Assembly (NCBI GenBank): GCA_005888755.1
Contig: VBBQ01000030.1
Coordinates: 68,085 to 132,084 of the forward strand
Direction of reading: 5' to 3'
DNA: 64,000 bases
Source: Candidatus Bathyarchaeota archaeon
GTDB taxonomy: Archaea > Thermoproteota > Bathyarchaeia > 40CM-2-53-6
Shown piece by piece: positions 1-64,000 of the stretch. How positions within the stretch are numbered: the first letter of the stretch is position 1; the number at the start of each line of letters is the position of its first letter. Made by a program: the position numbers and the translations under genes. The notes beneath the pieces are model-generated. The model had not been told where the DNA came from. It searched no databases and saw only the letters and a program-made list of their open reading frames with translations.

Positions 1-72
1 TTGAACCAGCGCGCTTTACAATCGTTCTCAATGGGCTAATCGCAGAAATGCCCTCGACGTGCCTGAAGAACC

Positions 73-80
73 TGTATATG
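73..80 (+). promoter_or_regulatory. Candidate archaeal TATA-like box (TGTATATG) upstream of the small ORF at 118
   Basis: A/T-rich octamer about 40 nt upstream of the ATG at 118. An SD-like GAAGGAAAA sits immediately before that start. Confidence 0.3.
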
Positions 81-117
81 CCCCAGATAGATTGAGCGGG
101 AGAAGTTAGAAGGAAAA

Positions 118-357
118 ATGAGCGCCAAGAGTATGAAGACAGCTCTCAAGGGAACCAGTATCGAGGAGAAAGACGCGAAGGAGATTATTTCGGGGGTCCA
201 AGCAATGTACGACAAGGTTCCTGGATTCATCCGGCCCATGCTACCAAGCCTGCCCGACATTCTCAAACGAATCCCTTCGAGCGCCGGAAAATATACTCTC
301 AACGAGATCATCCAGCTTCTAGACTGGGCCTATGAAAGTGGACAATTGAAGAAATAG
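118..357 (+). CDS. Small hypothetical protein (79 aa)
   Basis: Clean ORF with an SD-like sequence before the ATG, lying just upstream of coaBC. No recognisable domain. Confidence 0.4.
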   Translation: MSAKSMKTALKGTSIEEKDAKEIISGVQAMYDKVPGFIRPMLPSLPDILKRIPSSAGKYTLNEIIQLLDWAYESGQLKK

Positions 358-372
358 AGAAGCAGGTCGGAA

Positions 373-1635
373 ATGACCCACCCGTCCAAGGACATCACTG
401 GAACTTCCGGCACACAACTCTCCGGAAAGAAGATCGCACTCCTAGTGTCAAGCAGCGTTGCCGCGTTCAAAGTTCCCGAGATCGCGCGCGAGCTGATGAG
501 ACATGGAGCAGACGTGTATGCAGTGATCTCTCCATCGACCGAGAAGATGATCGGATCCGATCTTCTCGAGTGGGCCACAGGAAATCCAGTAGTCCGGGAG
601 CTTACCGGCAAACTGGAGCATATCGCCCTTGCTGGAAAGAGTTCTGGACACGTTGATCTCGTTCTCATCGCTCCTGCAACCGCTAATACGATCGGGAAGC
701 TTGCAACAGGAATTGACGATACGCCAGTCACGACGGTGGCTGCGACCGCTATCGGTTCAAAGCTGCCCGTTCTTATTGCTCCAGCGATGCACGAGCCATT
801 GTATGATCATCCGATAGCTCAAGAGAACATGGTGCGTCTCAAGAGGATCGGGGTCGAGTTTGTCGAACCGGAGATTGTGGAAGGAAAGGCGAAGATTGCC
901 TCAACGGCCAAGATTGTCCAGGCCGTCATCACGCGCCTCTCTTCTCAGCTCTCATCTCAGAGAAGAGATCTTGAGGGACATAGAGTGCTGGTCACTGCGG
1001 GTCCCACGATCGAACACATTGACCCTGTCAGGGTGATTACTAACCGGTCTTCAGGGAAGATGGGTGTAGCAATCGCTGAGGAAGCATGGTCAAGGGGTGC
1101 TGAGACAACGTTGATTCTGGGACCCGGCTCAGTCACGCCTCCTCCTAGCGTGAAGACTGTCAGGGTTGAAACCACGGACGAGATGCTTGAAGCCACGCTT
1201 CGTGAGTTGAAGAGAGGCAAACATGATCTGGTTTTCGCCGCTGCAGCCCCAAGCGACTATAGGCCATCAACCTCGGCTGGCAGAAAAATAAGCACAAGAA
1301 AGGAGAAGACTGTCGAGCTGGAGCTTGAGGCCACCCCGAAGATAATACGAGAGATTCGCCTTGCAAGCCCAAATTCATTTCTTGTAGCGTTCAAGACGGA
1401 ACACGGCGTATCGAACGAGCAACTTGTGACAGAAGCGTTTGAGATACTCAGTGAGAAAAGCGCGGATCTCGTCGCGGCCAACGATGTCTCGATTGAGGGT
1501 GTGGGGTTTCAGACTGACACCAACGAGCTGTTCGTTGTTGACGAGCGAAAGAAGGTAACACATATCGCGTTGGCACCGAAACGCGATGTTGCGCGGCAGC
1601 TGCTGGACATTGCAGTTAAGAAATTGAAAGGCTAA
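373..1635 (+). CDS. coaBC: Bifunctional phosphopantothenoylcysteine decarboxylase / phosphopantothenate-cysteine ligase (CoaBC/Dfp)
   Basis: 420 aa. The N-terminal flavoprotein domain reads KKIALLVSSSVAAFKVPEIAREL...LIAPATANTIGKLATGIDD. The C-terminal DFP domain reads VLVTAGPTIEHIDPVRVITNRSSGKMG. Confidence 0.9.
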   Translation: MTHPSKDITGTSGTQLSGKKIALLVSSSVAAFKVPEIARELMRHGADVYAVISPSTEKMIGSDLLEWATGNPVVRELTGKLEHIALAGKSSGHVDLVLIAPATANTIGKLATGIDDTPVTTVAATAIGSKLPVLIAPAMHEPLYDHPIAQENMVRLKRIGVEFVEPEIVEGKAKIASTAKIVQAVITRLSSQLSSQRRDLEGHRVLVTAGPTIEHIDPVRVITNRSSGKMGVAIAEEAWSRGAETTLILGPGSVTPPPSVKTVRVETTDEMLEATLRELKRGKHDLVFAAAAPSDYRPSTSAGRKISTRKEKTVELELEATPKIIREIRLASPNSFLVAFKTEHGVSNEQLVTEAFEILSEKSADLVAANDVSIEGVGFQTDTNELFVVDERKKVTHIALAPKRDVARQLLDIAVKKLKG

Positions 1636-1683
1636 GGTCAGAGGTCCTTTCGAACGTCGAAAAGGATTGTTCGAGCAGCAGCG

Positions 1684-2436
1684 GTGCAGACTAGACCTGT
1701 AGCGACCTCAGTCAAAGAAACGATTTTCCGGGCGGTCAAGCAGGCAAAGCAGGCAGCAGAAAGGGAGGCGGACATTATCTGCCTGCCCGAGCACTGGTTG
1801 CCTGAAAAGACGATTCCATCACCCATGAGTCCTATTCCGGGGCTGCAATCGATTGCTGAGGAGTACGGTGTGGTTGTTGTCGGAGGAGCTTTCTATGAAA
1901 AAGCCAAGGGGCGATTATATCTCAATAGCCCAGTCATCGGTCGCGATGGAGAAATCGTCGGACGACAACCGAAAGTCCACCTGTTTCATTTCGAGAAGAA
2001 GATTGCTCATCCAGGAAACGATTACAAGATCTTCCAGTTGGACGGGTTCAAGATCGGGGTTCTCGTTTGTTATGATGTTGACTTTCCAGAGGCTTCTAGA
2101 ATCCTGACGTTTAGAGGCGCGGACTTGTTGATGTGTCCCTCAAGAATTGTGAGACAAGGAATCGAGCCATGGCGTCAATACGTCACGATTCGGTCCCTTG
2201 AGAACCGGATAGCGGTTGTAGCGCCCAACGTCTACTCGCCCCCCATGTTCACCGGATACAGTATGATTGTCAGTCTCAAGGAAGATCCGAAGATGAGGAT
2301 ATCTCACCCGAGGATGCACGTGTTCAAAGAACGGAGAGAGGGAATAGTCATCGAGGATATTGATCTCGCGCTTCACGCTAGACTGCGTAAAGAACGGTTC
2401 GCCGATCGAAGGCCAGAAACATATGTCTGGAATTGA
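1684..2436 (+). CDS. Carbon-nitrogen hydrolase (nitrilase superfamily). The true start is probably upstream, around 1660-1670.
   Basis: The E-K-C triad is present (CLPEHW, RQPKVHLF, VLVCYDVDFPE). The conserved first strand IVRAAAVQ is encoded in frame upstream of the GTG at 1684. No ATG, GTG or TTG occurs between the coaBC stop (1633-1635) and 1684. Confidence 0.85.
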   Translation: MQTRPVATSVKETIFRAVKQAKQAAEREADIICLPEHWLPEKTIPSPMSPIPGLQSIAEEYGVVVVGGAFYEKAKGRLYLNSPVIGRDGEIVGRQPKVHLFHFEKKIAHPGNDYKIFQLDGFKIGVLVCYDVDFPEASRILTFRGADLLMCPSRIVRQGIEPWRQYVTIRSLENRIAVVAPNVYSPPMFTGYSMIVSLKEDPKMRISHPRMHVFKERREGIVIEDIDLALHARLRKERFADRRPETYVWN

Positions 2437-2457
2437 AGGAGACTGACCGAGAGAAGG

Positions 2458-3156
2458 ATTCGCGGAGTCGTCTTCGACCTAGACAACACTCTCATCCAGT
2501 CCAAGAAAGGCGCTCGCCAGGGCCTCCGAACAGTCGCAACCATCTTCGCGAAACGATTGAGGAAAGAAGGATACCACTACGCCGAGGGAAATCTGCTCAG
2601 AAGACTCCGGCTCATCGATTTGGAAATGCACGGCCGAAAATTTCTGTACAATCGGGATGTTTGGTGGGAGACTCTGCTCAAGCAGCTGGGTTTGTCAATG
2701 CTGAAAGCTTCGTGGATTCATGGGACAACTCTCCGATATTGGAAGACGTACGCCGGGGCGAGTCCGATTTTCTCCGACACGATGTCGACTATTCAACGAC
2801 TGAAGAAGGCAGGGTTTAGACTTGGAATGGTCTCCGACTCAGACGGGACGCCGGGAATGAAAATGAAGAGAATCCGGAGACAGCCGTTTCGGAAGTTTCT
2901 TGAGACAATAGTTGTTGCGGGTGAGGATACACGGAATGTGAAGCCGAGCAGGAGACCCTTTACTCTGGTCGCAGAACAACTCGGCTTACAACCAAGGGAC
3001 TGCGTCTACATCGGCGACAACCCAAACACAGACATTCAAGGAGCAAAGGGAGTTGGTATGATGACGATACTTGTGAAACGTCGAGGCCCTAAGGGCGGAC
3101 ATCCAGATTATCTTGCTAGATCGTTGAGTGATGTTGCTAGGCTGCTAATTCGCTGA
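2458..3156 (+). CDS. HAD-superfamily hydrolase. Motif I lies upstream of the first Met, so the start codon is non-canonical or lost.
   Basis: RGVVFDLDNTL (the DxDxT motif I) at 2461-2493 is in the same frame as the track ORF 2557-3156. C-terminal HAD motifs are LGMVSDSDG and YIGDNPNTDIQGAKGVG. There is no ATG, GTG or TTG in frame after the TGA at 2434-2436. Confidence 0.75.
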   Translation: MRGVVFDLDNTLIQSKKGARQGLRTVATIFAKRLRKEGYHYAEGNLLRRLRLIDLEMHGRKFLYNRDVWWETLLKQLGLSMLKASWIHGTTLRYWKTYAGASPIFSDTMSTIQRLKKAGFRLGMVSDSDGTPGMKMKRIRRQPFRKFLETIVVAGEDTRNVKPSRRPFTLVAEQLGLQPRDCVYIGDNPNTDIQGAKGVGMMTILVKRRGPKGGHPDYLARSLSDVARLLIR

Positions 3157-3950
3157 CCTGTTCCGCAACAGACTGGTTTTTGGAAAACTATTCTTTCTGA
3201 ATCACGGCCCATCCGTTCCTTTATGATTCCCGAAAAATCTTCTAGCCTCTCATATCCGATGAATCGTCTGCCAAGATCCATCGCGGCCTTGAGAGTGGTT
3301 CCAGATCCCAGAAAGGGATCCAATACGAGGTCGCCTTCAATGGAAAACATTCGGATCAGTCGTCTTGGAATTTCTTCTGGGAATGCCGCGACGCGCCTTT
3401 CAAGCCCCCAGTGCGTTTGTCTTGTTCCAGTAATGGTCCAGACTTGGGAGAACCATTCGTCTCGTTCTTTCTTGGTGAATTTGCTCCTGTAACGCTTCGG
3501 GTCCTTCGGCTCGAACGTTCTCAGGCTCCCGTTCCGAAAAATCAAGATGTATTCCATGTCCAGGGTCACGTATGCGTTGGGAGGGAGGAAACCTGAGCCT
3601 AGAAACGCTCCCTTTCCCTTGTACCGGGGCTTCGTAGTGGGCTTCTTCCAGAGAATATAGGGCAGGGTGACTAGACTCAGTCTCTCGAAAGTCTCTATTA
3701 CACGCGAATGGTTTGGATAGAGATGGAACACACCGTCCTTTGTCCGTGTTGCGTCCCCTATGTTGACGCAGGCAATTCCTCCGGGAACAAGGACTCTCTT
3801 TACTTCCATCCATGTCTGGTTGAGGTAGCTGTGCATCGCGTCATAGGATTCTGCGGATTCCTTTCGGAAGAAATCGTCCCATATACCAACCATCGGGTAC
3901 GGTGGCGAGGTGACGACTAGATGCACGGAGCTATCGGATAGTTCTTCCAT
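3108..3950 (-). CDS. Beta-class DNA methyltransferase (N4-cytosine or N6-adenine), apparently orphan
   Basis: Motif IV TSPPY lies near the N-terminus and motif I DPFLGSGTT near the C-terminus. That is the circularly permuted beta-class order of DNA_methylase_N4/N6. No restriction endonuclease candidate is adjacent. Confidence 0.85.
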   Translation of the reverse strand: MEELSDSSVHLVVTSPPYPMVGIWDDFFRKESAESYDAMHSYLNQTWMEVKRVLVPGGIACVNIGDATRTKDGVFHLYPNHSRVIETFERLSLVTLPYILWKKPTTKPRYKGKGAFLGSGFLPPNAYVTLDMEYILIFRNGSLRTFEPKDPKRYRSKFTKKERDEWFSQVWTITGTRQTHWGLERRVAAFPEEIPRRLIRMFSIEGDLVLDPFLGSGTTLKAAMDLGRRFIGYERLEDFSGIIKERMGRDSERIVFQKPVCCGTGQRISSLATSLNDLAR

Positions 3951-4008
3951 GCGACGACTGTCACCGATGATAACCCGGTAATCGGCGTTCGCCGCAGGCA
4001 GTTCTCAG

Positions 4009-4752
4009 TCACCCGATATATTCAGAACTACCAGAAGATTCTGAGTCTTTGTCGCCGCTCTGTTTGAGTGCGGTCTCGATCTCTTTCGCTTGTCCTTCCA
4101 GCTCTGTCATGTCGATCTGTAGTCCCAGCTTCTTTACGAGGACGCGAAGGATTACCATCGCTGCGCGAGGGTCGATCATGAACCCGGAGGTTTCCCCGGA
4201 GAGAAATAGGCCTTTGAGGTTTCGGACTTTTGCGAGTCCTGGGATAAGTCCGTTCATCCAAGTGACGGCACCACTGTCGATGATCTTCACACCTAGCTCT
4301 TCAAGCTCTTTGACGAGAACTAGTTCGCTGGCTGCTCCATAGACTTGTGGATGTTCAGCGATCTTGCCGGTGATGAAGGCGCCGACTGTTACGACTGTTT
4401 CGACTCCGAGCTTCTCGGCGAGTTTCACGACAGCTTCTGAGAGACGGAAGGCTCCCTCGGGTAGGATTGGTTGCGCGTCCCCGGTGTATAGGACGAGGTC
4501 GGGGCCGGAGTCTCTGTTGATCCAATAGAATATTTCATGTTTCATCAGGTCAGAGGTTCCGTCTGGCTTGAGGAGCAGGCGAGGCGGGAGATAGTCTGAG
4601 TAGAGATAGCCCAAGGGGATTGCTTTGAGAGCCTTAATCAACTGGTCGAGAACGATCTTGGCCACTCTTCCGCTGTCGGGAAGGCCGGCTATCAGGACCG
4701 GAGTCTTTAACGTCGGAGCCTCGTTGAGATGAAAATCGATACGTTCTCTCAA
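4009..4752 (-). CDS. PAC2-family (proteasome assembly chaperone-like, COG1938) protein
   Basis: 247 aa with VLIAGLPDSGRVAKIVLDQL near the N-terminus. Its size and pattern fit the archaeal PAC2 family. Assigned from memory of the family, without a search. Confidence 0.5.
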   Translation of the reverse strand: MRERIDFHLNEAPTLKTPVLIAGLPDSGRVAKIVLDQLIKALKAIPLGYLYSDYLPPRLLLKPDGTSDLMKHEIFYWINRDSGPDLVLYTGDAQPILPEGAFRLSEAVVKLAEKLGVETVVTVGAFITGKIAEHPQVYGAASELVLVKELEELGVKIIDSGAVTWMNGLIPGLAKVRNLKGLFLSGETSGFMIDPRAAMVILRVLVKKLGLQIDMTELEGQAKEIETALKQSGDKDSESSGSSEYIG

Positions 4753-4875
4753 GATCAGATCAAGTCTTTCGAAGCTAGCTCCCGCGGAATCTGCCTGAAT
4801 CGGGGCTGATAGACATTCCCATGTTAGCCTCTCTACTGATTTGAGTGAAAAGAGTCTCTACTTTCTCTCCGTAGA

Positions 4876-5175
4876 ATGTTTATATTCGACGAACCCGGAG
4901 CTGACCCTCTCCGCTCTTTAGGTGTCCAATTGGCAAAATTCATGCTGTCACTCCGCGATGAAAGTTTCGAACTCCTACAAACAGAAGCAAAAGACCGAGG
5001 CATATCGATCCAGGAATTGATCAGGGCCGTGATCATCCCTGACTGGGTTAAACTAAACAACGCGACCAAGCCCCCTTTCGATAACGGGATCAACGGGCTT
5101 CGAGCATACAGATCCACGGCTCCCGTGCGCGATCAAGAACAAATGTTCCAGCCTGCAATGAGCAGGATACGATGA
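4876..5175 (+). CDS. Small ribbon-helix-helix (CopG-like) protein. The real start may be the ATG at 4942.
   Basis: RGISIQELIRAVII resembles the RHH helix A. The TATA-like TTTATATT at 4879-4886 would lie inside the longer ORF, which favours the downstream ATG at 4942. Confidence 0.4.
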   Translation: MFIFDEPGADPLRSLGVQLAKFMLSLRDESFELLQTEAKDRGISIQELIRAVIIPDWVKLNNATKPPFDNGINGLRAYRSTAPVRDQEQMFQPAMSRIR

Positions 5176-5198
5176 CACACGCGATCACGCCTCTCTTT

Positions 5199-5207
5199 TT
5201 TTTTCGT
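5199..5207 (+). terminator. T9 tract, candidate archaeal intrinsic terminator after the RHH gene
   Basis: CTCTCTTTTTTTTTCG begins 24 nt after the stop at 5175. Confidence 0.3.
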
Positions 5208-5631
5208 TCGATCCCCAGAATCATTTTCCCGATCCCACCTAGGATCCTGGCCCTCCTTAGACTACGTTCCCTTTTGGGACGTCGTTCTCTATCCTGATGA
5301 TATCTGCACGATCAGTTTTTCCAGATTCAAGTGGTGATATCGGCGATGAATGATCAATATGGTGAGGCAGTTTTCACAGACAGTTGCCGAGTATCCGGCG
5401 GTTTCGATCCGAACCAGGCTATCAGCGGGGACATGCTCTCTCCTAAACGCACAGGTCGCAAGCATCAGCTATCTCAGCTTTAGCAGGACTTCTTGTTGGC
5501 ACCACCATGTCCTTAAGCATTCAAGCGTCCTAGTCGCCCCATTCTCACTACTCGAGGCAGTGAAGGCTGTTCCCAGCAACAAACTCCACAACTCTTATGG
5601 AGTATCATTGATAGTCCAACAGGGAAGCGCA

Positions 5632-5832
5632 ATGGGAATAGTCTCTGACATCGAGAAGACCTTGCAGATTCCCCGACTAGGGACCGCCTTACTGGCTATC
5701 CTCCTCGGTGCCTTGCTTCTAATGATTCCTTGGTTATTGAACTACCTAATCGCGGTAGGCCTAATCATTTGGGGAATCTCGGAGGCAGTAAAGGCGAGCA
5801 ACACTTCAAAAAGTTCTACCCCGACGAAGTAG
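5632..5832 (+). CDS. Small membrane protein (66 aa, two predicted TM helices)
   Basis: The ATG at 5632 is preceded by AGGGAAG. The product is hydrophobic (LGTALLAILLGALLLMIPWLLNYLIAVGLIIWGI). The track ORF starts at 5350, but its first 94 codons look non-coding (low complexity). Confidence 0.4.
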   Translation: MGIVSDIEKTLQIPRLGTALLAILLGALLLMIPWLLNYLIAVGLIIWGISEAVKASNTSKSSTPTK

Positions 5833-5868
5833 GTCTCAATAGCCAGAGTATGACTCTAGGAACCGTTC

Positions 5869-6312
5869 GTGCATCCGGCCATTAGAAGATACGAAAAGAA
5901 TGATGAGACCGCCGTTCTCCAGCTCGCAGAAATATGCTCATGGGACTCCACCCCAACCGAAGCTGACATTCAAGGCTTCCACTCGTCCGAGCCTGACTTC
6001 TTCCTAGTAGCAGAGCTCAACCAAAAAATAATCGGTTTTGTCTACGGCCGTGAATCAAAGAACGTTCCCAATGAAGTCCTGAGGAAATGGAAGGCAACAA
6101 GAGTCGGATCCGTCGAGGTATTGGCAGTCGAGGAAAAGTACAGACGGAGAGGAATCGGAACCCAGCTTCTGAAGAGCCTCTTTCAAGCCTTCACCGAGAG
6201 GGGAATCGACACGGTCACACTGTCAACACCAGCTGAGGAGATTGCGGCAAAAAGACTGTATGACAAATTGGGATTCGAGACTAGAGGCTATTTCTTGAAG
6301 AAGAAACTCTAG
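5869..6312 (+). CDS. GNAT family N-acetyltransferase
   Basis: Motif A RRRGIGTQLL and the C-terminal RLYDKLGFE are present. Confidence 0.85.
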   Translation: MHPAIRRYEKNDETAVLQLAEICSWDSTPTEADIQGFHSSEPDFFLVAELNQKIIGFVYGRESKNVPNEVLRKWKATRVGSVEVLAVEEKYRRRGIGTQLLKSLFQAFTERGIDTVTLSTPAEEIAAKRLYDKLGFETRGYFLKKKL

Positions 6313-6333
6313 CGGAATTGAGAGAACAGGCAG

Positions 6334-6774
6334 CTAGACTATTTTGCTCGCGACTCGATTCTTCTTCGCATCCTCATAGTTCGAGACTTCTATCAGGTTC
6401 AGATCAGGGTCCCGGAAGTACACGGACATGATCTGGCCGAGCGCACCAGTTCTCTTGACAGGGCCCTCTAGTATCCTGACTTTCGATAATTGGAGACGGT
6501 TTACAATCTTATCGATAGGGGTGGTCGTGGTGAAGCATAGGTCGGCTGAGCCCGGGGTAGCTCTGTAGGCTTTTGGTTCGAGCTCCTTGCCCGCCTCGTG
6601 GAGGTTGATCTTTTGGGATCCAAAAGACAGCGCTTTGCGGCCGTTCTCGAAGGTGACGACTTCCATCCCGAGGACGCTTGAGTAGAATGTGCATGTTGTC
6701 TCGATGTTTCTGACTGTCAGGACGAGATGGTCGAGCCGATCCAGTTTCATAGGAGTTGCCTGCGATCTAGTCAT
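6334..6774 (-). CDS. VOC (glyoxalase/bleomycin-resistance/dioxygenase) family protein
   Basis: [26 protein letters not shown] ... LNLIEV are glyoxalase-I-like beta-alpha-beta-beta-beta modules. Confidence 0.8.
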
Positions 6775-6841
6775 GTCTGTTGTATAGAAAAAGGAGGGTT
6801 GAGCGAAGCGTTGGCTTCGCCCGTAGAGGTTAGTGTTGAGG

Positions 6842-7402
6842 CTAGTTTTGTACGACTTGGGCTTCTTCTGTCCGGCCGGGGTGCTCGTTTTGAGTGAACA
6901 TTGCCATGGCCTGTTTCTGTTTCTCGTCTTTCTCTTTCTTGCTCATGTTGACTTGCTGAGATACAGACCAGTGGTGTCCGTACGGGTCGGTTAGTTGGCC
7001 GTAGCGTTCGCCCCAGAACTGGTTGTCCAATGGCATTGTGACCTTGGCGCCTGCGTCGACGGCTTGCTGCCAGATCTTCTCGATATTGCTGGTGTAGATG
7101 TGGAGTGTGACGGGGCTGTTGCCGAGCATGTCAGGGGATTGAGGGCCGCCGCCCGGGAAGGTGTCGGATAGCATTACTATCGAGTCGCCGATTCTGATGC
7201 GCGCGTTCATGATTTTTCCGTCTGGGATGGCATCTCGTGCCAGTTCTCTTGCGCCGAAGGCTTTCTTGTACCAGTCTATGGCGGCAGCTGCACCATTGAT
7301 CGTGAGGTATGGTGTTACTGTATGGAATCCTGGTGGGATGGGGGCTTTCTTGGGCTTCGCAGTTTTCTTTGCTTTTGCCTTTTTGGATTTGGATTTAGGC
7401 AT
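6842..7402 (-). CDS. VOC/PhnB-like protein with a Lys-rich N-terminal tail
   Basis: [20 protein letters not shown] matches the PhnB/VOC family. The N-terminus is [17 protein letters not shown]. Confidence 0.8.
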
Positions 7403-8242
7403 GGTCGGGGCTAGTGAACCCGTGGACTAAAACCTTGCTAGGGGTTTTGGGAGGACAGCTGAATTCCTACGAGATAACAACGCCGAATGTGTCTCGTGTC
7501 GTTGCTCGATGAGAGTAAGATAACCGCTCCTATGGACTGTCTGCTATTTTGGGCCTTGACCGGTTTGAAGCGGTTTTGCGCCTCTAGCGCAAGACAGTAC
7601 TGGATGAAACCTGTTAAATGGAATGGTATCGTTTCTTCTTGGTTGATCCTTCTAACATGAGAGAATGCTATGTTTCGAATACTTGCTTAACCTAGATAGT
7701 GCCGAGAAGTACATCACAATTAGGGGGGAATTTCTGCCGTTTTTTTTGGCGGAGTGCTGACCCTATCAGGAGACATTCGAACGTGATTGATATGGGTATC
7801 TTTTGATGTAGAAAGGGTTCCTGTTGAAGGGCAACGCTTAACGGACGCCAAGCCCTATAGCCGCATGCGTTTCAGTTATGGGCGAGGAAGATCCTTCAAT
7901 CCCGACTCCCTTAGGGGAACCTACAAGACTGAATACCTCCGATGGACAGGGACGTAGGGATGTCCACAAGCTACCAGAAGTTGTTCATGGTAGAATGTTA
8001 TGCGTGGCTCATGGCCGGATGTGTTATCGAAGAATATCGAGGGTTGGCCTGGGCGAATGGGTTTGCCCCGACGAACGGCATGGGACGCCGATCAAGAGCT
8101 CTTGAAACGACGCCTCTCCAGGGCTACGAGACAAGAAGCGAGTAAACGTTCCAGCGAATACGGGTCTCGGAGACTACAATCTCACCATTGATGTCTTGTC
8201 GTGGCAATATCTAGATACTCAAGCTCAAACATGGATTTCTCT

Positions 8243-8404
8243 TCAGTCGGCGAGCTTGAGGGAGACCTTGGTCTTGACTAACAATCCGATTCCATCAACC
8301 AATCCTCGCTCTAACCCTTCCAGCTCTGGCCAAAGTCCCTCCACATCGACCAACAAGACGATGAGGTCGTCTGTCTCTTTACTCGGAGTAATTAGTTCGG
8401 TCAT
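8243..8404 (-). CDS. Candidate small ORF (53 aa) inside the otherwise gene-free 7.4-8.66 kb region
   Basis: Hand translation gives MTELITPSKETDDLIVLLVDVEGLWPELEGLERGLVDGIGLLVKTKVSLKLAD. It is protein-like and not low-complexity. It falls below the 60-aa track threshold and has no support beyond composition. Confidence 0.2.
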   Translation of the reverse strand: MTELITPSKETDDLIVLLVDVEGLWPELEGLERGLVDGIGLLVKTKVSLKLAD

Positions 8405-8664
8405 TATACCCGTCGTCGTTGCAGGATACGCGGCGCTCGGGGCTTCTAGCCGTTCTATTGTTCGTCAGCCAAGACAGGAAGCGATCGACTAATGGCTCCA
8501 TTCCTTCATTGAGATTTTGCCATGGTTGCGGCAGAGAACAGATCCTCGGGTCTTTGACCTGCCCTAGCTGCGGCCTATCTGCTGATCCAACAAAAAGTCC
8601 AGAAAGTCGGGAATCAGTGACATCAGGTCCAAGCCAACTCGCGGCATGAGTCTCCCACGGTCGC

Positions 8665-9426
8665 TCATGTGCGGAGTGTTGCGACCGCTTCTAGCACAAC
8701 CTCCTCTGCTTTCTTCAAGGCTTCGGCTAGCTCTGGTCGGTCAACGGCTGGCCTCCAGTCTCTCCATAGCTCATCGCTCACTACCAAGAAATTGCAGACC
8801 TCTACATTCCGATACACTCCTAGCGCGTACATTGCAGAGGTTTCCATGTCCACGCCTAGGATGTCTCGTAGACGATAGTTCTCGATCGTGGTAACCATCT
8901 CCCTGTACGGCGCGTCGGTAGTCCATAGTGGACCCGTGTATGCTACCAATCCTTTTTTGACACGTGCTTTCTCAAGTGCCCGGACCAGTCGCTGGGCTGG
9001 ACGAATCCCCTCATCGCTCGATAAATAATGAGGCGATGTCCCCTCTTCTCTAATACATGAGGTCGGAATGAAACAGGTTCCTACTGGCGCTTCAGGCTGA
9101 ATGCTGCCGGTTAGCCCCAGTCCCAAGAAGACCCTTGTTCCACAAGCGATCAACTCCTCCATGACCATGACAGTTGCGGGCGCACCCAATGGAAGATTAA
9201 CGAAAGAAACCTTCTTTCCACCAATCTCACCATTATACAATGGAAATCGTGGTCCCCACCACCACGACGGCGAGGACACAGCACGGACTGTCCCGGCTAG
9301 AGACCTGACAGTACCAAGGTCCCAGGAGCCAACAACGGTCGGAGCTATTCCGACTTGCTCGACAGAGACTCCCCGCTGGGAAGCCCAGAACTCCGCAGCC
9401 ATGTCAGCTGAGAGGTGTTCGCTCAT
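8665..9426 (-). CDS. Nucleoside phosphorylase, PNP/UDP family 1 (MTA/purine/uridine phosphorylase-like)
   Basis: The hallmark GVDMETSA motif is present, and the fold pattern fits PNP_UDP_1. Confidence 0.8.
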   Translation of the reverse strand: MSEHLSADMAAEFWASQRGVSVEQVGIAPTVVGSWDLGTVRSLAGTVRAVSSPSWWWGPRFPLYNGEIGGKKVSFVNLPLGAPATVMVMEELIACGTRVFLGLGLTGSIQPEAPVGTCFIPTSCIREEGTSPHYLSSDEGIRPAQRLVRALEKARVKKGLVAYTGPLWTTDAPYREMVTTIENYRLRDILGVDMETSAMYALGVYRNVEVCNFLVVSDELWRDWRPAVDRPELAEALKKAEEVVLEAVATLRT

Positions 9427-10188
9427 GAGACAGACAACATGTTACATGTGATAGGCTTTGCGAGGATTGTTTTTCAACATCAGTTAGGGAAGAATGGTAG
9501 AGAAGCTACGTCTCAATTGAAACTTGCAGTTCTAAGCGACTTCGATGGCACTGTTACGCTCAACGACACCTTCGAGAATGTTCTAGCAAGATTCGGAAAA
9601 GGTGACTGGAGAACCGTTGACGACCAGTGTGTAAGAGGGGAGATCACACTCGAGGATTGCGTCCGACGACAAGGTGCCATGGTTCAGGTCCCACGTTCTC
9701 AGATATTGAGCTATTTAGATGGAGTAACCGAGTTCAGGCCCAACTTCGACAAGCTCATCGAATTTTGCAAGACAAACCACTTCCCACTCGTCATAGTCAG
9801 CACTGGCCTGGATTTCGTCATCAAACATTTTCTAACGCCCAAAAATCTCGAAGACAAAGTGAAATTGTTCGCGGCATCAGCGAAATGTACGCCGACTGGT
9901 ATCAAATTCAAATGGCCCAAGCTGAAAAGTAACCGTTCAATGAACTTGAAAGACGACATGGTCCGGTACTACAAGCAGAAGGCTGATACGGTTGCTTACA
10001 TCGGAGATGGGAGGTGGGACCTCCACGCGTTGAGGAACGCGGACCGCCGATTCGTGATTAAGAATTCAGAGCTCGCGGGGCTATGCAGAGAACAAGAAAT
10101 TCAGGCGACGAGAATCATCGACTTCCAGGAAGTGGTTGAGGCTCTTCAGAAAGAAATGTCCGAACGAGATTCAAAGCAAGGAAAGTGA
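9415..10188 (+). CDS. HAD-IB phosphatase (MtnX / phosphoserine-phosphatase-like). The start is probably the TTG at 9517.
   Basis: LAVLSDFDGTVT is motif I. YIGDGRWDLHAL is motif IV. The N-terminal 34 codons of the track ORF are unlikely to be coding. Confidence 0.7.
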   Translation: MFAHETDNMLHVIGFARIVFQHQLGKNGREATSQLKLAVLSDFDGTVTLNDTFENVLARFGKGDWRTVDDQCVRGEITLEDCVRRQGAMVQVPRSQILSYLDGVTEFRPNFDKLIEFCKTNHFPLVIVSTGLDFVIKHFLTPKNLEDKVKLFAASAKCTPTGIKFKWPKLKSNRSMNLKDDMVRYYKQKADTVAYIGDGRWDLHALRNADRRFVIKNSELAGLCREQEIQATRIIDFQEVVEALQKEMSERDSKQGK

Positions 10189-10229
10189 GTAGCAAGGTGT
10201 CTCCATTCGGCCCTTTCTATTGCGTGTTC

Positions 10230-10715
10230 AGATGGGACCTATCCAAGTTCGATTATCCAGGCCCAACAATCCGAAGATCTAAGAATCAAGTTTGGTTCAG
10301 AGAACGAAATCGGCTCGGCGGCAAGAGTATGGTATGAAGGTCTCGGCCAAGAAGAAGGTTCTCCCTGGACGAGTTATCTGAAGAAATGGACACCCGCAAC
10401 CGCAGCAAAACGGTTTCTAGCTCCAAGAAACGACTCGGCGAGAGGATGTTGGTCGCTGAGAAAGAAGAGACGATTGTTGGAATCAACGGGATAATCTCCG
10501 AGAGGAACTCAGGTAAAGGCGGTTCTTCACCGGAATAGTCGTCTCGCCCAGCTATCGGAGGCAAGGAATCGGATTGCTAATCCTGCACAAGACTCTCTTG
10601 GATCTGAAGGCGGAGGGCCTCCGACGCGCGGAAGTAGAAGCAATTCACGGGATTCTCGCAGCGAAATATCTCTATCCGAAATATGGAGGAAAAAGCATCC
10701 AGGTCCATGCATAGC
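10230..10715 (+). pseudogene. GNAT acetyltransferase broken by at least two frameshifts
   Basis: Three consecutive frames carry GNAT segments. The first is LRIKFGSENEIGSAARVWYEGLGQEEG. The second is RLGERMLVAEKEETIVGINGIISERNSGKG, ending at the TAG at 10536. The third is GIVVSPSYRRQGIGLLILHKTLLDLKAEGLRRAEVEA, motif A. Confidence 0.55.
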
Positions 10716-10733
10716 GAAATCTGCGCCTTCTGG

Positions 10734-11225
10734 CTACGACTCAGATTGTAGTTCTTGCTTGGTTTTGTTCGCCTTGTCTGTGAGAATGTCTATCGCGTCT
10801 TCTAGCCTCTTGCATTTTTCCTTTTCTGAGAAGAGTGCTGTAAGTAGCTCGTTGATCTTGCTGAGCGCGTAATCCATGCTTCTGTTAATCTGTCCTAACG
10901 GGACATAGTCTAGGCGGCGGGGCATAGTTGAGAAGAGCTGTCGTTGGGCCGCGTTTATCTCGCTCATCTTAGCGTTGTCAGTGGCGCCAAGCCAGGTTAC
11001 TTCTCGCGCGGTTTTCAGACTCTCATACAACTGGTTTTGTAGCTCGATGTAGGCGTTCCAGTAGACGAGCCAGGACTCGTTGAACTCGTCAAATGTCTGC
11101 TCTAGCCGTTTGCTCTTCTCCGCGTTCGAACTGGCTGACAATGGTGGTGGAGGAGGAGACCGCGTCCGGTAAATGTGTTGCGGGGTCGTGTAGCGACTGT
11201 TTATGAGTAGCGTTGCCTGGTCCAC
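10734..11225 (-). CDS. Hypothetical coiled-coil protein with a Pro-rich N-terminus
   Basis: 163 aa. The central and C-terminal regions are heptad-rich (LEQTFDEFNESWLVYWNAYIELQNQLYESLK...). No enzymatic motif. Confidence 0.5.
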   Translation of the reverse strand: MDQATLLINSRYTTPQHIYRTRSPPPPPLSASSNAEKSKRLEQTFDEFNESWLVYWNAYIELQNQLYESLKTAREVTWLGATDNAKMSEINAAQRQLFSTMPRRLDYVPLGQINRSMDYALSKINELLTALFSEKEKCKRLEDAIDILTDKANKTKQELQSES

Positions 11226-11437
11226 CGGTTGGTAATCTTAGTGGAACATGTTTGCGACAGGTGTGGCGGTCAGTTCGAATATAGTGAACTCAACTCTCAG
11301 GAAAAGCAGATCCTCGATTCGTCTGGCAAATGGAAGACGGAGCGAAGCTATCGGTGCTTTGACTGCGAGAAGGAAGCCTTACTCGGACAGGGTCCCGCTT
11401 AGAAACGTGCGAAAGCGCAATCAGATCGGGAATCGAA

Positions 11438-11614
11438 CTATTTCTTCTTCAAAGCTGCGGACTCGACTTTACCGTGGACCCTGACCGTTCCGACTCGTAA
11501 GGTTGAGGTTGCGAGTTCCATGGTTACATCGAAATTGAAAGCATAGTCTTTTTCAGCCATTTTTTCGAAGACCTCTGCAAGAGAAGAAGGCGACGATTCA
11601 TTCTTCTGGGGCAT
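11438..11614 (-). CDS. Candidate small ORF (58 aa)
   Basis: Hand translation gives MPQKNESSPSSLAEVFEKMAEKDYAFNFDVTMELATSTLRVGTVRVHGKVESAALKKK. It lies 84 bp downstream of the DUF4386 gene on the same strand. Confidence 0.2.
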   Translation of the reverse strand: MPQKNESSPSSLAEVFEKMAEKDYAFNFDVTMELATSTLRVGTVRVHGKVESAALKKK

Positions 11615-11698
11615 AATGACCGGGCTTGATTAGTCATGTACCGAGTATAAAGTTCTATGCCACGGGTTTCGAAGCTTAGCGTTGCTTGCTTCTACTAT

Positions 11699-12406
11699 CT
11701 AGCCTAGCTTGTACAGTTTGAGGCCGACAAGCAAGCTCCAGACCACGAGGAAGATGAAACCTCCTATGTTGAAGAGTCCTGACGGCATGGAACCCATTGC
11801 GAATGTTGGAATGAAGAGAAGCCCTAGGACTCCGCTCAGGATCCCGATGTAGCCCAAGCTCTTCTTGAACGTCTGGCTCTTCAACATAGCATAACTTGCC
11901 AGGATTATTGCGGAAAACTGGAGAAAGGTGGCCACGAGAGCGGTGAGGTTTGCAAGGTCCATCGTCAGCTGTCCTGTCGCCAGATATGCAGCTCGCGTAT
12001 CACCGTTTGTTGAAGCGTAAGAGTTGCTCAAGCCTATGAGAGAAAGGCGCAGAGGAATGTCTACTCCGACATCGACTGCGACGAAAACCATATTGAAAAT
12101 CGTGGCAATCAACGTAACAGTACGGTTAGCCTGCCTTAGCGCGAAATAAAGCGCGGGGAATGCGATGAGGTAAAGAAGGTCGCTTACTAGGTAAATTCCC
12201 CAGGTCGTGCCAAAGAGAACGCTTTGAGATTGGATAGAGGTAAGACCCGACTGCACGGATGATGGAGCCAAGCTCGGAAGGAGGAGAGGTATCAGTGGCA
12301 GGCTGATGAGAACCAGGATGCCGGCTATTATGATACTTATCGCGCCTGCCCGGTAATACCCGGCCCATCTCTTGTCAGGACCTCTCTCTGCCGCTGGACT
12401 TGTCAT
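11699..12406 (-). CDS. DUF4386-like integral membrane protein
   Basis: 235 aa with about six TM segments. The size and pattern resemble DUF4386. Confidence 0.55.
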   Translation of the reverse strand: MTSPAAERGPDKRWAGYYRAGAISIIIAGILVLISLPLIPLLLPSLAPSSVQSGLTSIQSQSVLFGTTWGIYLVSDLLYLIAFPALYFALRQANRTVTLIATIFNMVFVAVDVGVDIPLRLSLIGLSNSYASTNGDTRAAYLATGQLTMDLANLTALVATFLQFSAIILASYAMLKSQTFKKSLGYIGILSGVLGLLFIPTFAMGSMPSGLFNIGGFIFLVVWSLLVGLKLYKLG

Positions 12407-12522
12407 TGAACAGTTTCGATAGGCTATTTGGTGGGTTTCTAACGGTTACCGAGAAGAAGCGAATCGGAGAACTTGATTCGAGGCCACTCTCGCCTGCTTT
12501 TGACTTCGAGCCCCTAGACTAT

Positions 12523-14037
12523 CTAGGCCAAGGCATCGTTGTAAAGGGCGTCCAGCACCGAGTAGGCTTCCTCAGGGGTCGAGGGATTCGCTGGGAGAAT
12601 GTCCTCGGCAATCGATCGTTCAAGGATCTGGCGTATACAATACCGGAGCTTTGTTGGAGTCATGCTCGCCTCCACGTTCCACATGGGATGATCCATGTTG
12701 ACGAAGACTGTTCGGACTCCGTTCTTGTCAGTCTCCACATACGCCTGACCTCGATCTCCACCGTGTGCAATATCGAAGGCTAGGACTTGGTCTTTTAGAT
12801 GTATCACGCTGCGGGTTGCGTCTCTAGGATGAGTCTTCGATTTCCGGTCTCTCCCGTGGCGCGACCCGTTCTCTTTCTTCACCACGTGTTGCGGTGCCTG
12901 GCTGGTCTTTGACGATGTCTTTGCCTTGACTACTGCCTTTGAGAGTATCTCGATGTTTCGCCGGAGACTACGGCGCAATCTCTCTGCAATTTCTCTATTC
13001 AGGTATTGTATGCTGCGGAGTTCTCTGCGGCTGGCGGTCTGTCTTAGGAACTTGTAGACTTTGTTCCGAACAAAGCCGCGCATAGCCTTCTCGAACACTC
13101 GCCACTGCGAACTGTCTCGCTCGAACTCGTTACCACCAGGCAGTCGTCGGAGGAAGTCTGCGTTGACCCAGCCCTGAATGCGGCTTAGCCCGTGGATCCG
13201 GTACTGGTCGAGGCCGAAGAACTGATGTTGGAGACAGGTGATGTGTTTCTGCTGGACGCTCATACCGGCTTCCGATATCCCAGCACGGGTCTTCGAGAGG
13301 GGAAGAATCAAGACTTCGCCAGTAATCTTCCCGTATTCCGTGGCAATATTGACGGGGAGGAGCGTTGCGCCGCGGAGCTCTTCCGGCTTCACCGTTTCGC
13401 CATTTACAAATACTTCGAAGGGACCATACCCCCGTAGAGCAAGGACGTTCGCTCTTGCAAGGAGGGCTCTCCGGACGTCTGCAGGATCAGTTTTCTTCGT
13501 CAGCGATCGGATCCTGATTCTCAAACCATCATGCTCGAGCGGTGCTTGGATCACTCGCAAGGGCTTCCAGGTAGACTGGTCGGTCGGGGCCCAGTGACGG
13601 TCGATAAGGCTCTCGGTTAGCATAATGGTTCGGTCGAAACGTCCCTTGTGGACTTGCAGCTCGAGCTCACGACCTAGAGTGAGCCAGGCGAGACTGCCCA
13701 TCCCATACGACTCGCGAATCGGACGCTTGTACTTCGGCGAGAAACCTTCCCCAGTTGTTTTTCCCTTGGTAAGAAATTCGCGCAGACCATCGAGGTCCAT
13801 TCCATGGCCCCATTCCTCGTATTCGATCTGGGAGCCTGAGTCTGAGATCTCGATCTCAACCCTTGTTGCTTCGCCCCACATCCACGAGTTGACAACAAGC
13901 TCGACGAAAAACTGTGCCGCATCCGTGTACTGCCGTCCAAGGGTCTTGATGATGCTCTTGTGAGTAGCGACCTGTAGATCCTCGTCCATTATCGAGTGTG
14001 CTGCTCTCGCCGAATGCACTAGTCGTCTTGTCGCCAA
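12523..14037 (-). CDS. GHKL-superfamily ATPase (HATPase_c_3 / prokaryotic MORC-like), 504 aa
   Basis: Bergerat-fold motifs are present. The N-box is ELVVNSWMWGEA. The G1-like element is ISDSGSQ...GMDLDG. The G2 element is ESYGMGSLAWLTLG, followed by ELQVHKG. The C-terminal 350 aa is unassigned. Confidence 0.7.
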   Translation of the reverse strand: MATRRLVHSARAAHSIMDEDLQVATHKSIIKTLGRQYTDAAQFFVELVVNSWMWGEATRVEIEISDSGSQIEYEEWGHGMDLDGLREFLTKGKTTGEGFSPKYKRPIRESYGMGSLAWLTLGRELELQVHKGRFDRTIMLTESLIDRHWAPTDQSTWKPLRVIQAPLEHDGLRIRIRSLTKKTDPADVRRALLARANVLALRGYGPFEVFVNGETVKPEELRGATLLPVNIATEYGKITGEVLILPLSKTRAGISEAGMSVQQKHITCLQHQFFGLDQYRIHGLSRIQGWVNADFLRRLPGGNEFERDSSQWRVFEKAMRGFVRNKVYKFLRQTASRRELRSIQYLNREIAERLRRSLRRNIEILSKAVVKAKTSSKTSQAPQHVVKKENGSRHGRDRKSKTHPRDATRSVIHLKDQVLAFDIAHGGDRGQAYVETDKNGVRTVFVNMDHPMWNVEASMTPTKLRYCIRQILERSIAEDILPANPSTPEEAYSVLDALYNDALA

Positions 14038-14130
14038 AGGTCTTGTCGTTTGTCGTATGGAAAGTCGGCCGGATAATGGACTAGTGTAACCGGCCTCAAC
14101 AAAGAACGGGAAATATCGAACAGTTTCTCT

Positions 14131-14685
14131 CTAGCGCGACCCGGCTTTCCTAGTAACTTCCTTCGCAGGCTCCGGCGTATCTGGGAAGAGGTCCTTCGGC
14201 ATTCCGGAGAGAACGTCAGACAGCGAATCACGGCCCATTTGACCTTGGCCTCCGGTCTGGAAGGGGCGGACCCTGTTGAACAGGTCGTCGATCTTGTTTG
14301 CCATCTTCATCTTCTCATTGATCCTCCCATCAAGCTCTTGACCGTCCGCCTCCAGTTGTTGCACTCGTGGCGCGAGTCCTTCTATCCCCTTTGAAACCTC
14401 AAGCATTCCGTTGACAGTAGCGAGTGACGATCTCAGACTGGTGATCTCTTTCTGCATCGCTTCTCGATAGCTACGGAGTCTTTCTAGTATAGGCTGGTAG
14501 AGGCGTAGAAAATCGACCATGAGCCCCTCGAACTGTCGGATAGCGAGGGTGAATTTCTCTTCTCTCTTCTTCTCAGCGAACTGTTTTGCAGTGCCCAAGA
14601 GCTTCTCGCGGAGAGCAACCCTCTCGATAACATCATCCAACACTTCTCGTACATTGTACGACTCGTCAAACACAGTCTCGCGCAT
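14131..14685 (-). CDS. Hypothetical coiled-coil protein (184 aa)
   Basis: Long heptad-rich helices. It sits 93 bp upstream of the GHKL ATPase on the same strand. Confidence 0.5.
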   Translation of the reverse strand: MRETVFDESYNVREVLDDVIERVALREKLLGTAKQFAEKKREEKFTLAIRQFEGLMVDFLRLYQPILERLRSYREAMQKEITSLRSSLATVNGMLEVSKGIEGLAPRVQQLEADGQELDGRINEKMKMANKIDDLFNRVRPFQTGGQGQMGRDSLSDVLSGMPKDLFPDTPEPAKEVTRKAGSR

Positions 14686-14839
14686 TAGAGGTCAATATTC
14701 CATCACAAAGAGCCCGAGCATTAAGAGACACGTCACCGAGCACAATGCAGTTCAGTACTTGGGTTCAGTTAGGTGTGAATATCAGCACCAACTCTTGGCG
14801 ACGAGTCAGGTTATTCCGTTGTCAGAACCTCGGTAGCTG

Positions 14840-15910
14840 CTAGCCATCGTCCCCAAGCCATTCAAGCCATTCACCATGTGCATTTGACCGGGCCAACACC
14901 TTCTCTGTATTTTCTCCATTGTTTAATGAAGCAAGGCTGAGGAGAGGGGTTTCCGAGTTTTTTGGCCACTCGAAGCTAACGTGAAACAGGTGTCTCTTCT
15001 CGGAGGCTTTTGCAAGCATCAACTCCAGTCTCTCTCTTGGTTTCCCGCTTGCGAGGGAGAGTGTAAACGAGTGAAAGGTGCACAACTGTATGTCATCTCG
15101 GACTCGCTTGATGAGGCTAGGGAGAAGCTCTAAGGCATCTCCGCGAACGATTTGTGGAGGGGTACGTTTTGCTAGTTGGATGGCGAGTTCGAGCTGATTG
15201 GCCCTTTTCCGGTGCTCAGGCCATATCAGAGCCCGAAGCCATTGAACGTTCTCTGGATCGTTAATGTCAAGGGGGTTAAGGTCCACTCCGAGCCGTGAGG
15301 CGATTTCCGGAAAACGGTTGGGAACTGGAGGGCGTTTTTCTCCGCGTAGCAGACACTCGACTTGTACAGGGGAGTCAGGGTCCCCACATTGTAAGTTCTT
15401 GTTGTATTGGTAGTGGTATCGGTCCCAGAGCAATGTTAGACCTGCGCTTGAGCCAATCTCGATTAGAGCCAGTGGCCGATTTTTCGCCTGGCGGGCTACG
15501 AGTTCGAAGGCTGGGACCAGGATTGCACAACGCCCCACTTCGTTTGTCTGAACGAAGCGGGCGGTGATTATTCCCTCTATCTCGTTCTCGTGTTCAAGGA
15601 CGAAGCTGCGAAAATAGGGATAAGCAAGGTCGTAGTGCTTGGAGTTATTGTTGAGACTGGGGTAGAACGCGGTTAGCTGATGATGCTCACCTTTCAGCAG
15701 AAGAAAATGGACGGCAGAGAAGAACAGGTTTGGTAGAGCGTTTTTCTCCCAAGCCTTGGCCGCTATTGTTAGGAGTTCCGGATCTTCCGCAACCCTCATT
15801 GCGAGGCTGACGTACAAGGGGGAGCGACCAGGATAGACAGTGCTAGCATAATAGCGAAAGTTTTCCGCTGCTTTGTCAACAGGTGATGGCGAAGGGTCTG
15901 GATTACCCAT
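14840..15910 (-). CDS. DUF2332-family protein (class-I SAM-methyltransferase-like fold)
   Basis: The N-terminus FRYYASTVYPGRSPLYVSLA...SAVHFLLLKG is typical of DUF2332. LALIEIGSSAGLTLL resembles MTase motif I, and GVDLNPLD resembles motif II. Confidence 0.6.
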   Translation of the reverse strand: MGNPDPSPSPVDKAAENFRYYASTVYPGRSPLYVSLAMRVAEDPELLTIAAKAWEKNALPNLFFSAVHFLLLKGEHHQLTAFYPSLNNNSKHYDLAYPYFRSFVLEHENEIEGIITARFVQTNEVGRCAILVPAFELVARQAKNRPLALIEIGSSAGLTLLWDRYHYQYNKNLQCGDPDSPVQVECLLRGEKRPPVPNRFPEIASRLGVDLNPLDINDPENVQWLRALIWPEHRKRANQLELAIQLAKRTPPQIVRGDALELLPSLIKRVRDDIQLCTFHSFTLSLASGKPRERLELMLAKASEKRHLFHVSFEWPKNSETPLLSLASLNNGENTEKVLARSNAHGEWLEWLGDDG

Positions 15911-16290
15911 GAGACCTACGTTCGAGTTGGGAGATTATCAGGATTTTCCGGTGGTGGCAATTTTTCTGGCCGAATTTCTTTCTGTGCGACTTCTCGTCAG
16001 TAATGCCCTGTAAGCCGCGTATCCGTCGGGTTCGTTGACGACTGTTATGATGTCTCAATGGTCGAGGAAGGCATCGATGAAGTTTACGCCATTCCTGTAA
16101 TTCAGTTCCGTGACATTGGACCCGATTTCTGATGTGTCCCAGGCGTTTGTAGGTAGGTACGGTAAGATTGGCTAGTCCTTGTGTAGGATCTCGCTTGCTG
16201 CTTCCGTACTCTTATGCTCTTCCGGGTCAGGGTGGGCATCCTTGCTTGCGTCTCTGACTGTAATATCCGTGGGTCGGGATTAGAAGGTTT

Positions 16291-16298
16291 ATATAGAA
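16291..16298 (+). promoter_or_regulatory. Archaeal TATA box (TTTATATA) for the Lrp-like gene
   Basis: The box is centred about 33 nt upstream of the ATG at 16328, consistent with a short-leader or leaderless transcript. Confidence 0.45.
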
Positions 16299-16327
16299 AG
16301 TAATACCCGTTACTCTATTGCAATAAG

Positions 16328-16846
16328 ATGATATCTATGCAAAACACAAACTATCCCGCCTATGTCTTCGCGACCGTTAATCACGGCATGACGAAGAACG
16401 TGGTCGAGGAGCTAAAGAACAACCCCAACATCGACCTCATCGCACCCGTCACCGGACGTTTCGACCTCGCACTCCGACTAAAACAGACCACTCCAGAGCA
16501 AATCGTACAACTCGTCAGCCAGATCCGCCAAGTAAAAGGCATCCAGACAACCCAGACACTCTTCGGTTTCAATGGCATCAACGGTGCTCACTTCCAAAAC
16601 CAGATGCCACTCGGCATCAGCCTCTTCAACGTCACCACTCCATTCCAGACATTCGTAAACCAACTCAAGAGCTTCCCAGGCCTCATCGAGGCATGGACAA
16701 CACCAGGCCAGTTCGACATCGTAGCACTCTGGCAGGCAAGGACTTCTGACGAGATCGTCAAGTCCGCCTTCGAGAAGTTCCCTACTCTACAAGGCATCGC
16801 TCGCAGCGAGACACTTCTCGCCCCTACGCCGCTCTTCAAGCAGTAA
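16328..16846 (+). CDS. Tandem Lrp/AsnC ligand-binding (RAM) domain protein with no HTH
   Basis: Two AsnC_trans_reg-like beta-alpha-beta-beta-alpha-beta modules are present. They are AYVFATV...IDLIAPVTGRFDLALRLK and LFNVTT...GQFDIVALWQ. Confidence 0.65.
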   Translation: MISMQNTNYPAYVFATVNHGMTKNVVEELKNNPNIDLIAPVTGRFDLALRLKQTTPEQIVQLVSQIRQVKGIQTTQTLFGFNGINGAHFQNQMPLGISLFNVTTPFQTFVNQLKSFPGLIEAWTTPGQFDIVALWQARTSDEIVKSAFEKFPTLQGIARSETLLAPTPLFKQ

Positions 16847-16998
16847 GACACCAGTTAGCTCTAAGACCAATACCCCTTTTTCTTTCGTATCCGGCAGAGT
16901 GTGATCAGCGAGACGAACCATACATTCGATTACGTTAACCAAGAATCTTTCATGCACTTTTTGAGCAATATTTCCGGGCTTGGAAACGTGTAACTCAT

Positions 16999-17562
16999 CT
17001 AACGGGTGAAGCGTTTCATCTGGCCGCTTACAATTCTCGATCCTAATCGTAGCTGTGGTTTTCCCAGCAGGCCGGTCAAGACCTCTTTTTGGTCCGGTGG
17101 TTGTCCGGGAAACCTTTCGATGATTCGTTTCATTTCGGTGAAGAGCTTCTCGTAGTATTCCCGTCGATGCGTATTTTGGTCCACTAGCTGCCAGTCTAGT
17201 TGCGTGTAGACAGTTTCTCTTCGATCTCCGTTTCCATCATGTATGACCGCTTCCGCTTCGAACATGAAGTCTTGATTCCTTCCACGGAGGGCGAGGTAGA
17301 GGGCGAAGGGAATTCGAGAAGGTGGTGAAAAAGCGATGTAGCCGCTCTCATGACGGTCGAACCTCCGGCGAAGGTTCGCTCTGTGGCCTCCGCTGCAAGA
17401 TGAGAATGTTCTATATCCCTTGCTGTTAAGTGACGAAACGATCTCTCGAATGGCCGGGTCAATGCGTGAAGCGTTCCTTCCAACTCCTAGATTCTTCCAG
17501 TTTGACGCGTCAAGTTCTCCCAGTTTCCTGGAATGGGCTCGTGGCAAGAATTCTCTGGGCAA
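16999..17562 (-). CDS. Hypothetical protein, co-transcribed with the Rieske oxygenase
   Basis: 187 aa. Its start lies 4 nt after the Rieske gene stop. No known motif. Confidence 0.45.
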   Translation of the reverse strand: MPREFLPRAHSRKLGELDASNWKNLGVGRNASRIDPAIREIVSSLNSKGYRTFSSCSGGHRANLRRRFDRHESGYIAFSPPSRIPFALYLALRGRNQDFMFEAEAVIHDGNGDRRETVYTQLDWQLVDQNTHRREYYEKLFTEMKRIIERFPGQPPDQKEVLTGLLGKPQLRLGSRIVSGQMKRFTR

Positions 17563-17565
17563 CGG

Positions 17566-18759
17566 CTAGACTCCAGTCAGCGTACTGGTTTGACTATTGC
17601 TCGAGACGGTCTCGTAGACGAGTCTGTGGAACCAATGGGGTCCTGTCTCTTCGTTCGGGGCAAACCGTCCTCGGGGCGCGAACCCGGACTTTGCTCCGGC
17701 ACTTACTAGGCTGATCGCTTCAATGTCTTCAGCATCTACTTGCTCGTTGAGCCAGGTGCTGTTTCGATGCCGGAATTTGTCTTCGTCTAGGGCGTACTGG
17801 TACCATAGAAAGCGCGTTCTGTCAGGCTTCCCGGGGATCGGCATGTACACATTGACTGATACCCCCCATGGATAGAAGTTCAGTGTTGTATTTGGGAAGA
17901 TAAACCACCACAAAGCAAACACTCTCTTCGAGTTGTCCTTCCCGTCTCTAAACCGGTCGGCCAGGAGTCGGTGCTCGAACCCGTTCTCCTCGTCCCTTGC
18001 GTATGCCCACTGCAGAGCGCTGAACTTGTACAGCTCAGTTCGGTAGGAGGACAGGTCGATAGCGTCGGCCAGTCCACCAGGTCCTTTGTGGACGAATCTG
18101 ATGTGGAAGTTGTCCATGTAGTTCCAAGCATGTTGTTTCCAGTTTCCATCAACCTCTCGAACTTCACCATCAACACGCTGTCTTCTCAGCGCCTCGAGTC
18201 TGATTCCAGGTATCGATTGTTGAGCCTTCTCCACGAACTCGTGGAAGTATGCCAACGGTTCGCCGGTAGAAACGAATATCCATGGTCCCCACTCATCCAC
18301 TTGAACATTTCGAAGATTGTCCGATTTCTTTGGAAACCCCTCCATCTTCTCAAATCCCGCATGCGCGACGAATCTGCCTTCGTTGTCAAATTGGCGTCCG
18401 TGTTGAGGACAGATTATTGTCCCTCCAATGCTCGACGATTCAACGAGAGGGTGCCAAGCGTGCGTGCAGACGTTGGGGAAGCAGCTCAGCTTCCCATGTT
18501 GGCCTCGCTGGAGAAAGAGGGGTTTTCCTAGAAGATTGAATGGAACTCTAGAACCGGTTTTCCCTAGGGAGTCTGTGAGAGCGGCCAGACTATTCTGGGA
18601 ATTACTTTCTTGTGGTGCTAACAGCCAGGTGTGAGCAAAGATAGTTCCAAGTTCTAGGTCGAGAAATTCTAGGTCGACGAAGGCTGAACTGGGTAGGGAT
18701 TCTGCTCGAGTAATCTCGGGATCTACAAAGAATTCTCTCGTCGAGAGGATTTTGTTCAT
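17566..18759 (-). CDS. Rieske [2Fe-2S] non-heme-iron oxygenase, alpha-subunit-like
   Basis: The Rieske CxH-x17-CxxH motif is CTHAWHPL...CPQHG. The mononuclear-iron Dx2Hx4H motif is NYMDNFHIRFVH. Confidence 0.8.
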   Translation of the reverse strand: MNKILSTREFFVDPEITRAESLPSSAFVDLEFLDLELGTIFAHTWLLAPQESNSQNSLAALTDSLGKTGSRVPFNLLGKPLFLQRGQHGKLSCFPNVCTHAWHPLVESSSIGGTIICPQHGRQFDNEGRFVAHAGFEKMEGFPKKSDNLRNVQVDEWGPWIFVSTGEPLAYFHEFVEKAQQSIPGIRLEALRRQRVDGEVREVDGNWKQHAWNYMDNFHIRFVHKGPGGLADAIDLSSYRTELYKFSALQWAYARDEENGFEHRLLADRFRDGKDNSKRVFALWWFIFPNTTLNFYPWGVSVNVYMPIPGKPDRTRFLWYQYALDEDKFRHRNSTWLNEQVDAEDIEAISLVSAGAKSGFAPRGRFAPNEETGPHWFHRLVYETVSSNSQTSTLTGV

Positions 18760-18872
18760 CAGACTCAGATCGCCTCATCCCGTTCTAGCTAGAATGTCAA
18801 CTCTTCGGATTGTGCCACAGGATAGCAATGGAAAAAGAGCTTAAGGGAGGCTCGTGAAGCATCATCTTTGCA

Positions 18873-19136
18873 ATGTCGCCGGCAACCTTCACTTTAGAAG
18901 TCATCGTGGAGAACAAGCCTTTGGCTCGGGATCCTGAGGGAGAGACGATCCACCACAATCTGATCCTGAAGGGAGGCTACTCACAGGTGACGAGTGTTCG
19001 GGCTGGCAAGCTCTTGCGGATGAAAGTAGAAGCCCGTTCCTCAGAAGAGGCTGAACAACTTGTGCGGAAACTCTGTGATGATCTCCGAATTTACAATCCT
19101 GCATCCCACATCTGCCAGGTCAGAGTCCTAAGCTAG
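18873..19136 (+). CDS. purS: Phosphoribosylformylglycinamidine synthase subunit PurS
   Basis: 87 aa matching the PurS pattern (LEVIVENKPLARDPEGETIHHNLILKG...VRAGKLLRMKVEA). Confidence 0.85.
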   Translation: MSPATFTLEVIVENKPLARDPEGETIHHNLILKGGYSQVTSVRAGKLLRMKVEARSSEEAEQLVRKLCDDLRIYNPASHICQVRVLS

Positions 19137-19266
19137 CTAAGCAAGCTCAGTGTCATGATTCCAGAGCAATAGGGCGTGGATCTACCGCGTTCTCCTGGCT
19201 TGACACAAGCTTGTCAAAAAAGGGCTTATTAGGCAACGAAATTCACTACTTTAGGAAATCAGGATA

Positions 19267-19986
19267 ATGGTAAAGGTCGCTGTCATCCAGTTCCCTGGAA
19301 GCAACTGCGACCTAGACGCGCTAAAGATTCTCCAGAAAACCATCAAGGTCCCAACAGACCTCGTATGGCACAAGGACCTGAAACGGGATCAGTATGATGC
19401 CTACGTTCTACCAGGCGGCTTCTCCTACGGGGACTATCTTCGCGCTGGAGCAATTGCCGCGACCAGCCCTAGTATACAAATCATTAGAGAAGCAACAGAA
19501 GAGGGCAAACCAATCCTTGGAATATGCAACGGCTTCCAGATTCTGGTAGAAGCCGGAATCCTACCAGGCGCAGTTCTCCGGAACAGTGGCCTTAGATTCG
19601 TCTGCAAGTGGACACGTCTCCGAATAGAATCCACCAAGACGCCGTTCACAAGAGGGGCGAGTAAGGGGCAGATTCTCCGGATCCCAATCGCCCACAACGA
19701 AGGCCGGTACTATCTCGATAAGGACCAGCTTGATGAACTAGAGAGGAACGAGCAAATAGTTCTGCGATATGTCGACGAGAACGATATTCCGACCGTTGAT
19801 TCAAACCCTAACGGATCCTTGGATAACATAGCCGGAATTTGTGACAAGAAAAGAAACGTGATGGGACTCATGCCCCATCCTGAAAGGGCCTCGCTCCCAA
19901 TTCTTTCTCCATCTAATCATCCGGAGGGAAGAGTCATCTTTGATTCAATGGCTGAGACCCTCGAACCTTCTCTTGGAGGAAAATAG
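19267..19986 (+). CDS. purQ: FGAM synthase glutaminase subunit PurQ
   Basis: MVKVAVIQFPGSNCD...GICNGFQIL carries the GATase1 catalytic Cys. Confidence 0.9.
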   Translation: MVKVAVIQFPGSNCDLDALKILQKTIKVPTDLVWHKDLKRDQYDAYVLPGGFSYGDYLRAGAIAATSPSIQIIREATEEGKPILGICNGFQILVEAGILPGAVLRNSGLRFVCKWTRLRIESTKTPFTRGASKGQILRIPIAHNEGRYYLDKDQLDELERNEQIVLRYVDENDIPTVDSNPNGSLDNIAGICDKKRNVMGLMPHPERASLPILSPSNHPEGRVIFDSMAETLEPSLGGK

Positions 19987-20193
19987 TTGCCCCAGCAACC
20001 TCGCTCAATTCGCCGTCTGGCTCTAGGCATATTCTCCATCGCGCTCGGCATCGTCTCACTCATCGCCTTCTTCTCCATCACGTACATCGCAGGCATCGGT
20101 TTTCTCGGCGGTTTCTACGGCTTCATATTGATAGCGCTTGGCGTAGGCTTGATCCTTCCGAAAAAGGAGCGCAAGAACGAGGAGATTCAATAA
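19987..20193 (+). CDS. Tiny 2-TM membrane protein (68 aa) inside the pur operon
   Basis: The TTG start directly abuts the purQ TAG stop. The core is hydrophobic, with a basic N-terminus and an acidic/basic C-terminus. Confidence 0.45.
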   Translation: MPQQPRSIRRLALGIFSIALGIVSLIAFFSITYIAGIGFLGGFYGFILIALGVGLILPKKERKNEEIQ

Positions 20194-20196
20194 GAC

Positions 20197-20400
20197 TTGG
20201 CAGAATCATCTACCCCCAAGAAGAGGCCAGATCCGCGCGCAACTGCTCTTGTTGCAGGAATTTTTGCCGGAGTTGTGGCCGGGCTCATCGCCTATGTCTT
20301 CGCAGGGCTCATCGGGTTCATCGTCGCGTTCATCATAGGAGTAATCACAGGTTCGCGCGCAACTCTCCTTGTTCGTAGAACACGAGAACAACCGCCATGA
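20197..20400 (+). CDS. Tiny 2-TM membrane protein (67 aa) inside the pur operon
   Basis: The ATG is 4 nt after the previous stop. Its own stop overlaps the purL ATG (ATGA coupling). Its topology resembles that of the preceding ORF. Confidence 0.45.
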
Positions 20401-22646
20401 CTCGGCCTATCATCGAGGAGCGTCTCAGCTTGACCCTAGTTGAAGTTCAGAAGCCCAATCTCACCGACGAAGAGGTCCAATACGCGATCCAGACGCTCCA
20501 ACGGGAGCCCAACGAAGTTGAGTGGGCAATGCTCGAAGCACAATGGTCGGAGCACTGCAGCTACAAATCCAGCAAACCACTCCTCAAGCAACTACCGAGC
20601 AAAGGAACAAAGGTCCTGGTCGGACCAGGCTTCGACGCGGGTGTAATCGACGTCGGTGACGGCTGGGTTGTAACCCTTCACATCGAATCGCACAATCATC
20701 CAAGTGCCATCGATCCTTACGGCGGGGCGGCTACCGGGGTGGGTGGAGTAGTTCGTGATATCCTCAGTCTAGGGTCACGACCCGTCGCTCTCCTCGATCC
20801 ATTGAGGTTTGGATCAATCGAAAGCTCTCACAGCCGCTGGCTCTTCGACAACGTAGTTAGGGGAATAGCAGACTATGGCAACTGCATCGGCGTTCCGACA
20901 GTCGGCGGAGAAGTGGAGTTCGATCCGTCCTTCGAGAGAAACTGCCTCGTCGACGTGGTCTGCGTCGGCCTTGGGCGAAAAGACAAACTCGTCCTGGGCG
21001 AAGCCCGCAACCCGGGCGACCTCGTCTACCTTGTTGGGGGAAGAACGGGACGAGACGGCATTCGCGGGGCAAGCTTCGCCAGCAAAACACTGGCAGACAA
21101 GTCCGACACGGAACGATCCGCCGTCCAAGTTCCAGACCCTTTCACCAAGAAGCTCATCATCGAAGCTATACTAGAGGCGGTCGAGGCGAATATCCTCCGA
21201 GGAATGAAAGATCTAGGCGGAGGCGGCCTAACATGTGGGCTCGCTGAGATAGCGGCAAAAGCCGGGACTGGGATAGAAGTCGATCTGAGCAAGATCCAAA
21301 CCCGCGAGCCCAACATGTTACCCGCAGAGGTCATGATATCAGAGTCGCAGGAAAGAATGATTCTCCTAATTCGAGAGGAAGACGAAAGGGAACTGGTCAA
21401 TATTCTCGAAAAATGGGAGCTAAGCTTCGCGAAGATTGGACACGTCACCAAGGACGGCCTCCTAACCATCCGGTGGGGAAACGAGATTGTTGCTAAGGCA
21501 CCAGCCAAGTTCGTCGCTGAGGCCCCATTCGCGACCAGGTCAGCAGTGCGCCCTAGATATCTCGATGTTCTCGCAGAAGTACCTGAGCCCGCTCTGCCTG
21601 AAGACCTCGGTCAGACTCTAATCGAACTACTCTCTAGCCCCAACATCGCTAGCAAGGAATGGATCTATCGCCAGTACGATCACGAGGTGGGCATCAGAAC
21701 CATCATAAAACCGGGACAAGCCGACTCTGCGCTACTATGCCTGCCCAACAAGCGCTCCCTCGCTCTCACAACAGATGGCAACAGCAAGCAATGCTACGTG
21801 GACCCCTACTGGGGAACCATGGGAGTCGTCTCGGAAGCACTCTGCAATCTTGTTGCCAGCGGTGCCGAGCCTGTTGCGGTCGTAGATCACCTCCAGTATG
21901 GAGACCCAGGAAATCCTGAGGTCTACTGGACGTTCAAGGAGGCCATCCGAGCTATCTCCAACTATCTCAAAGCTCTCAGCGTGCCTTGTATCGGCGGGAA
22001 GGTTAGCTTCTACAACGAAGACTCGACAAGTCGCAAGGCGATCAAACCTTCGCCAGTCATCGCCGCCCTAGGTCTAGTAGAGCCCAAAACTCCACGGATC
22101 CTACAGGCTCTCAGAAAAGAAGAGAATGATTTGATAGTTATCGGAAATACCTCTGATGAAATGGGCGGGAGCGAATATTACGAACACATTCACAAACTCG
22201 CAGGCGGCCGGGTCCCAAGGGTCAACTTGAAAAAAGAGAGAACGCTCTTGCGATCTTTGTTGAGGACCCTGAGAAGCGGCCGTGTAGAGAGTATTCACGA
22301 TGTCTCGAAAGGTGGATTGGCTGTTGCCTTGGCAGAGATGTCGGTTCAAGGCCGAAAAGGCGTAACGGTTGATCTCGATAAGGTCCCGAACAAGACGAGC
22401 AGAATGGACAACTTGCTGTTCTCAGAATCAAGATCACGATTCATCCTCGAGACAAAACCCATGAACACGACTAGAATAGTCAACTCCTTCAAGCGACTCG
22501 GGATACCTGCCTCAAAGGTTGGATCTGTATCAGACAACGGGATCGAGTTCCTTGCGAAGGGACAAGCCATGCTTACGATTCCCATGGCTGAAGCTTCAAG
22601 GGCGTGGTCCGAAGCAATCCCCGCGGCAATGGAGGCGACGATTTGA
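20397..22646 (+). CDS. purL: FGAM synthase II, large subunit PurL
   Basis: 749 aa with tandem PurM-like AIRS/AIRS_C domains, a typical PurL N-terminus, and the [23 protein letters not shown] segment. Confidence 0.95.
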
Positions 22647-24073
22647 AAGAGCACTGTGGCGTCCTCGCCATATATTCAATGGAGAAGCAGTCTGTCGCCG
22701 AGCGCATTGTCAAAGGACTCGCGGCACTACAGCACCGGGGCCAGGAGTCGTGGGGAATCGCCGTTCCCGGCGAGCCTATTCTCAAGGGCCTAGGCCTGAT
22801 AGGCCAGGGCGCGGATGCTAATGCGAAGAAGATTCTCAGCTTTACTAGCAATCGTGGAATAGGACATGTGCGCTACTCGACTCGCGGACGGACGACGTTA
22901 GAGAACGCGCATCCGCTCGACATTCGCGGCGAGTTCGCCATTGCCCAGAATGGGACTATCGCGAACACAGAGGATCTTGAGCCCATCGTGGAAAAAGAAT
23001 TTCCCATCTTAGGTTCTACGACAGACACGAAGCTCGCTGGATACCGTCTCCTCCAACACTACCGTGCTGAACACGACTGGACCCGTGCGTTCCACAAGCT
23101 GAGCAAAGAGCTGAGTGGCTCGTACAGCTTCGTCATGATAACCCATGACGGCGAGGTCTTGGCGGCTAGAGACGAGGCAGGCTATAGACCGCTCTGTCTT
23201 GGATACGATCCTGACACGGACACTCACATCGTGGCGAGCGAGAGTTGCGCCCTCACGGCTCTCCAGGCGGACTTTGTCAGGGATGTTCAACCTGGCGAGC
23301 TTGTCAGTTTGTCTGAAAACGGCCTCAAAATAACAAGATTTGCCGACTCACCACGCCACTACCACTGCCCGTTCGAGTACACATACTTCGGGCATCCCAG
23401 CAGTAGGATCGATGACCACTACGTTTACGACGCTAGACGAAAGCTCGGCAGAGTTCTCGCCCGAAAATACCCGTTCAAAGCCGATGTTGTAATTCCAGTC
23501 CCCGACTCCGCTAGACCAGCAGCCCTCGGCTATTCCGAGGAGAGCGGTATACCAATGGAGGAGGGTTTGATGAAAGACCGATACCGCAGAAAGGGAAGCC
23601 TCCGCAGCTTCATCGAGCCAACGGCCAAGAGCCGGGAAGAGATTGTCCGCGAGATCATCACCATCAAACCCGTCGTTGACGGCAAAGATGTCATTGTGGT
23701 CGATGACAGCATCGTTCGCGGAACTAGCAGCAGAAACATCGTCCAGTCCCTCCGCGACGCAGGGGCGAAAAAAGTCTTCATGGTCGTCACTTTCCCGCCC
23801 ATCCGGCACCCATGTTACATGGGCATCGATTTCCCGACACGGGAAGAGTTGCTTGCGAACAAAGCAGATGGCGAGACCCTCAACATCGCTGAACTCAACA
23901 AGAAAGTCGCGCGTGAAATCGGCGTCGACGGTCTCGGCTACAACGACATCAACGGTCTAAGTGAGGGAATAGGCCTCGGCAAAGACGAAATGTGTTTCGC
24001 ATGCGTCACCGGCGAGTATCTGGGTCTGAAGAAAGATCCTGTGCTTCGGACCCGGGAAGAAATGAAGGCCTAG
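22604..24073 (+). CDS. purF: Amidophosphoribosyltransferase PurF (Fe-S type). A short propeptide precedes the Cys, or the start is the TTG at 22643.
   Basis: (KEH)CGVLAIYS is the Ntn-nucleophile Cys. [13 protein letters not shown] is the PRTase motif. There is a C-terminal CFAC cluster ligand pair. The start overlaps the purL stop. Confidence 0.9.
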
Positions 24074-24080
24074 CCCAACA

Positions 24081-25382
24081 ATGCCGGGCCTGATAGGATT
24101 CTACACCTTCGGCGAAGGACGAGAAAACTGGGACGCGTCCCACTTCATCCACTACGGGCTTAGCGCCCTCCAAGGCCGAGGACAAGAATCCATCAGCTTA
24201 GCAACCATCGGACCGGGAAACACTCTACACACTCTCGGGGGAAAAGGAGGCGTCGAGGAATTCTTCCAGAAAAACAAGACAACCCTTCCAAAAGGTTTCA
24301 TTGGAATCGGACAAACATCCTCCTACGAGGATGACTATCTCGTCCACGTAAAAACGCCCTGCGAGCTAGCTCTCGCACTCGACGGAAAGACAGACCTCCA
24401 CGAAAACCGAGGCGAAGCCACCAGACTCTTCGCCCGACAACTCTCACAACTCCTCCACAGCGAGAAGGAACCCCTCAAAGCGACCTCGATGCTCATCAAC
24501 AAGATAGGAGGAGGCTACTCTTTCGTCGCCCTCACTCACAAACAAGAGCTCATCGCAGGAAGGAACCCGCTCGGAGTAAAACCGCTCGAAACTGGAAGCG
24601 TTGGTTTCGACATTGCAGCCGTCGCATCCGAAACCTGCGCCCTCGACGTGATGGGCATTGACAACACAGGACCAGTTGAAACCGGAGAAGTCATCATCCA
24701 CACCCCCGAGGATATTCGAGGAAACACACCCGCAAACAGCCCAAGTAGCTTCTGCAGCTACGAATACGTCTACCTCGCAAGACTCGACAGCAACGTCAAC
24801 ACTCTACCGGTAGCCAAGATCAGAAACAGCATCGGAAGAGAAATGGCGAAAGCTCATCCGGTCAAAGCTGACGTTGTAATCGGTGTTCCAGAGACTGCGC
24901 TCTCGATCGCCAACGGATACAGTCAGGAATCTGGCATTCCGGAGGAATTCGGCTTCATGCGGACCGGAGAGAATATTCGTGCAGCCCTCAAATCAACGCA
25001 GAAGGAACGTCTCCTGGGAGTCCAGCTCAAGCTCAACCCAATCAAGAGCGCGATCGAAGGCAAAGACATCGTATTGGTAGACGATAGCGTGGTCAGGGGA
25101 AATACTCTACAAAACACTGTCTTCAATCTCAAACGCAACGGCGCCCGACGAATACACGTCCGAATCGGAAGCCCAGCACTCGTCTCACCATGCCCCTACG
25201 GAGTCGAGATCCCGCCTAGGGATGAACTGGTTTCCGGCAACCTGAACGAGAAAGAACTCGCGAACACTGTAGGGGCGGACAGCATATCGTTCATGACCGT
25301 CGAAGAACTCCAGCACGCTATCGGCCTCCCAAGACAGAGTCTCTGCATGTGTTGTTTTGAGAAAGGAGCTGGGACACAATGA
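24081..25382 (+). CDS. PurF paralog lacking the N-terminal catalytic Cys (MPGLIGF...), with an intact PRTase domain
   Basis: It is collinear with PurF and keeps DIVLVDDSVVRGNT and a C-terminal CMCC. Position 1 is Pro rather than Cys. Confidence 0.8.
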   Translation: MPGLIGFYTFGEGRENWDASHFIHYGLSALQGRGQESISLATIGPGNTLHTLGGKGGVEEFFQKNKTTLPKGFIGIGQTSSYEDDYLVHVKTPCELALALDGKTDLHENRGEATRLFARQLSQLLHSEKEPLKATSMLINKIGGGYSFVALTHKQELIAGRNPLGVKPLETGSVGFDIAAVASETCALDVMGIDNTGPVETGEVIIHTPEDIRGNTPANSPSSFCSYEYVYLARLDSNVNTLPVAKIRNSIGREMAKAHPVKADVVIGVPETALSIANGYSQESGIPEEFGFMRTGENIRAALKSTQKERLLGVQLKLNPIKSAIEGKDIVLVDDSVVRGNTLQNTVFNLKRNGARRIHVRIGSPALVSPCPYGVEIPPRDELVSGNLNEKELANTVGADSISFMTVEELQHAIGLPRQSLCMCCFEKGAGTQ

Positions 25383-26871
25383 GAATAATGGGTATCGGTG
25401 GAGGTGCTCGCGAACACGCGATCGCTTGGAAGCTAGGTCTCAGCGATCACAAACCGGAGATCTTCTGGATTGCCGAGAATCGGAATCCAGGAATTCACAA
25501 GATCTGCAGAGACAACCAGGGAGAACTTCGTACCGGCAGAACAACAGACGCAAAGACGATAGTCAGGTCTGCCCGAGGCTGGGGAATCGACATGGTGGTA
25601 GTCGGACCCGAGGAGCCTGGCTTCCATGGCATACCAGATGCTCTCGAAAAGGAAGGTGTCCACTGTATTGGCGCGACTCAAGAGCTCTCGGTCATAGAAC
25701 GTTCGAAGGCAAGCTTCTGTTTCGAACCTTCAAGAACGCACGAGAAGCCTCAGACTGTATTCGGAAAAACATCGAATCTCAGCCCTGGCTTCAGAACATC
25801 GTCATCAAGCCCGCCCGTCAATCCGGCGGTAAGGGCGTTAAACTGATCGAGGACCGCCAGGTCTATCTTCACGACGACAAAGAGCGTTTCAAAGAAGCCT
25901 ACTTCGATTCTCTCCAAGCCAGCATGGCTGCCTACTCTGACATCGAGGACAAGATTCTGGTTGAGGAGAAGGCTTGGGGTCCCGAGTATTCCCTGCAATG
26001 CTTTACAGACGGCAAAACCGTTCTCGGCACCCCTCTCGTCCAGGACAACAAGAGCGCTCACGAATTCGACAGCGGACCCGAGACAGGTGGAATGGGCAGC
26101 ATCTCAGGTCCTGACATGACCCTCCCATTCATCACTCGAGAAGAATATGACAAGTCGCTGAAGGTCGTCGAGGGAATCGTTGAGTCCATTCAGAAAAAAA
26201 CCGGCAAATCCTACCACGGCATGGTCGGCGGACAGATGATGCTCACCGAAAACGAGGGACCGACCGTCATCGAGATGTACTCGCGGCTGGGCGATCCCGA
26301 AGCTCTCAACATGCTTGCGATGCTCAAGACAGACATCATCGACATCTTCCAAGCCATCGTTGAAAGACAGCTGTCTAAGCTAAAGCTCGAATTCACCAAC
26401 GAAGACGCTGTGGTCGTGAAAGTCGTGGCTCCTAATGGCTATCCCGAAAAACGGGACAAAGCCAAGGGTCACTCAGTTCAGGTTTTTGAGACAAACATCA
26501 AACGTAATGGTTGCTATCTTTTCTGGGGAAACGCTGACCTACACGGAGATGGCCAAGTGATCACGGGCGGCTCCCGTCTTCTCGCGCTGATGGCCATGGA
26601 TCATACTCTTCCACCAGCCAGCGCGAGGATCGAAAAAACGATGTCGAGCGTCCAGCTCGCTGATGGATGGGGACTTTACCACCGGAGCGACATAGGCTCA
26701 CAACAACTTCTCGCAAAGAGACAGGGTGTAGCGGAACGAGTCCGTCGGCTCTACACGTATAGGGAAGAACACGGAATTCTCGGTAGCAGAATGGGATGGG
26801 TTCCAGGGGTCGGCAGGGTCGACCCGTCACATTTGATGCTGCAAGGGATGCATGGGCCCGAAAAGGGTTAG
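25379..26871 (+). CDS. purD: Phosphoribosylamine-glycine ligase PurD, interrupted by a +1 frameshift near 25700-25725
   Basis: The N-domain MRIMGIGGGAREHAIAWKL...ERSKAS runs in frame 2 from 25379 and stops at 25846. The ATP-grasp and C-terminal domains, IVIKPARQSGGKGV...MYSRLGDPEA...YHRSDIG, run in frame 1 to 26871. Confidence 0.8.
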
Positions 26872-26875
26872 CTGA

Positions 26876-27499
26876 ATGGTCCCGATCGGCGTCTTAGCGT
26901 CAGGACGGGGTTCAAACCTTGACGCCGTACTAGACGCGATCGATAATCGATATCTTACCAATTGCGAGGTCAAGATCGTCATCAGCAACAGACCAAACGC
27001 GCCAGCTCTCGACATAGCCAAGAAACATCATGTTCAGACAATCACACTGGATGACAAGGGTGTCCCGAAGAAAAACTGGGACTACGACCAGAAAACTATC
27101 GCTTCTCTCAAATCATTTGGTGTGGTACCTAAAGACGGGCTCATCGTTCTTGCAGGTTATCTCCGGATTCTCAGTGAACAGTTCGTCGATCTCTACTCTC
27201 GCAGAATCATAAACGTACACCCTGCTCTACTTCCGTCGTTTCCAGGTTTGGAAGCTCAGAAGCAAGCCCTCGATCATGGCGTCAAGGTTACAGGTTGTAC
27301 CGTCCATCTTGTTGACAGAGAGGTCGATCACGGTCCCATACTTCTTCAGACAGCAGTCGCGATCCGTGACGACGACACTGTGGAAACCCTTTCGAGCCGT
27401 ATCCTGAGAGAAGAGCACCGAATTCTTCCCGAAGCAATCAGACTCCTCACCGAGGATCAGTTGAGGTTTGAAGGGAGGAGGGTTCTCTTCAAGAATTGA
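26876..27499 (+). CDS. purN: Phosphoribosylglycinamide formyltransferase PurN
   Basis: IGVLASGRGSNL...NVHPALLPSFPG, with Formyl_trans_N motifs. Confidence 0.9.
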   Translation: MVPIGVLASGRGSNLDAVLDAIDNRYLTNCEVKIVISNRPNAPALDIAKKHHVQTITLDDKGVPKKNWDYDQKTIASLKSFGVVPKDGLIVLAGYLRILSEQFVDLYSRRIINVHPALLPSFPGLEAQKQALDHGVKVTGCTVHLVDREVDHGPILLQTAVAIRDDDTVETLSSRILREEHRILPEAIRLLTEDQLRFEGRRVLFKN

Positions 27500-28356
27500 C
27501 AGCCATTCTCATGGACGGCAGATTGGTCGCTGGAGAGGTCAAGGAACAGGTCGTTCAGCACGTCCAACAACTGGAAAAACATGGGACTGCGCCGCTCCTC
27601 GCTACAGTTCAGGTTGGAGACGACTATGCCAGTGCGTCCTACCTCAAAGCCAAGCATAAGGCCGCTGTCGAGGTTGGAATAAGATCCGAGAGCCACCATT
27701 TACCCGCCGACACTTCCCAGGACAAGCTGGAGGCCTTGCTTGGCCAGCTCAACACTAACCCAAAGGTCAACGGGATACTCGTTCAACTGCCACTACCCCC
27801 AGGCTTAGACGAGGAGAAGGTAATCGAGAGAATCATACCCTACAAGGACGTAGACGGATTACATCCAATCAACGCTGGCAAACTGGCAGCGGGCCGTGAG
27901 GAGCTGGTAGCTTGCACGCCAAAAGGCGTTATCAAACTGCTAAACTATTACAAAGTTCCTGTTGCTGGATCCCGTACGGTTATCATCAACCGGAGCAATC
28001 TCGTCGGCCGACCCCTTGCCAATCTCCTTCTCAATCGAGATGCGACCGTTACCGTTTGCCACTCCAAGACGCCCAACCTCTCCGGGATGACAAGGACCGC
28101 CGATATCCTAGTCAGTGCGGTTGGGAAAGAAATCTTCCAGATTCGCGCAGACCACGTAAAACCCCACTCAGCCGTAGTCGATGTTGGTTTGACAAGAGTT
28201 GATGGAAAGCTCCGGGGGGATGTGGATTTTGACAAGGTCAACAGAGTAGCCGGTTATATTACACCGGTCCCGGGAGGCGTTGGACCAATGACGGTCGCGT
28301 GTCTGCTCGAGAACACGGTATTAGCTGCGAGTATCCAAATTGGCTTGAAATTTTGA
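27496..28356 (+). CDS. folD: Methylene-THF dehydrogenase / methenyl-THF cyclohydrolase FolD
   Basis: ILMDGRLVAGEVKEQV...YLKAKHKA...GILVQLPLP...VINRSNLVGRPLANLLL. Confidence 0.9.
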   Translation: MTAILMDGRLVAGEVKEQVVQHVQQLEKHGTAPLLATVQVGDDYASASYLKAKHKAAVEVGIRSESHHLPADTSQDKLEALLGQLNTNPKVNGILVQLPLPPGLDEEKVIERIIPYKDVDGLHPINAGKLAAGREELVACTPKGVIKLLNYYKVPVAGSRTVIINRSNLVGRPLANLLLNRDATVTVCHSKTPNLSGMTRTADILVSAVGKEIFQIRADHVKPHSAVVDVGLTRVDGKLRGDVDFDKVNRVAGYITPVPGGVGPMTVACLLENTVLAASIQIGLKF

Positions 28357-28949
28357 GCGAGGCTCAAACCGCTGTTGAGAAAGAACAGTTCAGACGATAC
28401 ATTCTACGCCTTAGAGACAGGCAGTCGACTCGAGACATAGAACAGAAGAGTATGGAAATCATGGATCAGGTTCTGCATCTCAACGAGTATGTCCGCGCGA
28501 GAGGTATCGCATGCTATGTCAGCAAGGACAGTGAAGTTGATACTCGTCGGTTAATTCGAAAAGCCCTAGATGCAAACAAACGTGTTCTTGTCCCGGTTGT
28601 AAAGAAAGGAGACATTGACCTCTTCTTCTCCGAGATCAAAGACCTCGGGAAAGAACTCGCGCCTGGAAGTTTCAATATTCCCGAGCCGAAAGCGGAGTAT
28701 CTTAGACCGGCAAGCCTCGATGCTATCGATGTTCTCTTCGTTCCAGGGATAGTATGGGACAAGGAAGGCTACCGTCTCGGCTGGGGCAGGGGATACTTTG
28801 ACCGTGTTCTCAAAACGCTTCCCGAGCACGTTCGTTCGATCGGACTATCGTTCAATCTGCAGCTTGTCAATCGCGTTCCTCGGGATCAGTTTGATTTACC
28901 AGTGAACACGGTAGTGACAGAATCTCGCGTCGTGCGGTGTCATAGTTGA
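28299..28949 (+). CDS. 5-formyltetrahydrofolate cyclo-ligase (MTHFS)
   Basis: The GWGRGYFDRVL motif. It overlaps the folD 3' end by 58 nt. Confidence 0.8.
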   Translation: MSAREHGISCEYPNWLEILSEAQTAVEKEQFRRYILRLRDRQSTRDIEQKSMEIMDQVLHLNEYVRARGIACYVSKDSEVDTRRLIRKALDANKRVLVPVVKKGDIDLFFSEIKDLGKELAPGSFNIPEPKAEYLRPASLDAIDVLFVPGIVWDKEGYRLGWGRGYFDRVLKTLPEHVRSIGLSFNLQLVNRVPRDQFDLPVNTVVTESRVVRCHS

Positions 28950-29380
28950 CTAGAAGCGTTAGCATCGTCATGGGCTCCGAGAGCGACCGAGAGATCGCCA
29001 AGAAAGCCGAGACCATATTTGAGAAGCTTGGAATTCCATTCGAGACGAAGGTTCTCTCAAGTCACCGGAACCACAAAGAGCTCGACAAGTACGTCGAGGG
29101 TTCCAAGTCTGAGGTCTACATTGCGATCGCAGGTCTTAGCGCGGCTCTACCCGGTTTCGTAGCGTCCCTGACCAACAAGCCGGTAATTGGGGTCCCAGTC
29201 TCAGGCAAGCTCAATCTCGACTCTATCCTCTCGATCGTTCAGCTCCCATCAGGTGTCCCCGTAGGCACAGTCGGTCTGGATAATGGAACGAATGCGGCAC
29301 TTCTAGCCGCAGAGATTCTTGCTCTCTCTGACTCGGAAGTTGCAAGGAAACTCCAACAGCACCGGGGTGTAGGTATCTAG
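28946..29380 (+). CDS. purE: N5-CAIR mutase / AIR carboxylase catalytic subunit PurE
   Basis: VSIVMGSESD...IAIAGLSAALPG. Confidence 0.9.
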   Translation: MTRSVSIVMGSESDREIAKKAETIFEKLGIPFETKVLSSHRNHKELDKYVEGSKSEVYIAIAGLSAALPGFVASLTNKPVIGVPVSGKLNLDSILSIVQLPSGVPVGTVGLDNGTNAALLAAEILALSDSEVARKLQQHRGVGI

Positions 29381-30247
29381 ATGCAAGAGCACGTTAGCGA
29401 GCCCGAGAGAGAGTTGTCCTACGCGCCTTTCAAGCGGGGCAAGGTGAAGGACATCTACGAGCTCGATAGCGAGGAGCTTTTGTTCGTTTTCACTGACCGG
29501 GTGTCCGCTTATGACATCGTTCTTCCCTCAAACATTCCTCGGAAGGGGGAGGTACTCTGCAAGCTCGCCGCCTACTGGTTCAATTATCTGAAAGTCCCAC
29601 ACCATATGGTCCGGGTGGAAGACGAGAACCGCATGGTTGTCCGGAGGCTGAAGATGATTCCGGTAGAGTGCGTCGTCCGTGGTTATCTATACGGCAGCCT
29701 CTACGAGAGACTTGTCAAGGGCGAGGTCAACCTGCCGGTGAAGCCGATCAACGCCCTTAAGCTTCCTGAACCCTACTTCGATCCGACGACCAAGTCTGAA
29801 GTGAAGGACGAGCCTGTCACGGTCGATCAGATTGTGGACGAGGGCTGGTTGGACCCGGAGGAGATTACCGCGCTCAAAGATAGGAGTGTCAGCATCTACA
29901 ATAAGATGTCTGAGCGCGCGGATAAGGCCGGCTTTATCCTTGCAGATCTCAAACTAGAGTTTGGCTTCGACGATGAGAGCAACATTGTTCTAGCGGACTC
30001 GATTGGGCCTGACGAGTTTCGGCTATGGCCAAAAGACAACTATTTCCCGGGCAAGAGCCAGGAGAGCTACGATAAGCAGTTGATCCGAGACTGGCTTTCA
30101 AAGGTTGGCTACAAGAAAACTCTTGATGAGGCACGAAAAGCTGGACAGCCAACTCCCAGACCGCCTGACCTTCCCAACGATCTGGTTGATGAGACGAGTA
30201 AGCGGTATGTTATCGCTTACGAGCGCCTGACAGGGCTGAAACTGTAG
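29381..30247 (+). CDS. purC: SAICAR synthetase PurC
   Basis: RGKVKDIYELDSEELLFVFTDRVSAYD, with an ATP-grasp-like SAICAR_synt pattern. Confidence 0.9.
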   Translation: MQEHVSEPERELSYAPFKRGKVKDIYELDSEELLFVFTDRVSAYDIVLPSNIPRKGEVLCKLAAYWFNYLKVPHHMVRVEDENRMVVRRLKMIPVECVVRGYLYGSLYERLVKGEVNLPVKPINALKLPEPYFDPTTKSEVKDEPVTVDQIVDEGWLDPEEITALKDRSVSIYNKMSERADKAGFILADLKLEFGFDDESNIVLADSIGPDEFRLWPKDNYFPGKSQESYDKQLIRDWLSKVGYKKTLDEARKAGQPTPRPPDLPNDLVDETSKRYVIAYERLTGLKL

Positions 30248-30249
30248 GC

Positions 30250-31299
30250 TTGTCGCGGCCCCGCATGACCTACGCCAGAGCGGGGGTCAACGTATCTCAA
30301 GTCAGAAAATCCCACGTGGCGCTGGCACGACGTCTCGAATCCACATTCAAGACTCGTAGAGGGAAAGTCGGGCATCCTGTTTTTCCGATTGGACATTATG
30401 CAGGTCTTGTTGGGCTCAACGACGGCCGGGTCCTGAGCCTCCACACCGATAGCGTTGGGACTAAGGTCATCATTGCTCAGATGATGCGGAAATATGACAC
30501 CATCGGGATAGACTGTGTCGCGATGTGCGCAAATGATCTGATCTGCACGGGCACCGAACCTGTAAGCTTTCTCGACTACCTGGCCATGGTGAGACACGAC
30601 CGTCGTATTGTGGAAGAGATTGCGATCGGGCTAGTTGAAGGGGCAAAACAATCGGGAATGGCAATTGTTGGTGGGGAGACAGCCATCGTCCCGGACCTTC
30701 TCTCCAATGATGCAGGGCTGGACCTCGTCGGTATGGGAGCAGGCATCGGTAGGGAGAAAGACCTCGTCCTCGGAGATGAGATTCGAAATGGTGACGCGCT
30801 ACTCGGGGTTGCGAGTTCAGGAATACACTCCAACGGTCTGACCCTCGCTAGGAAAACTCTCCTAAGAAAGCACAAGCTGAGAGAGCATGTGCGGGAACTC
30901 GGCCGAAGTGTCGGTCAAGAACTACTTGAACCCACTCGAATTTATGTCAAACCTGTTCTAGAAGCGATAAGAAAACTAGAGGTTCACGGGTTGGCTCACA
31001 TAACGGGGGGAGCGTTTGCAAAACTCGATCGTATAATGGAACAGGCAAGGCTTGGAGCCAGCATCGAACAACTGCCTCCTACCCCAGGAATATTCCGGAT
31101 CATTCAGAGAGAGGGGAGAATCTCAGACCGCGAAATGTACCGTACCTTCAACATGGGAGTAGGATTCGTGCTCGTTTGTCCAGAGAGCCAAGTGGGCGCC
31201 TTAACTCGAATCTTCAAGAGATACGGCCACAAAACCCTCAGACTTGGAACGGTTCAGAAGACGCAGGGAGTCTGGATTCGAGGCGAGCGAATCGAGTAA
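30250..31299 (+). CDS. purM: AIR synthetase PurM
   Basis: YARAGVNV...LHTDSVGTKVIIAQ...GIDCVAMCANDL. Confidence 0.9.
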   Translation: MSRPRMTYARAGVNVSQVRKSHVALARRLESTFKTRRGKVGHPVFPIGHYAGLVGLNDGRVLSLHTDSVGTKVIIAQMMRKYDTIGIDCVAMCANDLICTGTEPVSFLDYLAMVRHDRRIVEEIAIGLVEGAKQSGMAIVGGETAIVPDLLSNDAGLDLVGMGAGIGREKDLVLGDEIRNGDALLGVASSGIHSNGLTLARKTLLRKHKLREHVRELGRSVGQELLEPTRIYVKPVLEAIRKLEVHGLAHITGGAFAKLDRIMEQARLGASIEQLPPTPGIFRIIQREGRISDREMYRTFNMGVGFVLVCPESQVGALTRIFKRYGHKTLRLGTVQKTQGVWIRGERIE

Positions 31300-31321
31300 G
31301 CCAAGGCACCCTTAATTCCCC

Positions 31322-31801
31322 TCACGCAGACTTGAATCGGAGGCCAAGTATACCGCTCAACAGAGCCAATGCCCCGGCTACTGGACCCAGCGCGGAGATC
31401 TGTAGGAGAGGAATCGCGGATGAGATGCTTTCTACCAACACTAGCTCGTCGATCGCCATTGTCACCATGATTGCGCTCCAAACAATGTGTTCATGCGGCC
31501 TCTGATACAGCAGAGCGCCGACGAAAACCGTCAGGATTCCGATAATGAACGTGTTCTGGACCAGTATGTTCGTTATGAAATAATATTGCGCGTAGCTCGT
31601 AAGGCCAGATGAGAAGGAGACCATCGCGGTCCCGCCGAGTAGAGAAAGCAGGAATGCCAATGTTGGCTGTCTGACCGCCTGTCTCCCGGGTTCAATCTGA
31701 CCGGTCAAATGCTGCCCGATGATATGCAGCAGCGTAGGGCTTATCGGTCTTTCCTTGCCTACCTCGAATAATGGTAACCGGCGAGATCCAGGACTAAGCA
31801 T
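31322..31801 (-). CDS. Hypothetical membrane protein (159 aa)
   Basis: About four TM helices. It is the last gene of the cupredoxin operon. Confidence 0.45.
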   Translation of the reverse strand: MLSPGSRRLPLFEVGKERPISPTLLHIIGQHLTGQIEPGRQAVRQPTLAFLLSLLGGTAMVSFSSGLTSYAQYYFITNILVQNTFIIGILTVFVGALLYQRPHEHIVWSAIMVTMAIDELVLVESISSAIPLLQISALGPVAGALALLSGILGLRFKSA

Positions 31802-31819
31802 TCATGGGGGTTTCATATC

Positions 31820-32590
31820 CTAGCTGAGAACTAGTCCTCCTTGGTTGAGTGGGTAGTATTCTAGTTGGCTCAAATACGGGCTCGGGGGAGCGTTTTCAGT
31901 CGCCCATGTTACCGCTTCATCCACTCTATGCCCGGTGGTCATGGACTGTAAGAGAAGGATGGCTCCTCCATCGCTTCGGTTGGTGAGGACTATCTGGTTC
32001 CAGCTTATGTAGACTTGAATGCCCCTGGCGACAAAAGCTTGAGCCATCTCAGAGTTGGCGAGTCCCGCGCATCCCATGACAACTAGAACAGTGTTGGGGA
32101 AGGTCCCTTGCATCGACTCTCGGACAAATGTGGGGGTGATGCCAAAGTAGCCAGTGTCGGCTCCAGCTACACTTACATGAATTACCTGGCCCGTCATCTG
32201 CTCGTTCACATATTTCCCCGCGTCGAAAGGCTCTGAAGTGACGAGCGCAACCACGTCTCCAGTCAAGGCTGTTGAGTGGTCTCTCAGAATAATCACACCA
32301 TATCCTTTCGAAGGTAGGATCTTGAAGAGGTCAATCGTGATATCCCTCGGCGCGTAATAATCTACAGCGTAGCCTACTCTGGCCAACGCTGTTGTTACGT
32401 TTCCGACGAAATATGGGTCAGGGCTAGTCCCTGCGACTTCGTCTATGATGACGGCTCTAGACGGGCGGGCTCTTTCAGCTAGAGGATACCATGGTTGACT
32501 TCGTAGAAGGAAAAGAGACGATCCTGTGAGGACGATTATTAGAATTACAATTGAGGCTAGGTTTTGACTGACCTCATGTCCCTCTACCAA
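31820..32590 (-). CDS. Hypothetical N-terminally anchored extracytoplasmic protein (256 aa)
   Basis: A signal-anchor at the N-terminus followed by a soluble domain. No confident family assignment. Confidence 0.45.
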   Translation of the reverse strand: MVEGHEVSQNLASIVILIIVLTGSSLFLLRSQPWYPLAERARPSRAVIIDEVAGTSPDPYFVGNVTTALARVGYAVDYYAPRDITIDLFKILPSKGYGVIILRDHSTALTGDVVALVTSEPFDAGKYVNEQMTGQVIHVSVAGADTGYFGITPTFVRESMQGTFPNTVLVVMGCAGLANSEMAQAFVARGIQVYISWNQIVLTNRSDGGAILLLQSMTTGHRVDEAVTWATENAPPSPYLSQLEYYPLNQGGLVLS

Positions 32591-32622
32591 CCTTCAGGTC
32601 ATTCCTAGCATCGTTATGCTAG

Positions 32623-33516
32623 TTATGCTTGCGAGACTCTTCTTGCCCGTCTAAGGTTGATTCCTGTCAAGGAAAGCGCGACGATGACAAGTGCCGCTAG
32701 TCCGAGAACGGAGATGTGTGGAGCAGGCAGCTGGTTGTTTAGGCTATTTCCACCAACAGTACCGCTAGTGACTACGACTGTCACTGGGGTCGAGTGTGAT
32801 AGTGAACCGCTGGTTCCCGTCACAGTTACTGTGTAGGTTGCGAGCGGTGTGAACGCGGTTGTCGTTATGTTGAGGGTCGAGGTTGCTGTACCGCCTGAAC
32901 TGAGTGTGACGCTTGAGGGTTTGAGAGTAGTTGTTATCGTGGATGTGCTAGGAGCCACCGCAGACGACAGGGCAACCGTTCCTGTAAATCCGTTGCTGGT
33001 CAAAGTTATCTGAGAGGTTGCAAAATTACCTGCGGCAATATTCACGGTTGTCGGGTTGGCGCTGATCGAGAAGTCCGGTGCCACCACAAAACTTCCGACC
33101 ATGCTCATGGGATGAACGGTGCAATAGTAGGTGTACGTTCTGGCTTGGAGGTTGTTGACGGGAAAGCTGTACGCTGTACTCGATGAGAACGAGATCGAGC
33201 AGGGGTCCGCTGTCGGACAATCTGTCGTATCCGCTACGCCATCGTTGTCTGCGTCCAGCAGGAACCGGTGAGGCAGGTGATCAGAACTTACAAGGGTTAG
33301 CGATACAGTGTCGCTCGGGTGAACGGTTATTGTCGGGTTAGGGTTGGTTGTTGAACCGTTCCATCCATTCAGAGCGTCTCCATCTAGGCGTATTGGGAGA
33401 GCGGCGGCTCGCGCTTGCGGGATTTTGGGGGTCAGGGATCCGAGGAAATGCGTGGGAATGATGCTGGCTAGGAGGAGAATTGAGAGGGCTACTGCTAGGT
33501 AGCCAATTCTCGCCAT
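32623..33516 (-). CDS. Type-1 blue copper (cupredoxin) protein with a Ser/Thr-rich stalk and a C-terminal membrane anchor
   Basis: Signal peptide. The cupredoxin Cu site is YTYYCTVHPMSMVGSFVV (C..H....M), with an upstream His. About 130 aa of Thr/Ser repeats follow. The C-terminal anchor is LGLAALVIVALSLTGINLRRARR. Confidence 0.7.
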   Translation of the reverse strand: MARIGYLAVALSILLLASIIPTHFLGSLTPKIPQARAAALPIRLDGDALNGWNGSTTNPNPTITVHPSDTVSLTLVSSDHLPHRFLLDADNDGVADTTDCPTADPCSISFSSSTAYSFPVNNLQARTYTYYCTVHPMSMVGSFVVAPDFSISANPTTVNIAAGNFATSQITLTSNGFTGTVALSSAVAPSTSTITTTLKPSSVTLSSGGTATSTLNITTTAFTPLATYTVTVTGTSGSLSHSTPVTVVVTSGTVGGNSLNNQLPAPHISVLGLAALVIVALSLTGINLRRARRVSQA

Positions 33517-33967
33517 AGGATAATCTACTACCGATATAGGAGTCTAATAACACCACCGGTCGCTTAGAGAGACGAAGCCTTCGGGTTCGGCACACTCTAT
33601 TCCATAGCCCCTCCCGGATTTCGGGTCATCCACCGCGGAGAAGAGACCCTCGGTGAATAAGCCCCTAAGCTTCTACCTTCGAATGCTCAGCAAGGACCTT
33701 CAGCTCTGCGGCCCTTGCATGGAATCCAATCTTGGCGTGGGTTCCGTCGCAGAAGGGTTTGTTGCTTTAGCCCCCCACATCTGCACATGACAGTGAAGAC
33801 TTTGCCGTCGAAATGGATTAGGTTCGGACCGTTTTCAGTGGACCTGATCTCTACTGTATGCATGAGTCCTTTCGCTTTTCGAATTTCTATTTAAGAACAG
33901 AGCAAAACGGGAATGGCCAGTTGATGAGGGATAGAGGAAGAGAGGCCCATCTGAGGGTCGATGGGTC

Positions 33968-34336
33968 TCAGTTGTGTTGTTGTAGGTCGCGCATCATCTG
34001 TTCGAATTGTTCTTTGGTTATCTCTCCTTTGGCGTATCGTTCGCGGATGATGTTGTAGGATTCGTCTTGGTATCGCCAGTATCTTCCTCGGTAGCCCCAT
34101 CCTCCTCTCCACGGGAAGATTAGCCATCTTGCTATCCAGAAAAAGGCGAATATTCCGACGAAGAAGAATAGTGGGAAGGGGAAGAAGAAGTACGGATAGT
34201 ACGTGCCCGCTACAGGTGCGGGTCGGGTTGCGAATAGGAAGGCTGAGATTGCGACTGATGCTACGATAACGGCGAGGAGCGCGAATACCCCCCAGGCGAA
34301 CAAATGTCTAGGACGATTCCATTCATGGTCACTCAT
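33968..34336 (-). CDS. SHOCT-domain membrane protein
   Basis: The C-terminal SHOCT motif is RERYAKGEITKEQFEQMMRDL. An aromatic-rich TM region precedes it. GGAGG is 8 nt upstream of the ATG. Confidence 0.65.
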   Translation of the reverse strand: MSDHEWNRPRHLFAWGVFALLAVIVASVAISAFLFATRPAPVAGTYYPYFFFPFPLFFFVGIFAFFWIARWLIFPWRGGWGYRGRYWRYQDESYNIIRERYAKGEITKEQFEQMMRDLQQHN

Positions 34337-34363
34337 ACATTTCGCCTCCTTCTCTTAATGTTT

Positions 34364-34398
34364 CGATATCGGTATAACGATATCGAATATCCGATATA
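34364..34398. promoter_or_regulatory. Three phased copies of the self-complementary octamer CGATATCG (the third a half-site) in the SHOCT promoter region
   Basis: CGATATCG occurs at 34364-34371 and 34378-34385, and CGATATA at 34392-34398. The spacing is exactly 14 bp. The copies lie 28-62 bp upstream of the SHOCT ATG and overlap TATA-like segments. Confidence 0.4.
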
Positions 34399-34511
34399 AG
34401 GATTCTCTCTATTCCACCAAGATTACTAGCCAGGAGAAATCTCCCAATCGAAAATAGGCGTTCTTTTCTCGGCACCCCCCGGGTGGTCGATTTTCGCGCG
34501 TCCGACCCTTC

Positions 34512-35597
34512 TTAGAAATGCCTGAACGACCGTTCTCTGGTAAACAACATCTTGATACCATAATCGTCACAGGCCTTGACGATTGCTTGGTCTTCAACGG
34601 ACCCGCCTGGCTGGACTATCGCTGATACCTTCTCCCGTGCCAATGCTTCTAAATTGTCTAGTTTTGGAAGAAATCCATCAGACGCCATCACGCTTCCTTC
34701 TAGGTCGTGGTTCATCTTGTGAGCTTTGTCGATAGAGTTCTCGATGGCCCCTATCCTGTCTTGCTGGCCGGTTCCGATCGCGAGTGATGTTCCATCTTTC
34801 CAGAATACCACCGCATTTGACCGAACCTCGCAACCCACCCACCACGCATGCAACAGATCTAGGTACTCTGGCTCTGATGGTTTTTTCTTGGTAGGCACGG
34901 GGAGCTGTTTCATATTATCCAGTGACAATATGCTGGTTCGGTACTGGTCTTCTATGATCAAGGATCCATCCTCTAGCACTACTACATCCGGCGGCAATGC
35001 CGCGTCCTCTTTGCGTTGGGGTGGAACCTCTCCGACTCGTATGTCTCTCTTCGACTCGAAAACCGCTAATGCCTCAGACCCGTACCTTGGTGCATAGACG
35101 ACTTCGACGAACGTCTTCATGATTTCTTCTGCGGTCTTTCGGTCAACAGGGCTGTTGAATATGACGACGCTTCCGAAAGCGGCCCGGTTATCAGAGTCTC
35201 TGGCCCGCGCATACACCTGACTCAGATGATCATGTCCTCTTGAAACCGCGACTCCTGATGGGTTGAGATGTTTCATCACTGCGACAGCGGGTTCTTTGAA
35301 ATAACTCGTGATCCGCAACCCGTGACTTCCATCCTCGATATTCGTCGCCGAAGGTCCGTCTTTTCCCCATTTTACCCAATCGACATTTCCTATCCCGCCC
35401 TTCGATAATTTCGGTCTGTACAACGCTCCCTTCTGGTGCGGGTTCGTGCCATACCGCAGTCCCCGCATCCGGCCTTCCACTTTCCATTGGACCTTTGAGT
35501 AGTCGAACACCTTGTCGCCGATCATAAGCTTGAGCGATAATGGTAGATCCTCGTCCCGGGCCGTCCGGTAGATCCTTCGGATCTGCTGATCGCTCAA
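34512..35597 (-). CDS. purH: PurH, AICAR transformylase (AICARFT) domain ORF
   Basis: LRYGTNPHQKGALY...GGSVEDQAIV...FTRERSFRH. The TTG start overlaps the stop of the upstream ORF by 4 nt in a different frame. Confidence 0.85.
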   Translation of the reverse strand: MSDQQIRRIYRTARDEDLPLSLKLMIGDKVFDYSKVQWKVEGRMRGLRYGTNPHQKGALYRPKLSKGGIGNVDWVKWGKDGPSATNIEDGSHGLRITSYFKEPAVAVMKHLNPSGVAVSRGHDHLSQVYARARDSDNRAAFGSVVIFNSPVDRKTAEEIMKTFVEVVYAPRYGSEALAVFESKRDIRVGEVPPQRKEDAALPPDVVVLEDGSLIIEDQYRTSILSLDNMKQLPVPTKKKPSEPEYLDLLHAWWVGCEVRSNAVVFWKDGTSLAIGTGQQDRIGAIENSIDKAHKMNHDLEGSVMASDGFLPKLDNLEALAREKVSAIVQPGGSVEDQAIVKACDDYGIKMLFTRERSFRHF

Positions 35598-36190
35598 TTC
35601 TTCAACTTGCCCAGGTAGCTCTCTATCGCTGTATCATACTCTGCGGTCAAGGCGAACGCCTCTCTCGCAAGTTTGCGTCTCAGTTCATCCGGGACCGCCT
35701 CATGCTTGTCCAGTTCCCGGATCAAAACATCGTACTGGGCAGGTCTGGTCAAAGGCGCGACTCTATTGTTGAGAAATGCGCCCTTTGCCGCAGCGCGGAT
35801 CAGGGCGACACCTCCAATGTCGATATTGTCGATCGCTCTCCGCAGATTTATCGGGTCGCTCTTTACGACCTCCCGAAACGGATACAAGTTCACAACGACA
35901 AAATCCACCGGTTCGATCGCGTTTTCCTGCAGATATTTCAGCTGCGCTGGATCGTTCCAGTCGCCTAGAATTCCAGCATGTATCTTGGGATGGAGAGTTT
36001 TCACAAGTCCACCGGGCATCTCAGGAAATCCCGTATACGTTGAGACTTCTACGACCTCGTGTCGGAGTTTTCGGATCGCTTGGGCTGTCCCGCCTGAGCT
36101 GATCACTTTGATCTTGTGTCTGGCAAACGCTCCGACTATGTGTTCGAGTCTGGACTTGTCATAGACCGAGATCACAGCATTGCCAGTCAA
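35594..36190 (-). CDS. purH: PurH, IMP cyclohydrolase (MGS-like) domain ORF
   Basis: AVISVYDKSRLEHIVGAFARHKIKVISSGGTA...LVKTLHPKIHAGIL...NLYPF. Together with 34512-35597 it makes a 559-aa bifunctional PurH equivalent. Confidence 0.85.
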   Translation of the reverse strand: MTGNAVISVYDKSRLEHIVGAFARHKIKVISSGGTAQAIRKLRHEVVEVSTYTGFPEMPGGLVKTLHPKIHAGILGDWNDPAQLKYLQENAIEPVDFVVVNLYPFREVVKSDPINLRRAIDNIDIGGVALIRAAAKGAFLNNRVAPLTRPAQYDVLIRELDKHEAVPDELRRKLAREAFALTAEYDTAIESYLGKLKN

Positions 36191-36264
36191 GGATTTTTCG
36201 CGCAGAACCTTCTCGAGTCCTGCGTATTATTTAATCTGGTTCCGCGGATGACGCCATGGCGCCG

Positions 36265-36813
36265 CTAAGGCCAACCGAGGCCGGCCTTTTCCACTGGCAG
36301 GATTCTTCTGGCGAGTTTTCCTGCGGCGGTGTGCTGGTAGAATATTGCCAGTGTTAGGAGGCCGGTCAAGCCCAAGATCCCTACTCCTGCCCAGAAGAAT
36401 GGAAGAGCTGTGACTATGTGGAATATTTTTGCAACTACGCTCATCTGGGTGAAGACCTGGTTATGGGATGTTATTGTCAAGAATACTGTTCCTCCGTTGG
36501 CTGCGGTGATAGGAGTGTTTGGAATGTCGAATGTTCCCGCGAGGAAAGTAGCCGTGAAAAGAACCAGGTTGGACTCAACAAGTGTGAGTTTTACATCGAT
36601 TGTGTTGCCACTCATAATGTGCGCTGTCGCGTAGTAGCCTGAGGGCGCGAATCCAATTTCCTGCGATAGACCGTTCGTGGTCAGCGTCGATGTAGAATAT
36701 GTTGTGACATCTTGTTCTGCAGGCGCAGGGAATGATAACAGTACAAGGCCAGCAATTAGCAAGCTGCAAAGAATGGCGAGAGTGTACCGTTGACGCTGGC
36801 TGAACTTGGGCAT
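36265..36813 (-). CDS. Hypothetical membrane protein encoded downstream of the ABC exporter
   Basis: An N-terminal TM segment, a beta-rich extracytoplasmic segment, and C-terminal TM segments. It is on the same strand as, and immediately after, the FtsX permease. Confidence 0.45.
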   Translation of the reverse strand: MPKFSQRQRYTLAILCSLLIAGLVLLSFPAPAEQDVTTYSTSTLTTNGLSQEIGFAPSGYYATAHIMSGNTIDVKLTLVESNLVLFTATFLAGTFDIPNTPITAANGGTVFLTITSHNQVFTQMSVVAKIFHIVTALPFFWAGVGILGLTGLLTLAIFYQHTAAGKLARRILPVEKAGLGWP

Positions 36814-36901
36814 GCCGGGCTCAAGATGATCAATCGATCTAGGCCGGAACTAAGCCCGCCGTACCCTACTCCAATTCCCAACAGTAACGGTTACTCGCTC
36901 G

Positions 36902-39457
36902 CTATGCCTGTTCGAGAGCCCTAGTAATTTCCATTCGCGAAGCCCGGAGAGCAGGATACAGTGATCCCGTGACCACTGCAAGAATGGACAGTCCAAGGGC
37001 TTGTACCATGGCACTATAGGGTATGACGAATGGGAGGTAGAATCCTGCGAGGGTGGTGCTATTGGTCGCTCCCTCTAGCAGAAGGAGGCCTCCGGGAACG
37101 GAGAGAAGGAAGCCGAATAGGCCGAGTATGATTCCTTCACTGAGAAAAAGTCCGGATATCTGTCTCCTGCTCATTCCCTGCGAGCGCAATAGCCCTATCT
37201 CGCGCTTTCTATCGGTTACGTTCATGATCATTGTAGCGCTTATTCCTAGGGTCGCGATGAGGAGGGCGAAGTAGAGAACTAGGAGGATTATCGTGAATAT
37301 CCGGTTAATCGTATCTCGAACAAGCGAGAGGAGTTGCCCGAGGGTCAGCGAATTCTCGGCAAAATCGTACCTTGGATACGTGGTAGCAATGTCGTGAGCT
37401 ATCGTAGACGCTACTGGCTTGTATTGGGGCTTTAGATCAATCAAGAAAAGTGGCGCGTTGTTCTGGCCGCCAAAGAATTGAGTCTGAGTCTTAAAGGATA
37501 CAACAATTGTGTCGCTGGCAAAACTGTTTCCAAACTGTATGTACTGCAGGACAGGCCCAGTGAAGATTCCTGCGACTCTGAACTCAACAGGCTTCGGGAT
37601 GTCCATTGTAATGTTTTCTCCCGCGGAGACCCCCAATCTAGACGCCAAAGAATCAGGTAACAGCACAGTTTGATTGTTGCTTGCCAATTGGGCATACGCA
37701 ACCTGCGGAGGCGGCGAGTTAACGAATTGATAGTTAACGATCTGGGGGAATACTGTCGGATCGATTGCGAGTATTCCTACAGATGTTCTGTTGCCGGATG
37801 GACCAAAAGCAGTCGGGTTCACAGGAAGGAAACTAGGTCCGAGGGGAGTCGCAGATGAGACTTGGGCTAAACTCGTCAGGTTGTTTGTGAAACTGATAGG
37901 CAATGACTCGTTTGCGACGAGGATGATATCGGCCCCCAATGCTTCTTGGATTCCCTGATCGAGAGCTGTCTGGACCCCTCCTTGGATACCTCCTAGCATG
38001 ATCACGAAGCTGAGTGTGATTGTGATCATTCCGAACGAGATCGCGTTTCTAAGCAATCTGCGTCTACCGTTTCTCGATGCGATGTATCCAACAGCTCTTG
38101 AGAATGGTAGGAGCGGTGCGGTGAGTATTCGGCCTGATCGTCCGAACAGTATTGCGCCGAGAATAACCAGCCCCATTGGGATGAGTGCAACATCGAGGTA
38201 GGGGACGTGGAACGGCGTTATTCTGGCAGCCTCTAGCGAGCCAACTGTGAGCATGCCCAAGCTGACAAGGACGATGATTGAATCCGGGATTCGTTTTCGA
38301 GAGTTTCGGGCGGAGGGTCTAATCGCTTGGATAATGTTGATCCGGCTTGCGGAGGCGGCTGGGTAGAGCGATCCGGCGAAGACAGCTGCAAAGCCCGCTC
38401 CAAGCCCCATTAGAGTGATGGTTGGGGTGAGCTGGACTAGCGGGAGAGATGGGGTTTGGAGAATGTTCTCTGCAACTGCGGTGAAGCCCCTCGATAGAAT
38501 CAACCCTGTAAAGACACCGGCCACTGTTCCGATGGTGCCGATCAGCATTCCCTCAACCAAGAAAATCTTGAAGATCTGTGACCGGCTGGTTCCGACGGCA
38601 CGCATGACCCCGATCTCGTAAGTGCGTTCGTTTACGGTCATGAACAGAGTGTTGAAGACGATGAAAGCACAAACGACTAGCGCGACGGCGACCATTACGT
38701 TTAGCCCTAGTTCGAATCCGGCGGTTTGTCCCGCTATTCTTTGAACAGCTTCAGCTTTTGGCGCGTTTACATTGAAAAGCGGTGAGCCTAGGAGACGTTG
38801 AATCTCGTCCCGGACCTGTGGCGCTCGGGTTGGATCATTGAGAGTTGCGTAGATGTGGGAGATCATTCCTTGAAAGTTTAGGGTTGATTGGAGCTCAGGG
38901 AGGTTGACATAGACCGACGCGCCGATGTTGCGCAGCGGATGGTTGATTCCCACCACTGATAGAGGAATCGTGACATTGGTTCTAGCAATGACGTTTGGAG
39001 TGAAGACGTTGAGTGTGGACCCGATTCTCAGCGCATACTTCTGGGCCAGCCCATCATCCACCGTTGCCTGGCCTGGAGAGAGAGTCTTGGCGCCGGTAAT
39101 GTTGTAGCTGGAATAATCGAAGTCGGTCCCGTTGACTCCTACCAAGGGAAAGAATGTCCGATTGTCGGTGGTGCCAAACCAGATTAGTCTGACGGCTGTT
39201 TGTTGAACTTCAGAGGCACTCTGGACATTGCTCAGATAGTGGCTAGGGAATACTGGTGGAAGTCCGCCGTAGCTTACGACGATATCTGTCCGGCCCCAGA
39301 ACTTGTTGATGTAATTGGTGAACTCGCCAGTCGCACTTGCAGTCGCTAGATTGATCCCCACGAGCAATGCGACTCCGAGAATGACGGCGAGAATTGTAAG
39401 CGCGGTTCTTGCGCGCCGTTTTGGAAGATTGCGGTAGGCAATCTTGGCCGAAAGCAT
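36902..39457 (-). CDS. ABC transporter permease, MacB/FtsX-like, with duplicated FtsX domains (851 aa)
   Basis: An N-terminal TM segment (RARTALTILAVILGVALLVGINLA). There are two large extracytoplasmic domains, each followed by FtsX-type 3-TM bundles. Confidence 0.85.
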   Translation of the reverse strand: MLSAKIAYRNLPKRRARTALTILAVILGVALLVGINLATASATGEFTNYINKFWGRTDIVVSYGGLPPVFPSHYLSNVQSASEVQQTAVRLIWFGTTDNRTFFPLVGVNGTDFDYSSYNITGAKTLSPGQATVDDGLAQKYALRIGSTLNVFTPNVIARTNVTIPLSVVGINHPLRNIGASVYVNLPELQSTLNFQGMISHIYATLNDPTRAPQVRDEIQRLLGSPLFNVNAPKAEAVQRIAGQTAGFELGLNVMVAVALVVCAFIVFNTLFMTVNERTYEIGVMRAVGTSRSQIFKIFLVEGMLIGTIGTVAGVFTGLILSRGFTAVAENILQTPSLPLVQLTPTITLMGLGAGFAAVFAGSLYPAASASRINIIQAIRPSARNSRKRIPDSIIVLVSLGMLTVGSLEAARITPFHVPYLDVALIPMGLVILGAILFGRSGRILTAPLLPFSRAVGYIASRNGRRRLLRNAISFGMITITLSFVIMLGGIQGGVQTALDQGIQEALGADIILVANESLPISFTNNLTSLAQVSSATPLGPSFLPVNPTAFGPSGNRTSVGILAIDPTVFPQIVNYQFVNSPPPQVAYAQLASNNQTVLLPDSLASRLGVSAGENITMDIPKPVEFRVAGIFTGPVLQYIQFGNSFASDTIVVSFKTQTQFFGGQNNAPLFLIDLKPQYKPVASTIAHDIATTYPRYDFAENSLTLGQLLSLVRDTINRIFTIILLVLYFALLIATLGISATMIMNVTDRKREIGLLRSQGMSRRQISGLFLSEGIILGLFGFLLSVPGGLLLLEGATNSTTLAGFYLPFVIPYSAMVQALGLSILAVVTGSLYPALRASRMEITRALEQA

Positions 39458-39477
39458 GATCTAGTATCAGCTTTGCA

Positions 39478-40248
39478 CTAGTTGGGCTGTGAGAGAGATC
39501 GTGCGGGTTCCGGAGGAACAGGCTCTATCGCTCTCATCCTGTAGGACTCTCTGGGATGCTGTTGCGGTCCTTTCGTTATCATACCGTCGCGCATTTCAAA
39601 CAGTCTCTCCGCTCGATCCGCGACCACTGGGTCGTGTGTGACGACTAGGACGGAAGCGTTCTCTTTCTTCGCTGACTCGTACATTATCTGAACTACCTCA
39701 GTGCCTGTCTTCGTGTCCAAGTCTCCTGTTGGTTCGTCGGCGAGGATGATTTTCGGGTGGTTTGCTAGGGCTCGGGCTATGGCAACCCGTTGTTGCTCTC
39801 CCCCGCTCAGTTCATCTGGGAGGTGCGTGAGGCGTTCTTTGAGGCCGACGCGCTCAAGCATCAAGCGGGCTCTTTCTTGGGCAGCTTTCGGTTTCACTCC
39901 GGCGGTTAGCAGAGGCAGTTCCACGTTTTCTAAGGCTGTCAGTACTGGTATGAGATTGTGAAACTGGAAGACGAAGCCGATCTTGTATCGCCTGAGCTTT
40001 GTGAGCTGACCATCCTTCATGCCAGTGATGTCGTCTCCGTCAATCAACACTTTCCCAGATGATGGTTTGTCCAGTGTTCCTATGATATTGAGGAGTGTCG
40101 TCTTTCCCGACCCCGAGGGTCCGGTTATGACTACGAACTCAGCCTGGTACAGGGTGAGGTTGACCCCGCGGAGCGCGTTCACCATGACGTTGCCTAGGCG
40201 ATATGTTTTCTCCAAGTTCGCAACTTGGACTACGGCAGGGGTTTCCAA
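39478..40248 (-). CDS. ABC transporter ATP-binding protein (MacB/LolD-like)
   Basis: Walker A is GPSGSGKTT. The signature is LSGGEQQRVAIARAL. Walker B is ILADEPTGDLD. Confidence 0.9.
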   Translation of the reverse strand: METPAVVQVANLEKTYRLGNVMVNALRGVNLTLYQAEFVVITGPSGSGKTTLLNIIGTLDKPSSGKVLIDGDDITGMKDGQLTKLRRYKIGFVFQFHNLIPVLTALENVELPLLTAGVKPKAAQERARLMLERVGLKERLTHLPDELSGGEQQRVAIARALANHPKIILADEPTGDLDTKTGTEVVQIMYESAKKENASVLVVTHDPVVADRAERLFEMRDGMITKGPQQHPRESYRMRAIEPVPPEPARSLSQPN

Positions 40249-40350
40249 CTAGGCTCAGTCCGCAAGAGGCTAGGAGCCGAGCCCCGAATATCTTCCTTTC
40301 GAGGATAGCTTCCCGAAGCGCTTAAGCCCTGAGAGAATCATTCTCGGACT

Positions 40351-40902
40351 ATGGCTGCTAGGATTGTGATTCTCGATATCGAGACGACATCGCTTGAGGC
40401 GGACGCGGGAACGCTAGTGAGCGCTGGGCTCATGTCGGATGTCGGACGGGGCGAGTATTTGGAGGTGAAGACGACGAGCGACGAAAAGCCGCTTCTATTG
40501 AGGCTCGTGAAGCGATTGGAGAGTTACGATGTCATGGTGACTTGGAATGGTAGGAGCTTCGACATCCCGTTTCTCACGACCCGTCTCATGAAACACGCGC
40601 TTGATCCTAGACCGATTCTCCGCAAGTCGCATATTGATCTTGCTGATATTGTGAAGAGCAGGTTGAGGCTCACGTTCACCTATCTCGATCACGTTTGTGA
40701 CTTCTTCCAGATAGCTCGAAAGAAAGGTCCGATGGGCCTCGACGTCCCACACCTCTATATCCGAGCGCTGGAAGGGGATAGAAAGGCCGCAGCGTCTATA
40801 CGTGAGCACTGCCTTGACGATTTGCGGGCAACCCGGCAAGTTTTCCTGAAGCTCAAGCCTCTGATTGAGCAGCAGCTAGAGTACGCCGAAGGGCAGTCTT
40901 AG
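40351..40902 (+). CDS. RNase-H-like predicted 3'-5' exonuclease (YprB/COG3359-like)
   Basis: ILDIETTS (Exo I) ... WNGRSFDIPFL (Exo II) ... C-terminal D. The pattern fits the PolB-exonuclease-related RNase_H_2 family. Confidence 0.65.
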   Translation: MAARIVILDIETTSLEADAGTLVSAGLMSDVGRGEYLEVKTTSDEKPLLLRLVKRLESYDVMVTWNGRSFDIPFLTTRLMKHALDPRPILRKSHIDLADIVKSRLRLTFTYLDHVCDFFQIARKKGPMGLDVPHLYIRALEGDRKAAASIREHCLDDLRATRQVFLKLKPLIEQQLEYAEGQS

Positions 40903-41556
40903 CCCGAAGAATGTTGCGAGAACTGCGAGGATTGCGAGGTAAACGCCGAAGAGTCCGAGGGTGATTAGGAGGTTTCTTGGCCAGCGTTTGCTCCATGCTA
41001 TTCCGAACGGTACGCCTACTGTGAAGCCTATGACGTGGGCGATGTAGGCGATGCTGGGATCGTAGCCAAGACCAGGGATCAACGTCGGATCGTATACGAG
41101 TGCTACGTTGTAGAGGAAGTAGAGCATGGCTACGAGTCCCTGCGGAGCCATGAAGAGGAACGAAAACTTCAGCGGGTTCATCAGCATCACACAGGCGGCT
41201 AGTGTGAAGATGGCTGCTGAGGCTCCGAGCATGCCGGTGTCGGGTGCGTAGAGTCCAAGGGCGGGAGGGAGGAGGAATGCCGTGAATCCTCCAATGAAGA
41301 AGACGGCGAGGTGGTAGTCTCTGCCGATCATCTTCTCAAGGGTGTTTCCGAACACGAAAAGGAAGAGCATATTTCCGAAGAGATGGGTAGGGCTGGCGTG
41401 GAGGAAGAGGGCGGTGAAGATTGTCCATACTCTTCCGGCCAGTAGGTTGTTCCAGCTGAACACGAAATTTGTGTCGATGAAGTTGGGGTCCTGCTGCCAG
41501 GCCCAGAGGCTCAGGCCTACGCATCCTAGTATGAGTAGATAATTGACCCTCAACAA
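40876..41556 (-). CDS. Rhomboid-family intramembrane serine protease
   Basis: GASAAIF (the catalytic Ser context) and a His in AHVIGF, with 6 TM helices. Confidence 0.8.
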   Translation of the reverse strand: MLRVNYLLILGCVGLSLWAWQQDPNFIDTNFVFSWNNLLAGRVWTIFTALFLHASPTHLFGNMLFLFVFGNTLEKMIGRDYHLAVFFIGGFTAFLLPPALGLYAPDTGMLGASAAIFTLAACVMLMNPLKFSFLFMAPQGLVAMLYFLYNVALVYDPTLIPGLGYDPSIAYIAHVIGFTVGVPFGIAWSKRWPRNLLITLGLFGVYLAILAVLATFFGLRLPFGVL

Positions 41557-41706
41557 GAACCCCTCGAAGCCGCTCTGCCTCTAGGGGCCTATTTCAGAAG
41601 TTCCTAACTACGGCCATATGCTCTTCGTTCTTTTCGGTTCGTTGTGTAAAGACCGTTTGCGCCAAACCCTTTTACCCGCCAGCAAGCCGAGGCCTCGCGT
41701 TCATCC

Positions 41707-42588
41707 TTGGGGTTCAGATCCCAATCCAGAGCCGAAGCCTATCTGCAGCTTACTAAGCCGAAGATAGTGTTGCTGCTGGACTTTACCGCGCTCATGGCTT
41801 TTCTTGTAGCGACACGAGGCATCAACGTGTTCAACCTAGCCGCGGTCTTGGTCGCCGGTACCCTCGCTTCTGGTGGAGCTGGCGCATTGAACTGCTATCT
41901 CGATCGAGACATCGACCAGAGTATGGGGCGCACCAGCCAGAGGCCGATTCCGAAAGGGGAGTTATCACCGTTCAACGCGCTAGCGTTCGGATTGGCACTG
42001 GTAGCTGTTGGAGTCGGAATCTCCCTATTTCTTCTCTCTCTCTGGGCGAGCTTGTTCATCTTTCTCGGTGCTGCGATCTACGTTGGGTTCTATACGAAAT
42101 GGTTGAAGCGTCGGACGACGCTCAACATCGTCCTCGGAGGATCAGCAGGGAGTTGCGCGCCCTTGGCAGGCTGGGCAGCGGCCACAGGAAACGTTGGTGT
42201 GATCGCACCTTGGTTAATGGCTCTGCTCGTCTTTGTCTGGACGCCAAGCCACTTCTGGAGCCTCGCCCTTCGAGCTTCCAACGATTACGCGAAGGCTGGA
42301 ATTCCAATGCTCCCAGTTGTTGTCGGGGACAAGAAGGCCGCCCAGTACATCGCCCTCAACACCTTCCTCCTCGTACCATCCTCCCTCATCTTCGTCCCGC
42401 TGGGAATCTTCGGGATCATCTACCTCGCAATCGCCGGAGCGTTGGGTCTCGGAATGATTATTCTAGACTTGAAGCTGGCTTTCAACCCGACAAAAGCTCA
42501 GGCTTGGACCGCGTTCAAATTCTCGAGCCCATACCTGGCTATTGTGTTTCTCGCGATGGTACTCGACTACCGAATCGTTCTGCACTAG
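41707..42588 (+). CDS. ctaB: Protoheme IX farnesyltransferase (heme O synthase), UbiA family
   Basis: YLQLTKPKIVLL; NCYLDRDIDQSMGRTSQRPIP (NxxxDxxxD); a second Asp-rich motif; about 8 TM helices. Confidence 0.75.
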   Translation: MGFRSQSRAEAYLQLTKPKIVLLLDFTALMAFLVATRGINVFNLAAVLVAGTLASGGAGALNCYLDRDIDQSMGRTSQRPIPKGELSPFNALAFGLALVAVGVGISLFLLSLWASLFIFLGAAIYVGFYTKWLKRRTTLNIVLGGSAGSCAPLAGWAAATGNVGVIAPWLMALLVFVWTPSHFWSLALRASNDYAKAGIPMLPVVVGDKKAAQYIALNTFLLVPSSLIFVPLGIFGIIYLAIAGALGLGMIILDLKLAFNPTKAQAWTAFKFSSPYLAIVFLAMVLDYRIVLH

Positions 42589-42602
42589 ACAGCCAGTCAG
42601 GA

Positions 42603-43199
42603 TCACCGGATCAGTTTCAAGAGGTTTCGGAGGATCATCATACCATGTGGATGCTCGTCATTCGACCGCTCGGGATGGAACTGGACGCCGTAGATCGGCT
42701 CTGACCTGTGTACCATCGCTTCGACCTTGGACGTCGTTGATTGCGCCAGATGTTGGAACGCGTCGGGGACTTTGGTAAGTTCCTGCCGGTGTGATTCCGC
42801 AACCATCAGGTCGGAGGGTAGTCCATCGAACAATGGATGCTTCTTGACGATGCTTACTTTTTCGTAGCCGCGGAGCATTTGGCCAAGGTCCCGCATCGGG
42901 ACGTCAAAGGCTGACCCGATGATCTGATGTCCATAGCATATTCCTAGAATCGGAAACTTGGCCTTTCTGACAAGGTCTATCTCGGGCTGGAATAGCTCTC
43001 GGGTTCTAGGTTTTGAGAGCAGGGCGCTGGACCCTGTAAGAATTACTAGGTCCGGTTCGGATTCTACAACTCTACGGTAAAGGTCGGGCTCGTTGAAGTC
43101 TATCTTCTCTGTCGACTGTCCGCTGCATCTTTCTATGTTCTGGACTGCTCTCTCAGTCTGTCCGGGTTGTTTGTAGTTATTTACAACTACGATTTTCAA
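42603..43199 (-). CDS. Class-I glutamine amidotransferase domain protein
   Basis: FPILGICYGHQIIG (nucleophile elbow) ... GVQFHPERS (the His/Glu end of the triad). Confidence 0.8.
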   Translation of the reverse strand: MKIVVVNNYKQPGQTERAVQNIERCSGQSTEKIDFNEPDLYRRVVESEPDLVILTGSSALLSKPRTRELFQPEIDLVRKAKFPILGICYGHQIIGSAFDVPMRDLGQMLRGYEKVSIVKKHPLFDGLPSDLMVAESHRQELTKVPDAFQHLAQSTTSKVEAMVHRSEPIYGVQFHPERSNDEHPHGMMILRNLLKLIR

Positions 43200-43202
43200 G
43201 GT

Positions 43203-44349
43203 TTAGAGAGCAGCGAGGAGTTTGTCGATTTCCTCCTCTGTATTGTAATAGTGGGGTGACGCACGCAGCGCGTGAACCCTGCTCGCGACCGTGATGTTCA
43301 ACTTCTTCAACCTCTCATATGTGGCTCCGGGCTCGGGGTCCTCGAAGACCACGATTCCGCTTCGCCTGTCAGATTGTAGTGGTGTCAGGATCTTGCGTCC
43401 TTTCTTCTTCAAACCCTCGATAAGATGTTCTGTGACTTTCAGGACTCTGTGGGACCTTTCAGCTTGGTCATGTTTCAACGCGAATTCCAAGGCGGCTTTG
43501 GCTTACTCCCCAACTTCCACCTTCAAACATCGTCGCGTCGGGCGCAGGTACTGTCTCTTCGATGTTGAACGGTTTTCCGAACAGGTCCTGCTGGCTTGTG
43601 AGTCTCCTAACAACGGAGTCTTGGACTCCGTGCCAGCCGACATAGTTCGGGTCCAGATCCTTCAGCCTGTCATGTTTCGTGTAGACAAAAGCCGCGCCGT
43701 GAGGTCCCTGCATCCACTTGTACATCCCGCAGACAAGCGCATCAACACCATCCTGTCGGACGTCGAGCGGGAAGACTCCGAGCGAGTGGAACGAGTCGGC
43801 TATGACAAAAGCATCGTGCTCGTGAGCGATCTTTGCAATCTCGCGAATCTTCTCTCTGCAACCGTTTGTCCACGAGACATAGTCGACGGAAACGATCGAG
43901 GTATCATCGTCGATCGCTTTCTCCCACTGTTCGAGTGGGATCGTGCCGTTTTGATCACGATGTAACAGTCGAACATCTTTCGCTCGGCCGTGTTTTTTCT
44001 GGAGGTGCCAGAGGTAGATGTTTGTGGGAAAGTTGAGCTCGCTGATAACAATGTTTCCGCTCGGTTTGTAGTGTAGGCTGCTTGCCAACGCTGTAAGCGC
44101 GCTAGTAACATTCGGGACAGATGCAACCTCATCCAACGCGGCTCCGCCGATCATTTTTCCGAAGAGCCGGCGAGATTCGATGATGAGTGGTAGCCATTCT
44201 TCCCAGTTCTCACCATACTCACGCCAGTCAGCCATGTACTCGTTGATCGCATTGAGTACCGGTATTGATGGCGGGCCTGTTCCAGCATTGTCGAAGTATG
44301 CTCTTCGAGAAGTGACCGGGATCTGTTTTCTTACAAGGTCGACGTTCAA
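43203..44349 (-). pseudogene. Class-V aminotransferase / cysteine-desulfurase-like gene split by a frameshift near 43470-43500
   Basis: ORF 43468-44349 carries the N-terminal and PLP domains (YFDNAGTGPP...). ORF 43203-43490 carries the conserved C-terminus (GIVVFEDPE...RASPHYYNTEEEIDKL). The two overlap by 23 nt in different frames. Confidence 0.75.
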
Positions 44350-44426
44350 AGAGACACCGTTCTCGTGCTAGAGGTTTGTTTCGAAACCGGGTATAAAGGC
44401 AGTTCTAAAAGATTGGAGGGTCCGAT

Positions 44427-44753
44427 CTAAATCTCGAGATCATCATCCCTGGGGTCACCGTAGAATTCTCTATGATTTGTCTTGTCGGAAAGACAGTTCT
44501 TACACCAGAACCGGTTCAGCTGGGGACTGTACTGGGCGTAGCTGTCGGTGACAATGTTTCCGCAATGGCCGCAACGGACGATGAGCACCTTTCGCAGTTT
44601 ATGGTTGGGTAAGTCCCTCCTGTGGCGTTCGATATCTGTGTCGCCGGGTTCGAGTACCATGTTACAGTTTTCACAATAGTAGATCGTGTCGAGAATCGCC
44701 TTGTCACGTTCGTCTACCCAGCCCTCAGCCAAGGTCCCAATAGTCGCCTCCAC
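44427..44753 (-). CDS. Small Cys-rich zinc-ribbon protein (108 aa)
   Basis: CENCN...CGHCGN...CKNC gives three CxxC pairs. Confidence 0.5.
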   Translation of the reverse strand: MEATIGTLAEGWVDERDKAILDTIYYCENCNMVLEPGDTDIERHRRDLPNHKLRKVLIVRCGHCGNIVTDSYAQYSPQLNRFWCKNCLSDKTNHREFYGDPRDDDLEI

Positions 44754-44942
44754 CTCAACTAGGTCTCGTCTGTGTTTGAAAAGCTGCGTTTTTCTTGCCT
44801 CGGGTTACCTTGAACAAAGCAATCGAGAATGCTGGTTCAGGAGAGCTCGGTGTTTCTCGGCATGTACGGAGCTTGCCTTCTCTCCCCCATCTTCCGATAA
44901 ACTTATACTGACAGTACCTCCTTCGCGATTTTCTGAAGAATC

Positions 44943-47813
44943 GTGCGGGCGAAAACGCCGATTCTAACTATCATCCTCACATTGACCATACTAACAGTCC
45001 TACCCAGCTCCCTGTCTTCGGGTCGCGCTGTAGCTCAGAGTGGTTTCACGCCATGGTCTCCATTCGGTCCCCAAGAAAAGAAGCTCATCATAACCGATTA
45101 TGGAGATCTCAACGGCATGTTAAACGCGTTCCAGAACGGACAGATCGATATCCCTGACTCTCCGCTGGGAGTCGCAGGCACCTCATCGTGTATTAATGCA
45201 AACTTCTTCTGTACCAGCCCAACCTCGGAATTCGGGATCTTTCAGCTAGACATCAACCACCGCATACCGTTCTTGGGAATTTCACTTCAAGAGAATCGAT
45301 CCGCTCCCCCTCCCTCGCTTATTCTGCCTGTTACCACAGGCCCAGGTTGTTCAGCAGGATTCGGCCAGTTAATCGTCCAACTTCGCAACCAGGAGCAGGG
45401 CAACGCGGTTATTCTTGACAGTCTGAACAAGTTGACTATCTCAAACCAGCCTAGCGGTTCGCCGTCAGCCACTGTAGGCGATTCTGGCGGAGTCAACCCG
45501 ACGGGCACCTATGTTTTCCCGTGCATCTTAGGCGGTACCTACGCGATCAGCTCCAGCGTCTATAACAGTAACTCTTCCTGTTCGTCCGTGACGCCGACGA
45601 TTTGTGTATCCGTCGGCGGCGGTCAAACTGTGACAACTACGCTCCTCGTAGATTGGAACAGTCCCAGCACGAAGCAACCGTCACAGGCAGGAGTCTACGT
45701 TGGACGTGCGCTTTCTCACCTCTTGGACAAGCCGAGCTTCATCCAGGGAGTGTTCGGGAATTTGGCAACGTTCGACGACGAACAAGTTGCTCCATCCCAG
45801 AATGTTCCCGGCCTCTTTTCGAACACGGCTGAGTGCTCCGATCATCTTTGGTTCAGTCCATGCAATCCGGTATCCGGGTACAACTTTGTCAGCGACAGCG
45901 TAGGTGGCGGTTCAGAATGGTGGACTCTCCCCGGCCAGGCGAACGGTGTCAGCTTGGGATATTCAGGCGTGTCTGATCTTAGAGCTGCTTGCGACGATTT
46001 TGTCAAGGCCGGCTTTACGGTTGTAGGTGGAGCAAATTCAACGGACTGCGGAGACGTCGCTCTGGCCTCTCAAGGCTCCGTCGCCCTCTCCACCTATGCA
46101 CACCTGGACAACAGGGGGCAACACGTGTTCAACGCGTGGAGGACAAACCAAGGACGAAAAGAATTCGGAATCATCCTTAGTGATACGATCAACTTTCTCT
46201 TCGGGACACCAAACAACGGTTGCACAGTTCTCTACTGGGGCACATCTTGTACGCCGAAGGGAGCAACATTCTCCCAGAGCCTTTGCGTCCTCCAGCAAGC
46301 CTGCGCGTGGAACATCTACCAGGGAGGCTGGGACCTAAGCCCCTTCCCGCAGCAACTATACGACGACTACCACAGCTCCTTCGGATCAAGCTTTTGCGGC
46401 GGTCCTCCAGTCGTAACCCTCGCAAACTACCCTGTATACTGCGATCCTGCGCTTGATACATATGCAGCGGCTGGAGAGTTCAGTCCCACCCTGCCCCAGT
46501 CTACCCAGTTCTTCGCCAAGGCTGCCGCGACAGGTACGTCAAATGGAATGACAGATCCAGCCTTCACGCGCATAGACCAATTCCTGGCTCTGAACGGCTG
46601 GAACTTCCAACAGTGCACCGGGTCCCCACCTCCATGCTTCTCACGGTCGAGTCTCGTCAACACTCTCGGCCGCGGATTCCTCGCTGGCTACGGGTACTGG
46701 TCACTGCTGAACATGCGGCAAGTGCCCGGTTATGTTCCGCCTAGTCCAGGGTTCGCTCCTGGAGGCGGGGATCCGGATCTGATTCGTCGAGGCTTCAGCC
46801 AGGACATCTTCAGCATGAGCCCGTTCCAGGCCTACACGAACACTGAAAGGGAGATTGTAAGCCTCCTCTACGACTCCCTGCTGCAAGCGAACCCGATGAC
46901 CGGAGGGGCAGATGGCCAGATCGTAGACTGGCAAACCATTGCCCACTCTTCCACTTTCAACCCGAGCGAAGTCTCATGCAACACCCTCAACGGTTGCATT
47001 ACCGGAACAACAACGTCCATTTGGCAGCTTAGGAATGATATCAAATTCCAAGACGGAACCCCGCTGACGGCGGATGATGTCGTTTACACAATTCTCTCCT
47101 TCAGAGATGTCCCGGCAATTTACTACCAATATCTTGTGAGTAGTGTTTCCAGTGCAACTGCGCTTAGCTCTCGCACTGTACAGATCAAACTACAAGGTCA
47201 GAGTGCCTTCGGAATGTCTGACCTGGGTTCCGTGCCAATAATCCCCCGCCACATCTGGGAGCCGGTCTGTGGTCCCATCGTGAACGGAGGTATCCCTGGC
47301 GGGTCGACATCTCCATGCGCGGATCCCACGTTTGATCCGATGGCTCAAGGCATCATGATCGGCGGCGGGCCTTGGCAGTGCATCGTGCCTGTCGGATTTC
47401 CTAACGCGGGTCACGTGGGAGGATCTTGCGTAGAGCCAGTCTGCCAACCGGCTTGCGTGGGAGGCCAAGTAGTCCAAATCGGCACAAAGATCCTGTTAAC
47501 ACGCTACGACGGGTTCGCCAGATGCTGCCCGGACGACACGTCCAGCAGTCTCTACAAGCTAAGCTGGGCCGACAAGAACAACGATGGAATCGTCAACATC
47601 CTCGACTTGGCAAATATCGCAGCTCATTACGGACAGCCAGATCCATACTGGGTCAACTCAAACATCGCCCCAGGATCAACGGTCAACGCCGTGGACCTTG
47701 CGACCGTTGCGATCTACTTTGGCCACGGAACCATCTATCCATTCCGACCCTTACAACTTACCGATTTGGACCCGCAAATAGATCCATTCTTCTGCCCCGC
47801 CACGGGATGTTAG
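44943..47813 (+). CDS. Secreted giant paralog A (956 aa). Signal peptide, Cys-rich N-terminal region, divergent SBP-family-5 (OppA/DppA-like) segment, C-terminal dockerin-type repeat.
   Basis: GTG start. Signal peptide with an AxA site. The block IWQLRNDIKFQDGTPLTADDVVYTI matches the SBP_bac_5 signature. GGGPWQCIVPVG is also present. The C-terminus ADKNNDGIVNILDLANIAAHYG is a DxNxDGxVNxxD dockerin/EF-hand-like repeat. Confidence 0.7.
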   Translation: MRAKTPILTIILTLTILTVLPSSLSSGRAVAQSGFTPWSPFGPQEKKLIITDYGDLNGMLNAFQNGQIDIPDSPLGVAGTSSCINANFFCTSPTSEFGIFQLDINHRIPFLGISLQENRSAPPPSLILPVTTGPGCSAGFGQLIVQLRNQEQGNAVILDSLNKLTISNQPSGSPSATVGDSGGVNPTGTYVFPCILGGTYAISSSVYNSNSSCSSVTPTICVSVGGGQTVTTTLLVDWNSPSTKQPSQAGVYVGRALSHLLDKPSFIQGVFGNLATFDDEQVAPSQNVPGLFSNTAECSDHLWFSPCNPVSGYNFVSDSVGGGSEWWTLPGQANGVSLGYSGVSDLRAACDDFVKAGFTVVGGANSTDCGDVALASQGSVALSTYAHLDNRGQHVFNAWRTNQGRKEFGIILSDTINFLFGTPNNGCTVLYWGTSCTPKGATFSQSLCVLQQACAWNIYQGGWDLSPFPQQLYDDYHSSFGSSFCGGPPVVTLANYPVYCDPALDTYAAAGEFSPTLPQSTQFFAKAAATGTSNGMTDPAFTRIDQFLALNGWNFQQCTGSPPPCFSRSSLVNTLGRGFLAGYGYWSLLNMRQVPGYVPPSPGFAPGGGDPDLIRRGFSQDIFSMSPFQAYTNTEREIVSLLYDSLLQANPMTGGADGQIVDWQTIAHSSTFNPSEVSCNTLNGCITGTTTSIWQLRNDIKFQDGTPLTADDVVYTILSFRDVPAIYYQYLVSSVSSATALSSRTVQIKLQGQSAFGMSDLGSVPIIPRHIWEPVCGPIVNGGIPGGSTSPCADPTFDPMAQGIMIGGGPWQCIVPVGFPNAGHVGGSCVEPVCQPACVGGQVVQIGTKILLTRYDGFARCCPDDTSSSLYKLSWADKNNDGIVNILDLANIAAHYGQPDPYWVNSNIAPGSTVNAVDLATVAIYFGHGTIYPFRPLQLTDLDPQIDPFFCPATGC

Positions 47814-47820
47814 AGACTTT

Positions 47821-50800
47821 TTGCTTAGGGTTCTCAGTCTAGCTGTGATTCTCAGTCTGTCTGTTCTTATGCTGTTGCCGGGAACGTATGCTCCGGTCCG
47901 TGCGCTCAGTCAGGCGTTCTATAGATTCTCGCCTTTCGGGCCTTTCACCCAGCAGTTGATCATCCACTTCTACTCAGACTTTGACGTTATGTTCTCTCAC
48001 TTCCAGCAGGGAGAGATCGACATCAGCGACTGGCAACTACAATCCCAGAACGCCATCAACACCTTCTGCAACAACGCCGACTTCTTCTGCACCTTGCCTC
48101 AGCCCGAGCTTGGTTATTTCGGGGAGCAGATTAACAATCATCCTTCGTTCATGGGGATTCCACTACGTCAAAACAGAACTATCAACCCAGCCTCGTTTAC
48201 CTCAACTAGCTCTGCGACAGGCTGCAATACTGGTTTCGGCTCGTTGATCATTACTCTCCTGAACCAGGAGACTAGCACGACTGTCCTAGACCCGCTGAAC
48301 ACTGTGACTGCAGCTAACCAACCGAGCGGTTCACCCTCCGTTACCTCTAGCGATTCTGGAGGAACAACTCCCAACGGTGTTTACGTTGTCCCGTGCATCC
48401 TTGCTGGAAACTATGCCCTCCGTTCAAGTGTTTACAATGGAACTGGGTCAGCTGGACCGGTCATTGTCAATATTGCCAGTGCAACAGTTACGAGTGGCAC
48501 CTTCAACGTCAACTGGAACAGTCCGAGCAACGTTCGGCCAACCCAAGCACGAGCGCTGTTCGGCGCTGCCATGGCCCACCTGCTGGACGACCCAGCGTTC
48601 GTCCGCACTGAATTGACAGGTGTGGCCGAATCGCCCTGCTCGTTCTGGGTTCCAGCACAAGGTGGAGCTTGTCCGACAGGCACTACCGCAGAATACCTGT
48701 GTCAGACCGCTCCGACGTTCTGTCCGACTGCAAATCCGGCAGGAGGTTTGCCAACTGAGGTCGATATTGCTGAATGTCAGTTCAACAATCACCCCTGGCT
48801 GAACGTTGTCGGCTGCTCACCCGATGCGACTGGACATGATGTCGGGCCCTACCACATCTCTGACAGCACCGTAACCGTGAAAACCAGTTTCTGGAATACA
48901 GGAACGCCATTCCTTGTCACGGGATATGCAGGATACGCTGGTCACGATGACTTGAGGGCCGCTTGCGACGATTTCCTCTCAATGGGTCTCACACTCTCAC
49001 CACCAACCGCCACATGCAACGACGTGGCTAACGCAGCCAGCCTAAACGCAGATCCCGGTGCCTATGCCCATTTCGTGCCCGCTGGAAGTGGACACATTTT
49101 GGACTTCATAAGAACGTCTATTGGAAGGCAACAGTCTGGCCAGATTATCGCTGACACGTTGAACTTTCTCTTCGGAACACCCCAGAACAGAGACACCCAG
49201 GCTGGATTTGTCGGCACCGTTTGCTATTTGTTGTGTCCTCAGTATACTCGACATTACTGCAGCTTCAGTTTTCAGTGTTCTCCAATCGTCTTCGAGGACA
49301 CGTCGCTCTCCGGGGGAAGCCCGGATGCCTGGCAACTATACACAGAGGGGCAAGGTTTTGATCCTACCCCCGACCAGTTTTTCATTAACAGAAACAGTGT
49401 TAACACGGGTCAAGTCTGTGCCGGTGTGCCCGTGTTCAAGCCGAACAACTACGAATTCTGGTGCGATCCCCAATCCGACACTTGGAGTAGCGCAGGGGAA
49501 TTCGCCCCCACAGCGACTTTGTCAGGGCAGTTCTTCCAAAGGAATATCCTAACCGAGCTCAACAACGCGGTGGACATTCCAGGCTTCTCATTCGTCGATA
49601 CTTTCGTTGAGAATAATGGCTGGAATTTCGCACAATGCAACGGAGTAGCGTGCCTCAACTCACAGTCGAGCATCGTCAACACCGTAGGCTTCGGCACGCA
49701 AGCCGGTGGAGCCTATTTCTCACTGCTGAACGCGAGACAGGTTCCGGGATACAATCCATGCTCTGTTCAAGGTGCTCCGGCCAATTGTGCTTCTTATGCT
49801 CCTGGAGGAGGTAACCCGAACATTATTCGTCGTGGCTTCTCGCAGGACACCAGTAATCTTAGTCCGTTCACGTTCAACAGCATCTGGGAAGGAGACGTGC
49901 TCAGCTCAATTTTTGACACAATGCTACAGCCGAATCCCAACACGGGCGGTGGAGGGGCCCAGTACATCGACTGGGGAACCACAAGACACAGTTCTTTCTT
50001 CAACCCGAATGAGGTTGGATGCAACTCGATTGTCGGATGTGCTACGGGTGTCACAACCCAGATCTGGCACTTACGGAACGACTGGAAGTTCTCGGACGGC
50101 AACGACGTTAAGGCGACTGACGTTGCTTACAGTATTATCGCCTATCGCGATGTACCCTCTTCCCTGCTGCAGAGCTATGTGCTAAACGTCGTCAGCGCTA
50201 CCGGTCTTGACTGCGGGCCGGGACAGACATGCAAGACGCTCCAAGTGAAGCTCCAGACCCAGTGTCAAAATCCACAGTTCTGCTCCTTCAGCTCACCTTC
50301 TCTTTTCGATTTCAACATCGGTGCCACTCAGTTTGTTCTCGAAAAGTCGCTATGGGCACCTTACTGCGGGGATCCGCCGGTTCCAAATGGAACCTGCGCT
50401 AGCCCAGTGTTCGACCCGATGTATCCAAGCGCTAATAGCCCGGGTATCGAGGTAGGACCAGGACCTTGGTCGTGCATTGCTCCGATATCTGGAACAGGCG
50501 TTTCAGCAGGCCACGTCGGTGGACCTTGCGCTGAAACCGCAGCTGGTGTCTTGACAGGCAGCGCAATCATAACCGACGGCAAGATTCTCTTGTCAGAGAA
50601 CACCAACTTTGCACGCTGCTGTCCAAACGGCCCTTCCGCACTCACAAGCTCTCTGTACAAGATCAGCTACGCGGATCACAATAACGATGGAGTGGTCAAC
50701 ATACTAGACTTAGCTGATGTCGCTTCGCACTTTGGAACAGCTGACCCGTACTGGGTCAACTCGAACATTGGATCAGGCACAACAGTCGGAGCAGAAGACC

Positions 50801-50916
50801 TCGCGACAGTGGCCATATACCTTGGACATGGCATAACCACACCATACACACCACAAACGCTCACTCTAGTCGACCCGCAGACAGATCCATTCTTCTGCCC
50901 TGCCACAGGGTGCTAG
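47821..50916 (+). CDS. Secreted giant paralog B (1031 aa), same architecture
   Basis: TTG start 7 nt after the stop of A. Signal peptide ...PVRA. IWHLRNDWKFSDGNDVKATDVAYSI. VGPGPWSCIAPISGTG. ADHNNDGVVNILDLADVASHFG. Confidence 0.7.
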   Translation: MLRVLSLAVILSLSVLMLLPGTYAPVRALSQAFYRFSPFGPFTQQLIIHFYSDFDVMFSHFQQGEIDISDWQLQSQNAINTFCNNADFFCTLPQPELGYFGEQINNHPSFMGIPLRQNRTINPASFTSTSSATGCNTGFGSLIITLLNQETSTTVLDPLNTVTAANQPSGSPSVTSSDSGGTTPNGVYVVPCILAGNYALRSSVYNGTGSAGPVIVNIASATVTSGTFNVNWNSPSNVRPTQARALFGAAMAHLLDDPAFVRTELTGVAESPCSFWVPAQGGACPTGTTAEYLCQTAPTFCPTANPAGGLPTEVDIAECQFNNHPWLNVVGCSPDATGHDVGPYHISDSTVTVKTSFWNTGTPFLVTGYAGYAGHDDLRAACDDFLSMGLTLSPPTATCNDVANAASLNADPGAYAHFVPAGSGHILDFIRTSIGRQQSGQIIADTLNFLFGTPQNRDTQAGFVGTVCYLLCPQYTRHYCSFSFQCSPIVFEDTSLSGGSPDAWQLYTEGQGFDPTPDQFFINRNSVNTGQVCAGVPVFKPNNYEFWCDPQSDTWSSAGEFAPTATLSGQFFQRNILTELNNAVDIPGFSFVDTFVENNGWNFAQCNGVACLNSQSSIVNTVGFGTQAGGAYFSLLNARQVPGYNPCSVQGAPANCASYAPGGGNPNIIRRGFSQDTSNLSPFTFNSIWEGDVLSSIFDTMLQPNPNTGGGGAQYIDWGTTRHSSFFNPNEVGCNSIVGCATGVTTQIWHLRNDWKFSDGNDVKATDVAYSIIAYRDVPSSLLQSYVLNVVSATGLDCGPGQTCKTLQVKLQTQCQNPQFCSFSSPSLFDFNIGATQFVLEKSLWAPYCGDPPVPNGTCASPVFDPMYPSANSPGIEVGPGPWSCIAPISGTGVSAGHVGGPCAETAAGVLTGSAIITDGKILLSENTNFARCCPNGPSALTSSLYKISYADHNNDGVVNILDLADVASHFGTADPYWVNSNIGSGTTVGAEDLATVAIYLGHGITTPYTPQTLTLVDPQTDPFFCPATGC

Positions 50917-50996
50917 AGACAGACATGGACGCTCCTCGAATGCTGCTTCCGATACACCTATTGGCGCAACACCCGTTGAGGAGCTGAGAAGGTTCT

Positions 50997-53900
50997 TTGT
51001 TTAAGGTTCTCAGTCTTGCGGTAGTTCTCAGTCTGTCAGTTCTTATGGTGTTGCCGGGAACCTACACTCCGGTCCGCGCGGTCAACCAGAATGGCCCCAC
51101 TCGCTTTTCGCCTTTCGGTCCTTTCACACAACAGATGATCATCCATTTCTACTCAGACTTCGACCCTGCGCTCTCAGCCTTCCAGCAAGGGCAGATAGAC
51201 ATCAGCGATTGGACTCTTCAATCCACAAGCCAGATCAACACATTTTGTAGCAACCCGGACTTCTACTGCACTTCACCCACAGGTCCGGGCGGATATTTTG
51301 GTCTAATGATTAACAATCACCCTTCATTTATGGGGATTCCACTCCTGCAACCTAGAACAGTAGGTCCCGTCTCGTTCACAACAACCAACACCACGCCCGG
51401 TTGCAGCACAGGCTTCGGCTCCCTGCAAATTACTCTCCGGAATCAGGAGACCGCTGCGACCATACTAGATTTCCTAAACATCCTAACTGTGCGTAATCAG
51501 CCGAGCGGTTCGCCGTCAGTAATGGTCAGCGACTCAGGGGGGTCCAGTCCGAACGGGGTCTACAAGGTTCCATGTATGCTCGCCGGCTCGTACTCCATCA
51601 TGAGTAGTGTCTACAACGCAACAGGTATCATAGTAACAGTTGCGGGGAGCACTATTAAGTCAGGCATTTTGAACGTCAACTGGAACAGTCCCAGCAGTCT
51701 CAAGACGACCCAGGCTAGAACTCTTCTCGGTGCCGCGATCGCCCATCTTATTGACGATCCGGCGTGGGTCAGCGGTGCCTTTGGAAGTACCGCCCTGGCA
51801 CCCTGCGCCAATGGCATCACCTCTCAGGGGATTGCATGTCCAACGGGGACCTCGACAATGTACCAAGGCGGGTTGGGGACACCTCCTCCGGGCGGCCCTG
51901 CCTCCCAGATCGATTTGGCGGAATGCCAGTTCAACAATCATCCTTGGCTTAACGTGGCTGGCTGCTCGCCAGGCGCGACAGGCCACAATATTGGTCCGTA
52001 CAATATTGCCGATGACAAGATCAGTGTCAGTTCCGAGTTCTGGAATACTGGAACGAGCTATGGCGGTCAAGGCTACTCTGGCCACGATGACCTGCAGGCA
52101 GCATGCGACGACTTTGTCAGTATGGGTCTAACACTTTCGCCTTCGACCGCGACCTGTAACGATGTTGCGAACGCTGCTACCGGAACAATAGACCCTGGTG
52201 CATATCCTCACATTGTGCCGAACGGGCAGATCAAGACATACATCAGAGTCAACTTCGGTAGACAACAGTCCGGTCAGGTTATCGCTGACACTCTGAACTT
52301 TCTCTTCGGCACTCCCCAGAACAGGGCTTCTCAGACTGGTTTCGTCGGAACCGTCTGTTATGACGCTCGGACAACCCCATGCACACAGTTCACGCCCAAG
52401 TACTACACGTTCTCACAGGTGACGCCAATCGTGTTCGAGGATACCGTTGCTTCAGGCGGCAGTCCGGATGCATGGCAGTTGTATACGGGATCGCACAGCG
52501 TCGGTTTCTTTCCTGCCGAGCAGTACTTCGTCAACCATAACAGCATTGGAACTGGTGGGATCTGTGCCGGTCAATCTGTCATTCATCCAGAAAACCCCGA
52601 ATTCTGGTGCGATCCGGAGACGGACACTTTTGGGAGTGCAGGAGAGTTCGCTCCGACGCTTAACCTCTCAGAACAGTTCTTTCAAACCGAACTGGTTTAC
52701 GAACTCAACAGGGCGGTGGATGTCCCTGCCTTTACCTTCGTAAATGCGTTCGTCGAAAACAATGGATGGAACTTCCAACAATGCACAAGCCAGTGCGCAA
52801 ATACACAGTCCAGCATTGTTAACACTGAGATGCAGGGCACAATAGCTGGCGGAGCATATTTCACACTGCTAAACGCGCGTCAGGTGCCCGGATACGATCC
52901 GTGCGCCTTGCCAGGTGCTCCAGTCAACTGCTCATCCTACAAGCCCGGAGGAGGCAATCCGAACCTCATCCGCAGAGGATTCTCCCAGGACACCTCTAAC
53001 CTCAGCCCGTTCACTTTCAACAGTCCATGGGAGGGAGAGATTGTATCCTCGATTTTTGACACAATGCTTCAACCGAATCCCAATGTGAGCGGATCCTCGC
53101 AACTCTTTGACTGGGGCACGATCAGCCACAGTTCCAGTTTCAACCCTAACGAGGTTGGATGCAACTCGATCAACGGATGTGTAACAGGTGTCACGACGCA
53201 GATCTGGCGCCTAAGGAACGATTGGAAATTCTCGGACGGAAATGATGTCAAGGCTACAGATGTTGCGTACAGTATCATAGCCAACCGGGATGTGCCATCG
53301 TCACTATTGCAAGTCTATGTGATAAACGTGGTAAGTGCAGTCGGTCTTGACTGCGCACCCGGACAACCATGTAAGACATTGCAAGTAAAGATTCAAGGCC
53401 AGAGCGCGTTGAACGATTTCAGCATCGGAGCCACACAGCTTGTCATCGAAAAGTCGTTGTGGGCACCGTCTTGCGGTGATCCGCCGGTTGCAGGCGGAGT
53501 ATGCGCCAGTCCAACCTTCGATCCGATGTATCCATCTGGAAACGCGCCCGGCATCATGGTTGGACCCGGCCCGTGGGCCTGTATCTCTCCGATAGCTGGT
53601 ACAGGCGTACCCGCGGGCCACATCGGAGGTCCCTGCTCTAGGGACGCCAGTGGAAAGTTAGTTGGAAGCGCGATAACCCTTGATGGAACAGTCCTCTTGT
53701 CGGAAAATACTAACTTTGTGCGTTGCTGTCCGAATGGTCCATCAGCGACCTCTAGCTCTCTATACAAGGTCAGCTATGCTGACCACAACAATGATGGAGT
53801 GGTCAACATACTCGACCTGGCAGATATTGCCTCGCACTATGGGACAGCTGACCCGTACTGGGTCAATCCAAATATTGCGTCAGGCACAACAGTCGGAGCA

Positions 53901-54023
53901 ATAGACTTGGCAACAGTAGCAATATATTTCGGTCACGGCATAACCGCCCCGTACACGCCACGAACCCTTACTCAGGTCGACCCGCAGATAGATCCTTTCT
54001 TCTGTCCCGCTACGGGTTGCTAG
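50997..54023 (+). CDS. Secreted giant paralog C (1008 aa), same architecture
   Basis: TTG start. About 75% identity to B and D over long blocks. IWRLRNDWKFSDGNDVKATDVAYSI. ADHNNDGVVNILDLADIASHYG. Confidence 0.7.
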   Translation: MFKVLSLAVVLSLSVLMVLPGTYTPVRAVNQNGPTRFSPFGPFTQQMIIHFYSDFDPALSAFQQGQIDISDWTLQSTSQINTFCSNPDFYCTSPTGPGGYFGLMINNHPSFMGIPLLQPRTVGPVSFTTTNTTPGCSTGFGSLQITLRNQETAATILDFLNILTVRNQPSGSPSVMVSDSGGSSPNGVYKVPCMLAGSYSIMSSVYNATGIIVTVAGSTIKSGILNVNWNSPSSLKTTQARTLLGAAIAHLIDDPAWVSGAFGSTALAPCANGITSQGIACPTGTSTMYQGGLGTPPPGGPASQIDLAECQFNNHPWLNVAGCSPGATGHNIGPYNIADDKISVSSEFWNTGTSYGGQGYSGHDDLQAACDDFVSMGLTLSPSTATCNDVANAATGTIDPGAYPHIVPNGQIKTYIRVNFGRQQSGQVIADTLNFLFGTPQNRASQTGFVGTVCYDARTTPCTQFTPKYYTFSQVTPIVFEDTVASGGSPDAWQLYTGSHSVGFFPAEQYFVNHNSIGTGGICAGQSVIHPENPEFWCDPETDTFGSAGEFAPTLNLSEQFFQTELVYELNRAVDVPAFTFVNAFVENNGWNFQQCTSQCANTQSSIVNTEMQGTIAGGAYFTLLNARQVPGYDPCALPGAPVNCSSYKPGGGNPNLIRRGFSQDTSNLSPFTFNSPWEGEIVSSIFDTMLQPNPNVSGSSQLFDWGTISHSSSFNPNEVGCNSINGCVTGVTTQIWRLRNDWKFSDGNDVKATDVAYSIIANRDVPSSLLQVYVINVVSAVGLDCAPGQPCKTLQVKIQGQSALNDFSIGATQLVIEKSLWAPSCGDPPVAGGVCASPTFDPMYPSGNAPGIMVGPGPWACISPIAGTGVPAGHIGGPCSRDASGKLVGSAITLDGTVLLSENTNFVRCCPNGPSATSSSLYKVSYADHNNDGVVNILDLADIASHYGTADPYWVNPNIASGTTVGAIDLATVAIYFGHGITAPYTPRTLTQVDPQIDPFFCPATGC

Positions 54024-54106
54024 GGACAGATGTGGACATCTCTCGAACGCTCTTTTTTCAGATAGACTTATACCCTCGCGACTTGCTCGCCTCCTGAGAA
54101 GACTCT

Positions 54107-57100
54107 TTGTTCAGGGTTCTCAGTCTTGCGATAGTTCTCAGTCTGTCTGTTCTTATGGTGTTGCCGGGAACCTATACTCCGGTTCGCGCGATCAACCAGA
54201 CTAATCCCTTACGTTTTTCGCCCTTCGGGCCTTTCACGCAGCAGATGATCATTCATTTTTACTCAGACTTCACCGTGATGTTCCAGCATTTCCAGCTGGG
54301 AGAAATCGACATCAGTGACTGGCCTCTACAATCCAGTGCCGACATCAGCACTTTCTGCTCTAACGCTGACTTCTTCTGTACGAGCCCTCAACCTCAGCTC
54401 GGATATTTCGGGCAGGAACTCAATAGCCATACTCCGTTTATGGGAATCGCGCTGACACAAGCAAGGACTACCAGTCCACCCTCGTACACCACAACCTCTA
54501 CTGCAGCAGGCTGCAGCAGTGGTTTCGGCTCGTTGACCGTTACTGTACGGAATCAGGAGACCAGTTCGATCGTGTTAGACTCACTGAACGCTTTGACCGT
54601 CGCCAACCAACCGAGCGGGTCACCATCGGCAACCGTTAGCGACTCAGGAGGATCAACTCCAAACGGCGTGTACAACATTCCATGTATCCTCGCTGGGACC
54701 TACAGCCTTAGATCCAGCGTCTATAATGCCACCGGCACTACCGTGGCCATTGGTAGTGCAACGACTACCTCAGGCACTCTTAATGCCAACTGGAACAGTC
54801 CGAGTAATGTGAGGCCAACTAGGAACAGAGCGCTCCTCGGCGCTGCGATAGCTCACTTGCTTGATGACCCAGAGTTTGTTTCCAGCACTTTCGGTCCCGT
54901 AGCCTCCGCACCTTGCGCTTTCATGGTTCTCGCGCAAGGACAGGTCTGTCCAACCGGTACAACAAGTTCATACCAGTGCCTTCTCCCACCATTAGCTACT
55001 CCCGCACCCTGTCCAGCATTGAATCCTCTGGGCGGTGCCGCTACGCAGAATGATAATGCTGAATGCCAGTTTGGTAATCACCTCTGGCTGAATGTGATCG
55101 GATGCGCCTCAGGCGCGACCGGCCACGACCTCGGCCCCTACAACGTTGGTGACGACAGAGTGAACGTCAACGCTCGATTCTGGAACACCGGAGCTTTCGG
55201 CGTCGTCCAAGGTTATTCCGGCCACGACGACTTGCGAGCTGCGTGTGACGATCTCGTTTCAATGGGTCTCACGCTCTCGCCCTCAACCGCCACCTGTAAC
55301 GATGTGGCAAATGCGGCTGACCTGACCACGGACCCAGGCACATACGCGCACATCGTGCCTGCCGGGGATGGTCACATCAAATACTACATCAGGTCCAACT
55401 TTGGAAGACAACAGTTCGGCCAGGTCATCGCCGACACTTTGAACTACCTCTTTGGAACCCCTCAGAACAGAGCTGCTCAGACAGGTTTTGTCGGCACCGT
55501 CTGCTATGGTCAGTGTCCTCAGTACACTCCAAGGTACTACACCTTTACCCAGGTGCAGAGTTGCGTCTTTGCGGACACCCCGGCCTCCGGGGGCAGCCCA
55601 GATTGTTGGCAGCTATACACGGCGGGGCAGGGCTTCGACCCGACAGCAGACCAGTACTACCTGAACAGAAACAGCATTCAAACTGGCACCATCTGTGCCG
55701 GCGTGGCTGCGTTCAAGCCGAATAACTACGACTTCTGGTGCGATCCGCAGACAGACACTGACAGCAACGCGGGTGAGTTCTCCGCAACATTGGCTATCTC
55801 AGGGCAGTTCTTCCAGAGAGCGCTCCTCGATGAGCTCAACAACGCGGTTAGCATCCCAGGCTTCTCCTTCGTTGACACTTTCGCTGAGAACAACGGCTTC
55901 AACCTCCAACAATGCACCACACAGTGCTCACCCACTCAGTCGAGTATAGTCAATACCGTAGGCTTCGGCACGCTGGCGGGAAGTGCTTACTACACGTTGC
56001 TGAACGCTCGTCAGGTTCCGGGATATACGGCTCACGTCGCGGCGTACCAACCTATTCCCGGTTTGATTCGCAGAGGCTTCTCGCAGGACACTAGCAATCT
56101 CAGCCCGTTCACGTTCAACAGCGTATGGGAAGGTGATGTGCTCGCCGATATTTACGACACAATGCTCAGCCCTGATCCTAACACAAGTGGTGGGAACACC
56201 CAGTTCATCGATTGGGGAACAACCAGCCACAGTTCTCGCTTCAACGCCAACGAGCTTGGATGCAACTCTATCAACGGATGCTCTATCGGAGTCACTACAC
56301 AAATCTGGCACATACGCAACGACTGGAAGTTTTCCGACGGCAATGATGTCAAGGCTAGTGACGTAGCCTACAGTATTATAGCGTACCGAGACGTGCCATC
56401 TTCCTTGTTACAAGGCTACGTGGTAAACGTAGTCAGTGCTTTCGGTCTCGACTGCGGTGCCGGGCAACCATGCAAGACACTGCAGGTTAAACTGCAAGGC
56501 CAGAGCTCACTGTTCGAATACAACATCGGAGCCACTCAATACGTCCTTGAAAAGTCGTTGTGGGCACCGTACTGCGGAGACCCACCAATTCCAGGTGGGA
56601 CCTGTGCCAGCCCCTTGTTCGATCCCATGTATCCAAGCGCTAATAGTCCGGGTATTGAGGTAGGACCAGGTCCTTGGTCGTGCATTGCTCCGATATCTGG
56701 AACAGGCGTATCAGCAGGCCATGTTGGTGGTCCATGTGCTGAGACATCGACTGCCTTGACAGGGGGAGCAATAACGCGCGACGGCAGAATTCTCCTTCAG
56801 GCGAACACGTTCAACGCTCGATGTTGTCCAACCGGACCAACCTCTACCGGCAGCTCTCTGTACAGGATCAGCTATGCGGATCACAACAATGATGGTGTCG
56901 TCAACATACTAGACCTAGCTGATGTTGCCTCGCATTACGGAACTACTGACTCGTATTGGGTCAACCCGAACATTGCGACAGGCAGCACAGTCGGAGCTGT
57001 AGACCTGGCAACTGTAGCAATATACTTCGGACACGGCACAACCACGCCATTCGCTCCCGAAACGCTCTTTCAAGTCGACCCACAAGTCGACCCATTCTTC

Positions 57101-57121
57101 TGCCCAAGCAACGGCTGCTAA
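54107..57121 (+). CDS. Secreted giant paralog D (1004 aa), same architecture
   Basis: TTG start. IWHIRNDWKFSDGNDVKASDVAYSI. ADHNNDGVVNILDLADVASHYG. It lacks the Cys-containing loop that B and C have after GYNPCS/GYDPCA. Confidence 0.7.
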   Translation: MFRVLSLAIVLSLSVLMVLPGTYTPVRAINQTNPLRFSPFGPFTQQMIIHFYSDFTVMFQHFQLGEIDISDWPLQSSADISTFCSNADFFCTSPQPQLGYFGQELNSHTPFMGIALTQARTTSPPSYTTTSTAAGCSSGFGSLTVTVRNQETSSIVLDSLNALTVANQPSGSPSATVSDSGGSTPNGVYNIPCILAGTYSLRSSVYNATGTTVAIGSATTTSGTLNANWNSPSNVRPTRNRALLGAAIAHLLDDPEFVSSTFGPVASAPCAFMVLAQGQVCPTGTTSSYQCLLPPLATPAPCPALNPLGGAATQNDNAECQFGNHLWLNVIGCASGATGHDLGPYNVGDDRVNVNARFWNTGAFGVVQGYSGHDDLRAACDDLVSMGLTLSPSTATCNDVANAADLTTDPGTYAHIVPAGDGHIKYYIRSNFGRQQFGQVIADTLNYLFGTPQNRAAQTGFVGTVCYGQCPQYTPRYYTFTQVQSCVFADTPASGGSPDCWQLYTAGQGFDPTADQYYLNRNSIQTGTICAGVAAFKPNNYDFWCDPQTDTDSNAGEFSATLAISGQFFQRALLDELNNAVSIPGFSFVDTFAENNGFNLQQCTTQCSPTQSSIVNTVGFGTLAGSAYYTLLNARQVPGYTAHVAAYQPIPGLIRRGFSQDTSNLSPFTFNSVWEGDVLADIYDTMLSPDPNTSGGNTQFIDWGTTSHSSRFNANELGCNSINGCSIGVTTQIWHIRNDWKFSDGNDVKASDVAYSIIAYRDVPSSLLQGYVVNVVSAFGLDCGAGQPCKTLQVKLQGQSSLFEYNIGATQYVLEKSLWAPYCGDPPIPGGTCASPLFDPMYPSANSPGIEVGPGPWSCIAPISGTGVSAGHVGGPCAETSTALTGGAITRDGRILLQANTFNARCCPTGPTSTGSSLYRISYADHNNDGVVNILDLADVASHYGTTDSYWVNPNIATGSTVGAVDLATVAIYFGHGTTTPFAPETLFQVDPQVDPFFCPSNGC

Positions 57122-57270
57122 TGATTCCGGAAATCTTCCACTAGATTCCGCTCTTTCTTTCCCGGATAGACCGATCCGTATCACCTCTCCATGGCCCATG
57201 ATCCTATGCGAGGCTGAAACGCGACGTTTACAAGGCCTCGACGATCAACTGACGGATTCAGTGTTCCTGA

Positions 57271-58359
57271 ATGGGTCTTCCAGAGAAAATTAAGCAGATA
57301 GAGGAGGAGATGAAGAAGACCCAGATCAACAAGAAAACCGAACACCACGTCGGTCTCCTCAAAGCCAAGCTCGCACGGCTGCACGAGGAGCTGGAAAGCT
57401 CCACCTCCAAGGGTGGAGGCCCGGCTTTCGAGATCCGCAAAGGCGGCGATGCAACAGTCGTTCTCATCGGCCTGCCCAGTGTTGGCAAGTCGACTATTCT
57501 GAACCGGTTGACGAACGCCAAGTCGAAAGTTGCGGCCTATGCTTTCACAACTCTCACTGTTGTCCCGGGAATTCTGCGTCTCAACGGAGCGGACATCCAG
57601 ATCCTCGACCTTCCAGGAATAATCAGCGGCGCCTCCTCGGGACGAGGCAGAGGGAGGAGAGTTCTATCCGTTGCGCGAAACGCGGACCTCGTCCTGCTTG
57701 TCTTGGACGTGTTTCAGCCGGGACAGATACAAGTATTGAAGAATGAGCTTCACGGGATGGGGATTCGGATCGACCAGAAGCCCCCCGATGTGGTCATCAG
57801 CAGGGGCAGTAAGGGAGGGCTAGCTCTTACCACGAGCGTCAAGCTTACGAAACTAACCCCGGCAACTGTCAAGGGAATAGTCGAGGCCTACGGGATTAGT
57901 AATGGCGGCATTTTGGTACGCGAGGATGTCACTGACGAGCAATTGATCGACGTCTTGACCGGAAACCGGAGGTACGTTCCCTCTCTAGTCGTCCTAAACA
58001 AGGTAGACCTTGTGAACGAGCAATACCTCGCAGCGGCTAAGAAACAGATCGGAAGCGATTTCGTGCCAATATCCGCTGAGAAGGGATTGAACATGGACCT
58101 TCTCGCCGAGAGAATCTGGGAGACCCTCAATTTCATCCGAATCTATCTAAAGCGTCCTGATGGTGATGCGGATTTCGAGAAGCCACTAATTCTTCCAGCC
58201 GGCTCCACGTTAAGGGATGTCTGCAAGAAGATCTCTCCGCGATTTGTCGAGGGGGCCAAGTATGCGTTCGTTTCAGGGTCCAGCGTGAAATTTACTGGTC
58301 AGCGAGTAAGTCTCGATCATGTACCCGTAGACAAGGATGTCGTTACGATTATGCGATAG
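57271..58359 (+). CDS. DRG/Rbg1-family (Obg-class) GTPase with a C-terminal TGS domain
   Basis: The N-terminal helix is MGLPEKIKQIEEEMKKTQINKKTEHHVGLLKAKLARLHEEL. G1 is GLPSVGKST. G3 is DLPG. G4 is NKVD. The TGS tail is LKRPDG...VVTIM. This family is archaeal/eukaryotic. Confidence 0.9.
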   Translation: MGLPEKIKQIEEEMKKTQINKKTEHHVGLLKAKLARLHEELESSTSKGGGPAFEIRKGGDATVVLIGLPSVGKSTILNRLTNAKSKVAAYAFTTLTVVPGILRLNGADIQILDLPGIISGASSGRGRGRRVLSVARNADLVLLVLDVFQPGQIQVLKNELHGMGIRIDQKPPDVVISRGSKGGLALTTSVKLTKLTPATVKGIVEAYGISNGGILVREDVTDEQLIDVLTGNRRYVPSLVVLNKVDLVNEQYLAAAKKQIGSDFVPISAEKGLNMDLLAERIWETLNFIRIYLKRPDGDADFEKPLILPAGSTLRDVCKKISPRFVEGAKYAFVSGSSVKFTGQRVSLDHVPVDKDVVTIMR

Positions 58360-58372
58360 GATACCAGAGAAC

Positions 58373-59770
58373 TCAGTGGCCTAGATTGAATTCTTCATGA
58401 ATTGCTCTTACGGCCTCTGCGCCGTCGGTATGAGACACGACGAAGGATACGTTGTATTCTGAGGACCCTTGTGCTACCATACGAACATTCACTTTTCGTC
58501 TTGCGACTGCGGTGAATATTCTGGCGGCTACACCTGGTGTTCCTTTCATTCCTGATCCAACAACGGCGATGACGCAGGCATCTTTCTCTTCAGCTATTTT
58601 GTCGACGAATCCCTGGCCCATCAATGCAAGCTGAAGCGCTCTGACTGCGCGGTCGACTTCCTTGTTCGCAACAACGCAGGATATGGTTGCTTCAGAGGAA
58701 CCCTGTGATATCATCATCACGTTGACATTGTTTGAGCCGAGTGTCTGGAAAACCTTCGCGGCAACTCCGGGTGAGCCCATCATTCCAGTCCCGCTGACCG
58801 TAACGATGCCCACGTCCCTGATGAGCGAAACCGCTTTTACAACTTTCCCGCCATTGGGCAACTCGCTGGCTGAGACTAGGGTCCCGTTCACGCTGGGATG
58901 TGACGAGTTCTTGATCCGCACCGGGATTTTCTTCTGTGCTGCGGGCTGCAGAGCCCTTGGATGCATCATCTTGGCTCCAAAAAATGATAATTCTAACGCT
59001 TCGCCGAATGAGACGTTTGGAAGCAAGACCGCGTCTTTGACGATTCGAGGGTCTGCTGTCATCAATCCATCGACATCGGTCCAGATCCAGATTTCTTCCG
59101 CGGCTAACGCGGCCCCAAGCAGTGCCGCTGTGTAATCTGACCCTCCTCGTCCTAACGTCGTGATGCTGCCGTCAACCGTTGACGCTACGAATCCAGTTAC
59201 GATTGGAACTACCTTGCGATTCCACAACGGTTCCAACCGTTGACGGATCTGGTGGTAGCTGATCTCCACGAGGGGCTTTGCTTCGCCAAAATTATCATCG
59301 GTTGTAATGCCGGCTTCCGCCCCCGTGAACGGTCGAGTTCTCAAGCCAGTCGCAGTCGCAGTCTCGGCGAGAATAGGGGTGGAGAGTCTTTCGCCGAAGG
59401 AGAGGAGATAGTCTCTGCTCCGAGGTGTCAGTTCTCTTAGATGTGCAATTCCTTCGACGGTTCGTTCAAGCTCGGAGTTCAACTGTTCAATCCGCTCTAG
59501 GAGTTCCCTTGTCCCGGCTTTGCCCGCGATCAATGGGACTATCTTGCGATGTGAGGCCTGGACCTTTGAAAGGAGTTTCCTCGCTCTTTTCAGGTCTCCT
59601 TTCTTGGCGAGTTCACCGATCGCGGCAAGTTGGTCGGTTGTTTCTCCAATTGCAGATGCCACTGCGACGATCTTGTTCGATGCTGAGAATTTCTGGAGAA
59701 TTTTTGCAGCGTTTTTCATCTTTGAGGCTTGGGATAGAGAAGTTCCCCCGAATTTCATGACGAGTTTCAA
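58373..59770 (-). CDS. lysC: Aspartate kinase with C-terminal ACT domains
   Basis: KFGGTSL...TLGRGGSD... and two ACT repeats. Confidence 0.9.
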   Translation of the reverse strand: MKLVMKFGGTSLSQASKMKNAAKILQKFSASNKIVAVASAIGETTDQLAAIGELAKKGDLKRARKLLSKVQASHRKIVPLIAGKAGTRELLERIEQLNSELERTVEGIAHLRELTPRSRDYLLSFGERLSTPILAETATATGLRTRPFTGAEAGITTDDNFGEAKPLVEISYHQIRQRLEPLWNRKVVPIVTGFVASTVDGSITTLGRGGSDYTAALLGAALAAEEIWIWTDVDGLMTADPRIVKDAVLLPNVSFGEALELSFFGAKMMHPRALQPAAQKKIPVRIKNSSHPSVNGTLVSASELPNGGKVVKAVSLIRDVGIVTVSGTGMMGSPGVAAKVFQTLGSNNVNVMMISQGSSEATISCVVANKEVDRAVRALQLALMGQGFVDKIAEEKDACVIAVVGSGMKGTPGVAARIFTAVARRKVNVRMVAQGSSEYNVSFVVSHTDGAEAVRAIHEEFNLGH

Positions 59771-59782
59771 TCCGTTGTTCCT

Positions 59783-60799
59783 CTAGACTGCGTACTCTTT
59801 GCGTATGCTGACGAGATCGCGAACAATGGCGCTGGCGGTTCTCTCGCCTCCTGCTCCCGGCCCGATGAGGGTTATGTCTCCCGCGTGCTCCGTCGAGAAC
59901 GTGAGGGCGTTCAGTGTGTCTGGAACGCAGGTGGGATCGTCCGCCCGAATTTCCTCAGGTCGGACAGAGGCAGATGATTCCTCGATTCTGCCGATGAGTT
60001 TGACTTTGACCCCCAAGGCTTGCGCTGCTCTAAGTTTTCGGGGCGTGATCTTCGAGATCCCGGTTATGTCGACGTCTCGCAGACTGAAGCTTTTGGCCAA
60101 GATCCAGTTTGCTATGATGACTATCTTTGCTGCTGTGTCGAATCCTTCAACGTCGTTGGTGGGGTCTTTTTCTGCGTAGCCTTTCTTCTGGGCCTCCGCC
60201 AGGGCTTTCTGAAATGTTAGCGAGGAGTTTTCCATTCTTGTTAGAATGTAGTTTGTTGTTCCGTTGAGAATCCCTTTGATTCTGGCGATTCTCTCTCCAG
60301 GCATGCATTTTGCCGCGAAGTCAAGGAACGGCGTTCCTCCGCCCACAGTTCCGCTGAAGCAGAGCCGTCGGTTTCGATGACGGGCAAGTTCGAGAAGAGC
60401 TGGCATCGCCAACGCTAAAGGCCCCTTGTTGGCTGTAACAACGTGTTTTCCGGTTGAGAGGGCTGTTTTGATATTGGACAACCCCGGTTCGCCGTCTTTG
60501 AAGTTGGTGGGAGTTGTTTCCACCACAACTTCGGCGTCACTATCGGATATGATGCGGGTGCTGTCATCGTTGCGACGTCCGCTTCCGGGGTACTTGGCCA
60601 CCGTTCCATATTTTTCCTTGGTCTTCAGTACAAGGGGAATGTTGAGGCCTGCCTCGTCGAAGCATGATCCTTGGCTGTCTACTATGGTGGTGAGTTGAGG
60701 TCGGAAACCGTAGGCTTGTACTATTCGTTGTTCGTCTTGACGGAGAACCTTGATGAGTGCTTGGCCGACTGTTCCAAAGCCAGCGAATATTATTCTCAA
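59783..60799 (-). CDS. hom: Homoserine dehydrogenase
   Basis: MRIIFAGFGTVGQALIKVL (Rossmann). The central catalytic and C-terminal regions are typical of HSDH. Confidence 0.9.
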   Translation of the reverse strand: MRIIFAGFGTVGQALIKVLRQDEQRIVQAYGFRPQLTTIVDSQGSCFDEAGLNIPLVLKTKEKYGTVAKYPGSGRRNDDSTRIISDSDAEVVVETTPTNFKDGEPGLSNIKTALSTGKHVVTANKGPLALAMPALLELARHRNRRLCFSGTVGGGTPFLDFAAKCMPGERIARIKGILNGTTNYILTRMENSSLTFQKALAEAQKKGYAEKDPTNDVEGFDTAAKIVIIANWILAKSFSLRDVDITGISKITPRKLRAAQALGVKVKLIGRIEESSASVRPEEIRADDPTCVPDTLNALTFSTEHAGDITLIGPGAGGERTASAIVRDLVSIRKEYAV

Positions 60800-62025
60800 A
60801 GGACCCGCTCAAGACGTTCTAAGCGAGACGCGCCTGTAATTTCGAGATTGTAACCTGTCTGGGATTTTGGCAGTCGCTCCAGCACTGACGGATCTTTCAG
60901 ACCATGTCCAGTTGTCACGCAAACGACCGTCTCAGAAGGATCTACTTGGCCATCCTCAGAGAGTTTCTTCAGCCCCGCAATTGAAGCCGCACTAGCGGGC
61001 TCTACGAATATTCCCTCGAGCGTAGCTAGCTCTTTTTGGGCCGCTAGGATTTGGCGGTCTGTTACCGTTTCCGCGGTCCCCTTAGATTCTCTTATTGCGC
61101 GCAAGACCTTTGGCCAGCTTGCCGGGGACCCTATTCTAATGGCCGTAGCGATTGTCTGAGGATTGTGGATTGGACGAACCTTGCTCTGTCTACTTTTCAC
61201 GGCCCTCGCTATGGGAGCGGCTTTCTCAGCCTGAATCCCCATCATTCTAGGCCGATCTCTCACGATCTTTAGCTGCTGGAATTCGGAGAAGCCTTTCCAC
61301 GCAGCGCTAATGTTACCACCATTTCCAACTGGCAACAATACAACATCTGGACACCTCTCGCCTAGCTGGTGAAGAATCTCGAACGCTAGCGTCTTCTGTC
61401 CTTCAAGTCTAAACGGGTTGATAGAATTCATCAAGTAGAATTCCCTTCTCTTGTCAGCTAGCTCCATAGCCATTTCGAGGGCCTGGTCAAAGTCTCCTCT
61501 GACCTGAATGAGCTTGGCTCCGTGCATGATAACCTGGAGCATCTTTCCCCCTGCCACCTTTCCTTTCGGCATGAGAACAATGCATTCCATGCCAGCCCTC
61601 GCCGAGTAAGCGGCTAGGGAGGCCGCTGTGTTTCCCGTTGAAGCGCAGAGAACCTTCTTCTTACCGAGCTCTCTTGCTTTTGATATCGCGACGGTCATTC
61701 CACGGTCTTTGAAGGAGCCGGTCGGATTTTCCCCTTCGTTTTTGACATAGAGCTTCTTTAGGCCGAGTTTGCGTCCGAGGCGTTTGCAATGGTGGAGGCC
61801 TGTTCCTCCCTCAGCAAGACTAACGATGCACTCTTCTTTCTCGACCGGTAGAAGCTCTCTGTACTTCCACACCGACAGCTGGCGGCTCTTCCAGGCGGGT
61901 TCTCTCTTTTCGGCTAGGTCGAATATTACCTCTAATAGTCCACCGCAGATCTTGCACCTGAACCCCGCTTCTTGAGCAGGGAAGCCTCTCTGGCATTCGA
62001 AGCATTGAAGCTTGTAACTCCACAA
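60796..62025 (-). CDS. thrC: Threonine synthase
   Basis: The PLP site is NPTGSFKDRG. There is an N-terminal Cys-rich zinc ribbon. A 4-nt overlap with hom. Confidence 0.9.
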   Translation of the reverse strand: MWSYKLQCFECQRGFPAQEAGFRCKICGGLLEVIFDLAEKREPAWKSRQLSVWKYRELLPVEKEECIVSLAEGGTGLHHCKRLGRKLGLKKLYVKNEGENPTGSFKDRGMTVAISKARELGKKKVLCASTGNTAASLAAYSARAGMECIVLMPKGKVAGGKMLQVIMHGAKLIQVRGDFDQALEMAMELADKRREFYLMNSINPFRLEGQKTLAFEILHQLGERCPDVVLLPVGNGGNISAAWKGFSEFQQLKIVRDRPRMMGIQAEKAAPIARAVKSRQSKVRPIHNPQTIATAIRIGSPASWPKVLRAIRESKGTAETVTDRQILAAQKELATLEGIFVEPASAASIAGLKKLSEDGQVDPSETVVCVTTGHGLKDPSVLERLPKSQTGYNLEITGASRLERLERVL

Positions 62026-62030
62026 CGGGT

Positions 62031-62945
62031 CTATTCGCTCCGGATTACGCGTGCTCCTCCAGCAGCGCCTGTAACGAAGAATGTGGATTCAACATTATTC
62101 TTCGAGAACTCTCTGACCATTACCCTTCCGATTTTCTTAGGGTCGTGCTTCGTCTTGTCAACGAATGCAACTACGCTCGGGCCCGCTCCGCTTATCGCGA
62201 CCCCACTAGCATGCTCGGCCAGAGCAATCATTTTCACCGCTCTATAGCCGGGAACAAGCCTCTCTCTGTGAGGTTCCGCGATAGCGTCTTCCATTCCGCT
62301 TCCAATCAGATCGAGGTCTCCTCTGGCGAAACCGAGCGTGATAGCTGATGCCCGTCCAACATTGAGCACCGCATTCCCCGTCTCTATCTTCATGGGCACG
62401 AGCCTTCTAGCTAGACTTGTTTTGTTTTTGGCGAGTCGAGTTTTTGGTGAGACGACAACAACAGAGAGTTTGGCCGGTGGTTTCACGGAGACGGTTCTGA
62501 GAGGTTTTCCGTAGGCGATTACGAATCCTCCGAGAAGGGACGCGCCAACGTTGTCGGTGTGGGCTGATCCTGAGACGGCGGCTTCTCCTAGGCTGGCAGT
62601 CTGTACCAGTTCGTCGCTGGAGAGGTCTGCCGCTGTCGCACCGCTGCTTCCGAGACCCAGACCGGGCGGAACATTCTTTTCTAGAGTTATCTCGACGCCC
62701 ATGTGCAATCCACTCCTATCAAGCAGTGCTCGGGCTGGCGGACCGGCGGAATTCTTGTTTCTAGCTCGCGGCAGTTCCCTGCCAAATGGTCCGCGGGCTT
62801 TGATCTTGATGGTTCCAGTATTGGTTGTCCTGACTTGCACCCGGTCCGCGAATTTGTTGAGCGCCAGTGCGAATACGTCGAAGCCTGCTCCCAGATTAGC
62901 TGTCGAACAGTACGCCTCGACCCTTACTGCCTTGCCGGGAACCAT
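62031..62945 (-). CDS. thrB: Homoserine kinase (GHMP kinase). The start is placed at the Met in MVPGKAVRVEAY.
   Basis: VEAYCSTANLGAGFDVFALAL. The GHMP motif is PPGLGLGSSGA. The track ORF extends to 63173, but those first 76 codons look non-coding. Confidence 0.8.
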   Translation of the reverse strand: MVPGKAVRVEAYCSTANLGAGFDVFALALNKFADRVQVRTTNTGTIKIKARGPFGRELPRARNKNSAGPPARALLDRSGLHMGVEITLEKNVPPGLGLGSSGATAADLSSDELVQTASLGEAAVSGSAHTDNVGASLLGGFVIAYGKPLRTVSVKPPAKLSVVVVSPKTRLAKNKTSLARRLVPMKIETGNAVLNVGRASAITLGFARGDLDLIGSGMEDAIAEPHRERLVPGYRAVKMIALAEHASGVAISGAGPSVVAFVDKTKHDPKKIGRVMVREFSKNNVESTFFVTGAAGGARVIRSE

Positions 62946-63429
62946 TGAGCCGATTTCCCGACTGAGACTCAGCTCTTCTTCGATAATAACTGGTCCTATA
63001 CCCACGTTTCTATTTTGAAAGTTGGTGAGGACTGGCCAAATCGTCCAGAATGAACCCTGTTTCGCAATCTGGAAGGCCACTTCAAGATCACCGCTAGATT
63101 CGTTCGGGCCGATCGCGTTTTTTGCCGAGCCATCTAAGCCATGATTGCGCCCTGATCCGCCGGTCTCGCCCACTATGTGCGCTAGAGAGTGAGCGTTTTA
63201 GAAAATAGGGGTCTTAGCGACCCGACCTTGCGTCGCACGAGTGGTTAGACCGAAACGGTCTCAATAACGTCTTATTCGTAGTCATGAGTAATAGACCATT
63301 TCCGTGACGCATAACTGTGTACTTCTGCGGAATGCGCTTCGTAGCGAAGCCTGCTTCTCCCGGCCGAGTTCGATTCTCCCGAGCACGATCAATGTTAGCG
63401 AAGACTCCATCAACATGTCTCTAAATGGC

Positions 63430-63999
63430 TCAGATCATCTTGAAATCCGTCTGCGGAATATCTGCCCGCAAGACCATTCCTGAACTTCCGTCCAAGACCG
63501 CGTTGTAACTTCGTCCCTTATACTCGTAGGTGCTGAACCAGATTGGCGCGTGGATGTATGTCGGTTTGTCCACTTTGAAGTTTGTATTGAAAGACGTGAT
63601 CTGGTCGATCTCCTGTTTTGCTAGAAACCTCTGGTTCACATCCACTTCCTCTCTTGCATGCTCGACCGCTTCCTCGTTGGTCATCTCACTGTTGAGGAAC
63701 TTCGCTCCAGAATCGATCCTCTTGAAGTCGAAAGGAATCTTCCCTGTATCCGGGACCGTATAGTCTCGGGTCGGAAACTGCGCGCCCTTACGGCCTAGCA
63801 CCAGCCAATCGTAATCCCGGTTTATGACACCCTTCCTAGGCGAAGGAGGCGAGATTCTCTCCAGTACTCCTTCGTATGTGCTTGTTGCCTCTATAGGGAC
63901 CAGCCAGAATGGAAGATACCGTAGCTCCAGTGTCAAGATCTTGCTCTTTTTTGCGAGGTCTCCTGGTTTCATGAATCCTTCTCTCATCCAGTCCCGCAA
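63430..63999 (-). CDS. Hypothetical protein. It is N-terminally truncated by the window edge if the ORF continues past 64000.
   Basis: A 189-aa ORF with no recognised motif. Confidence 0.4.
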   Translation of the reverse strand: MRDWMREGFMKPGDLAKKSKILTLELRYLPFWLVPIEATSTYEGVLERISPPSPRKGVINRDYDWLVLGRKGAQFPTRDYTVPDTGKIPFDFKRIDSGAKFLNSEMTNEEAVEHAREEVDVNQRFLAKQEIDQITSFNTNFKVDKPTYIHAPIWFSTYEYKGRSYNAVLDGSSGMVLRADIPQTDFKMI

Positions 64000-64000
64000 C

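What the first reader, a model, noticed from the sequence alone, without database searches (positions are those of the whole stretch)
11699..15910. MORC-like GHKL ATPase island with coiled-coil, DUF2332 and DUF4386 partners
Four same-strand genes with short gaps (93-154 bp) form this block: DUF2332 (SAM-MTase-like fold), a 184-aa coiled-coil protein, a 504-aa HATPase_c_3/GHKL ATPase with clear N-box/G1/G2 motifs and a 350-aa unassigned C-terminus, and a 6-TM DUF4386 protein. Prokaryotic MORC-type GHKL ATPases are known mainly from restriction-modification and defence neighbourhoods (Iyer, Abhiman and Aravind 2008). A MORC-like ATPase combined with a coiled-coil protein, a methyltransferase-fold protein and a membrane protein is not a described system. 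The block is flanked by a decayed GNAT pseudogene, which is typical of accessory or defence islands.
Basis: partly seen in the sequence, partly recalled or inferred. Interest (0 to 1): 0.6.

Follow-up and report, generated by a model that had tools for sequence, protein, structure and literature searches.

The report
Lone MORC-like ATPase, not a four-gene system
The four genes are real, but only one matters as a unit: a strongly conserved, vertically inherited MORC-like ATPase-fold protein of soil Bathyarchaeia archaea with an oddly altered ATP site, whose neighbours change from genome to genome, so this is not a new four-part defence system.

Summary

The four-gene association does not hold. 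In 27 loci anchored on the ATPase, DUF4386 occurs in 3. DUF2332 occurs only in the closest subclade and at variable distance. The coiled-coil gene is adjacent only where ATPase identity is at least 88%.

The ATPase sits at a fixed position near purS/purQ. It evolves more slowly than PurQ (omega 0.03-0.06). It gives no PADLOC hit and shows no GC anomaly. Its bacterial relatives (at least 2,176 clusters, ~500 aa) are stand-alone genes.

All four Bergerat ATP-binding motifs carry clade-invariant substitutions.

Verdict: an ordinary syntenic segment around an uncharacterised, lineage-core MORC-like protein. Interest is modest.

The parts
12523..14037 (-). 504-aa MORC-like GHKL+S5 protein. It is the only stable element of the block.
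13438..14037 (-). Residues 1-200: Bergerat-fold (GHKL) domain with altered ATP-binding motifs. The sequences are ELVVNSWMWGEA, YEEWGHGM, RESYGMGS and HDGL.
   Evidence: Column counts against 59 distant relatives: D to M53, D to E75, G to E109, K to S115, T to L172. E46, N50, G77, G79, G112 and G114 are kept. All these positions are invariant in the 18-sequence clade alignment.
13138..13425 (-). Residues 205-300: S5-fold transducer-like domain. The basic residue K/R264 is conserved. The MORC motif position is GMSVQQKHITC.
12811..13110 (-). Residues 310-409: one long helix (310-375) followed by a disordered Lys/Arg-rich linker (376-409).
   Evidence: Secondary structure and pLDDT below 50 for residues 375-405. 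This segment is variable in sequence within the clade.
12526..12810 (-). Residues 410-504: small alpha/beta C-terminal domain with the family-wide motif (V/I)N-x-D-H-P-x-(Y/W). It is in no Pfam family and has no HExxH.
14131..14685 (-). 184-aa helical, probably coiled-coil protein. It is the only consistent neighbour, and only in one subclade.
   Evidence: Directly upstream of the ATPase in 12 of 12 loci with at least 88% ATPase identity and in 66 of 68 metagenome loci; the two listed as 'elsewhere' also lie directly downstream. It is 6 kb away in L003, convergent in L021 and absent within 10 kb in 13 loci. Omega 0.03-0.055. No family assignment.
14840..15910 (-). DUF2332 protein: a variable neighbour, not a partner.
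   Evidence: PF10094 at 3.9e-106. Found only in the close subclade, 0.1-4 kb from the coiled-coil gene. Its identity is 53-99% even where the adjacent coiled-coil gene is 100% identical.
11699..12406 (-). DUF4386 six-TM protein: a presence/absence-polymorphic insertion between the ATPase and a conserved small ORF.
   Evidence: PF14329 at 33.2 bits. Present in 3 of 27 loci and 24 of 50 loci, some only ~100-nt remnants. In L004 and L005 the ATPase is followed directly by the small ORF.
11441..11614 (-). Conserved 58-aa ORF that directly follows the ATPase in loci lacking DUF4386.
   Evidence: tblastn: 98% identity to the L004 58-aa gene and 72% to the L005 61-aa gene.
10200..10714 (+). Decayed GNAT acetyltransferase pseudogene.
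   Evidence: tblastx segments lie in window frames 3, 1, 3 and 2 but in one frame in L009. The intact orthologues L009:12612-13106 and L010:4831-5352 match Acetyltransf_1 at 3.8e-10 and 1.7e-9.

Best explanation
The block is a vertically inherited chromosomal segment of a soil Bathyarchaeia lineage. It is not a four-gene system.

**What it is (shown).**
- The functional unit is one gene, 12523-14037. It encodes a MORC-type GHKL+S5 protein followed by a long helix, a basic disordered linker and a small C-terminal domain.
- It is a divergent archaeal branch of a large, mostly bacterial family of stand-alone ~500-aa proteins annotated only as 'ATP-binding protein'.
- In one Bathyarchaeia subclade it has acquired a tightly linked upstream 184-aa helical partner gene.
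- DUF2332 and DUF4386 are incidental, polymorphic neighbours.

**How it most likely works (inferred from MutL and MORC, which share the NTD-linker-CTD layout).**
- The C-terminal domain and long helix hold a constitutive homodimer.
- The two GHKL+S5 heads open and close as a gate.
- The Lys/Arg-rich linker lines the cavity and binds nucleic acid.
- The protein therefore acts as a protein clamp on DNA in a lineage-specific chromosome-maintenance or regulatory role.

**The nucleotide site.** The adenine-contacting Asp is Glu, the N-box Asp is Met, the first G2 Gly is Glu and the motif IV Thr is Leu, all invariant in the clade. The catalytic Glu46 and the Mg-binding Asn50 are kept. Nucleotide handling is therefore probably altered or weakened rather than canonical.
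For: **Fold and family.**
- AF2 model pLDDT 83.4.
- The family profile hits MORC4 and MORC3 over both the GHKL and S5 stretches.
- The exhaustive search finds 204 representatives at E <= 0.001.
- The ten ~500-aa relatives scanned (nine of 458-512 aa and one of 654 aa) all match HATPase_c_3, nine of them at 1e-17 to 1e-24.
- At least 2,176 clusters match at E <= 1e-10, from Omnitrophota, Deltaproteobacteria, KSB1, Aerophobetes and others.

**Vertical inheritance and constraint.**
- One locus in each of 20 GTDB species-representative genomes, 18 titled as archaea (Bathyarchaeota/Bathyarchaeia, Crenarchaeota or 'archaeon'); the two titled otherwise have the same locus layout.
- Synteny with purS/purQ in 19 of 27 loci, and ATPase identity above PurQ identity in all 19.
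- Omega 0.03-0.06.
- No GC anomaly.

**Variable neighbours.**
- The slot directly upstream holds the coiled-coil gene, a KNTase-type nucleotidyltransferase, small unknown ORFs or a ribosomal-protein cluster in different subclades.

**No defence signal.**
- None of the four proteins gives a PADLOC hit at E <= 0.001. Among 17 window proteins scanned within about 12 kb, the only strong hit is a type II methyltransferase gene with no restriction-enzyme gene beside it, 8.6 kb away; two further hits are marginal (LmuB 0.0038, an RT-nitrilase model 0.00083).
- Relatives are almost absent from plasmids (8 weak partial hits in 72,556 records) and absent from phages.

**Motif changes.**
Against: - The clamp and DNA-binding mechanism rests on analogy only. 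No dimer model, DNA-binding test or nucleotide-binding test was possible.
- The C-terminal domain could not be searched on its own, so a catalytic role for the invariant Asn and His is not excluded.
- Only 10 kb on each side of the gene could be inspected, so unlinked partners elsewhere in the genomes are not excluded.
- Hsp90/TRAP1 is a close second structurally, and one bacterial relative lies directly downstream of groES-groEL.
- A DNA methyltransferase gene lies 1-3 kb upstream, on the opposite strand, in all 12 loci of the ~80% clade. That could hint at a restriction-modification-type link.
Confidence: 0.55

Rival explanations
1. DUF2332, the coiled-coil protein, the MORC-like ATPase and DUF4386 form one new four-component accessory or defence system in a variable island.
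For: - The genes share a strand and have short gaps.
- A pseudogene lies nearby.
- The segment between purS and the ATPase differs between clades.
- MORC and paraMORC proteins are known from restriction-modification contexts (PMC2292703).
Against: - DUF4386 is present in 3 of 27 loci and 24 of 50 loci.
- DUF2332 is restricted to one subclade, at variable distance, and diverges independently of its neighbours.
- Neither family appears in any bacterial context examined.
- No PADLOC hit at E <= 0.001 for any of the four proteins.
- The ATPase is more conserved than PurQ.
- No GC anomaly.
Confidence: 0.04
2. The coiled-coil gene and the ATPase form a two-gene conflict or defence module, a paraMORC-type restriction-like system. 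It possibly works with a DNA methyltransferase encoded nearby.
For: - The pair is adjacent in 66 of 68 and 12 of 12 loci of the close subclade. The partner stays nearby in L003 and L021.
- The ~80% clade has an N6_N4 methyltransferase 1-3 kb upstream in all 12 loci.
- A more distant plasmid homologue sits next to a DEAD/DEAH helicase.
- The N-terminal domains of distant relatives resemble the ATPase domain of BbrUII/HgiDII restriction enzymes, at 1e-14 to 1e-35 but far below the family cutoff.
Against: - No nuclease, helicase or restriction-enzyme gene is linked in any Bathyarchaeia locus examined.
- The coiled-coil gene is absent within 10 kb in 13 of 27 loci.
- Both genes are under strong purifying selection at a fixed chromosomal position.
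- The methyltransferases of the two clades are different paralogues (about 31-36% identity) at different positions.
- The canonical ATP motifs that the paraMORC definition expects are not intact.
Confidence: 0.12
3. The protein is an Hsp90-like ATP-gated chaperone acquired from bacteria. It would fill a role that archaea otherwise lack.
For: - It behaves like a housekeeping gene: stand-alone and strongly conserved.
- One bacterial relative follows groES-groEL directly.
- It has a charged linker plus a C-terminal domain that may mediate dimerisation.
Against: - MORC proteins score higher than Hsp90 in structure and in profile searches, and the S5-region signature aligns to MORC4.
- The window protein has no NCBIfam HtpG or Hsp90 match, and its relatives reach only 19-40 bits against cutoffs of 371-455.
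- The groESL adjacency is a single observation among about seven bacterial contexts.
Confidence: 0.15

Closest known systems
Eukaryotic MORC ATPase modules (MORC3 5ix1/5ix2, MORC2 5of9, MORC4 7k7t) and SMCHD1
   Same: - The family profile aligns to both the GHKL and S5 regions of MORC4 at 7.5e-21, including the 'G-x-V-x-A-D-F-L' region after the S5 sheet.
- A helical segment follows the module.
   Different: - No CW, chromo-like or other reader domains.
- In the MORC-specific GhXhhpXXRhl motif the Arg is replaced by Ile266.
- All four ATP-binding motifs carry substitutions.
- The C-terminal domain is different.
- About 12-16% sequence identity.
Prokaryotic MORC / paraMORC1-5 families (Iyer, Abhiman and Aravind 2008, PMC2292703)
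   Same: An N-terminal GHKL domain plus an S5 domain, with a family-specific C-terminal extension. The wider family is spread across many bacterial phyla.
   Different: - Those families are defined with intact ATP motifs and by operons with SFII helicases, methylases and endonucleases.
- Here the motifs are altered and no such genes are linked.
- No RecB-like nuclease or TIR domain was detected.
- Assignment to a particular paraMORC family could not be tested, because no models or reference sequences were available.
MutL
   Different: - The window protein has no NCBIfam MutL match.
- The C-terminal domain is about 95 residues, lacks the DQHA(X)2E(X)4E endonuclease motif, and no MutL C-terminal domain appears among the fold matches.
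- No mismatch-repair genes are nearby.
Hsp90 / TRAP1 / HtpG
   Different: Hsp90 scores lower than MORC. There is no HtpG family match. The order of linker and middle domain differs, and the protein is much shorter.
BbrUII/HgiDII-type restriction enzymes (NCBIfam NF050001) and the MzaB ATPase of the MZA defence system
   Same: The N-terminal ~200 residues of the bacterial relatives match the ATPase domain of these proteins, at 1e-14 to 1e-35 for NF050001 and 1e-3 to 1e-5 for MzaB.
   Different: Scores are far below the cutoffs (at most 121 bits against 550). Only the GHKL domain matches and there is no nuclease part. The window protein itself does not match either model.

Membership tests
GHKL (Bergerat-fold) ATPase superfamily | Bergerat ATP-binding fold | tested here: met
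   [not shown]
GHKL (Bergerat-fold) ATPase superfamily | Four conserved nucleotide-binding motifs: N-box ExxxNxxD, G1 DxGxG, G2 GxxGxG and motif IV G-T | tested here: not met
   E46, N50, G77/G79 and G112/G114 are kept. The N-box Asp is Met53, the G1 Asp is Glu75, the first G2 Gly is Glu109 and the motif IV Thr is Leu172. These are invariant in the clade and differ from 48-58 of the 59 distant relatives.
MORC family sensu Iyer et al. 2008 | GHKL domain followed by an S5-fold domain | tested here: met
   [not shown]
MORC family sensu Iyer et al. 2008 | GhXhhpXXRhl motif in the S5 domain (PMC2292703) | tested here: not met
   The window sequence is G258-M-S-V-Q-Q-K-H-I-T-C, with Ile266 at the Arg position. 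Arg occupies this column in 17 of 59 distant relatives.
MORC / paraMORC restriction-modification systems | Conserved neighbourhood with an SFII helicase, DNA methylase and/or restriction-fold endonuclease | tested here: not met
   No helicase or nuclease lies within 10 kb in the 27 Bathyarchaeia loci examined by gene tables or tblastn. The only defence-type hit in the window is a methyltransferase gene 8.6 kb away with no restriction-enzyme gene beside it. The ~80% clade has a different methyltransferase 1-3 kb away on the opposite strand.
paraMORC3 / paraMORC4 | C-terminal RecB-like nuclease (paraMORC3) or TIR domain (paraMORC4) | tested here: not met
   In Pfam scans of 66 family members no family beyond the GHKL models is matched by more than two members, and no nuclease or TIR family appears among the 25 families shown. 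The C-terminal profile finds nothing in PDB sequences.
paraMORC1 / 2 / 5 | Family-specific C-terminal extensions and motifs: ExxxH in the S5 domain (paraMORC2), an HxH-containing C-terminal domain (paraMORC5) | not testable with these tools
   No models or reference sequences for these families were available. The window C-terminal motif is N-x-D-H-P, not HxH.
Housekeeping GHKL proteins (MutL, HtpG, TopoVI-B) | Match to the equivalog models, or best structural similarity | tested here: not met
   [not shown]
Known anti-phage defence systems (PADLOC-DB 2.0) | A match of any of the four proteins to a defence-system model | tested here: not met
   The only match is a chance-level LmuB hit for the coiled-coil protein (E 0.0038, 13.6 bits). 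There is none for the ATPase, DUF2332 or DUF4386.
DUF2332 (PF10094) | Pfam gathering score | tested here: met
   355.7 bits against a cutoff of 25, full-length match. The suggested SAM-methyltransferase-like fold was not tested, and there is no PDB sequence relative.
DUF4386 (PF14329) | Pfam gathering score and a multi-pass membrane topology | tested here: met
   33.2 bits against a cutoff of 27.6. About six hydrophobic segments by Kyte-Doolittle analysis.

The most novel reading that the evidence does not exclude
The Bathyarchaeia clade is a MORC-derived clamp protein that has remodelled all four nucleotide-binding motifs, so it is either a pseudo-ATPase or has a changed ligand. It has become a core, single-copy chromosome-associated factor of a soil archaeal lineage. 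In one subclade it works with a dedicated coiled-coil adaptor. This would be a prokaryotic MORC relative recruited from conflict systems to a housekeeping chromatin or DNA-organising role. Its C-terminal domain, with invariant Asn and His, would be a new functional module shared with thousands of uncharacterised bacterial 'ATP-binding proteins'.
Probability: 0.2. Interest if true: 0.55.

Novelty: new variant of a known kind. Interest (0 to 1): 0.3.

Why it matters
- As proposed, the finding would have added a new multi-gene defence system. That reading fails, which saves follow-up effort.
- What remains is a modest but real lead: a large family of ~500-aa MORC-like proteins (at least 2,176 clusters at 90% identity) with no Pfam model for its C-terminal domain and no described function.
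- Within that family, an archaeal branch behaves like a core gene yet has replaced the residues that normally bind adenine and shape the ATP lid.
- If the branch still cycles nucleotide, it broadens what a Bergerat site tolerates. If it does not, it is a natural example of a GHKL clamp turned into a scaffold.
- Either outcome bears on how MORC-type machines moved between conflict and housekeeping roles.

Tried and rejected
1. The first AF2 run used only the 18 close homologues and gave an unusable model (pLDDT 35). It was rerun with 66 sequences that included distant relatives.
2. The indexed protein search with the mixed alignment A2 returned almost only the close clade because of the candidate cap. 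The distant family was reached only through the exhaustive search and a profile built from distant members alone.
3. The search for related loci with A2 failed because no stretch was conserved enough. A1 was used instead.
4. The afdb50 fold library was not available.
5. A direct Pfam scan of the ORF fragments in 10386-10714 found no GNAT signal. The intact GNAT at 5869-6312 is a different gene. The pseudogene was shown only through intact orthologues in L009 and L010.
6. The C-terminal-domain profile against PDB sequences gave nothing meaningful.
7. The coiled-coil protein has no similarity to the genes directly upstream of bacterial relatives, or to the second helical protein at 10734-11225. 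It has no PDB or NCBIfam relative.
8. Plasmid and phage collections gave only 8 weak partial plasmid hits and none in phages.
9. Rfam and tRNA scans of the window were empty.
10. Two literature searches found no paper on this ~500-aa family.
11. Archaeal promoters could not be assessed, so co-transcription of the coiled-coil gene and the ATPase gene remains untested (searches were read by eye only).

Full report
**1. The observation**

The four minus-strand ORFs exist as described:
- DUF2332 at 14840-15910 (356 aa);
- a 184-aa ORF at 14131-14685;
- a 504-aa ORF at 12523-14037 (TTG start);
- a 235-aa ORF at 11699-12406.

The gaps are 154, 93 and 116 bp.

Pfam confirms DUF2332 (3.9e-106) and DUF4386 (33.2 bits against a cutoff of 27.6). 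The HATPase_c_3 match of the 504-aa protein is below threshold (20.9 against 25 bits). The 184-aa protein has only weak hits to coiled-coil families. G+C across the block is 0.50-0.55, the same as the rest of the window. The window holds no tRNA or Rfam match.

**2. Origin of the window**

Close homologues of the 504-aa protein number 69 clusters at 69-95% identity. They come from soil metagenomes and from MAGs named Candidatus Bathyarchaeota.

A scan of GTDB species representatives found one locus in each of 20 genomes. Eighteen are titled as archaea (Bathyarchaeota/Bathyarchaeia, Crenarchaeota or 'archaeon'). The other two are labelled Dormiibacterota and 'bacterium', but have the same locus layout.

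Metagenome contig Ga0209761_1005424 (L042) is 99-100% identical to the window over eight genes.

**3. What the 504-aa protein is**

*Relatives.* The exhaustive profile search found 204 representatives at E <= 0.001, including many full-length ~500-aa proteins at 20-30% identity. Of ten such relatives scanned (nine of 458-512 aa and one of 654 aa), all match HATPase_c_3 and nine do so at 1e-17 to 1e-24. A profile built from the distant members alone retrieves at least 2,176 clusters. These come from Omnitrophota, Deltaproteobacteria, KSB1, Aerophobetes and Fidelibacterota, among others, and are named only 'ATP-binding protein'.

*Structure.* With these sequences in the alignment, AF2 gives a confident model (pLDDT 83.4, pTM 0.73). 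Its parts are:
- a Bergerat-fold domain (about residues 20-200);
- an S5-like sheet (205-300);
- one long helix (310-375);
- a disordered Lys/Arg-rich linker (376-409);
- a small alpha/beta domain (410-504).

*Sequence profile.* The family profile hits MORC4 (7.5e-21) and MORC3 (2.2e-19) in two stretches, which cover the GHKL and S5 regions.

'MORC-like GHKL' is therefore correct. The '350-aa unassigned C-terminus' resolves into S5, helix, linker and a C-terminal domain.

**4. The C-terminal domain**

The domain is shared by the archaeal clade and the bacterial relatives. Its motif is (V/I)-N-x-D-H-P-x-(Y/W), and Asn447 and His450 are invariant in 27 diverse sequences.
- In Pfam scans of 66 members, no family beyond the GHKL models is matched by more than two of them.
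- Its profile finds no PDB sequence.

Its role, whether dimerisation or catalysis, is open.

**5. An unusual nucleotide site**

The table compares the window clade with 59 distant relatives.

| Position | Distant relatives (of 59) | Window clade |
|---|---|---|
| N-box Asp | Asp in 54 | Met53 |
| G1 adenine-contacting Asp | Asp in 53 | Glu75 |
| G2 first Gly | Gly in 58 | Glu109 |
| Lys after G2 | Lys in 43 | Ser115 |
| Motif IV Thr | Thr in 48 | Leu172 |

The clade keeps the catalytic Glu46, the Mg-binding Asn50 and the G1 and G2 glycines. All the changed positions are invariant across the clade, which spans 69-100% identity, so the site is constrained but non-canonical.

The MORC-specific GhXhhpXXRhl motif (PMC2292703) reads GMSVQQKHITC, with Ile at the Arg position. 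Arg is present in 17 of 59 relatives.

**6. Are the four genes a system?**

No. I compared 27 loci anchored on the ATPase: 7 from exact-protein look-ups and 20 from GTDB genomes.

| Gene | Distribution across the 27 loci |
|---|---|
| DUF4386 | Present in 3 |
| DUF2332 | Only where the ATPase is at least 88% identical; 0.1-4 kb from the coiled-coil gene |
| Coiled-coil gene | Directly upstream in the 12 loci of the same subclade; 6 kb away behind four genes in L003; convergent downstream in L021; absent within 10 kb in 13 |

A second set of 80 metagenome loci, anchored on the coiled-coil gene, samples only the close subclade:
- The coiled-coil/ATPase pair is adjacent in 66 of 68. In the two loci counted as 'elsewhere' the ATPase match also lies directly downstream.
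- DUF4386 is present in 24 of 50, in some only as ~100-nt remnants.
- DUF2332 is adjacent in 31 of 58.
- DUF2332 identity ranges from 53% to 99%, even where the neighbouring coiled-coil gene is 100% identical.

In loci without DUF4386, the ATPase is followed directly by a conserved 58-aa ORF. In the window this ORF lies at 11441-11614.

The slot directly upstream of the ATPase differs between subclades. It holds:
- the coiled-coil gene;
- a KNTase-type nucleotidyltransferase (L014, L015, L017, L027);
- small unknown ORFs;
- or the ribosomal-protein/SecY cluster (L002).

Seven bacterial contexts show a stand-alone gene among housekeeping genes. None contains DUF2332 or DUF4386.

**7. Island or core gene?**

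- The ATPase keeps its place a few kb from purS/purQ in 19 of 27 loci.
- It is more conserved than PurQ in every one of those 19, for example 91% against 86%, 81% against 74% and 79% against 73%.
- Nei-Gojobori omega is 0.03-0.06 for the ATPase, 0.03-0.055 for the coiled-coil gene and 0.05-0.13 for PurQ.
- None of the four proteins gives a PADLOC hit at E <= 0.001. The coiled-coil protein alone has a weak LmuB match (0.0038, 13.6 bits).
- Ten further neighbours give one strong hit: a type II DNA methyltransferase at 3108-3950, 8.6 kb away. It has no restriction-enzyme gene beside it and is itself syntenic in relatives. The only other hit is marginal (an RT-nitrilase model, 0.00083).
- Relatives are nearly absent from plasmids and absent from phages.

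This is the signature of a vertically inherited lineage-core gene, not a mobile defence island.

The GNAT pseudogene is real. Window 10200-10714 matches, in frames 3, 1, 3 and 2, a single intact 164-173 aa GNAT ORF of L009 and L010 (Acetyltransf_1 at 1.7e-9 to 3.8e-10). One decayed gene 1 kb away shows ordinary gene turnover. It does not show an island.

**8. Most likely mechanism**

*Shown:* a MORC-type GHKL+S5 head, a long helix, a basic disordered linker, a conserved C-terminal domain, strong constraint, stand-alone inheritance and an altered nucleotide site.

*Inferred, from established behaviour of MutL, MORC and Hsp90:* the C-terminal part holds a constitutive dimer. The heads associate and dissociate as a gate. 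The basic linker contacts nucleic acid, giving a DNA clamp with a lineage-specific chromosome-related role. Nucleotide control is probably altered or weakened. In the window's subclade the coiled-coil protein is a plausible adaptor.

*Rivals:*
- a two-gene conflict module. Some support comes from the tight pair, from a methyltransferase near the ATPase in the ~80% clade, and from a helicase next to a distant plasmid homologue;
- an Hsp90-like chaperone. Hsp90 is the second-best fold, and one relative lies directly after groES-groEL;
- the four-gene system, which the co-occurrence data reject.

**9. Comparison with what is known, and novelty**

The protein works like, and is structurally closest to, MORC ATPase modules. 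It fails two defining MORC/paraMORC features that were tested here: intact ATP motifs and the restriction-modification neighbourhood. It also fails the MORC S5 signature. It is therefore best described as a divergent member of an uncharacterised prokaryotic MORC-related family.

Two literature searches found nothing on this ~500-aa family.

I rate it a new variant of a known kind and of modest interest. The four-gene claim is refuted. The altered Bergerat site in a core archaeal gene and the unassigned C-terminal domain are the points worth a follow-up.

Noticed in passing
window 14840-15910; loci L036-L041, L049, L065: DUF2332 is only 64-66% identical in contigs whose adjacent coiled-coil gene is 99-100% identical to the window and whose ATPase is 85-95% identical (mostly 92-95%). 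This is a sharp mosaic boundary. It suggests allelic replacement by recombination, or paralogue exchange, at this gene.
   Followed up: partly
window 14019-14231 (-), overlapping the ATPase start at 14037: The DNA just upstream of the TTG start translates in another frame to ...VTLVHYPADFPYDKRQDL.... This resembles the in-frame N-terminal extension annotated in the 522-523-aa homologues (P0013: MMRVTAFHYPAEFPCDEQTSP-LATRR). Either the window has lost an N-terminal extension by a frameshift, or this is conserved non-coding or regulatory DNA.
   Followed up: no
L001, L006, L007, L014-L018, L023, L025, L027 (~80% ATPase clade), about 1-3 kb upstream of the ATPase: An N6_N4 DNA methyltransferase on the opposite strand lies between purS and the ATPase in all 12 loci of this clade. 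It is a different paralogue (about 31-36% identity) from the window's methyltransferase at 3108-3950. This could be plain synteny or a weak restriction-modification-type link.
   Followed up: partly
L014:9101-9859, also L015, L017, L027; L030:5475-5999: Two unrelated Pol-beta-superfamily nucleotidyltransferase genes sit directly upstream of the ATPase in independent lineages. One is KNTase_C-type in a Bathyarchaeia subclade (85 bp gap). The other is AbiEii-like in Omnitrophica (1 bp gap). This may be coincidence or a recurrent partner class.
   Followed up: partly
L117:3869-7473: In one bacterial relative (P0286) the ~490-aa GHKL gene follows groES-groEL directly on the same strand, with a 172 bp gap.
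   Followed up: no
window 10200-10714 (+): A GNAT acetyltransferase pseudogene with at least three frame changes. It is intact in L009 and L010 and also recognisable in L003, L016 and L023.
   Followed up: yes
window 11441-11614 (-): A conserved 58-aa ORF, 98% identical in L004. It follows the ATPase directly in loci that lack DUF4386. It has no family assignment.
   Followed up: partly
window 10734-11225 (-): A second helical 163-aa protein with weak prefoldin-like hits. It is conserved downstream of the ATPase throughout the close subclade and is unrelated in sequence to the 184-aa protein.
   Followed up: partly
window 16328-16846 (+): A 172-aa protein made of two Lrp/AsnC ligand-binding (RAM-like) domains with no detected HTH. 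It is the most conserved gene of the neighbourhood (92-100% identity; omega 0.02-0.06).
   Followed up: no
L006 and L007, 1588-5271: The purL (FGAM synthase) gene of the ~80% clade carries an intein with a LAGLIDADG endonuclease (1,225-1,227 aa against 749 aa in the window's clade). TnpB/Cas12f-like (OrfB_IS605) genes lie 4-9 kb downstream of the ATPase.
   Followed up: no
L014 (DASPWZ010000009.1) and L018 (JAJPJY010000092.1): GTDB records titled 'Candidatus Dormiibacterota bacterium' and 'bacterium' carry the Bathyarchaeia-type purQ-purS-ATPase locus. This points to likely mis-binning or mislabelling.
   Followed up: no
window 16999-17562 (-): A 187-aa protein with a weak TYW3-like N-terminal hit (E 0.0017). 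It is always adjacent to the Rieske oxygenase gene (17566-18759) in relatives.
   Followed up: no

Follow-up and report, generated by a model that had tools for sequence, protein, structure and literature searches.

The closest described relatives of the gene analyzed here are crenarchaeal. Brown, Hoopes, White, and Sarisky (2011, Biol Direct 6:63, PMC3261824) found that the PurF-like proteins of Crenarchaeota form two clusters, one with an N-terminal Cys and one without it, and named the Cys-less paralog PurF′. The Cys1 position of PurF′ is often occupied by Ala or Val, with Ser also noted. Each crenarchaeon has one PurF and one PurF′, whose genes lie close together and close to other pur genes, and purF, purF′, and purD are consecutive in Sulfolobus, Metallosphaera, and Desulfurococcus; examples of PurF′ are SSO0633, Saci_1612, ST1497, Msed_1982, and DKAM_0524. 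The gene was absent from the two Thaumarchaeota then available. The authors proposed that PurF′ is an ammonia-dependent PRPP aminotransferase, and they also described a Ser-for-Cys PurF paralog, Mlab_0150, in Methanocorpusculum (PMC3261824). As summarized in the same paper, Mei and Zalkin (1989) reported that Cys1 mutants of E. coli PurF lose glutamine-dependent activity and keep NH3-dependent activity. Our literature searches, which included the crenarchaeal locus tags, returned no biochemical or genetic study of any PurF′, and further papers may exist; the only related match was a microarray table with entries for SSO0632 and SSO0635.

We analyzed a 64,000-nucleotide stretch of DNA from a Candidatus Bathyarchaeota archaeon (hereafter, the window). 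It carries a purine operon with the following features:

18873..19136, plus strand: purS, upstream of purF′ in the same operon
19267..19986, plus strand: purQ, upstream in the same operon
20397..22646, plus strand: purL, upstream in the same operon
22604..24073, plus strand: canonical purF, encoding a short propeptide followed by Cys1 (22655-57), by homology
24081..25382, plus strand: purF′, predicted glutaminase-dead PurF paralog of 433 aa, by ORF, homology, PurF′ clade membership, and dN/dS
24081..24101, plus strand: N-terminus of PurF′, MPGLIGF, with Pro2 at the position of the Ntn nucleophile Cys1, by alignment
25379..26871, plus strand: purD (GAR synthetase), downstream in the same operon
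26876..30247, plus strand: purN, folD, 5-formyl-THF cyclo-ligase, purE, and purC, downstream in the same operon

An earlier note, made from the sequence alone, had described a second PurF homolog inside this operon, following purL and a homolog with the N-terminal Cys, and opening MPGLIGF with Pro in place of that Cys. The gene order, the Cys codon of the upstream purF, and the alignment of Pro2 with the upstream Cys all agree with that description. The upstream purF overlaps the 3′ end of purL, its glutaminase and PRTase residues are intact, and its flexible loop carries an insertion of 4 aa. The purF′ ORF starts with an ATG located 7 nt after the purF stop codon, its translation opens MPGLIGFYTFGEG, and the encoded protein is 31% identical to the upstream PurF over its full length (E = 2e-59). 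At its 3′ end, the stop codon of purF′ overlaps the ATG of purD (ATGA at 25379-82). In the window sequence, the reading frame of purD is interrupted at 25711/25712 by an apparent deletion of 40 nt. The window has no tRNA genes or Rfam matches, and a promoter and terminator scan, which used a bacterial consensus on the DNA of an archaeal host, gave matches at shuffle level.

The same note had named two findings that would overturn its reading, namely an upstream start that restores an N-terminal Cys and a decaying duplicate with internal frameshifts, and both are ruled out. The codons preceding the purF′ ATG are TGA (24063-65), AGG, CCT, AGC, CCA, and ACA. Between the in-frame TGA, six codons 5′ of the ATG, and the ATG itself there is neither a start codon nor a Cys codon, and therefore the protein has no hidden N-terminal Cys. 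In comparison with the copy of Bathyarchaeota MAG BA_3 (locus L001), which is 84% identical, the dN/dS of purF′ is 0.11, and the same comparison gives 0.10 for purL, 0.10 for purQ, and 0.04 for purF. An ENA metagenome contig (L083), which is 99.97% identical to the window across the shared operon, encodes an identical PurF′ protein; hence, the purF′ of the window contains no internal frameshifts. Length is also kept: more than 90 homolog clusters have 76-96% identity to the protein, and nearly all of them are exactly 433 aa long; counted over close homologs as a whole, this length holds in more than 100 clusters. Relatives at about 50% identity are found in Nitrososphaerota, “archaeon HR06,” and Methylarchaceae, and homologs as a whole number in the thousands, placing the ORF far beyond chance. 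We conclude that purF′ is a functional gene under purifying selection.

To which of the two PurF clusters the protein belongs is clear from its phylogeny. In a neighbor-joining tree (Kimura-corrected p-distances rather than maximum likelihood), 41 PurF′ proteins, including that of the window, are monophyletic in 100 of 100 bootstrap replicates relative to 25 PurFs, among which are the operon partners. The clade includes PurF′ of Sulfolobus acidocaldarius (represented by SUSAZ P0394 and not by the locus tags of PMC3261824), Stygiolobus, Sulfodiicoccus, Ignisphaera, Aigarchaeota, Nezhaarchaeales, and Nitrososphaeria. Given this support, we assign the gene of the window to PurF′, as a member from Bathyarchaeia. 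In a profile search of 1.8 billion representatives, a small group of proteins scored from 534 down to about 330 bits and stood above the canonical PurFs, which form a continuum near 300 bits; the named high scorers include proteins of Sulfolobales, of Aigarchaeota, and of a “Thermococci” MAG. A search with a Sulfolobales PurF′ as the query matched S. acidocaldarius, Stygiolobus, Sulfodiicoccus, Ignisphaera, Nezhaarchaeales, Calditenuaceae, and Methanofastidiosa, as well as a member of the PurF′ subfamily of the window, and all of these rank above canonical PurFs. PurF′ is thus an ancient PurF paralog of TACK archaea (Thermoproteota) and a few other lineages.

We compared 35 nonidentical PurF′ proteins with 25 canonical PurFs (MAFFT; B. 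subtilis PurF numbering unless window residues are named), using B. subtilis PurF (1ao0/1gph), the closest solved relative (E = 4e-64), as the structural reference. The Cys1 position is occupied by Ala in 12, Pro in 11, Thr in 5, Gly in 4, Arg in 1, and Ser in 1 of the PurF′ proteins, and by Cys in none of the 35. N-terminal Pro is a catalytic residue in the tautomerase and Fpg families; such a role is rejected for PurF′, in which the position varies among A, P, T, G, S, and R. H70, R72, and Y73 are replaced by variable small residues or deleted, and D127 is deleted in 28 of 35 proteins. The oxyanion hole is changed as well:

24381..24386, plus strand: Asp101-Gly102, replacing the oxyanion-hole Asn-Gly (B. 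subtilis N102-G103), by alignments

The N102 position is Asp in 31 of 35 PurF′ proteins and Asn in 96% of PurFs. R26-G27 is kept, and of the glutamine-binding and oxyanion residues only G103 is kept. In the protein of the window, the glutamine-binding loops also have a 7-residue and a roughly 2-residue deletion relative to B. subtilis PurF. Because Cys1, R72, Y73, N102, and D127 are lost or deleted, PurF′ is predicted to be unable to hydrolyze glutamine and, judged by these residues, is not a glutaminase.

The PRTase half of the protein and the Fe-S ligands have a different fate:

24753..24755, plus strand: Cys225, putative [4Fe-4S] ligand 1 (B. subtilis C236), by alignment
24960..25040, plus strand: PRTase flexible loop in its PurF′ version, RTGENIRAALKSTQKERLLGVQLKLNP, keeping R300 (R332 of E. 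coli), R310, and K317
25065..25106, plus strand: PRPP-binding loop, DIVLVDDSVVRGNT, residues 329-342, in which D334/D335 correspond to B. subtilis D345/D346
25191..25193, plus strand: Cys371, putative [4Fe-4S] ligand 2 (B. subtilis C382), by alignment
25344..25355, plus strand: Cys422 and Cys425 (SLCMCCF), putative [4Fe-4S] ligands 3 and 4 (B. subtilis C437 and C440)

The PRTase residues present in the protein of the window are D334, D335, S336, R339, G340, T342, R294, R300, and R310. Across the alignment, D345, D346, S347, G351, R311, P281, Y242, and S248 are conserved in at least 90% of PurF′ and PurF proteins alike, as is the Cys225 position (C236); T353 and K328 are present in 23 of 23 PurF′ proteins, and R321 and R245 in 22 of 23. 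All four predicted [4Fe-4S] ligand cysteines are kept. The flexible loop has the PurF′ consensus GF.RTG...R.A[IL]K....ER..G[VI]QLKLNP, with R307G and F313A specific to the family. Other residues that are nearly invariant in PurF are altered too: in addition to these two, PurF′ shows Y308 to R/K, D387E, D282E, and S283T, and the substitutions fixed in the family are, in window numbering, G296 (for R307), A302 (for F313), and E376 (for D387). PurF′ has further fixed residues of its own, namely F10, F22, Y25, T272, F292, Q315, and P372, together with the inserted W17 and the G175-F176-D177 motif of the N-terminal domain, both at 100%. This pattern indicates that the glutamine site of PurF′ has been free to drift, and that the PRPP site is fixed and partly remodeled. 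The alignment to characterized PurF thus agrees with the earlier note on each point: the PRTase motif is retained, the C-terminal Cys cluster corresponds to two of four conserved B. subtilis-type ligands, and the claim that the protein would not hydrolyze glutamine is strengthened by family-wide losses beyond Cys1.

The loss of catalytic residues did not release the N-terminal domain from selection. Mean pairwise identity of this domain is 35% among PurF′ proteins and 36% among PurFs, and therefore the PurF′ domain is still constrained. Against Pfam models, the protein passes Pribosyltran (28.7, cutoff 26.3) and is sub-threshold for the glutaminase models; against the NCBIfam purF model (TIGR01134), it scores 245 bits, below the cutoff of 350, and the upstream PurF passes with 365.8. 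An AlphaFold2 model of PurF′ has a mean pLDDT of 77 (85-96 in the N-terminal domain), with a disordered flexible loop (pLDDT < 50 at residues 295-317). Its top structural matches are B. subtilis PurF structures 1gph and 1ao0 (E = 4e-34), and the glutaminase domain of GlmS is matched as well (TM 0.72). The Ntn fold is retained in this predicted structure, in which the packing between domains is unreliable (pTM 0.59; TM 0.49 and rmsd of 13 Å to PurF).

We found that the neighborhood of purF′ is conserved across lineages. A contig profile search yielded few archaeal loci (5 among the 80 listed, with the other 75 from Actinomycetota and similar), and further purF′ loci were obtained by exact-protein look-ups. 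The arrangements are as follows:

L001, Bathyarchaeota: purF-purF′-purD
L002, Nitrososphaeria: purF-purF′-purD
L003, Nitrososphaeria: purF-purF′-purD
L004, Thaumarchaeota: purF-purF′-purD
L005, Nezhaarchaeales: purF-purF′-purD
L081, Sulfolobales: purF-purF′-purD
L084, Aigarchaeota: purF-purF′-purD
L085, L086, and L088: purF-purF′-purD
L087: purF and purF′ as divergent neighbors, purD absent
Locus of P0132, the most divergent PurF′: purF′-purD-purE-purM cluster headed by purF′, with no adjacent purF

The order purF-purF′-purD is found in 9 of 11 related loci and in the window, with gaps of 1-12 nt or overlaps. A survey of the co-occurrence of the Cys-less paralog with pur genes, which the earlier note had suggested, is therefore positive, the paralog lying beside purF and purD across TACK archaea. 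The partner PurFs of the related loci all keep Cys1, R72, Y73, N102, D127, and the PRPP loop. Their flexible loops vary: a 4-aa insertion and the loss of K328-L329 are seen in Bathyarchaeia, L004, and Aigarchaeota, and the partners in L002 and L003 carry D282Q plus T352D.

We propose, tentatively and with slightly less than even confidence, that PurF′ is a glutaminase-dead PRPP aminotransferase, which makes phosphoribosylamine from ammonia produced elsewhere and feeds it to PurD. We infer that PurF′ would act at the first step of purine synthesis, where it would bind PRPP and combine it with ammonia from a source other than its own domain, yielding phosphoribosylamine. The ammonia could be free NH3/NH4+ or could be supplied inside a PurF-PurF′ assembly, and Asp101, standing in for the oxyanion Asn, may capture NH4+ at the entrance to what was once the glutamine site. 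The labile phosphoribosylamine would then be handed to PurD, whose gene appears to be translationally coupled to purF′. An ammonia-dependent role is supported by the E. coli precedent, because PurF without Cys1 keeps NH3-dependent activity in that bacterium. That the same change from Asn to Asp became fixed in a bacterial Cys-less clade of separate origin suggests, speculatively, that the residue is an ammonium-recruiting carboxylate.

Several observations stand against a catalytic PurF′. A free NH3-dependent isozyme would be expected to be separately regulated or to replace purF somewhere; purF′ is nearly always beside an intact, Cys-bearing purF in the same operon, and in this it resembles a subunit more than an isozyme. 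AMP or GMP, bound for feedback control, would be accommodated just as well by the conserved residues of the PRPP site. The substitutions listed above (R307G, Y308 to R/K, F313A, D387E, D282E, and S283T) are predicted to lie near the catalytic center, and deep members of the family have altered PRPP loops (DDSMVTGRT in Sulfolobaceae and LDNLLVRGIT in P0132).

The alternative that fares best is that PurF′ is a noncatalytic pseudoenzyme subunit, forming a hetero-oligomer with PurF and possibly bridging to PurD. Such a subunit could tune activity, stabilize the Fe-S enzyme, detect PRPP or purine nucleotides for feedback control, or shield and channel phosphoribosylamine. We consider this subunit, and these roles for it, possible, and a PurF′ that only regulates or serves as a scaffold is little less probable than the ammonia-dependent enzyme. 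PurF enzymes are homo-oligomers, and their nucleotide sites use the same PRPP-loop residues (1ao0 and 1ecb structures). The purF gene adjoins purF′ in 10 of 11 related loci, and the tiny gaps or overlaps within one operon suggest stoichiometric coexpression of PurF and PurF′. The N-terminal domain of PurF′ is as constrained as that of PurF without having the catalytic residues, and it has acquired invariant motifs that appear to be of surface type (W17 and GFD). An intact Cys-bearing PurF also accompanies PurF′ in every crenarchaeon of Brown’s table (PMC3261824), and the diverged partner PurFs (with the 4-aa insertion and K328-L329 loss, or with D282Q and T352D) hint at a division of labor. 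However, these partners keep all of their own catalytic residues and have no obvious need for a second protein, and the asymmetry of conservation, with a variable glutamine site and fixed D345, D346, R311, R321, K328, and T353, fits a working PRTase. The ammonia-dependent enzyme and the subunit overlap, as a catalytic PurF′ could sit within a PurF complex.

A more specific version of such a complex is that PurF′, rather than being a redundant isozyme or a dead copy, is an obligatory partner in a TACK-wide PurF-PurF′-PurD assembly, either as an NH4+-capturing synthase or as a channeling subunit. In the first form, the Asp that replaces the oxyanion-hole Asn would recruit ammonium for a phosphoribosylamine synthase; in the second, PurF′ would take ammonia or phosphoribosylamine from PurF and channel the intermediate to PurD. 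We regard this assembly as somewhat unlikely. If it exists, it would be a natural heteromeric answer to the long-debated problem of PurF-to-PurD channeling.

It is improbable that PurF′ catalyzes a different phosphoribosyl transfer, in which PRPP would react with some acceptor besides ammonia, or phosphoribosylamine or another 5-phosphoribosyl compound would be the substrate, and the product would feed purine or thiamine synthesis by an undescribed route. The conserved changes predicted to surround C1 of PRPP and the channel exit (R307G, F313A, D387E, D282E, and S283T), the new conserved residues of the N-terminal domain, and the score under the purF equivalog cutoff would be compatible with such a transfer. 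Yet purF′ has its tight and ancient linkage to exactly the two genes, purF and purD, whose enzymes make and use up phosphoribosylamine; purF′ operons include no extra domain or partner gene that points to another substrate; and no enzyme appears to be missing, since the other early steps have candidates in the pur operons and in Brown’s table. Finally, that the ORF is a decaying purF duplicate, or has a mis-set start hiding a Cys-bearing N-terminus, can be set aside as next to impossible: the L001 copy is broken by a 5-nt insertion and the adjacent purD of the window by its 40-nt deletion, but the upstream stop, the dN/dS, and the identical protein on an independent contig argue otherwise, length and N-terminus (M-[PAT]-G...) are kept across phyla, and the PurF′ clade predates the split of Sulfolobales and Bathyarchaeia.

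The PurF′ family was already described in 2011, and the gene of the window is an added member from Bathyarchaeia. The phyletic range of the family is now widened to Bathyarchaeia, non-marine Nitrososphaeria, Aigarchaeota, Nezhaarchaeales, and Methanofastidiosa, and a residue signature divides PurF′ from PurF (W17, G175-F176-D177, Asn102 to Asp, R307G, F313A, and P372). That the N-terminal domain is under constraint equal to that of the active enzyme is a further added observation. Annotation pipelines label PurF′ as “amidophosphoribosyltransferase,” “phosphoribosyltransferase family protein,” or “hypothetical,” and, as a result, the gene is either counted as a second PurF or passed over when the metabolism of Bathyarchaeia, Nitrososphaeria, and Crenarchaeota is reconstructed. 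The family is old, widespread, under strong selection, and placed exactly between the enzyme that makes phosphoribosylamine and the one that uses it; this compound is among the most unstable intermediates of central metabolism. If PurF′ is an ammonium-dependent synthase or a channeling subunit, the first step of purine synthesis would have to be redrawn for much of Archaea.

Among known systems, the crenarchaeal PurF′ of Brown et al. (2011) is the nearest: it is likewise Cys-less, forms a clade apart from true PurF, and is encoded beside a Cys-bearing purF among pur genes. The protein of the window differs in its host, a Bathyarchaeia-type archaeon of a lineage outside the 2011 survey; in having Pro at the Cys position, where the paper lists Ala, Val, or Ser; and in keeping R350 in the PRPP loop (DDSVVRGNT), in contrast to Sulfolobaceae PurF′ (DDSMVTGRT). 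Its identity to Sulfolobales PurF′ is only about 35-40%. With canonical PurF (1ao0/1gph), it has in common an architecture of Ntn and type I PRTase domains, all four cysteines of the Fe-S site, the R26-G27 pair, R311 of the flexible loop, and a PRPP loop of the form DD-S-x-V-R-G-x-T, whereas Cys1, R72, Y73, N102, and D127 are absent and R307G, Y308E, F313A, D387E, and D282E are present. Ser-for-Cys PurF paralogs of Bacillota (Tissierellaceae and Oribacterium) resemble PurF′ in lacking Cys1, in having Asp for Asn102 (5 of 5), and in the loss of D127. They differ in their independent origin within the canonical PurF radiation, in keeping the canonical KNRYVGRTFI loop, and in having Ser1 as a possible nucleophile. 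The Cys1 mutants of E. coli PurF, as they are described in PMC3261824, offer a functional analogy, in that phosphoribosylamine is made from NH3 without Cys1. Those mutants were made in the laboratory by point mutation, and their glutamine site is intact apart from Cys1; PurF′, in contrast, is a natural lineage in which, as judged from the alignments, the whole glutamine site has been remodeled.

The Cys-bearing PurFs that accompany PurF′, the Cys-less PurF paralog, often have a diverged flexible loop in the PRTase domain. In particular, the loops of the PurF encoded in the window (22604..24073) and of the partner PurFs from Bathyarchaeota MAG BA_3 (L001), a Thaumarchaeota locus (L004) and an Aigarchaeota locus (L084) carry a 4-aa insertion and lack K328-L329 (B. 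subtilis PurF numbering). Partner PurFs of the two Nitrososphaeria loci (L002 and L003) have the substitutions D282Q and T352D. PurF′ retains QLKLNP, which is invariant. The differences between the two proteins may represent complementary specialisation.

In MAG BA_3, the purF′ gene is frameshifted past approximately codon 121 by a 5-nt insertion (AACTT; L001:8354-8372). Removal of the insertion restores a complete 433-aa frame, the product of which shares 84% identity with the window protein.

In the window, a 40-nt deletion breaks purD (25379..26871) at 25711/25712 and leaves its two parts in different reading frames:

25379..25846, ORF with the N-terminal part of purD
25357..26871, ORF within which the C-terminal part of purD lies

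The deletion was detected by comparison with MAG BA_3 and with a 99.97%-identical ENA metagenome contig (L083), in which purD is intact (510 aa). Either the assembly is wrong at this point, or GAR synthetase has undergone strain-level inactivation.

Also noted in or beside the pur operon:

17566..18759, (-) strand, Rieske/ring-hydroxylating-oxygenase alpha-subunit-like gene (Pfam matches recorded on L083), directly upstream of the operon and on the opposite strand
19987..20193, small hydrophobic ORF, 68 aa
20197..20400, small hydrophobic ORF, 67 aa

The two small ORFs take up the space that separates purQ from purL and apparently encode membrane peptides. Both are annotated as genes on L083 too, and neither has a recorded Pfam match.

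Beyond TACK, PurF′ family members (P0380, P0383 and P0124) are carried by Euryarchaeota-type MAGs of Candidatus Methanofastidiosa, which suggests either an older origin or horizontal transfer.

A clade of Cys-less PurF paralogs independent of PurF′ is found in Bacillota (Tissierellaceae and Oribacterium sinus; P0133, P0164, P0172, P0226 and P0229). These proteins have Ser at position 1 (MSG...) and a loop of the canonical form, KNRYVGRTFI. Similar to PurF′, they have Asp in place of Asn102 (five of five) and have lost D127; unlike PurF′, they are nested within the canonical PurFs and do not group with PurF′.
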